Of a stretch of DNA of 32,000 nucleotides, positions 1 through 32,000 are shown in pieces. This stretch comes from Candidatus Scalindua sp. (lineage in GTDB: Bacteria > Planctomycetota > Brocadiia > Brocadiales > Scalinduaceae): assembly GCA_031316235.1 (NCBI GenBank), contig JALDRA010000001.1, positions 1,170,001 to 1,202,000 of the forward strand. The letters run 5' to 3'. The translations under genes and the position numbers were made by a program. The notes beneath the pieces are model-generated. The model was not told where the DNA came from and searched no databases. It saw only the letters and a program-made list of their open reading frames with translations. The stretch's first letter is position 1. Every line of letters begins with the position of its first letter.

Positions 1-926
1 CTTGAGTTTATAAGGGCTGCCTGGACCTGTTTCTTCTCTGGATGACGCTTGCTGTACCCCACTGCAAATTTACGGAAATACCGTACGCTCTTTAGCATCG
101 GGCGAATTTCCGCAATCAGCTCATAGTGTGTCAGTAATACTTCTCCCTGTTCCGCCAGGCTTGGTCCTTCCGGTTTCGGCCTGCCTTCCCACAATGCACG
201 TGCCTCTTTGAATATCCAGGGATTGCCGATAGCGCCTCTTGCTATGATCACCCCGTCAAGCCCGCTCGTCTTCAGTCGCGTAATTACGGTCTCAGCATCC
301 ATTACGTCACCGCTGCCGATAATGGTTGCCTGGGGAAGCTGCCGTTTCACCTCTGACAGTAACTCCCAATCACCCATGTCCCGGTACATGTTTTTAACCG
401 ACCTGCCGTGGATGACGATCCCGTCAACTCCTTCGGCAACCGCTCCCTGGCAAATCTTCCAGAACCTGTCAAGCGACTCCTGGCTGCTGTCAAATCCCGT
501 GCGTAATTTTATGGTGAGAGGACAGGAAACGGCATTTCTTACGGCTTGAATAATTTTGATCACGGAATCGGGCTCCTTCTGCAGGTATCCGCCACGGTGG
601 CGCCTGAGAACCTTTGGAGCCGGGCAGGCAAAATTCAGATCAATCAGATCAAAACCAACATTGACAAATGATGCAGCTGCACCCGCCATCGTTTCAGGAT
701 TTGCACCGAGGATTTGGGCACCGACGGGACTCTCATCGGCTCCGGGCCGGAAAAACAGTTTGCGGGAGGCTTTCTCATGCAGGGCGATCATGTCGAGGAG
801 AACTCCCGTATAGGTAAGGGGCGCACCATATCTGCGGGCCAATAAGCGCATCGCCCGGTCTGTATACCCACTTAAGGGTGCCTGGTAAAATGGTACTTCA
901 AGGTTAAGGTTACCCAGTTTCAACAT
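1..926 (-). CDS. dus: tRNA-dihydrouridine synthase (Dus family); C-terminal end cut by window edge
   Basis: Absent from the ORF track because it runs off the window. My minus-strand translation from the ATG at 926 gives MLKLGNLNLEVPFYQAPLSGYTDRAMRLLARRYGA..DLNFACPAPKV..TIKLRTGFD..VIHGRSV..GSGDV..ARGAIGNPWIF. This is the Dus TIM-barrel motif series, including the catalytic Cys. Plus-strand ORFs 208-549 and 556-813 are antisense shadows. Confidence 0.85.
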   Translation of the reverse strand, partial: MLKLGNLNLEVPFYQAPLSGYTDRAMRLLARRYGAPLTYTGVLLDMIALHEKASRKLFFRPGADESPVGAQILGANPETMAGAAASFVNVGFDLIDLNFACPAPKVLRRHRGGYLQKEPDSVIKIIQAVRNAVSCPLTIKLRTGFDSSQESLDRFWKICQGAVAEGVDGIVIHGRSVKNMYRDMGDWELLSEVKRQLPQATIIGSGDVMDAETVITRLKTSGLDGVIIARGAIGNPWIFKEARALWEGRPKPEGPSLAEQGEVLLTHYELIAEIRPMLKSVRYFRKFAVGYSKRHPEKKQVQAALINS

Positions 927-978
927 TATTCACCGCTTTCTTTTTTGTGCTTGAACGGAAATGCTCTGGTTCGGCTAC

Positions 979-1090
979 TATACTAAAACCGATTTGGTTT
1001 TCGGTTTTTCTGGAAACCAAATCTTGGTGAAGGCATACTCGCTCCATATTATCTCGGATTTTATCCGAAAACCAGTATGAGATAAGTATA
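979..1090 (-). repeat. MITE-like repeat family A, short form (112 bp)
   Basis: Reads tatactaaaaccgatttggttttcgg...ccgaaaaccagtatgagataagtata. It aligns end to end with copies at 17538 and 26505 and has TA flanks on both sides. It lies about 50 nt upstream of the dus start. Confidence 0.85.
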
Positions 1091-1240
1091 TTTATTCTGA
1101 TATCTGTAAATATCCTATTGTAAAACAAATTTGGCTTTAGCGCAATCGATCAGTGAAAATAAAGCTGTCACCTGAACAAAGTAAGACAACGTGTAACGTG
1201 TCTGCCCGCCTGTCCAATCAGTTCGGGCAGGAACTATGAA

Positions 1241-1450
1241 TCAAGGAAAAATAAACAGTGTAATAAAAATTGTTATCATGGTAGCTGGTGCAGTCCCCAC
1301 ATTCTCTTCCCGCTTTACCTCGTATTCCTCCGGCCTGTGATACCTATAGCCTCTAGAATCCCTTGTACCACAACACCAGATGACTAACATAACAAAAAAA
1401 AATTGCTTGATTTGATTACAGGGTTTGGATAGTGTAATTTCGCTTCTCAT
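1241..1450 (-). CDS. hypothetical small protein with two hydrophobic stretches (doubtful)
   Basis: A 69-aa ORF with AGGAG 3 nt upstream of the ATG and two hydrophobic segments. I recognise no homology, so it may be spurious. Confidence 0.25.
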   Translation of the reverse strand: MRSEITLSKPCNQIKQFFFVMLVIWCCGTRDSRGYRYHRPEEYEVKREENVGTAPATMITIFITLFIFP

Positions 1451-1488
1451 ATTCTCCTGACAAGTAAGATAAGTGAGAAGTTATTCGT

Positions 1489-1605
1489 TATACTCAACTT
1501 ACAATACTTTTCGGATACAATCCAAGAAAAGCGGAGCGGGTATACCAGCAATCAGGCTCTGGTTTTTAGAAAAAATTCTAAAATCAGATCGGTTTGATTA
1601 TATAC
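1489..1605 (+). repeat. MITE-like repeat family A, divergent subfamily, short form
   Basis: Reads tatactcaacttacaatacttttcggatacaatcc..aaaagcggagcggg..ctctggttttt..atcagatcggtttgattatatac. It shares the aaaagcggagc core with the copy at 16269-16409. It ends 18 nt before the symporter start codon. Confidence 0.65.
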
Positions 1606-1623
1606 AAAAATATCGAAGAATAA

Positions 1624-3147
1624 ATGATATCCCTACTTGACTGGCTCGTAATTCTCCTCTACGCAGGTATCGTAATCACCTTTGGTTATTTCGCAGGAAA
1701 AAAGGAAAGCACAACTGACGACTATTTCCTGGGCAGCCGTAAAATGCCCTGGTTTTCCGTCATGATCTCCATTTACGCCACATCACTTTCCGCACTTACC
1801 TTCATCGGTGTACCGGGCGCTGCATTCGGCGGTGATTTTGTCTACCTGCAGCTGGCGATCGGCGATCTGGCCGGCCGTGTTCTTATATCAGCCCTGCTCT
1901 TAACCGCATACTACAAGAGTCGGATAACAACTATTTATGAATTTCTCGGTCACCGTTTTGGTCCGAGAAGCCGCGATGCCGGGACCGGGTTTTTTATCCT
2001 CACGCGATCACTTGCATGCGGTGTCCGCCTGGCAGGCTGCGCCATCGCCCTTTCCGTGGTCTTTGATATACCTCTTAACAGAGCAATCGTACTCATCGCC
2101 GCAGTAGCCCTTGTCTATACCACCCTGGGGGGAATCAAGGCCGTCATATGGACCGATACACTCCAGTTCTTTCTCTTTCTGGGAGGGGCATCCGTAACCC
2201 TGTTTGTTATCTGGTCTACCATTCCGGGAGGATTTGGTGAATTTTTTCGAATCGGTTCAGAATTTGGAAAATTCCGGATCCTTCATGTTTCCGCCTCACC
2301 ATCCCACCCTGACTTTTTTTTGAACCTCAACAACCCGAATGCACTTGCAGCTGGTTTACTGTTCGGGTGTTTTACCACATTTGCGGTACTCGGGACCGAC
2401 CAGGACCTTGTTCAGCGGATGCTGACGTGCGACCATGTCAGGAAGAGCCAAAAGGCCTTACTCTGGACCGCGATACTTAATTTCCCCATCACATTTCTTT
2501 TTTTATGTGTGGGAGCCGCCCTCTTTGCGTATTATAGAGTGGTACCTGATTCGACTGTTGATGCTTTTATTGCCACCCGCCACACCGATTACATTTTCCC
2601 CCATTTCATCAAAACCGTACTGCAGCCCGGATTGCGCGGTCTCTTGATAGCAGCACTGCTTGCAGCAGCCATGTCATCGCTTGATTCTGCCCTTAATGCC
2701 CTCGCTTCCACCTTCTATATTGATATTTATAAACGATATATCCGGCCGGAAACAGATGGAAAACATGCGGTGAGGATATCCCGTTTTTTTGTCGTACTGT
2801 TTGCCGCCGCCCTGACAGTCATAGCCATGAAGTTTGGTAGAACCGAATCTGTCCTGTGGCTTGGATTCAGGATTTTTGGTTATACGTATGGCGCCATGAT
2901 CGGAATCTTCCTCCTTGCCGTACTTACCCGTAATCGCGGAAATGACATTGCCAATATTTTCATCATGATAACGAGTGTAATCGTGGTTGTTTTTCTGACT
3001 GCGGATTCAGTCGAACCATTCCAGGAAATCCGTTCAACGCTGCTCTCCCCTTTAGGAGTAGACAAAATTGCCTGGAAATGGTCGATTATAGCAGGTTCAA
3101 TATGGACATTTGGAATCGGTGCTCTTTTTCCAAAGAAGTCACACTAG
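1624..3147 (+). CDS. sodium:solute symporter (SSS/SLC5) family transporter
   Basis: A 507-aa polytopic membrane protein. The N-terminus DYFLGSRKMPWFSVMISIYATSLSALTFIGVPGAAF is typical of the SSS family. Substrate cannot be determined. Confidence 0.8.
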   Translation: MISLLDWLVILLYAGIVITFGYFAGKKESTTDDYFLGSRKMPWFSVMISIYATSLSALTFIGVPGAAFGGDFVYLQLAIGDLAGRVLISALLLTAYYKSRITTIYEFLGHRFGPRSRDAGTGFFILTRSLACGVRLAGCAIALSVVFDIPLNRAIVLIAAVALVYTTLGGIKAVIWTDTLQFFLFLGGASVTLFVIWSTIPGGFGEFFRIGSEFGKFRILHVSASPSHPDFFLNLNNPNALAAGLLFGCFTTFAVLGTDQDLVQRMLTCDHVRKSQKALLWTAILNFPITFLFLCVGAALFAYYRVVPDSTVDAFIATRHTDYIFPHFIKTVLQPGLRGLLIAALLAAAMSSLDSALNALASTFYIDIYKRYIRPETDGKHAVRISRFFVVLFAAALTVIAMKFGRTESVLWLGFRIFGYTYGAMIGIFLLAVLTRNRGNDIANIFIMITSVIVVVFLTADSVEPFQEIRSTLLSPLGVDKIAWKWSIIAGSIWTFGIGALFPKKSH

Positions 3148-3204
3148 TTCACCAATACACCTGTTCAAATACTTTTTCTTTTACCTTTTTGAGAGGCTTT
3201 TATT

Positions 3205-4710
3205 ATGAATTTCCCTGCTCTGTATCCCAAAAAGACAACCCTTTTAAAAATTGTATTCTTCTGCTGTCTCCTCCCGCTGCACTCTTTCATGGGTAAGGCA
3301 TTTGCAAAGGAGGAGCTCTCTCAGATTATCGATAAACAGATACACAGTGCGGCATTGAAACATGCCCAATGGAGCGTCTACGCGGAGTATGCGGATACAG
3401 GAGAAAATATAGCTGACTTTAACGGCGAGAAAAGCCTCGCCCCCGCTTCCGGACTAAAGGTAATCAGCACGGGAGTTGCCCTCATATTGCTTGGAGAAAG
3501 CTTCCGGTTTGAAACCAGCCTCCACTATGATGGGAAAATTTCAGATACAGGGGTTTTGCATGGTAATCTTTATCTCGTTGGCGGAGGTGACCCCACCCTC
3601 GGTTCAGATCAGGTAAAGGGTTCTCCCGACCTGGAAAAAGTGATGAAAACCTGGGCGGAATCAATAAAAAAAATGGGAATCCGCCAGATAACGGGTACTG
3701 TTATTGCGGATATCTCTTTTTTTGATCAGGATACGGTTCCTGATTTCTGGACATGGTCGGATATAGGCAACTATTTTGGTGCCGGTTCCAGTGCGTTGTG
3801 TATCCATGACAATTTATACTATCTCTATTTCAAACCCGGAAGCCTTGCAGGCGACAGTGCAGAAATCATTCGAACTGAACCCAGAGTGGAGGGTATTGAG
3901 TTTGACAACCATATGCGTACGGGCAAGATCGGTTCAGGAGATAACGGATATATCTACTGTGCCCCAAAACAGCGGATTGCAACATTACGCGGTACAATCC
4001 CCGCCGGTGTTGACGAATTTGCCATCAAGGGGTCAATGCCGGACCCTCCTCTTTTTGCAGCACAATATCTTACGGAATTCTTAGTGCAAAGTTGCATACC
4101 GGTCTCCGGACCGGCAACCGTCATAAATCGACACCAGAGGTATCATAATACAAAAAAGATCTGTACCATCTATTCACCGCCATTGACTGAAATTATACAC
4201 ATTACCAACAAAAAGAGTGTCAATCTCTACGCAGAGCAGCTGGTAAAGATGATTGCACGCAAAGGAACTGGCATCGGGAGCACCAAAAGAGGTATCAAAA
4301 TAATTGAAAAGACCCTGAAATCGCTTGGAATAGATACGGGAGGATTATCTCTGTTTGACGGAAGCGGATTGTCCAGGAATACGATGGTAACAGCAAAGAT
4401 ATGTGCCAGATTCTTATCGGCAATGGCAAAACAGAAGTCATTCGGTACATTTTACGACTCAATCTCAATTGCCGGAGACCCGAACGATAGAGGCCACGTA
4501 AAAAGATTCGGCGCAGGAACTCCTGTCGCCTGTAATGCAAGAGTGAAGACTGGATATATAAAAGGTGTGCGGAGCCATTCAGGTTATATCCGCTCTCACT
4601 CCGGAAGACTCATATCCTTTTCACTCATCTGCAATAACTTTTCCTCTCCTATAAATATTATTGACACAATTCACGAATCAGTCCTGGTCAAATTAGCAAT
4701 GCTGCCATGA
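3205..4710 (+). CDS. dacB: D-alanyl-D-alanine carboxypeptidase/endopeptidase, PBP4 (peptidase S13)
   Basis: It has a signal peptide and the three motifs SxxK (PASGLKV), SxN (DGSGLSRN) and KTG (VKTGYIKG). GGGDPTLG and a length of 501 aa are also typical of PBP4. Confidence 0.85.
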   Translation: MNFPALYPKKTTLLKIVFFCCLLPLHSFMGKAFAKEELSQIIDKQIHSAALKHAQWSVYAEYADTGENIADFNGEKSLAPASGLKVISTGVALILLGESFRFETSLHYDGKISDTGVLHGNLYLVGGGDPTLGSDQVKGSPDLEKVMKTWAESIKKMGIRQITGTVIADISFFDQDTVPDFWTWSDIGNYFGAGSSALCIHDNLYYLYFKPGSLAGDSAEIIRTEPRVEGIEFDNHMRTGKIGSGDNGYIYCAPKQRIATLRGTIPAGVDEFAIKGSMPDPPLFAAQYLTEFLVQSCIPVSGPATVINRHQRYHNTKKICTIYSPPLTEIIHITNKKSVNLYAEQLVKMIARKGTGIGSTKRGIKIIEKTLKSLGIDTGGLSLFDGSGLSRNTMVTAKICARFLSAMAKQKSFGTFYDSISIAGDPNDRGHVKRFGAGTPVACNARVKTGYIKGVRSHSGYIRSHSGRLISFSLICNNFSSPINIIDTIHESVLVKLAMLP

Positions 4711-4922
4711 CACAACTACCCCGGTACCGATATCTTACTTTTGATATCCTGCAACCAGATTTTTGTAATCAATTATGAGAGGAAACAGTCATCTCTCCAG
4801 GTTATCTCCCATGAAAAAAACACTTGCATAATTTTCTCCTGCGCTTATAATCGCACTTTATTGCAGTGTTTCTCTAATTATTCACAATCACCTAATTTTA
4901 AGCGCTTAATTGCAGATTTATT

Positions 4923-5540
4923 ATGAGAATCCATTTACCCCTTACTACTCTTATTTTTTCTTTCATATTCTTATCCGCACAGCTTCCCTCTCTGGTGGAA
5001 GCTGGTGAGCCTGAGCACATTAGCTTACGTTCCACATGTAGGGAGTTATCACAATCTGAAGAGTCAGCATGGCGGAAATCAATGAGCGAAAAGTATAAGG
5101 ACAACGTTAATGGGGACAGAATTATTAACCACAATTACACGTTGGACACGATAAATGATGATACCGTGGTAATTGATAAAGTTACCGGACTCATGTGGCA
5201 CCAGTCAGGTTCTGAAGTGGGAACAACCTGGCAGGATGCTGAGGAATGGGTGAAGAGCATGAACAGTAAAAAATATGCAGGTTTTACTGACTGGAGGTTG
5301 CCGACCCTGGAAGAGGCCGCATCACTGCTGCAGACGGAAGCAAGCGATAATGGACTGTACATAGACTCGTTATTTGATAGAAAACAGAAATATATCTGGA
5401 CCGGTGATCTTTACGTTGATCCCGATTGGTGGTACGTCGACTTTGACGAAGGCAAGACTATGTGGAGCAGTAAGTGGATTTATGGTTTTAACAGGAACCT
5501 GCGAATCAACTTCGTCCGCCCTGTTCGCACACATAAATAA
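4923..5540 (+). CDS. secreted DUF1566 (Lcl C-terminal-like) domain protein
   Basis: It has a signal peptide (LSAQLPSLVEA). The segment DKVTGLMWHQ...WQDAEEWVKSMN...YAGFTDWRLPTLEEAASLL matches the DUF1566 signature. Confidence 0.7.
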   Translation: MRIHLPLTTLIFSFIFLSAQLPSLVEAGEPEHISLRSTCRELSQSEESAWRKSMSEKYKDNVNGDRIINHNYTLDTINDDTVVIDKVTGLMWHQSGSEVGTTWQDAEEWVKSMNSKKYAGFTDWRLPTLEEAASLLQTEASDNGLYIDSLFDRKQKYIWTGDLYVDPDWWYVDFDEGKTMWSSKWIYGFNRNLRINFVRPVRTHK

Positions 5541-5544
5541 TAGA

Positions 5545-5685
5545 TTTACTCATCTCATACTGGATTTCGGATAAATTCCGAGATAAAATTGTGAGAGTAA
5601 TGTTCTCGGGGCCTTTTGTCCGGGGATAACTTCAACGAGGATCTGGTTTCAGGTAAAACCAAAAACCAGATCGGTTTTGGTATAC
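5545..5685 (+). repeat. MITE-like repeat family A, long form (141 bp)
   Basis: Reads tttactcatctcatactggatttcggataaattccgag...gttctcggggccttttgtccgggga...atctggtttcaggtaaaaccaaaaaccagatcggttttggtatac. It starts 4 nt after the DUF1566 stop codon. Confidence 0.85.
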
Positions 5686-5795
5686 CTGAATTCGTTTTGT
5701 CCGGCTCCCACCCCTCTCGATGAGACTCAATCTTCACGCTCCCTCTCTGAGCATTCGGTCCGGAAACTTCCAACCGACCGGTACTCGTCTCTTTT

Positions 5796-5935
5796 TATAC
5801 TCATCTCATACTGGATTTCGGATAAAATCCGAGATAAAATTGTGCGAGTAATGTCCTCGGCGTTTTCTGTTCAGGGATACCTTCACCAGGATCTGGTTTC
5901 AGGCAATACCGAAAACCAGATCGGTTTTAGTATAC
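5796..5935 (+). repeat. MITE-like repeat family A, long form (140 bp)
   Basis: A direct repeat of the 5545 copy, 251 bp downstream. It carries the same terminal repeats and the internal hairpin tcctcgg/ccgggga. Confidence 0.9.
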
Positions 5936-6299
5936 TTCCAAAAAGATTATGTCCTTTGACAAAACCGATAAAATGTATACAATATTATCCACAGTCAAAC
6001 GAATTGATTGAGAACAGGTATGGTAATACTCTCATTTTTTCTTTTCAAATCATTGCATGGAAATCCCTTCGCAGTGAATCCTGAGGATCAGCATTCACAT
6101 TACAAGCTCTTTTGAAGCAATGAGATACACTCTGCTGTTTCTTCCGGCATGCCATTTGTTCCTAATACCCGTGGGCAGAAGAATCATGTACCATATCAAA
6201 CGTTCTCTTTCTCTGTTTGGACAAAGAGGTTTTTCTCTGGTAATTTGTTTTAAATTTCCAGTAGAATGAATTTGTTATCAAAATCGTTTACCCAATGAG

Positions 6300-7055
6300 G
6301 TGATTATGAAGCAAAAAATAAAAGATTATTTCCCTTTTGCATTTCTATTAATTCTGTTAATGAGTGGCTGTTCTCTCATAGATACCATTAAAGGAGAATT
6401 CAGTGCCTCAAAAAAGAATGATAGTGACCGCAAAAATGAAACCATCCAGCAAAATACTACGAGCACCATAAGTAGCGTTGATCTGGAAAATACTCGCAAA
6501 AGTGAAATTTTACAGGTACAGGAAAATACCAGTACCGGCAAAAGTGAAGTTATTAAAAAGAGTAGTGATGAAGTAATATTGGTACCCGCCAAACTTAAGG
6601 ATGAACAAGATGCAGCTATCAGGCAGGAGAGACAATTACCTGTTTATGGCTATGTTGAAAATGTACTCCTTGGCCCAGGCAAGTTACAACTTAAGGCAAA
6701 GCTTGATTCCGGGGCAAAGACCTCTTCGTTGAATGTGTTGGATCTGGTAGAATTTGAACGTGATGGAAGTCAATGGGTCAGATTTAAAATGATTGATCCC
6801 TCAGTTAATGAGGAAGTGGAGTTTGAGAGAAAAATTGAACGCCATGTAAAAATCAAGCAATATGGTGCTGAAAGTGAAAGACGGCCTGTTATCATGATGG
6901 AGGTGCAATTGGGAACCATTCACCTCGAAAGGGCGTTTACGCTAACGAAGCGAAGCGATTTCATCTACAAGGTGTTAATAGGCCGTAATGTCCTCAACGG
7001 ATTTGTACTCATAGATACCTCCCGAACATTTACGACAAACACCGGTTTAGAGTAA
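6300..7055 (+). CDS. lipoprotein with retropepsin-like aspartic protease domain (PF05618 putative ATP-dependent zinc protease / RimB-like)
   Basis: It has a lipobox, LLMSG|C. A retropepsin D-S-G-A motif (KLDSGAKTSSLN) has its Asp codon at 6705-6707. The domain pattern VYGYVENV..LKAKLDSGA..FERDG..WVRF..IGRNVL matches. The likelier start is the ATG at 6306, with GAGG 6 nt upstream. Confidence 0.75.
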   Translation: MIMKQKIKDYFPFAFLLILLMSGCSLIDTIKGEFSASKKNDSDRKNETIQQNTTSTISSVDLENTRKSEILQVQENTSTGKSEVIKKSSDEVILVPAKLKDEQDAAIRQERQLPVYGYVENVLLGPGKLQLKAKLDSGAKTSSLNVLDLVEFERDGSQWVRFKMIDPSVNEEVEFERKIERHVKIKQYGAESERRPVIMMEVQLGTIHLERAFTLTKRSDFIYKVLIGRNVLNGFVLIDTSRTFTTNTGLE

Positions 7056-7061
7056 GAAAGA

Positions 7062-8591
7062 ATGAATTCAAAAATACAGTTTTATATTATCATTTTTTTC
7101 CTGGCCCTCATAGGATTTGGACTCACTTTTTACAAATGCATGTTCCTGGGGTTTCCTTTGTTCCCGGGGCAGCATGAGGAAGTTTGGACTGTTGAGGCGA
7201 AAGTTAAGTTTATGGCTAAAGGCGGTCCGGTAAAGGCATCCTTCCTCATACCTTCAGTTACACCGGGCTACACCATCAAGAGTGAAGATTTTGCATCAAC
7301 CAATTATGGTTTCAACAAAACAAAAGATGAATTTGGCTATCGAGCAAACTGGCATGCACGAGATGTAAAAGGAATTCAGACACTTTACTACCGGGTTCAA
7401 TTCTTCGGTTCTATCCGTTCTACCCCTGCTCCCCTTGAAGAAGAGCCAAAACTTCCCCCTCCGCCGTTTTTTGCTGAACCGTACAGAACAGCAGCTGACA
7501 CGTTGATAGAACTGACACGGAGCCATTCCGCAGACACTGCTACATTCACCGGGGAGTTGCTGAGGAGTTTGAATTCCCCTTCCCGTTCACAGAATATTAA
7601 TCTTCTTTTGAGGGAATACAATACCGATGAATCTAAAAATGAGCTCATCCTCTCACTTCTCACACGTGCAGAAATTCCTGCCCGGATTGTAAGAGGGCTC
7701 TTTCTTGAGGACGGCATCCAGAATCATCCGCTCTCCGATTTGATACAGGTATATGATGGTACTGAGTGGATATTCTATAATCCTCTTAACGGAAAAAGCG
7801 GTTTACCGGCAGATTTCTTTATCTGGCAGGAAGGGGGAAAATCGTTGTTCGATCTTATCGGGGGAGAAGATTCAAACGTCTCGTTCTCGATCAGCAGGAA
7901 TCTTCGTACCTCTCTGGAATTGGCTGCGTATAGAGCAAAGTCCAATGAGGCCAAATTTATTGATTTCTCGATATACAGCCTGCCCATTGATAAGCAGAAT
8001 TCGCTTACACTGTTACTCCTGGTTCCCATAGGCGCACTCGTGGTGGTTATCATGAACAACATTGTTGGAATTCCTACTTCCGGTACCTTTATGCCCATAT
8101 TAATAGCAATGTCTTTCAAACAGACAGAACTCCTGCCGGGCCTCTGTATGTTTTGTATCATTATTGGTGCTGGCCTGCAAATCAGGTCTTACCTGTCTCA
8201 TCTGAACCTTCTGTTCGTCCCGAGAATTTCAGCCGTAGTCATTGTAGTCATTTTGCTCATGTCATGCATGAGTGTCTTCAGTTTCAAGCTCGGAATACGG
8301 CATGGACTCGGTATCACTTTCTTCCCAATGATCATTCTCTCATGGACGATTGAAAGGATATCCATCATCTGGGAAGAACAGGGACATAAGGAGGCACTGA
8401 CTCAGGGAGCCGGCAGTTTACTGGTGGCCTGTATTGTCTTTTTGGTAATGGAGAACAGCATTGTTGAACACCTCACTTTTACTTTCCCTGAATTGATTCT
8501 GGCGAATCTGGCAACAATTTTACTAATTGGCAATTACACTGGATACCGGATCTCCGAATTACGCCGATTCAAATCGATGATCAAGGAATAA
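7062..8591 (+). CDS. inactive transglutaminase-like domain fused to a 7TM module (PF14400 + PF14402 type)
   Basis: It has an N-terminal TM helix, a roughly 300-aa extracytoplasmic domain and a C-terminal polytopic block containing GIPTSGTFMPILIAMSF. It starts 6 nt after the protease stop codon. Confidence 0.7.
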   Translation: MNSKIQFYIIIFFLALIGFGLTFYKCMFLGFPLFPGQHEEVWTVEAKVKFMAKGGPVKASFLIPSVTPGYTIKSEDFASTNYGFNKTKDEFGYRANWHARDVKGIQTLYYRVQFFGSIRSTPAPLEEEPKLPPPPFFAEPYRTAADTLIELTRSHSADTATFTGELLRSLNSPSRSQNINLLLREYNTDESKNELILSLLTRAEIPARIVRGLFLEDGIQNHPLSDLIQVYDGTEWIFYNPLNGKSGLPADFFIWQEGGKSLFDLIGGEDSNVSFSISRNLRTSLELAAYRAKSNEAKFIDFSIYSLPIDKQNSLTLLLLVPIGALVVVIMNNIVGIPTSGTFMPILIAMSFKQTELLPGLCMFCIIIGAGLQIRSYLSHLNLLFVPRISAVVIVVILLMSCMSVFSFKLGIRHGLGITFFPMIILSWTIERISIIWEEQGHKEALTQGAGSLLVACIVFLVMENSIVEHLTFTFPELILANLATILLIGNYTGYRISELRRFKSMIKE

Positions 8592-8594
8592 TAT

Positions 8595-9557
8595 ATGATA
8601 TTTGCGAGTCCTTTCAAGCTCTCAAAGTGCGGTATCCTGGGAATGAATATGCGCAACCTGGACTTCGTACTCAGGTATAATCCAAGGCATCTCTACCCTA
8701 ATGTGGACAATAAGTTAAAAACAAAGCTTCTCGCTGAAGAGGCCGGTATCCCTGTCCCAAAACTTTATGGGGTTATTCAGTTTCAACACCAAATAAAACA
8801 TTTACCAGAACTCCTGGAGAATTATGATCAGTTTGTCGTCAAGCCTTCGAAGGGGAGCGGAGGAAAGGGTATTCTTGTTATTTCAGGCAAGCAAAGAGGT
8901 ACCTTCGTAAAAACAAGCGGCTCTTTGATCTGTCAGAAAGAACTAAATCGACATGTTTCAAATATTGTGAGTGGTCTCTACAGCCTTGGAGGACAGATCG
9001 ACAGCGCCATGATTGAATATTATGTTAATTTTTATCCTCTCTTTAAGGATATCAGTTATCAGGGAGTACCCGACATCAGGGTTCTCCTTTTCCAAGGGTA
9101 TCCTGCCATGGCAATGATACGGCTTCCAACAAGGTTATCTGATGGAAAGGCAAACCTGCATCAAGGGGCTGTTGGCGTTGGGATAAATATTCAAAGCGGC
9201 AGAACCTTAGGCGGAGTATACCATAACAGACCTATTGAAAATCATCCCGATACCGGTATCTCTTTCAAAGGCATATCAATTCCAGACTGGCATGGCCTGC
9301 TTATACTTGCTGCCCGATGTTATGAGATCACAGGTCTTGGTTACATGGGAATAGATATCGTTCTGGATAATGATCATGGCCCAATGATTCTTGAACTTAA
9401 TGCAAGGCCGGGTCTGGCCATACAGGTAGCCAATAATGCGGGTCTGGTTCCCCGCTTACGAAAGATTGAGAAGATGGCATCACAGAAACTTGATATCGAA
9501 CAGCGTGTCTGTTTTGCACAGAGTAATTTTGATGGGGATCCCTTACAACACTTTTAA
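8595..9557 (+). CDS. alpha-L-glutamate ligase-related ATP-grasp protein (RimK-related, TIGR02291 type)
   Basis: GILGMNMRNLDFVLRYNPRHLYPNVDNKLKTKLLAEEAGIPVPKLYG and the ATP-grasp segments FVVKPSKGSGGKGILVI and MILELNARPGL match this family. It starts 3 nt after the upstream stop codon. Confidence 0.8.
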   Translation: MIFASPFKLSKCGILGMNMRNLDFVLRYNPRHLYPNVDNKLKTKLLAEEAGIPVPKLYGVIQFQHQIKHLPELLENYDQFVVKPSKGSGGKGILVISGKQRGTFVKTSGSLICQKELNRHVSNIVSGLYSLGGQIDSAMIEYYVNFYPLFKDISYQGVPDIRVLLFQGYPAMAMIRLPTRLSDGKANLHQGAVGVGINIQSGRTLGGVYHNRPIENHPDTGISFKGISIPDWHGLLILAARCYEITGLGYMGIDIVLDNDHGPMILELNARPGLAIQVANNAGLVPRLRKIEKMASQKLDIEQRVCFAQSNFDGDPLQHF

Positions 9558-9572
9558 ACGAAACCGGAAAGG

Positions 9573-10331
9573 ATGGGATTAGAGATGATAACACGATCTG
9601 CAAATCCAGCTTTAAACAAAGATACATTCACTAATGTAAGAAACCTTACCATTTCTGGCAATGTAATGACTCTTCAAGGAACCGTAAACAAGACAGGTAT
9701 TTTACTTGGCCTGACCTTCTTGTCTGCATTCTGGGTGTGGCGTCAATTTTTCACGTATGAAATGCCCCAGATATCACTATATATACTAGTGGGAGCTATA
9801 GGGGGCCTTATTACTGCAATGATTGCTATCTTCAAACCAACGACTTCACCGTATGCCGCTCCAATTTACGCTTTACTGGAAGGCCTGTTTCTGGGCGGAA
9901 TCTCCTCTCTTATGGAAGCGCGTTTTCCCGGAATAGTAATTCAATCAGTCGGACTGACCTTTGGATCTTTATTTGCCCTTTTATTTGCTTATAAAACCGG
10001 ATTGATCAAGGCCACAGAAAATTTTAAACTTGGAGTAGCTGCCGCAACCGGCGGAATTTTCCTGATGTACATGATAAACATTATCCTTGGTTTTTTTGGT
10101 GCATCCATCCCCTTTATTCACGATAATGGTTTTTTCGGGATCGGTATCAGCGTTTTTATCGTGATCATAGCGGCACTTAATCTCGTTCTTGATTTCGACT
10201 TCATTGAACACGGTGTTGAACAGGGAGCTCCAAAGTTCATGGAATGGCGAGCTGCTTTAGGACTTATGATTACGCTCGTATGGCTCTATATTGAAATACT
10301 ACACCTCATCTCAAAATTGAGGAGCCGCTAA
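9573..10331 (+). CDS. Bax inhibitor-1/YccA-like membrane protein (BaxI_1 type)
   Basis: The N-terminus is RSANPALNK..MTLQGTVNKTGILL. ALLEGLFLGGIS and LVLDFDFIE..AALGLMITLVWLYIEIL are also family-typical. The true start is probably the ATG at 9585. Confidence 0.7.
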   Translation: MGLEMITRSANPALNKDTFTNVRNLTISGNVMTLQGTVNKTGILLGLTFLSAFWVWRQFFTYEMPQISLYILVGAIGGLITAMIAIFKPTTSPYAAPIYALLEGLFLGGISSLMEARFPGIVIQSVGLTFGSLFALLFAYKTGLIKATENFKLGVAAATGGIFLMYMINIILGFFGASIPFIHDNGFFGIGISVFIVIIAALNLVLDFDFIEHGVEQGAPKFMEWRAALGLMITLVWLYIEILHLISKLRSR

Positions 10332-10537
10332 TTTTGTTCACTGAAAAAAGAGCTCATCCGGTCCGATCTCAACTTTTTAAGCGGAATCAGCCCGTCACTC
10401 TCTTTTTGAAAGGCTTGAATTCCGTCCAAACATCCGGGGTCTTTACGGACAAAGCGGGTACGCATTTGTGAGCAATTACGTGTCTGAATTCTCCAATTTT
10501 GTATCACGCTCATACTGCATATGTCACTTTCACCTCT

Positions 10538-10900
10538 CTATGATTCTTCTATAATAAGTATCAGACCACAATCCGGACATTCCCGCGCATCAGCACCAAC
10601 ATGGTGACCGCAAGCAGGGCATCTGCCCTGAGCAACCCATTCCTGAGACTCTCTTATCTCCGGGTGCAAAATCATGTAATATTCCTCTATATTCCCAAGC
10701 GCAGCCTGAATATTTTCCTTAGTAACCAGGAGATGATAGGTTGAACCGCATTTCCCGGCACTACACCCCGGGGTAAGAGCAATCCGTGATGGAATGCCCT
10801 TTTCCTGAAGCATATGAGACAACTCCTTTATCCACTCTCGCAGATCTTCCTTTATTACTACCCATTCATCATGGGCATCTCCTGATATTTGTGTTTCCAT
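10538..10900 (-). CDS. hypothetical protein with C-terminal zinc ribbon
   Basis: A 120-aa ORF with CPACG-x9-CPDCG at the C-terminus. I recognise no family. Confidence 0.5.
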   Translation of the reverse strand: METQISGDAHDEWVVIKEDLREWIKELSHMLQEKGIPSRIALTPGCSAGKCGSTYHLLVTKENIQAALGNIEEYYMILHPEIRESQEWVAQGRCPACGHHVGADARECPDCGLILIIEES

Positions 10901-11020
10901 ATGAACACCCCTCTTATCTGCCTGTAAAAACGATGTTTAAAAATACTAAGAAACAGTATGTCTCATACGAATGAAGCACGATTATAAAGAAAAAAGGGTC
11001 CATGTAAACATGTAATAGAG

Positions 11021-11060
11021 AAAAAAAACGCGCCCAACACCATTTATGGTTGTTGGGCGC
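11021..11060 (-). terminator. Rho-independent terminator downstream of the csp pair
   Basis: On the minus strand it reads gcgcccaaca..tgttgggcgc (10-bp GC-rich stem) followed by a run of eight U. Confidence 0.75.
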
Positions 11061-11170
11061 TTTCATTCCCTTATTACAATTCTGTTTCTACACCTACTCT
11101 ATATTTTTAGATACAACCCTCTTTCGATAACATTATTCCATATAACCATACGAGTATGCTTTGTAATATT

Positions 11171-11371
11171 TTATACTTTAACTACATTTGAAGCCTTAAA
11201 ACCCTTCTGGTCTTTGATGATTTCAAACTCTACCTTATCTCCTTCTGCCAGAGATTTAAAACCTTCACCCTGAATTGCGGTATGGTGCACAAATACATCG
11301 TCCCCGTTCTCCTGTGAAATAAATCCGAAACCCTTTGAGTCATTAAACCACTTGACTGTTCCACTTGTCAT
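11171..11371 (-). CDS. csp: cold-shock protein (CspA family), tandem copy 1
   Basis: [41 protein letters not shown] contains the RNP1/RNP2 motifs. The RBS GAGGGGGTGAT lies before the ATG at 11371, so the track ORF start at 11383 is an upstream extension. Confidence 0.95.
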
Positions 11372-11507
11372 ATTAAAAATCACCCCCTCTCAATTAAAAA
11401 AACCCGGAAATAAAAATATGTTCATACACCTACTCTATATTTTTAGATACAACCCTCTTTCGATAAAATCATCCCATATGACAATACGAGTATGCTTTGT
11501 AATATTT

Positions 11508-11708
11508 TTATACTTTAACTACATTTGAAGCCTTAAAACCCTTCTGGTCTTTGATGATTTCAAACTCTACCTTATCTCCTTCTGCCAGAGATTTAAAACC
11601 TTCACCCTGAATTGAAGTATGGTGCACAAATACATCGTCCCCGTTCTCCTGTGAAATAAATCCGAAACCCTTTGAGTCATTAAACCACTTGACTGTTCCA
11701 CTTGTCAT
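11508..11708 (-). CDS. csp: cold-shock protein (CspA family), tandem copy 2
   Basis: Its 66 aa are identical to copy 1 except for one residue (HHTSIQ versus HHTAIQ). It has the same RBS. Confidence 0.95.
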
Positions 11709-11742
11709 GTTAAAGAATCACCCCCTCTCAATTAAATACACA

Positions 11743-11780
11743 AAATAAAAAAAGGCTGCAAGGTTGTAAACCTTGCAGCC
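11743..11780 (-). terminator. Rho-independent terminator after recD2
   Basis: On the minus strand it reads ggctgcaaggtt-tac-aaccttgcagcc (12-bp stem) followed by uuuuuuuau. Confidence 0.8.
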
Positions 11781-11874
11781 CTTCTATACAAAGTAGTAAT
11801 ACGGTATTACAATACAACCTACAAACAACACCGGATATTATCAAGTATTAATTATAAATGCAAGAGGAAAATAA

Positions 11875-14088
11875 TTATTTTAATAGCAATTTCAACCTGG
11901 TTTTTAAGTAGGTATATCTTCTCAGGGGGCTGTTATTGTTTATGGCTAAGGACAATGCCTTTTTTGTTCCAAGCAAAACCACTAATTTTCTGCCACGGGT
12001 TATCGCCGTATAGAGTAAATTCCTTTGCAAAAGAATGCAATGCTGGGAATGTACAGGCATTACGACAACAGGATATTCACTTCCTTGTGCCTTGTGCACA
12101 GATACTGCATAGGCTAATGCCAGTTCATCGAGGTCTTTATAATCATACAGTACTGATCTTCCTTCAAAATCAACCGTAACCTCGTGGTATTCCCTGTCTA
12201 TGGCAGCAATTATACCAATATCACCATTGAAGACATCCTTGTCGTAATTGTTTACTGTCTGCATTACCTTGTCACTTACTCTGAACACCTTAGCGCCGAT
12301 TCGCAGTTCTCTTGATGATGGATTTAAGGCCTCTTGTAATTGTATATTAAGATTATGTGTCCCTAATATCCCCTTATTCATGGGCGTTAACACCTGTATA
12401 TCTTTAACAGAATCAAACTTAAATCTAGAGGGAATCCTCTCCTTGCACAAAAATGTCATCTTTTCCACAATTTTTTCCGGTTCCCCAATTTCCATAAAAT
12501 AAAAATCCTGCACCCTATTCCGGCTTGACACAAGAGCCGGCATCTCCCCCCTGTTGATGCTGTGCGCAATAACGACTATTCCACTTTGCCTTGATTGCCT
12601 GAAGATTTCAGTCAAGCTCACTGTTGCAACAACACCGGAATCGATGATGTCTTTTAAAACATTACCAGCACCTACAGAAGGCAACTGTGAAACATCTCCA
12701 ACAAGTATTACTGTTGCCTCCTGAGGAACAGCCTTCATGAGATGGTACATTAGTATCGTTTCAACCATTGAGGCTTCGTCTATTACAATTAAATCTGCTT
12801 CCAGGGGATTACGTTCATTTTTCTGAAAGCCTCTTCCGCCCGGTGTAAATCCCAGCAAACGATGAATCGTCTTTGCTTCACACCCAGTCACCTCAGACAT
12901 CCTCTTTGCCGCCCTCCCTGTCGGGGCAGCTAAAAAAATCTTCTTTCCTAATTTTTGATAAATCTCAGTTATTGAGTTTATTATGGTTGTTTTCCCAGTA
13001 CCTGGTCCGCCTGTAATTACCAACATACTTTCACTCATTGATTTTTTAATAGCAATCTTCTGATTTGCAGATAATGTAATGTTTGACCTCTTCTGAACCC
13101 AATCGAGCACCTTCTCACCGTCCAATTGAGATAAACGATTTTCTTTATTGAGAAACCTCCCTACATTACGTGCGATACCAGCTTCAGTTATATAAAATTT
13201 CGAGAGATAAACGGCTTTATCGTTGGCTTTGATTTCTCCATCCTGGTTAATATCTTCAATAACTATCCTCTCATCAAATGCAATGGCACCAAAAGCTTTC
13301 ACAATAATTTCACGTTCAGTTTTGAGAATTTTCCCACATTCCTCAATTAATAATTCATAAGGATAGTATACATGACCTTCACCAGAGAGTTGATGAAGAA
13401 CATAAAGAATACCTGCCTCAACCCTCATCTGTGAATCACTTGATATACCCATATCCTTTGCTATCTTATCAGCCGTGACAAAACCAATACCAAATATATC
13501 AGTTGCCAGTCTGTATGGATTCTCTTTTACAATCCTGATTGCTTCTTGTCCATACTGCTTAAATATTTTAGCTGCAAAAATTGCACTCACTCCATGACTT
13601 TGAAGAAAAAGCATCACCTCTTTGATCTCTTTTTGCTCAATCCATGCCAGCTCTATCATTTTAATTCGCTTCAGACCAATACCATCTACACATCGAAGCA
13701 TTTCTATTGAATGTTCAATAACATCCAGAGTGTTCAATCCAAACTGAGCAACAATTTTCTTAGCCATAACGGGACCAATACCTTTTATCAAGTGAGAACT
13801 TAAATATTTTTCTATTCCTTTGACAGTAGCAGGTATAGCAGAAACATACGAATCTACTTTAAACTGTGTACCATATTTTGGATGATTCACCCACCGCCCC
13901 TTGAGCTTTAAGATCTCTCCCGGATTAACAGAAAGAAGGTTTCCGGTAAAGACGACTAAATCGCTAAACCCTTTAACCTTTAATTTTCCAATGGTATAGC
14001 CTGTTTCTTCACTGTTGAATGTAATCCTCTCCAACAGACCTTCAATTTCAACGCGTATTTGAGATTTTTTACAAGTTGTGTTATTCAT
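11875..14088 (-). CDS. recD2: RecD2-type SF1B DNA helicase
   Basis: It has Walker A (ITGGPGTGKTT), DEASMV, the HhH region GIGPVMAKKI and a C-terminal VHKAQGSEYPVV. I place the start at the ATG at 14088 (MNNTTCKK..IEGLLERITFNSEETGYTIGKLKV). The track extension to 14196 runs into repeat DNA. Confidence 0.9.
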   Translation of the reverse strand: MNNTTCKKSQIRVEIEGLLERITFNSEETGYTIGKLKVKGFSDLVVFTGNLLSVNPGEILKLKGRWVNHPKYGTQFKVDSYVSAIPATVKGIEKYLSSHLIKGIGPVMAKKIVAQFGLNTLDVIEHSIEMLRCVDGIGLKRIKMIELAWIEQKEIKEVMLFLQSHGVSAIFAAKIFKQYGQEAIRIVKENPYRLATDIFGIGFVTADKIAKDMGISSDSQMRVEAGILYVLHQLSGEGHVYYPYELLIEECGKILKTEREIIVKAFGAIAFDERIVIEDINQDGEIKANDKAVYLSKFYITEAGIARNVGRFLNKENRLSQLDGEKVLDWVQKRSNITLSANQKIAIKKSMSESMLVITGGPGTGKTTIINSITEIYQKLGKKIFLAAPTGRAAKRMSEVTGCEAKTIHRLLGFTPGGRGFQKNERNPLEADLIVIDEASMVETILMYHLMKAVPQEATVILVGDVSQLPSVGAGNVLKDIIDSGVVATVSLTEIFRQSRQSGIVVIAHSINRGEMPALVSSRNRVQDFYFMEIGEPEKIVEKMTFLCKERIPSRFKFDSVKDIQVLTPMNKGILGTHNLNIQLQEALNPSSRELRIGAKVFRVSDKVMQTVNNYDKDVFNGDIGIIAAIDREYHEVTVDFEGRSVLYDYKDLDELALAYAVSVHKAQGSEYPVVVMPVHSQHCILLQRNLLYTAITRGRKLVVLLGTKKALSLAINNNSPLRRYTYLKTRLKLLLK

Positions 14089-14119
14089 CAGGTTGTGCTT
14101 GTAGGGATTAAGGGACTTA

Positions 14120-14148
14120 TATACTAAAACCATTGTAAGATGAGTATA
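14120..14148 (-). repeat. collapsed copy of family A repeat (both termini, interior deleted)
   Basis: tatactaaaacc|attgtaagatgagtata is the left end plus the right end of the 17538 copy, joined at the aaaacc direct repeat. Confidence 0.6.
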
Positions 14149-14151
14149 TCT

Positions 14152-14315
14152 CAGTAGTGTCCGGTTAGGTTTTTGCGTATTTAATGTATTGTTCAAAAGA
14201 TGTCATTCCCGCATGTTTTTAGCGGGAATCCAGGATGAATGAGACTCTCTGGATACCCGATAAAAGCACTCGGGTATGACAAAAGCCGCACGTGCAAATT
14301 CCTAACCGGACGTTA
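14152..14315. mobile_element. second, palindromic MITE-like element (family B)
   Basis: It has 11-bp inverted repeats, gtccggttagg (14159-14169) and cctaaccggac (14301-14311). Inside are two inverted copies of a hairpin unit, tgtcattcccgc..gcgggaatccag and ctggatacccga..tcgggtatgaca. It is flanked by a 12-bp direct repeat, atgagtatatct (14140-14151 and 14316-14327). Confidence 0.6.
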
Positions 14316-14347
14316 ATGAGTATATCTAAAATAATGGAACATTTTCT

Positions 14348-15487
14348 TTATTCTTCATACTCATTTCCGCACACAATACTATCAAGGCTCAAGTCGAATT
14401 GTTTCACCTTCGATTTCCAGTAAAATTTTTCAGCAATACGGATTGCACGGTCCGGGTCCCTATCCCATAAATTATTATCCCGTATCTTTTCAGACAATTG
14501 AATGAGCCTCTCAGCCAGGCTGTCTGCACCACCTTTGTAATAAAAATCCTCATTACCCTCTTTCAATTCCAATGTTTCCGGATAGGACAACCTCTCTGGT
14601 ACAAGAGGGAATGCTCCCGCCGCAGCAGCCTCAATCACACTGATACCAAAAAATTCATGCTCTGCTGTCGAAACAAAGACATCAGATTCTAAAAGTGCAG
14701 ATTCGTAATCGAAACGATCTGTTTGATATCCCCATCGATCTATAAAACTGAAAAACTCATTTCTGGCAGAAGAAAAGACATCGGGGATATTCCTCCCGTG
14801 TTTACCCATAATACTTAACCGGAACTTGATATTACGTTTTTTTAAAATACGCAATGCCTCGAAAAAAAGCCCTGGATTCTTGTCATATTCCCATCTGGCC
14901 GCCCATACAATCCGTATGGGTCCTGCCAGGCGTTTCCTTCGCTGCGGGAATTTGTGAATTCCCGGATACTTGATTGAGGATTTGAGCCGGATAACTTCAA
15001 TGAGCTCCAGAGAGTGAAAATCTGGCATACGCTTCAGGAAAGATCTCAGTTCACTCAGGAAGACATCACGATGATAAGAAGAATTGAACCACACCTCGCT
15101 TCCCGCCAGGGCGGTTATCATATTGGTAAGAACAAAATGATAGTCAAATTCACGTTTATGTATTACAGGATACGTCAGTTGATTTTCGTGAAAATAAACA
15201 ATGGATGGAAGCCTTTTGACTGCAGGATGCACAAGGCCTCTGTATTCGGCAAGATTTAACATATCTGAACAGAAGAGGATGTCCCATTTTTCTCCTTTTT
15301 TGACTTTTTCCGCTGTCAGGCCAGCTAATGTTATTGCTGAATGACGCATACGCCATTTCCATTTTCGCGGTGGAAGATTTAAAAGAGTCCAACGGTGACG
15401 GCTTAAACCAATCCAACCCTGCAGAAAGGCCTTGTGACTGCCTCCAAAATAAGGTTCCAGTGCTAAGACGTGCAGCCCTTTACCCAT
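14348..15487 (-). CDS. DUF3524-containing group-1 glycosyltransferase (GTDC1/QTMAN homolog)
   Basis: LEPYFGGSHKAF, KWKWRMRHSA, YFHENQLTYPV, IVWAARWEYDKNP..FFEAL and STAEHEFFGISVIEAAAAG are collinear with the human GTDC1 motifs as I remember them. Confidence 0.8.
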   Translation of the reverse strand: MGKGLHVLALEPYFGGSHKAFLQGWIGLSRHRWTLLNLPPRKWKWRMRHSAITLAGLTAEKVKKGEKWDILFCSDMLNLAEYRGLVHPAVKRLPSIVYFHENQLTYPVIHKREFDYHFVLTNMITALAGSEVWFNSSYHRDVFLSELRSFLKRMPDFHSLELIEVIRLKSSIKYPGIHKFPQRRKRLAGPIRIVWAARWEYDKNPGLFFEALRILKKRNIKFRLSIMGKHGRNIPDVFSSARNEFFSFIDRWGYQTDRFDYESALLESDVFVSTAEHEFFGISVIEAAAAGAFPLVPERLSYPETLELKEGNEDFYYKGGADSLAERLIQLSEKIRDNNLWDRDPDRAIRIAEKFYWKSKVKQFDLSLDSIVCGNEYEE

Positions 15488-15500
15488 TCTCTATCCGGCA

Positions 15501-15545
15501 CAAATATAAAAAGCCCCCAACATCCTTTCAGAGATATTGGGGGCT
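15501..15545 (-). terminator. Rho-independent terminator after the third csp
   Basis: On the minus strand it reads aagcccccaa..ttgggggctt (10-bp stem) followed by uuuauauuu. Confidence 0.65.
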
Positions 15546-15655
15546 TTCAGGTTATCGTTATATAATTTTTTACACTATCACTCTATATTTTTAATTAAAA
15601 TTCTCTCTCGGCAGAAGCTATGATAGCAAAATATGGGAGTACTCTATGTAACTAT

Positions 15656-15856
15656 TTATACCTTGACAACATTTGAGGCCTTGTAACCTCTTTCGCCCTT
15701 TTCGGTTTCAAACTCGACTTTATCCCCTTCCGAGAGACTTTTAAACCCCTCACCCTGAATTGCGGTATGGTGCACAAAAACATCGTCTCCGTCCTCCTGT
15801 GAAATAAATCCAAAACCTTTTGAATCATTAAACCACTTTACTGTTCCACTTGCCAT
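15656..15856 (-). CDS. csp: cold-shock protein (CspA family), third paralog
   Basis: The sequence is [41 protein letters not shown]. The RBS GGAGGTGAT lies 7 nt before the ATG at 15856, so the track start at 15877 is an extension. Confidence 0.95.
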
Positions 15857-15903
15857 GCTGTAAATCACCTCCCCCATTTATAAAAGATAAATACTTAAAA
15901 AGC

Positions 15904-16043
15904 TATACTCATCTCATAATGGTTTTCGGATAAAATCCGAGATAAAATTGAGCGAGTAAAGTCCTCGGCGTTTTCTGTCCGGGGATACCTTCACCAAGAT
16001 TTGGTTTCCAGTAAAACCGAAAACCAAATCAGTTTTAGTATAC
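15904..16043 (+). repeat. MITE-like repeat family A, long form (140 bp)
   Basis: A full-length match to the 5796 copy. It begins 47 nt upstream of the csp start, on the opposite strand. Confidence 0.9.
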
Positions 16044-16268
16044 ATAACGTAAATCTCTTTGCAAAGGCAATATATATGTATACGTACCCCAAGATATCCG
16101 CAAAACTGAAAGATGGTATCAAACATTGTTTATGAAAACAAGATAAATTTTTCCAGTCAAAGTTATTATTTTTTATTGAAAAAGATAACCAATTCCCGCA
16201 CAAACCGTGTTGGGTTTATCATTATCATAATTGGTGAAGAGTAAAACGATAACAGCGGTACAGGTGTG

Positions 16269-16409
16269 TCATACTGAAACTGATTTGGTTTTAGATTTTT
16301 CCAAACACCAGAGCCTGGTTTCTGGTATCCCCGGACAGAAAGCGCCGAGGACTTTCCCTGCTCCGCTTTTTCCCGGATTTTATCCGAAATCCAGTATAAG
16401 ATGAGTATA
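16269..16409 (-). repeat. MITE-like repeat family A, divergent subfamily, long form (141 bp)
   Basis: Its reverse complement reads tatactcatcttatactggatttcggataaaatccggg-aaaagcggagcaggg-aagtcctcggcgctttctgtccgggga-...cagtatga. It is inverted relative to the 15904 copy. Confidence 0.8.
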
Positions 16410-16481
16410 AAAGAGAAGATTCAATACGGAGCTGAGTCAAAATTAAACTCCGAAGAACAAGCATAATAGTGTTTCATGGTC

Positions 16482-17222
16482 TTATTTGATACCGCCGTGG
16501 ACAGCTTCACGGTATTCCTTCCAGAAACACTCCCGTCTTTGAAACCCCGCTTCCGCTAAAAGTTCCATCTCTTCGGCAACTGTCATGAGTTTATCTCCAT
16601 CTCTTTTCTCTTTTGCTGTATATTCTGAAGCAATTTGATCCACGGTCTTATCTTGATTTTTCATTCGCAGTGTTCTCTCTCTGACCCCCATGTATTGCAG
16701 GTGCCTGAACAACTCCTCAAAAGCAGAAACTGCAGAACGAAATATATCACAGTTAACAAACCAACCATTTGGCTTTAATATTGAGTGAACAAATTGAAAC
16801 AATCTCAGTTTTTCCTCACGAGACAGATGGTGAAGAGCGAAGGCAGAAACTACTGCATCAATTCCGGAAAGATCTTTTTCTTTTTCGGATAATTCCTGAA
16901 AAGTAACAGGCTTGAACGTAATCTGTCCCAAATATGCCTTCAGCCTTATCTTTGCCTGATCAATCATCAACGCTGCAGCGTCAACCGCTATAATAGAAGC
17001 GCCTGGAAACATTTCAATTATTTTATTCGTCAGATAACCAGAACCAACTCCAAGGTCCAGAATGCGTACTCTATCAGATCTTTTAAAAGGTAATATCTCA
17101 CCAGCAATGAATGCCATTTTTTCCCGATGAGGATGCCACACATCCATATCCAGATCATATGATGCGATAATGTCACTGTTGTTGAAAGCGTATGCTGTCT
17201 TTTTTTCTGTTTGTCTTGCCAT
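16482..17222 (-). CDS. class I SAM-dependent methyltransferase
   Basis: It has motif I (ILDLGVGSGYLT), then IIAVDAA and a post-I/II pattern (DAVVSAFALHHL). The substrate is unknown. Confidence 0.8.
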   Translation of the reverse strand: MARQTEKKTAYAFNNSDIIASYDLDMDVWHPHREKMAFIAGEILPFKRSDRVRILDLGVGSGYLTNKIIEMFPGASIIAVDAAALMIDQAKIRLKAYLGQITFKPVTFQELSEKEKDLSGIDAVVSAFALHHLSREEKLRLFQFVHSILKPNGWFVNCDIFRSAVSAFEELFRHLQYMGVRERTLRMKNQDKTVDQIASEYTAKEKRDGDKLMTVAEEMELLAEAGFQRRECFWKEYREAVHGGIK

Positions 17223-17537
17223 CAGCGTAAATACCCCTCTTAAGTTTAATGAACAAAATCCGTAGGTTTTTTCCTTGAAACAGGTAATTAGTTGGCATGG
17301 TATTCTATAGATAAATGCTAAAAAAAGATAGCGATTATTTTGATCCGTCAGAGTTCAGGAAAAATCCAGTACTTAAGGGTACGATTATAGAGTGCCTGAA
17401 CAAAAACCCAGTGGCCGATACAATTACACATTTTTCATGCCTGTAGCCATACCAAGCATATTACCACTAAAAACAAGCTGGAATAGGTGCAGTTTTATGT
17501 TACACTTACCGAACAATGCATTTGCAGCATTATCAAA

Positions 17538-17650
17538 TATACTAAAACCGATTTGGTTTTCGGTTTTACCGGAAACCAAATCCTGGTTGCTGGTATACTC
17601 GCTCAATTTTATCTCGGATTTTATCCGAAAACCATTGTAAGATGAGCATA
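17538..17650 (-). repeat. MITE-like repeat family A, short form (113 bp)
   Basis: Reads tatactaaaaccgatttggttttcggttttaccggaaacc...ccgaaaaccattgtaagatgagcata. It ends 2 nt before the first ATG of the downstream ORF. Confidence 0.9.
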
Positions 17651-17652
17651 AT

Positions 17653-26504: not shown

Positions 26505-26616
26505 TATACTCATCTTATAATGGTTTTCGGATAAAATCCGAGATAAAATTGAGCGAGTATACCTTCACCAGGATCTGGTTTCCGGTAAAACCGAAAACCA
26601 AATCGGTTTCAGTATA
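26505..26616 (+). repeat. MITE-like repeat family A, short form (112 bp)
   Basis: The left end is tatact-catcttataa-tggttttcgg. The reverse complement of the right end is tatact-gaaaccgatt-tggttttcgg. This copy gives the cleanest view of the terminal inverted repeats. Confidence 0.9.
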
Positions 26617-26710
26617 GAAGTTTTTGATAGAGGAGGTAGTATTGCTCCAATAGTGTGACCTGAACCGATTTCTCCAGAATAGATTTAAAATGGCAGGAAT
26701 AGATAAGATT

Positions 26711-29700
26711 TCAATCATTTTTTCTTGTTCCGGCCAGTTCAAGCTGGTGAATAGAATGTTCTTTATCCAGAGCTTCTTCTCCATGACAATGAATGCGTCT
26801 TAGATCATTTTTTATCGTAAAGGCCGTTTCGGCAGATTGAACATCATCTCTTTCGTAAAGTTTTTTACCTATATCTTCAAACATATCCCCCAAATCGTCA
26901 AGACCTCTCAGGGTGATACTCCGAGGCAAATTCAATGCTTTTAATAATTGATCACAATCGGCAACAACATCTTCGTACTTATCCAGGACTATATTACTCT
27001 TACAGATAAGGAGCCTGACAGCAAAGAGAGTCGGATCAATATCAACCGCCTTCCTCCAGAAAGAGACAGCTTCTTCAATGCATCCTCTTTTTACTTTGAC
27101 TTGACCAATCTTAAACATCGTATCCGCTGACGGTTCATTCATATTCAGGAGTTTTACATACGTCTCTTCCGCCTTATCAAGATCATTCCTTTCTCTGTAA
27201 AATTCACCCAGAAGAGTCAGGCAATCCCTGATGTCAGCAGATTCAGCGACAGCTTTGTCAATCTCGGACTCACCCCTGGCTATCTGATTGTCAGATAAAT
27301 AAAAGAATCCTCTCAGGAGGTGTATCTTCCATTTGTGCCCGATCGTATGAAATGTACAGGAGTTATATCCTTTCGGTTCTTTTGTTGCTTCATCCAACAA
27401 TGCTAAATACTTTTCTGAGACTTCCAGAAAATTGTCGTACCTTTTCAAATCAGCGTATACGAATGCAAGAATACAGAAACCATCTACGTATCTGTTATCG
27501 AGTCCAATGAGCTTCAATGCATAGAACTCTGCCTCCTGGAGCCTCCCTGATCCATAACCTGCCGCACTGATCACATAATAGGATACTAAGAAGTCTCTTA
27601 TATTCAGTTTTTTTATTTCTGTTAATTCCAGAGCCGTTTTACTCTCCCTGATAGCTTTTCCATATTCACCTTTTTCTAAATACAGGATTCCAAGATATCG
27701 GTAAGGAACCGGATTGCATGGATCCGTTCTTATCTGCTTTTGTAACAAACAATATGTCCGTACGAACTTTTTCTCCATCTCTTTTTCCGATAAATTATAT
27801 CCATAGTGGGTTATACTTATTGATGATTCTAGACATTTCCCCCTGAATGATAAAACGTTGTGAACAATTCCATCATACCGTGTACCCTGGAAATTTCTGA
27901 AGAGGCGGATGGAGTTTGTGTATGATTCATTATGAGAGTTCCTTGACCTGCTTTTGACAACAAAGGATATGGCTGAATACCCGTTACCCTTTATTAATTC
28001 CTTGATCCTTGAAATATCAGATTTGTTTAACTCCTCATCTGCGTCCATTATGAGTATCCATTTGGAAGTTGCGTACTGCAGGGAATAGTTCCTTGCCTTG
28101 CTGAAACTGTTTTCCCATGCATGGTAATAGACATCGGCACCATATCTCTGTGCAATCTCCACTGTCCTGTCTCTTGAACCGGTATCAACAATTATCATCT
28201 CATCAACCAGTGAGTTAACACTGTCAAGACACCTCGCAAGATTGCCTTCCTCATCCTTTACGATCATGCAGAGAGAAACAGTAGATCTACGGCCGGAGAT
28301 TTCTCCTGCCTGAAGTCTGGTCCGAGCCTCCGGAGTTGTTTCAATTGGTGAAATCGTACCTGAATCCTGCATTAACCGTCTCTTTTGATCGGTGATGAAA
28401 CCTCCTGAAGATTTTCTGGTAACAAGCTTTTTTGCGTTAAAATCCGGCATCTTCTCTGCTAATGCTTCTCCCACTCGATTAAAAACTCCAGCCCAATCAC
28501 CTGGATGAGTCTGACGAAATAGACGCATACTCGGATACCATGGACTGTCCTCACGATTCATTAACCAGCGCCAGTCTGGCACGAACGGCAGGAGTATCCA
28601 TACCGGTTTGCCAAGAGCGCCGGCAAGATGTGCTACTGCGGTATCGACAGAAATAACGAGATCAAGATTAGCAATTACCGCTGCCGTGTCTGAAAAGTCA
28701 TCCAGCTTATCTTCCAGATTGATGATGTCCATACCCTCAGGCGGAGAGAGCACTTCAACTGAAGCCGGGCCCTTTTGCAGAGAGTAGAATTTCAATCCCG
28801 GAATCTCAGACAGGTCAGCAAAAGCACGTAAAGTGCACGATTTCTTAAGACAGATAGTGCGGTTCTCCGGATTCCCTGACCAAACAATACCAATTCTGAA
28901 GCAGTCATTACCGGCAAGGAGTTTCTGCCATTCATCAGCAAGTCTGAGATCTGCCACAATATAGGGGACAGGAGATGGTATCGTTTCAAGTTTTGTATCA
29001 AATATTCCAGGCAGGCTCATAAGAGGAATATGGAAATCAAATTCCTGAGCCGGATATCCGGAAGTGGACATTTCAACGATTTCATCGATTCCGTTACCGT
29101 TTTCTAAAAGCTTAAGGAGCTGAGGCCAGCACTCAAAGATTACACGGCCACCTTTTGACTGGACCAGGGGCAGATAACGGGCAAATTGTATCGTGTCACC
29201 AAAGCCCTGCTCAGCGTGTACGAGGATACTCTCACCATTGAGAGGAGAACCTTTCCATTCAGGCTGTTGCAGTGTTTTTAACGCATACTCCTTTGTGCAC
29301 AATCTCTTCTCATATTCTGGCCAGGCTTCAGTAAAACGCCCTTTCAACAGCAACAACATGGACCTGTTAAATTGAGCTTCTCCATAATCCGTTTTTGATG
29401 CGATTGCCTTGTCAAAGGCAAGAAGTGCTTCGTTTAATCTTCCCTGTTCCTGGAGAACTATTCCGCAGTTATTATGAGCTTCTGCATTATCGGGGCTGAG
29501 GCTTATCGCACGGGAAAGAGCACACAGAGATTCATCGTACCGTCCTTGATCCTTGAGAGTTACTCCCAGATTATTATGTGCCTCTATATAGTCTGGGTTG
29601 AAAGTAATCGCTTTCCTGTAATGTCTTACTGCTTCATCCAGCCTGCACTCCCGTTTCAATGCATTGGCGAGATTATAGTGTGCATCAGCATAATCAGGTT

Positions 29701-30106
29701 TCAGTACAATCGCGTATTTATAATTTGCAATGGCCTCATCAGACCTGCCCATCTCTATTAATACAGCCCCAAGATTGTTGTAGATCTCTGCATGGTCAGA
29801 CTTCAGCTTCATCGCATTTCCATAACTTGCAGCGGCCTCTTCAAATTTCCCCTGTTTCTGTAAAATAACTCCCAGAATATTATATGTTTCAGCATCTTCA
29901 GGTTTGAGCATAATCGCCTCCTTAACCAGTTCTGATGCCCTCTCAAGATCCCCCTTCTGCAGACTCAGGGTACTTAAGAGAATTAATGCGGCTGTCTGTC
30001 CCGGTTCTATATCCAGGAGATTTCGGTATGATGTTTCTGCTGCAGCAAGGTTACCATCCTTATGATATTTGAGGGCTTTGTGAAATAAATCCTCGGAATT
30101 TTCCAT
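26711..30106 (-). CDS. multidomain protein: TPR - GT9-like (heptosyltransferase-fold) - GT2 - TPR
   Basis: aa 1-265 are TPR repeats. aa ~290-555 are GT9-like (HAEQGFGDTIQFARYLP; ISVDTAVAHLAGALGKPVWILLP). aa 609-800 are GT2 (SLCMIVKDEEGNLARCLDSV..IIVDTGSRDRTVEIA..MDADEE). aa 800-1131 are TPR-like. Confidence 0.85.
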   Translation of the reverse strand: MENSEDLFHKALKYHKDGNLAAAETSYRNLLDIEPGQTAALILLSTLSLQKGDLERASELVKEAIMLKPEDAETYNILGVILQKQGKFEEAAASYGNAMKLKSDHAEIYNNLGAVLIEMGRSDEAIANYKYAIVLKPDYADAHYNLANALKRECRLDEAVRHYRKAITFNPDYIEAHNNLGVTLKDQGRYDESLCALSRAISLSPDNAEAHNNCGIVLQEQGRLNEALLAFDKAIASKTDYGEAQFNRSMLLLLKGRFTEAWPEYEKRLCTKEYALKTLQQPEWKGSPLNGESILVHAEQGFGDTIQFARYLPLVQSKGGRVIFECWPQLLKLLENGNGIDEIVEMSTSGYPAQEFDFHIPLMSLPGIFDTKLETIPSPVPYIVADLRLADEWQKLLAGNDCFRIGIVWSGNPENRTICLKKSCTLRAFADLSEIPGLKFYSLQKGPASVEVLSPPEGMDIINLEDKLDDFSDTAAVIANLDLVISVDTAVAHLAGALGKPVWILLPFVPDWRWLMNREDSPWYPSMRLFRQTHPGDWAGVFNRVGEALAEKMPDFNAKKLVTRKSSGGFITDQKRRLMQDSGTISPIETTPEARTRLQAGEISGRRSTVSLCMIVKDEEGNLARCLDSVNSLVDEMIIVDTGSRDRTVEIAQRYGADVYYHAWENSFSKARNYSLQYATSKWILIMDADEELNKSDISRIKELIKGNGYSAISFVVKSRSRNSHNESYTNSIRLFRNFQGTRYDGIVHNVLSFRGKCLESSISITHYGYNLSEKEMEKKFVRTYCLLQKQIRTDPCNPVPYRYLGILYLEKGEYGKAIRESKTALELTEIKKLNIRDFLVSYYVISAAGYGSGRLQEAEFYALKLIGLDNRYVDGFCILAFVYADLKRYDNFLEVSEKYLALLDEATKEPKGYNSCTFHTIGHKWKIHLLRGFFYLSDNQIARGESEIDKAVAESADIRDCLTLLGEFYRERNDLDKAEETYVKLLNMNEPSADTMFKIGQVKVKRGCIEEAVSFWRKAVDIDPTLFAVRLLICKSNIVLDKYEDVVADCDQLLKALNLPRSITLRGLDDLGDMFEDIGKKLYERDDVQSAETAFTIKNDLRRIHCHGEEALDKEHSIHQLELAGTRKND

Positions 30107-30146
30107 AGATCATGAAATGCAGATAAATTCTAAAATCATACAAATT

Positions 30147-30164
30147 TATACTCATCTTATAATG
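30147..30164 (+). repeat. family A repeat, left-terminus fragment
   Basis: Only tatactcatcttataatg is present, in the 82-nt gap between the two TPR-GT genes. Confidence 0.4.
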
Positions 30165-30188
30165 AACAGAGATTTAAAATGGTAATTC

Positions 30189-32000
30189 CTACAGAATCAT
30201 ATCGGCTTCAGTCTCTTTCCCGGAAGTCTTTAACCTGAAATCTTCCACCTCTTTTGTGAGAGCATCCTTCACGCGTTCTATCACTCCTTCCCATCCATCC
30301 CGATGTGTCTGCCGAAACAAGCGCATACCAGGGTACCACTGACTCTCTTCACGTTTCAACATCCAGCGCCAATCAGGTGAAAATGGCAGTAATGTCCATA
30401 CCGGTTTGCCGAGGGCACCAGCCAGATGTGCAACTGCGGTATCTACCGAAATCACAAGATCAAGATTTTCAATAACGGCTGCGGTATCTGCAAAGTCATG
30501 CAACTCTTTTTCCAGATTATGGATTGTCATATTTTCCGGTGGATGCAATGCTTCAGCAGCAGCTCTACCTTTTTGAAGTGAATAGAAGGTCAATTCTGAA
30601 ATCTCAGCTAACGGGGAAAAATCATTCAGCGTACAAGAACGATTGGAATAGACATAATTACGGGATGGACCGCCTGCCCAGACAATCCCAGTTTTAAAAG
30701 AATTTTTATTGCTGCATATATTACCCCATTCAGCTGAAAGTCCGGGATCAACCTGAATATACGGCCCCCTTGAAGGTATAGTATCCAGTGTTGTTCCAAA
30801 GATCCCCGGTAAGCTGAGGAGAGGCACTTGAAAATCGAACATTTCTGACAGCTCACCGGAAGAGTTCCGTGCTAAAATTTTATCAATACCTTCACAGCGC
30901 CTTAAGAGAGATACCAGAGCCGGCTGGCATTCAAAAACCACATATCCACCTCGCGACTGAATCATTGGAAGATACCGTACAAATTGAATTGTATCACCGA
31001 AACCCTGTTCTGAATGCACAAGTACAGTCCTCTTGTTGAGCAAGGAACCGTTCCATCGTGGCTTCGGAAAGTTTCTGGAATTGTAACGTTCAGTCCGTAA
31101 TCGCCATTCATACTCCGGCCACCCCTCTTGATAGTTTCCCGACAAGAGCAACGCAATTGATTTATTCAGATGTGCCATGGCAAAGTCTGGCTTGAGAGCG
31201 ATTGCACGGTTACTGCTCGCAACGGCCTCTGCAAGTTTTCCCTGCTCCTGCAGTGCAGCACCAAGATTGCTGTATGCCTCCGCATAGTCCGGTTTCAGGT
31301 TCAGTGCTTTCTGGTAATTCCCGATTGCCTCTTCCAGCCTCCCCTGTTCCTGCAGTGCAGTACCCAGATTACCGTAAACAACTGCATTATCAGGTTCGAT
31401 TCCCACAGCCCTCACATAGTGAGCTACGGCTTCATCATACCTGCCCTGCCTCTTAAATGCATTCGCCAGATTATTATATGCTGCTACATAGTCTGATCTC
31501 AACGCCAATGCTTTCTGGTAATTCCCGATTGCCTCTTCCAGTCTGCCCTGTTCCTGCAGTGCGTCACCAAGATTACAAAAGGCTTCAGCATAGCCAGGCT
31601 CCCGTATGACAGCCTGTCTATAGTTTTTGATTGCCTCATCAAGCCGGTGCTGAGCCTTCAGCACATTTCCAAGATTATTGTACATTTTCCCATGGTCTGG
31701 TTTGATTTCAAGAACTCTTCTATAGATGTCTATTGCCTCATCTAATCTCCCCAATTCCTGAAGTATTGCGCCAAGATTACCACAGATTCCAACATTATCA
31801 GGATCAAGGGTCATTGCCACCTGATAGCTTCTCACTGCTTCATCCAGCATGTTTTCCTCTCTCAACACATTTGCAAGATTGGTATGTATTTCGGCATCAT
31901 GGGGACTGAGCAGCAATGCCTTCCGGTAATTCTTTATCGCCTCGCCAGATTTGCCCATTTTTTTGAGTGTATTGGCAAGGTTGTAATACCCTTCAGCATA
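30189..32000 (-). CDS. TPR - GT9-like glycosyltransferase; N-terminus beyond window edge
   Basis: It is a paralog of the first 555 aa of the neighbouring gene (HSEQGFGDTIQFVRYLP; ISVDTAVAHLAGALGKPVWTLLP). The frame stays open upstream of the track Met at 31958 (..YAEGYYNLANTLKKMGKSGEA is still TPR), so the gene continues past position 32000. Confidence 0.85.
   Translation of the reverse strand, partial: YAEGYYNLANTLKKMGKSGEAIKNYRKALLLSPHDAEIHTNLANVLREENMLDEAVRSYQVAMTLDPDNVGICGNLGAILQELGRLDEAIDIYRRVLEIKPDHGKMYNNLGNVLKAQHRLDEAIKNYRQAVIREPGYAEAFCNLGDALQEQGRLEEAIGNYQKALALRSDYVAAYNNLANAFKRQGRYDEAVAHYVRAVGIEPDNAVVYGNLGTALQEQGRLEEAIGNYQKALNLKPDYAEAYSNLGAALQEQGKLAEAVASSNRAIALKPDFAMAHLNKSIALLLSGNYQEGWPEYEWRLRTERYNSRNFPKPRWNGSLLNKRTVLVHSEQGFGDTIQFVRYLPMIQSRGGYVVFECQPALVSLLRRCEGIDKILARNSSGELSEMFDFQVPLLSLPGIFGTTLDTIPSRGPYIQVDPGLSAEWGNICSNKNSFKTGIVWAGGPSRNYVYSNRSCTLNDFSPLAEISELTFYSLQKGRAAAEALHPPENMTIHNLEKELHDFADTAAVIENLDLVISVDTAVAHLAGALGKPVWTLLPFSPDWRWMLKREESQWYPGMRLFRQTHRDGWEGVIERVKDALTKEVEDFRLKTSGKETEADMIL

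Follow-up and report, generated by a model that had tools for sequence, protein, structure and literature searches.

Gene content of the Scalindua rlo locus

Positions 6300-10331 of the window (the whole 32,000-nt stretch of DNA analysed, from the marine anammox bacterium Candidatus Scalindua sp. of the Planctomycetota) hold an rloABC-type operon, encoding a secreted protease, a membrane protein and a peptide ligase, and a gene for a BaxI_1/YccA-family membrane protein. Four open reading frames were called, all on the plus strand: rloA (6300-7055), rloB (7062-8591), rloC (8595-9557) and BaxI_1 (9573-10331). The intergenic gaps are 6 nt between rloA and rloB, 3 nt between rloB and rloC, and 15 nt between rloC and BaxI_1 (27 nt if the latter starts at the ATG at 9585), upholding the original prediction of four tightly packed genes on one strand. 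The likelier start of rloA is the ATG at 6306, with GAGG before it at 6297-6300, rather than the alternative GTG at 6300; the 249-aa protein is also called on metagenome contigs of the same strain. The ATG at 9585 is likewise the likelier start of BaxI_1 and gives 248 aa, as in all relatives.

The domain identities proposed for the four proteins were borne out by profile searches, all of which gave matches well beyond chance. RloA aligns to PF05618 over 135 of 138 profile positions (5e-34), RloB matches PF14402 (2e-103) and PF14400 (3e-48), RloC matches TIGR02291 over 312 of 317 positions (5e-134; 446 bits with a cut-off of 314), and the fourth protein covers positions 1-232 of the 233 in PF12811 (1.5e-75; 254 bits with a gathering threshold of 26). 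Their identity as rloABC is supported by the matches of RloA, RloB and RloC to family models over their full length, and RloB matches, at 100% identity, an NCBI protein named from Candidatus Scalindua sp. Scores to the NCBIfam Rlo models all fall below the cut-offs (score/cut-off: RloA 78/280, RloA2 79/250, RloA3 125/210, RloB 399/900), these being equivalog or exception models with narrow cut-offs, which appear to have been trained on close Pseudomonas relatives. RloA also scores below the cut-off of the NCBIfam RimB model (62 bits). Judged by these matches, the Scalindua proteins are not close orthologues under the NCBI rule but are still within the family, and functional equivalence to the Pseudomonas proteins (~30-50% identity) is therefore an assumption.

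The original prediction held that this triad was known only from comparative genomics, a view now outdated: it corresponds to the named system rloABC of Pseudomonas aeruginosa (PA14_41690/41710/41730), for which crystal structures, biochemistry, genetics and epistasis data have been published (Lormand et al. 2025, mBio, PMC12239564), and NCBIfam holds RloA and RloB models. What is added here is another copy of a known system, from a phylum unusual for it: 96% of RloB hits were reported in Proteobacteria (PMC12239564), and the planctomycetes lie outside this group. The operon, with every poly-Glu-binding residue preserved, is found in a planctomycete clade that is well supported and comprises Scalindua, four relatives and two Phycisphaerae MAGs. 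The Scalindua locus resembles that of P. aeruginosa in its three families, their order and their tight packing, and differs in its host, an anammox planctomycete, and in the extra BaxI_1 gene downstream. All 84 other loci examined likewise carry rloA, rloB and rloC in this order on a single strand, only a few bases apart; these loci comprise four intermediate relatives and 80 genome loci, of which 56 had complete flanks of 8 kb. This order, with genes overlapping or nearly touching, is invariant in the Gammaproteobacteria (including Nitrosomonas and Burkholderiales), a Gemmatimonadales MAG and the Planctomycetota.

The RloA, RloB and RloC proteins

The product of rloA (6306..7055, plus strand; assigned by PF05618 and the NCBIfam RloA models) is a retropepsin-like aspartic peptidase of 249 aa and a predicted lipoprotein. 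Its N-terminus carries a basic MKQKIK stretch and a hydrophobic core, and pattern matching then places a lipobox, LLMSG|C, with L-M-S-G-C at 6357..6371 and Cys22 as the predicted lipidation site. The secretion signal expected of RloA, unlike the cytoplasmic RimB, would thus be present here as a lipobox, and the catalytic D-[TS]-G of the family is present as DSGA at Asp134. Both motifs had been noted originally; in the numbering of a 251-aa protein they are Cys24 and Asp136. The retropepsin domain comprises residues 112-249 (6639..7052, with the Asp134 codon at 6705-6707); PDB sequence matches were 2pma, 9g58 (the P. aeruginosa RloA) and 9g59. Identity to Pseudomonas RloA in the protease domain is low (phmmer 56-60 bits against 9g58 and 9g59). 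In the alignment to 9g58, whose chain numbering is offset by 20, residues K132, Asp134, R179, K182, K184, R193 and R216 correspond to PaRloA K46, D48, R92, K95, K97, R114 and R137; the six basic residues among these bind poly-Glu in PaRloA or are needed for cleavage or complementation (PMC12239564). In this alignment the Scalindua RloA retains the catalytic Asp and every one of the basic residues with which the Pseudomonas enzyme binds poly-Glu; the two proteins also share a secretion signal.

The protease domain is joined to the lipid anchor by a low-complexity tether of 89 aa (residues 23-111; 6372..6638), of which 65% is S/T/K/E/N/Q/D and whose pI is 5.2. The P. aeruginosa RloA, in contrast, has 178 aa and an ordinary signal peptide, and the linker of about 90 aa had been noted as a feature not associated with the short proteobacterial homologues. 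Comparison across loci shows that it is no peculiarity of this lineage: a lipobox with a linker occurs in at least 72 of the 84 rloB-linked RloA proteins, the median spacer being 82 aa, and most rloB-linked rloA genes encode a spacer of 56-120 aa that is unrelated in sequence to the others. The form is common in Vibrio, Aeromonas, Photobacterium, Nitrosomonas, Halieaceae and others. By sequence, then, a lipobox with a linker of ~90 aa is the usual RloA architecture, and the short Pseudomonas RloA is the exception. From a length that is conserved while the sequence varies we infer that the tether serves for reach. Outer-membrane lipoproteins of the LpoA/LpoB type combine a lipid anchor with a long spacer of unconstrained sequence, through which a folded domain reaches its partner across the periplasm; the RloA tether resembles these by analogy only, homology being absent. 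The typical operon-linked RloA as a tethered lipoprotein goes unmentioned in the Pseudomonas study, and it may say where the protease works. On a broader, speculative reading, the nearly universal lipid anchor of operon-linked RloA, together with a tether conserved in length and free in sequence, would require the protease to act at a set distance from a membrane, and such a distance would constrain the site of the poly-Glu product.

RloB (7062..8591, plus strand) is an inner-membrane protein of 509 aa, matching PF14400, PF14402 and, over its full length, the NCBIfam RloB model. It comprises an N-terminal transmembrane helix (residues 2-29), a dead transglutaminase-like domain in the periplasm (~30-300) and a C-terminal multi-helix "7TM" domain (~305-509); the Pseudomonas RloB likewise combines a dead transglutaminase domain with a 7TM domain. 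Gammaproteobacterial homologues from outside Pseudomonas are 43-52% identical to the Scalindua protein. Foldseek searches with the AF2 model (pLDDT 77) gave matches only for the periplasmic part, to the transglutaminase-like proteases 3isr (4e-9) and TgpA (6g4h), and found no solved homologue of the membrane domain. RloB shares its periplasmic fold and membrane anchoring with TgpA (P. aeruginosa PA2873) and other membrane-anchored periplasmic transglutaminase-like proteins. TgpA, however, keeps a Cys-His-Asp triad, whereas residues 27-361 of RloB contain no Cys, and the family alignment of 65 sequences shows no invariant Cys or His in the transglutaminase-like domain. The invariant polar and charged residues in this alignment cluster in the membrane domain, as the motifs TSGTFMP, WTIER and WEE and several Arg.

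The third gene, rloC (8595..9557, plus strand), encodes a 320-aa cytoplasmic ligase of the ATP-grasp type. It is alpha-L-glutamate ligase-like, has no transmembrane segment and was identified through TIGR02291, which the Pseudomonas RloC also matches, and PF14397. The latter (ATPgrasp_ST, "sugar-transfer associated ATP-grasp") is its best Pfam model (1e-88), and TIGR02291 itself has the status of a "hypothetical equivalog". RloC falls short of the RimK family proper: it reaches 50 bits against TIGR00768, with a cut-off of 143, and only residues 238-275 match well, PF08443 (RimK) aligning to this same 38-residue stretch. The nearest solved relatives are the RimK-type ligases 7qys and 7qyr, matched over ~40 residues only. 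The rimK/rimB system (rimABK), which polyglutamylates ribosomal protein S6, is alike in pairing an ATP-grasp Glu ligase with a retropepsin-like protease that trims poly-Glu; it differs in that RimK and RimB are both cytoplasmic and no membrane protein takes part.

Proposed mechanism and nature of the product

We consider it probable that the locus is a Scalindua rloABC operon that works as follows, with BaxI_1 carried on the same transcript most likely through gene order. Cytoplasmic RloC would build a chain that is rich in glutamate or consists of poly-alpha-glutamate, and that is free or borne on a carrier. Inner-membrane RloB, with its catalytically dead periplasmic domain and its conserved charged residues in the C-terminal helical bundle, would be needed if the product is to arrive at the envelope or act there; a role in transport is speculative. 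RloA, a putatively dimeric retropepsin with a basic substrate channel, would cut poly-Glu stretches outside the cytoplasm, held to a membrane by its lipid anchor and a flexible tether of ~90 residues. Without RloA, the product of RloB and RloC would damage the envelope, above all in dilute medium, and from this we propose that the system tunes envelope integrity under osmotic stress. The original prediction had sketched the same division of labor, with a cytoplasmic ligase, a 7TM protein at the membrane and a protease trimming outside the cytoplasm, and this is the working model favoured by the 2025 genetics and biochemistry.

The protease step draws on the conserved residues and on experiments with the Pseudomonas orthologue. 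In vitro, RloA cleaves poly-glutamate stretches with a minimum of 8 Glu; cells lacking all three RloA proteases die in low-salt medium, and deletion of rloB or rloC rescues them (PMC12239564). RimB substrates are also cleaved by RloA in vitro, and rimB showed no genetic interaction with the rloA genes (PMC12239564). In Shewanella, knock-out of an RloB homologue results in hyper-vesiculation (PMC12096838). That poly-Glu is the natural substrate of RloA we infer from the cleavage in vitro together with modelling.

It is conceivable, if unlikely, that no poly-glutamate is involved in vivo: RloC would then ligate another amino acid or modify a component of the envelope, for example a lipoprotein or a stem peptide of peptidoglycan, and RloA would be a regulatory protease acting on a protein, possibly the periplasmic domain of RloB. 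The profile assignments of RloC given above are compatible with this, as are the published observations that the natural poly-Glu substrate was not found and that the phenotypes are tied to cell shape and sensitivity to cell-wall antibiotics (PMC12239564). A gene for a PBP4-type D,D-peptidase also lies upstream on the same strand (3205-4710) and is found in the Scalindua loci L007 and L009, but it is non-adjacent in locus L094 and in all non-Scalindua loci. Against such a product speak the retention of the poly-Glu-coordinating residues from Pseudomonas to Scalindua and the R114A and R137A mutations of PaRloA, which abolish complementation in vivo (PMC12239564). We retain poly-Glu processing as the preferred reading. 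The anammox envelope is unusual and compartmentalised, so the localisation of the Rlo proteins in Scalindua may differ from that described here. The rlo system affects antibiotic tolerance, biofilm formation and osmotic survival in pathogens. To our knowledge there is no pure culture of Scalindua, and it is not genetically manipulable.

BaxI_1 and the extent of the transcription unit

The fourth gene (9585..10331, plus strand; alternative start 9573) encodes a multi-pass membrane protein of 248 aa assigned to the BaxI_1/YccA family by PF12811. It resembles the YccA/BI-1 (TMBIM) family in this match and in a weak one to PF01027, and differs in that the latter (29 bits) lies below the cut-off; sequence searches found no solved relative, and the family has no known link to rlo genes. 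No terminator-like site was found in the 27-nt gap after rloC, and the gene is probably co-transcribed with rloC.

The gene had been suggested as a lineage-specific fourth component co-occurring with the triad. Co-transcription within one Scalindua subclade stands as a possibility; a conserved partnership with the triad in general does not, as BaxI_1 adjoins rloC only in the Scalindua loci L001, L007/8, L009 and L094, which form a single syntenic subclade, and none of the 84 rloABC loci outside it has a BaxI_1 homologue near rloB (tblastn, E<=1e-5, up to 8 kb on each side). BaxI_1 can thus be set aside as a general rloABC component. Its recruitment within the subclade as a working component, whether by partnering RloB in the membrane or by buffering membrane stress as an ion-leak or FtsH-modulating protein, is improbable in our estimation. 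It is true that in four or five Scalindua lineages the gene lies on the same strand 27-47 nt 3' of rloC, that the adjacency is kept while RloB identity falls to ~86% and BaxI identity to 87-92%, and that BaxI_1 and the Rlo products are all envelope or membrane proteins; the 27-nt gap and the conserved junction would also fit a genuine functional link at this locus, and a true partnership would make this a module of four components for envelope osmotic stress, specific to marine anammox bacteria. However, the whole downstream block (a zinc-ribbon gene, cold-shock genes, RecD2 and a glycosyltransferase) is also syntenic there, so that the adjacency carries little information. On a Scalindua brodae/rubra-like contig, a BaxI_1 gene of 80% identity is flanked by trpE and an aminotransferase gene, and rlo genes are absent within 7 kb of it. 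The BaxI_1 family is, moreover, very common in unrelated contexts. BaxI_1 most likely follows rloABC through local gene order and not through function.

That the four genes are mere neighbours, each expressed independently, can be dismissed as highly improbable: although promoter and terminator scans gave no more sites in total than shuffled sequence, so that single sites are candidates that neither define nor exclude internal signals, nothing in the way of signals fits into gaps of only 6 and 3 nt, the A-B-C order is invariant from Gammaproteobacteria to Planctomycetota, and the rlo genes act in one pathway in Pseudomonas genetics. For the operon as a whole, a leader and promoter region lies at 5938..6305 (plus strand) and contains a promoter-like site and a conserved non-coding block. 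The former is a candidate sigma-70-like promoter, TTGACA-16-TACAAT, at 5956-5983 (11 of 12 positions matched); the block, at ~6095-6175 upstream of rloA, is conserved among the Scalindua loci, and the leader matches no Rfam family. The upstream Lcl_C gene ends in a terminator, a G+C hairpin with a T-run after it, that lies ahead of the rlo leader in L007, L009 and L094, which indicates that the transcription unit starts at the leader.

Identity of the Operon and Its Characterized Relatives

Profile searches recovered four close-packed genes on the plus strand, as originally predicted: ORF1 (rloA, 6300–7055) matches PF05618 (5e-34), ORF2 (rloB, 7062–8591) matches PF14400 (3e-48) and PF14402 (2e-103), ORF3 (rloC, 8595–9557) matches TIGR02291 (446 bits, cut-off 314) and PF14397 (1e-88), and ORF4 (BaxI_1, 9573–10331) matches PF12811 BaxI_1 (1.5e-75), with successive gaps of 6, 3, and 15 nt. 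All five models named in the original prediction (PF05618, PF14400, PF14402, TIGR02291, and PF12811) are thus matched, and because of the profile matches we regard all four ORFs as real genes; ORF3 aligned with the RimK model over only about 38 residues. The sequence suggests ATG 6306, with a GAGG at 6297–6300, as the true start of ORF1, and ATG 9585 as that of ORF4; these give products of 249 and 248 aa, in agreement with the gene calls on same-strain metagenome contigs. The predicted lipobox (LLMSG↓C) and D-S-G-A active-site motif of ORF1 are both present, at Cys22 and Asp134 in the 249-aa numbering (the latter being D136 in the earlier numbering).

The prediction of the triad reportedly goes back to the amidoligase paper of Iyer and colleagues from 2009. 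That paper is cited in both a study of Shewanella vesiculosa (PMC12096838) and Lormand et al. 2025 (PMC12239564), the latter of which characterized exactly this triad in Pseudomonas aeruginosa and named it the rlo operon. NCBIfam models RloA, RloA2, RloA3, RimB, and RloB now exist and are matched by ORF1 and ORF2, all of these models being derived from the same work (PMC12239564), and the triad in the window is almost certainly an rloABC operon. Each RloA protease is a secreted retropepsin that dimerizes and has a basic substrate channel, and purified RloA cuts runs of at least eight glutamates; P. aeruginosa without all three RloA paralogues does not grow in salt-free medium and is defective in biofilm, beta-lactam tolerance, and cell shape, defects that are suppressed by deletion of rloB or rloC, and no natural substrate was found (PMC12239564). 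In S. vesiculosa, knockout of the RloB homologue leads to over-production of membrane vesicles (PMC12096838). In light of the Pseudomonas and Shewanella studies, the triad is therefore an already known, partly characterized system; the original prediction was largely right, but its treatment of the triad as a mere prediction has been overtaken (PMC12239564).

From its conserved residues and the biochemistry of its orthologues, RloA is probably an extracytoplasmic protease that would cleave poly-Glu. Family membership, topology, and the Pseudomonas epistasis point to a scheme in which RloC would synthesize poly-Glu and RloB would export or present it, a division of labor for and against which we see about equal weight.

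Conserved Residues of RloA and RloB

For RloA we used P. aeruginosa RloA (PDB 9g58) as the alignment reference, with a chain numbering offset of 20, since each basic residue named in the published account then coincides with an Arg or Lys in the chain. In the position-checked alignment, the catalytic D48 corresponds to D134 of the window protein, and K46, R92, K95, K97, R114, and R137 correspond to K132, R179, K182, K184, R193, and R216, respectively. Mutation of R114 or R137 abolishes both cleavage and complementation (PMC12239564).

Between the lipobox and the protease domain, ORF1 carries a spacer of 89 aa with an S/T/K/E/N/Q/D content of 65%. This linker, originally taken as unusual, is real but typical. 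Among the genes upstream of rloB in 84 other loci (80 listed one-genome-per-species contigs and four intermediate relatives), at least 72 encode a hydrophobic stretch and then a lipobox-like Cys, followed in 70 of them by a spacer of 50–120 aa (median 82); LSLGG↓C also occurs in Aeromonas genes missed by a stricter lipobox filter. The spacers share no sequence relation among loci: Vibrio, Aeromonas, Photobacterium, and Nitrosomonas have Q/E/L-rich, coiled-coil-like ones, Halieaceae and Porticoccaceae have Pro/Cys-rich ones, and those of Scalindua and the L003 locus are rich in S/T/N/K; this combination of conserved length and free sequence suggests a role as a tether or spacer. The P. aeruginosa RloA proteins, with model lengths of 159–178 aa, are a short exception to the tethered form, and the words lipoprotein, lipobox, and linker are absent from the main text of PMC12239564. 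The RloA proteins of Endozoicomonas and related Oceanospirillales that are shown in full (L021, L027, L030–L032, L035, L036, L038, and L039) reach about 385–400 aa, and two D-[TS]-G motifs are found in 10 of 10 rloB-upstream frames (the same loci and L050); each chain thus has two retropepsin domains in tandem, which could form a pepsin-like pseudo-dimer.

The RloB of the window matches the protein of a Candidatus Scalindua sp. MAG in NCBI at 100% identity. Its AlphaFold model, built from a 65-sequence alignment (pLDDT 77), opens with an N-terminal helix, continues with a periplasmic domain of mixed alpha/beta structure, and ends in a C-terminal helical bundle. A Foldseek search against the PDB matched the periplasmic domain to the transglutaminase-like cysteine proteases 3isr (4e-9) and TgpA (6g4h) and returned no solved homologue of the 7TM domain, which therefore gives no structural clue to transport. 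The label "inactive transglutaminase" is justified, because residues 27–361 contain no cysteine and no position of this part is an invariant Cys or His in the family alignment. As judged from the alignment, the conserved chemistry of RloB is in the membrane domain, where the invariant polar or charged residues comprise TSGTFMP 339–345, R375, R388, WTIER 428–432, WEE 437–439, E477, R496, E499, and R502.

The BaxI-Like Gene and the Operon Boundaries

BaxI_1 follows rloC in L001 (same strain), in Scalindua AMX11 (L007/L008), and in the Scalindua-like contigs L009 and L094, with rloC–BaxI gaps of 27–47 nt and identities to the window proteins of 86–87% for RloB (L007–L009) and 87–92% for BaxI. All of these loci also share synteny downstream (zinc-ribbon gene, cold-shock genes, RecD2, and glycosyltransferase), and the adjacency of rloC and BaxI therefore reflects shared ancestry of the whole neighborhood. 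BaxI_1 was not found within 8 kb in any of the four relatives having rloABC with RloB at 59–72% identity, nor was a homologue detected in the 80 broader rloABC loci listed (tblastn, E ≤ 1e-5; 56 with full 8-kb flanks). Scalindua genomes are not among these 80, and the Scalindua contexts described here come from contigs found to encode the proteins in question. An 80%-identical BaxI_1 sits on another contig between trpE and an aminotransferase gene with no rlo genes nearby, the TrpE of this contig clustering at ≥90% with S. brodae and S. rubra proteins, and homologues at 73% and 66% identity occupy two further unrelated contexts. The proposal of a general fourth component thus fails by the test originally set for it, given the absence of BaxI_1 from these relatives and listed loci and its different location in another Scalindua lineage. 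The BaxI_1 family is very large, and a sequence search of the window protein against the PDB gave no match. In this Scalindua subclade rloC and BaxI are likely cotranscribed. We consider a functional role of BaxI_1 within the rlo system quite improbable. In one unrelated lineage (L093, 4914–7801), BaxI_1 comes right after a DUF898 gene and an M48 peptidase gene, the gaps being about 12 nt at most; this different tight context may be more informative on what BaxI_1 does than the Scalindua locus is.

At the upstream end, relatives carry a G+C hairpin with a T-run after the Lcl_C gene, followed by a partly conserved leader of about 300 nt, and the rlo unit therefore begins downstream of Lcl_C. 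Two neighbors were rejected as operon members: Lcl_C, on account of this terminator hairpin and its absence near rloABC outside Scalindua, and PBP4, which is missing upstream in L094, is split off by inserted genes in L009, and is likewise not near rloABC outside Scalindua. Promoter and terminator scans gave counts no different from shuffled sequence; a strong sigma-70-like hexamer pair at 5956–5983 is a candidate, the total site count equaling the shuffled expectation. A noncoding block of the rloA leader (~6095–6175; …AATGAGATACA.TCTGCTGTTTC.TTCGGCATGCAATTTG…) is kept in the Scalindua relatives L007, L009, and L094 despite frame-breaking indels and could be a promoter, operator, or leader RNA element. 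Downstream of the BaxI gene no clear intrinsic terminator was found (fold z-score −1.2). The next gene (10538–10900, minus strand) converges on the operon; it encodes a 120-aa zinc-ribbon protein (NCBIfam "zinc ribbon-containing (seleno)protein DG," 57 bits, below the cut-off of 130) and is conserved there in every Scalindua locus.

In the window, two copies of a dispersed repeat of about 140 nt stand where the relatives carry the hairpin; the repeat has three plus-strand copies in all (5547–5687, 5798–5937, and 15906–16045; 87% mean identity). The repeat has the ends TATAC...GTATAC and two internal hairpins, one of which (GATCTGGTT/AACCAGATC) has two mutually compensating changes in copy 3 (GATTTGGTT/AACCAAATC). 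Its RNA fold z-score is −2.9, an Rfam scan of the whole window, repeat included, gave no match, and its exact 27-nt core was not found in other Scalindua loci, which leaves two readings, a MITE/REP-like element and a small RNA family.

Distribution of the Operon and Other Genes of the Window

Scalindua belongs to the Planctomycetota and is a genus of marine anammox bacteria. In a neighbor-joining tree of concatenated RloB and RloC (817 columns, 35 taxa, simple distance, midpoint rooting), Scalindua and the four relatives group in 200 of 200 bootstraps and are joined by two Phycisphaerae MAGs (L042 and L060) in 190 of 200, forming a clade separate from those of Nitrosomonas, Endozoicomonas, Vibrio/Aeromonas, and Halieaceae. 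On this simple distance tree, the operon seems to be established in a putative planctomycete clade and not a very recent import. The housekeeping protein GlnS of L003 has its best named match in the anammox genus Candidatus Anammoxibacter (Brocadiales) at only 77%; since other phyla reach 70–73%, this affinity is suggestive only. L042 and L060 belong to MAGs assigned to Phycisphaerae, and a further rloABC (L017) to a MAG assigned to Gemmatimonadales. In the Phycisphaerae copies the RloA spacer is short, at 24 aa; the Gemmatimonadales copy falls within the Nitrosomonas and Burkholderiales sequences and may therefore reflect transfer or a binning error.

The other large ORFs scanned are ordinary chromosomal genes: a sodium:solute symporter, PBP4, the Lcl_C-domain protein, two cold-shock genes, RecD2, glycosyltransferases, and a flagellar cluster. 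The cold-shock genes (66–70 aa; 11171–11383 and 11508–11708, minus strand) are tandem and near-identical, and relatives have two to four copies scattered across the same block. The flagellar cluster (FlgN-like, FliS, FliD, and flagellin; 19785–26041, minus strand) includes an unusually long FliD of 1033 aa and is flanked by large TPR-glycosyltransferase proteins (17653–19578 and 26711–30106), which suggests flagellin glycosylation.

Follow-up and report, generated by a model that had tools for sequence, protein, structure and literature searches.

The closest characterized homologs of the glycosyltransferases described here are FlmG and GmaR. FlmG O-glycosylates the flagellins of Caulobacter crescentus and Brevundimonas (PMC7591256; bioRxiv 10.1101/2022.03.25.485807). 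Two-hybrid and reconstitution experiments belong to its characterization: flagellin is bound by the TPR region, and pseudaminic acid is transferred by the GT-B domain (PMC7591256). The donors of FlmG-class enzymes are CMP-pseudaminic or CMP-legionaminic acid. FlmG has been described as confined to Caulobacterales. GmaR of Listeria monocytogenes transfers GlcNAc to flagellin. It is bifunctional and also serves as an anti-repressor of flagellar genes by acting on MogR, its C-terminal helical part being regulatory (PMC9638930). In a flagellin locus of Candidatus Scalindua, modules related to each of the two enzymes are joined in a single polypeptide.

Organization of the flagellin locus

The window is the whole analyzed stretch of 32,000 nucleotides. 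It contains the following features next to the fused gene (26711–30106, minus strand):

17653–19578, plus strand: stand-alone GT2-TPR gene, 641 aa, clade A, GmaR-like (PF00535 and TPR)
19785–20243, minus strand: flgN-like chaperone gene (Pfam FlgN, E = 1.3e-7)
20417–20842, minus strand: fliS (Pfam FliS, E = 2.4e-29)
20936–24037, minus strand: fliD, filament cap, 1033 aa (Pfam FliD_N/FliD_C)
24376–24633, minus strand: conserved ORF of 85 aa between fliC and fliD (conservation in relatives)
24923–26041, minus strand: fliC, flagellin, 372 aa, presumed acceptor (Pfam Flagellin_N/C)
26231–26257, minus strand: promoter-like site of the sigma-28 (FliA) type, TAAAGTCA-N11-GACGATAA, upstream of fliC
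30189–32000, minus strand: partial gene of a stand-alone TPR and FlmG-like (GT9-like GT-B) glycosyltransferase, 603 aa in the window (ORF, Pfam, paralogy)

The flagellar surroundings had been proposed from the sequence, and Pfam identifies FliC, FliD, FliS and the FlgN-like protein. The central region of FliC consists of 30.6% Ser+Thr, compared with 11.6% in the other proteins of the window; the fliD product has 27.6%. The promoter-like site is the sole match in the window (chance expectation 0.02). The 85-aa ORF has no Pfam hit. It is 90% identical in locus L002 and 50–60% identical in L003, L004, L006 and L007, where it occupies the same position.

In L002–L005 the gene order is TPR-GT9-like gene, fused gene, GT2-TPR gene, fliC, fliD, fliS and flgN. 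The fused genes of four other Scalindua genomes occupy the same place upstream of fliC-fliD-fliS-flgN. The stand-alone GT2-TPR gene, whose ortholog in the relatives sits between the fused gene and fliC, is relocated and inverted in the window. Each of the seven Scalinduaceae loci examined has a TPR-glycosyltransferase gene directly upstream of fliC, though module content changes. In L007 the equivalent slot holds the gene of a true TPR-GT41 protein of 840 aa, with PF13844 present. Genes for nucleotide-sugar or nonulosonate biosynthesis, as well as NeuB/PseI or CMP-synthetase genes, are found neither in the window nor within 10 kb in the six related loci (L002–L007).

Architecture of the fused protein

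The fused gene is a single uninterrupted ORF of 1131 aa. Five segments follow one another from the N- to the C-terminus of its product:

29297–30106, minus strand: aa 1–270, N-terminal TPR array, 16 helices, presumed flagellin-binding adaptor (Pfam, AlphaFold, FlmG alignment)
28424–29296, minus strand: aa 271–561, GT-B domain, FlmG-like in sequence and GT9-like in fold (AlphaFold, Foldseek, hhalign, motifs)
28289–28423, minus strand: aa 562–606, disordered linker between the GT-B and GT2 domains, enriched in S, T, R and G (pLDDT <50)
27791–28288, minus strand: aa 607–772, GT2 (GT-A) catalytic domain, GmaR/SunS-like (PF00535, PDB matches)
26711–27790, minus strand: aa 773–1131 and stop codon, C-terminal helical/TPR-like array, 18 helices (AlphaFold, Pfam, Foldseek)

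One polypeptide contains a GT-B and a GT-A glycosyltransferase together with two helical-repeat arrays. The original prediction of this composition is borne out by Pfam, AlphaFold and Foldseek alike, and the structure prediction includes both folds and both arrays. The full-length AlphaFold model has a pLDDT of 87.6 with disorder only in residues 562–606 and the C-terminal tail; its pTM is 0.54, so the relative placement of the modules is not predicted by the model. The N-terminal array matches Pfam TPR families with E-values down to 3e-57, is helical over residues 4–270 (pLDDT >90) and aligns with the TPR region of FlmG. The helices of the C-terminal array span residues 774–1125, with few canonical TPRs (Pfam TPR_7/TPR_6 at 961–990).

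Structure comparison assigns the modeled middle domain to a GT-B, GT9-like fold. The AF2 model of residues 255–565 has a pLDDT of 92 and a pTM of 0.92. Its top Foldseek matches are all GT9 enzymes (3tov, 2.9e-10; WaaF, 1psw, 3.9e-9; WaaC, ~1e-7) with TMq values of 0.55–0.62 to GT9 structures, and the protein heptosyltransferase TibC follows at ~1e-4. Accordingly, the modeled domain is nearest in fold to the GT9 heptosyltransferases. At the sequence level the PF01075 match is confined to residues 470–502 (27.6 bits), TIGR02193 scores 24 bits, below its cut-off of 185, and no PDB sequence matches at E ≤ 1. The hhalign alignment to WaaC spans only 34 columns, in which the SVDT..H donor motif aligns with D261-T262 of WaaC (D-T-x-x-x-H). 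Of the features that bear on ADP-heptose, the GT9 donor, this motif alone is conserved. An assignment to GT41 was considered and rejected. The full-length model matches SPY/OGT (TPR and GT-B) and SunS/ThuS in Foldseek, with OGT/SPINDLY ranking top, but the isolated catalytic domain matches GT9 and not GT41. PF13844, the GT41 catalytic family, is absent from the Pfam matches of the window proteins and of P0001, the identical database protein.

The GT-B domain contains the motifs EQGFGD304TIQF and SVD488TAVAH493LAG, the GT2 domain (PF00535, E = 1.9e-24) the motifs VD641TGS and D688AD690EE. Residues D304, D488, T489, H493, D641, D688 and D690 are invariant in 5/5 orthologs. Judged from this motif conservation, both catalytic domains are presumably active.

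Relationship of the modules to FlmG, GmaR and neighboring paralogs

The FlmG reference is the ortholog of Caulobacter vibrioides OR37, retrieved with a primer-derived sequence. The N-terminal module aligns with it colinearly over TPR and glycosyltransferase regions (BLASTP E = 6e-44, residues 74–545 with 94–587), and the GT-B domain aligns with FlmG residues 278–597 with an hhalign probability of 99.9% (E = 2.9e-32). What had been suggested as an analogy to FlmG is therefore stronger than claimed: by these alignments the TPR-GT9-like module is a true FlmG homolog over both domains.

The fused GT2 domain matches GmaR (PDB entry 22ao) with E = 9.8e-29 and SunS with E ~3e-22, which identifies the module as a homolog of both at the sequence level. 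Only this entry of the GmaR glycosyltransferase domain matched; no longer GmaR chain is listed at E ≤ 0.01. The Foldseek TM-scores of the C-terminal module to SunS/ThuS, normalized to the target, are 0.58–0.71. Its best NCBIfam match is TIGR04195. Orthology to SunS, that is to the S-glycosyltransferase equivalog, was rejected because this match is far under the cut-off (87.3 versus 350 bits).

Pairwise alignment of the three proteins of the window confirms two paralogies that had been proposed. Residues 20–559 of the fused protein are 50% identical to the product of the partial gene over 540 aa without gaps (BLASTP E = 0.0), and the motifs GFGDTIQF.RYLP and ISVDTAVAHLAGALGKPVW are common to both. 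The partial gene leaves the window, its TPR-encoding frame reaching further upstream than the ATG listed at 31958. Judged from its ortholog L002_723 (75% identity), ~104 aa are missing at the N-terminus; the remainder contains TPRs and a partial PF01075 match. Residues 599–1014 of the fused protein are 40% identical to residues 15–437 of the stand-alone GT2-TPR protein (E = 4e-90). The relationship extends to the C-terminal LLKALNLPRSITL region (residues 933–1098 with 458–623). The latter protein is itself 50.6% identical to L002_GT2_648 over its full length. In the tree, however, the fused C-terminal half belongs to clade B and the stand-alone protein to clade A. These are two old paralogous clades, so the earlier description as a gene copy overstates how recent the relationship is.

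Conservation of the fusion

The linker comprises residues 556–609 (nt 28280–28441), with T, R, S and G enriched; pLDDT values below 50 over residues 562–606 indicate a flexible tether of ~45 aa between the modules. A linker had been expected at nt 28283–28441 with an S/T/R/Q-rich composition. Its existence stands, with 28280 as the lower coordinate.

The window derives from a metagenome-assembled genome, and neighboring glycosyltransferase genes on the same strand are usual in this island. Both points would fit a merger of two adjacent genes through faulty assembly or sequencing, or through a recent lesion. This explanation is effectively refuted. The linker was searched for a stop codon or frameshift and contains neither, and the identical fused protein was independently assembled in a Logan contig. 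P0001, from Ca. Scalindua, is 100% identical. The orthologs P0002–P0005 retain the fusion at 69–51% identity and 97–99% coverage (1089–1230 aa), with linkers of about 55, 28, 30 and 3 aa, respectively. In 7/7 genomes the GT2-TPR module of clade B forms the C-terminal half of a protein with two modules, and it never occurs alone. Thus, the in-frame fusion of the original prediction is real and conserved in five Scalindua genomes with variable linker length.

Proposed function

The locus is probably a flagellin-modification island. Its 1131-aa protein unites two complete protein-glycosyltransferase modules in a natural fusion that has been conserved, and it probably serves as a bifunctional cytoplasmic flagellin O-glycosyltransferase. 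Each enzyme of the island would bring its own TPR adaptor. The TPR arrays may capture flagellin in the cytoplasm while it is unfolded or free of its chaperone and has yet to be exported by the flagellar type III system. Two different nucleotide-activated sugars would then be transferred by the two catalytic domains to Ser/Thr in the surface-exposed central part of FliC, either at different sites or with the second sugar placed onto the first. FlmG and GmaR both attach sugar directly to Ser/Thr of flagellin; two independent modifications are therefore as possible as the sequential transfers proposed earlier. FliD had been raised as a further, hypothetical substrate. Further transfers could be performed by the neighboring stand-alone FlmG-like and GT2-TPR proteins. 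That flagellin is the acceptor and that the TPRs bind it is inferred, as are the sugars used and the sequence in which they are transferred. A literature search found no paper with experimental evidence of glycosylated flagellin in any anammox bacterium.

The wider TPR-GT9-like superfamily comprises 69,264 representatives. Most sampled members elsewhere have no flagellin gene within 8–10 kb, and the family includes proteins with a cyanobacterial annotation (P0021, P0091). Membership in this huge family alone thus does not fix the substrate. Together with the lack of linked sugar-pathway genes in the window, this would suit enzymes acting on another protein of the cytoplasm or cell surface, or on a polysaccharide precursor, with fliC only a conserved neighbor. 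Such a substrate is unlikely, given that seven Scalinduaceae genomes retain the place directly upstream of fliC despite module changes and that both characterized homologs are flagellin glycosyltransferases. Alternatively, only one transferase may be active, with the second module turned to scaffolding or regulation. The anti-repressor role of GmaR with its regulatory helical part (PMC9638930) provides a precedent, and the C-terminal array with its few canonical TPRs would be compatible with it. However, neither domain shows any change in its catalytic and nucleotide-sugar motifs among orthologs down to 51% overall identity, and the antirepressor region of GmaR gave no match among those listed at E ≤ 0.01, which makes the loss of one activity improbable.

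Flagellin glycosylation by both domains, the preferred reading, can be extended tentatively. Proteins with several modules of the same type are very common in the superfamily, and the mixed GT-B and GT-A fusion was found only in Scalindua. Possibly, the FlmG type is a small branch of a large, cross-phylum superfamily of TPR and GT9-like protein glycosyltransferases that routinely occur as polypeptides of 2–6 modules, and the bifunctional Scalindua enzyme docks once on flagellin and installs two different sugars, hard-wiring a two-step glycosylation.

A conserved GT-B and GT-A fusion in which each module has a TPR array represents a natural experiment on substrate selection. It bears on how the target protein is chosen in cytoplasmic O-glycosylation and how successive transfers are coordinated. 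As a compact protein that combines both activities with one substrate adaptor system, it is also a possible scaffold for glyco-engineering. For anammox biology the prediction is that Scalindua flagella are heavily glycosylated, of which no report was found.

Comparison with known systems

FlmG and the N-terminal module both begin with a TPR array and end in a GT-B domain of ~290 aa. They have the motifs W-x-G-x-x-L-x-G-K, EQG-x-GD and PWYP in common and are encoded beside flagellin or flagellar genes. The identity is only ~25%. The donor-site motif is SVDTAVAHLAG (GT9-like) in the Scalindua module and GFSNATINLAG in FlmG, so the sugar is probably not that of FlmG. Caulobacter flmG adjoins a cytidylyltransferase gene, whereas the Scalindua loci have no linked pseudaminic or legionaminic acid genes (window; 10 kb in L002–L007). 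Furthermore, the Scalindua module occurs in tandem copies, one of them fused to a GT2 module, and its host belongs to the Planctomycetota instead of the Caulobacterales. With a clear homolog in a planctomycete flagellin locus, the FlmG type extends past Caulobacterales.

The GT9 enzymes WaaC, WaaF and TibC are the closest solved folds to the GT-B domain, but the sequence likeness covers only ~35 residues and a full-length GT9 match was not obtained. Unlike these enzymes, the Scalindua domain carries a TPR array, and its acceptor is presumably a protein. This arrangement resembles OGT and SPINDLY (GT41), protein O-glycosyltransferases in which a TPR superhelix feeds a GT-B catalytic domain.

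The C-terminal module resembles GmaR in its N-terminal GT2 domain of ~190 aa, which is colinear over the whole domain and is followed by TPR/helical repeats. The linker and antirepressor part of GmaR is without a detectable match in the Scalindua module, which, unlike GmaR, is fused behind an FlmG-like module. The peptide S-glycosyltransferases SunS and ThuS (7msn, 7msp, 7msk) have the same architecture of a GT-A and a helical domain, but the Scalindua gene lies outside a glycocin gene context. The fused enzyme is a new combination of known parts and not a new kind of system.

Gene organization of the flagellin island

Pfam scans of the window proteins provided the following gene map.

30189-32000, minus strand, partial gene with TPR and GT9-like domains
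26711-30106, minus strand, fused gene (1131 aa)
24923-26041, minus strand, fliC
20936-24037, minus strand, fliD (1033 aa)
20417-20842, minus strand, fliS
19785-20243, minus strand, flgN-like gene
17653-19578, plus strand, stand-alone GT2-TPR gene (641 aa)
16482-17222, minus strand, SAM methyltransferase, near the relocated GT2-TPR gene
14348-15487, minus strand, GT4 gene close to the relocated GT2-TPR gene, with a QTMAN_N domain (tRNA-queuosine mannosyltransferase-like) at the N-terminus of its product

The 1131-aa fused product has an identical counterpart at NCBI, encoded on a 4.15-Mb contig of a Candidatus Scalindua sp. MAG (an anammox planctomycete). The partial ORF leaves the window at its edge and lacks ~104 aa, judged against a 75%-identical ortholog. 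Beyond the stand-alone GT2-TPR gene lie unrelated genes (methyltransferase, QTMAN_N/GT4, recD2 and others). The methyltransferase and the QTMAN_N/GT4 gene were rejected as island members; they have no homologs in six related loci and thus probably lie outside the conserved island. A three-gene cassette at 6300-9557 (plus strand) is not related to the flagellar island. Its products are a Zn_protease (PF05618), a fusion of an inactive transglutaminase with 7TM helices (PF14400/PF14402) and an ATP-grasp protein of the 'sugar-transfer associated' type (PF14397).

The fused gene is genuine

The fusion of two glycosyltransferase modules, proposed from the sequence, is real. The gene is a single uninterrupted ORF with no stop or frameshift in the reading frame, and the identical protein is encoded in an independent Logan assembly (4.7-kb contig, which falls within the window). 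The fusion is kept in four further Scalindua genomes, with full-length orthologs of 1089-1230 aa (69-51% identity, 97-99% coverage). The linker frame is open in all five fused proteins. In their alignment, the segment from the last GT-B helix to the GT2 start 'SLCMIVKDEE' comprises ~55, 55, 28, 30 and 3 aa. The biased linker composition was borne out as well, with T, R, S and G enriched in aa 556-609 (nt 28280-28441).

The paralogy claimed for both halves was recovered. Residues 20-559 align to the partial gene product without gaps (50% identity, E 0.0) and residues 599-1014 to the 641-aa protein (40% identity, E 4e-90), and the C-terminal 'LLKALNLPRSITL' block is alignable between the fused C-half and the 641-aa protein.

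The full-length AlphaFold model has a mean pLDDT of 87.6; confidence is low only in aa 562-606 and in the 22 C-terminal residues. The fused protein thus consists of two folded modules with a flexible tether between them. With a pTM of 0.54, the model leaves the placement of one relative to the other undefined.

Structure of the glycosyltransferase domains

By sequence, the match of the GT-B domain (aa ~271-561) to PF01075/heptosyltransferase models spans just 33 residues. Because a search against PDB sequences gave no match at E<=1, the fold was taken from AlphaFold and Foldseek. The domain model, computed with 34 diverse homologs as input, is of high confidence (pLDDT 92, pTM 0.92). Its nearest structures all belong to GT9 (3tov, 2.9e-10; WaaF, 3.9e-9; WaaC, ~1e-7), with the protein O-heptosyltransferase TibC ranking lower. 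The middle domain has a glycosyltransferase fold, as originally predicted. In the profile alignment 'LVISVDTAVAHLAGALGKP' aligns to 'FVVSVDTGLSHLTAALDRP' of WaaC, which makes D488 equivalent to WaaC D261. 'EQGFGD304' is placed after strand 1 like 'GD13' of WaaC, and we infer that these two motifs are equivalent. WaaC D13 and D261 are catalytic or donor-binding residues.

The full-length model resembles SPINDLY/OGT (TPR + GT-B), and its C-half resembles SunS/ThuS. A GT41 identity of the GT-B domain was rejected, since a PF13844 match is absent and the isolated domain matches GT9. For the GT2 domain (aa ~607-772), there is a full-length match to the catalytic domain of Listeria GmaR, the structure of which is solved (E 9.8e-29), and a match to SunS (E 3e-22). 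GmaR transfers GlcNAc onto flagellin (PMC9638930). Residues D304, D488, T489, H493, D641 and D688-A-D690 are unchanged in all five orthologs, which argues for both catalytic sites being active.

The N-terminal module is homologous to FlmG

Caulobacter FlmG (596 aa) binds flagellins with its TPR domain (1-313) and transfers pseudaminic acid with its GT-B domain (309-596; PMC7591256). Its sequence was traced via fragments of published primers. An exact 23-mer from primers NK-76/77 gave no flmG match; a wobble-tolerant pattern for 'WSGQDLRGK' led to Caulobacter vibrioides OR37. There, a 598-aa ORF adjoins a pair of flagellin genes, a gene for a cytidylyltransferase and a small ORF for a putative acetyltransferase.

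The suggested analogy to FlmG holds: the fused protein is colinear with OR37 FlmG over the TPR and GT regions (25% identity, E 6e-44), and the profile of the GT9-like domain matches FlmG 278-597 with 99.9% probability (E 2.9e-32). Thus, the Scalindua module is a true FlmG homolog. The GT9-type motif 'S(V/T)DT..(A/V/T)H' is kept in all Scalindua paralogs, whereas FlmG has 'GFSNATIN' at this position. Judged from this motif, the donor sugar is probably not that of FlmG.

A contig labelled as a Bradyrhizobium sp. MAG (DATLXF010000058.1) encodes an flmG product 100% identical to that of OR37, flagellin genes included. This contig is probably mis-binned.

Related loci and origin of the C-terminal half

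The context was compared with six related Scalinduaceae loci (L002-L007). In the four that carry the fused gene (L002-L005), the order is GT4, a ~530-aa GT4-like/TPR protein, TPR-GT9-like (~630 aa), fused gene, GT2-TPR (600-650 aa), fliC, small ORF, fliD, fliS and flgN; L005 stops just past the fused gene, so that its flagellar genes are outside the stretch compared. In L002, the ~530-aa protein is absent and there is an additional TPR-GT9-like gene (723 aa). In L006 (Ca. S. sediminis, for which a complete flagellar gene set is reported; PMC7768721) and L007, a 1060-aa GT2-TPR-GT2-TPR protein occupies the slot of the fused gene. Further enzymes of these loci are:

L002, 15428-17098, TPR-sulfotransferase (PF13469, E 5e-49)
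L003, 6301-7902, ~530-aa weak GT4-like protein with C-terminal TPR
L007, 7303-9825, TPR-GT41 OGT-like enzyme (PF13844, E 5.5e-105), which precedes the double GT2 gene

With a TPR adaptor on each enzyme, the island has the look of a toolbox. Flagellin glycans might also be sulfated.

In a module tree the GT2-TPR modules fall into two clades. Stand-alone genes, the 641-aa gene of the window among them, belong to clade A together with the N-halves of the double proteins. The C-halves of the fused and double proteins make up clade B, which has no stand-alone member among seven genomes. On its N-terminal side, clade B is joined to an FlmG-like module in five genomes and, in the other two, to a clade-A GT2 module. 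The fused C-half had been read as a copy of the stand-alone gene. The tree places the two in different clades, and a recent duplication as its source is ruled out.

The clade-A gene at 17653-19578 (plus strand) has moved past flgN and is inverted; in L002-L004 its ortholog separates the fused gene from fliC. No remnant of a GT2-TPR gene is present in the corresponding 670-bp gap (26041-26711). This displacement is a local rearrangement.

A query across the fusion junction, searched exhaustively against 1.84 billion representatives, found 69,264 relatives. Same-type concatenations form the majority of the 254 proteins retrieved: three GT9-like modules are present in 144, two in 45 and four in 22, and 18 have two GT2 modules. 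Giant relatives reach 3140 aa with 4-6 matched stretches (among P0121-P0254). The mixed GT9-like and GT2 architecture was found only in the five Scalindua proteins among the matches listed (254 retrieved); weaker mixed fusions could exist beyond the best 150 of the 69,264 matches. Up to six TPR and GT9-like (FlmG-like) modules occur in one protein in the domain census, and three are typical of Geomonas and Geobacter relatives. In the other superfamily members sampled, flagellin genes are mostly not adjoining.

Flagellar genes and candidate acceptors

A promoter-like sequence of the sigma-28 (FliA) type, TAAAGTCA-N11-GACGATAA, is located at 26231-26257 (minus strand), with ~190 nt between it and the downstream start of fliC. 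This match is unique in the window, where 0.02 would be expected. The fused gene is followed by a terminator-like hairpin (26413-26437, minus strand), so that transcription of fliC is probably separate from that of the glycosyltransferase genes.

Between fliC and fliD, an 85-aa ORF (24376-24633, minus strand) keeps its position in five related loci, with 90% identity in L002 and 50-60% in the other four. L003 and L004 have a paralog between fliD and fliS. The ORF matched no Pfam family and may encode a small protein of the flagellar locus that is new to the literature. With 1033 aa in the window and 1029-1150 aa in relatives, FliD is of unusual length; its Ser+Thr content is 27.6%. FliD is a possible second substrate for glycosylation.

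Functional implications

Homology and synteny give good support to a putative O-glycosylation of flagellin by TPR-tethered transferases. No linked sugar-biosynthesis genes were found in the window or the six related loci, and no paper reporting glycosylated flagellin in anammox bacteria, Scalindua included, was found. Both characterised homologs, FlmG and GmaR, modify flagellin Ser/Thr directly, so that sequential transfer by the fused protein would be one of two options. The fused gene, in which an FlmG-like module is joined to a GmaR-like one, belongs to a system of known kind, of which it represents a new variant specific to this lineage.
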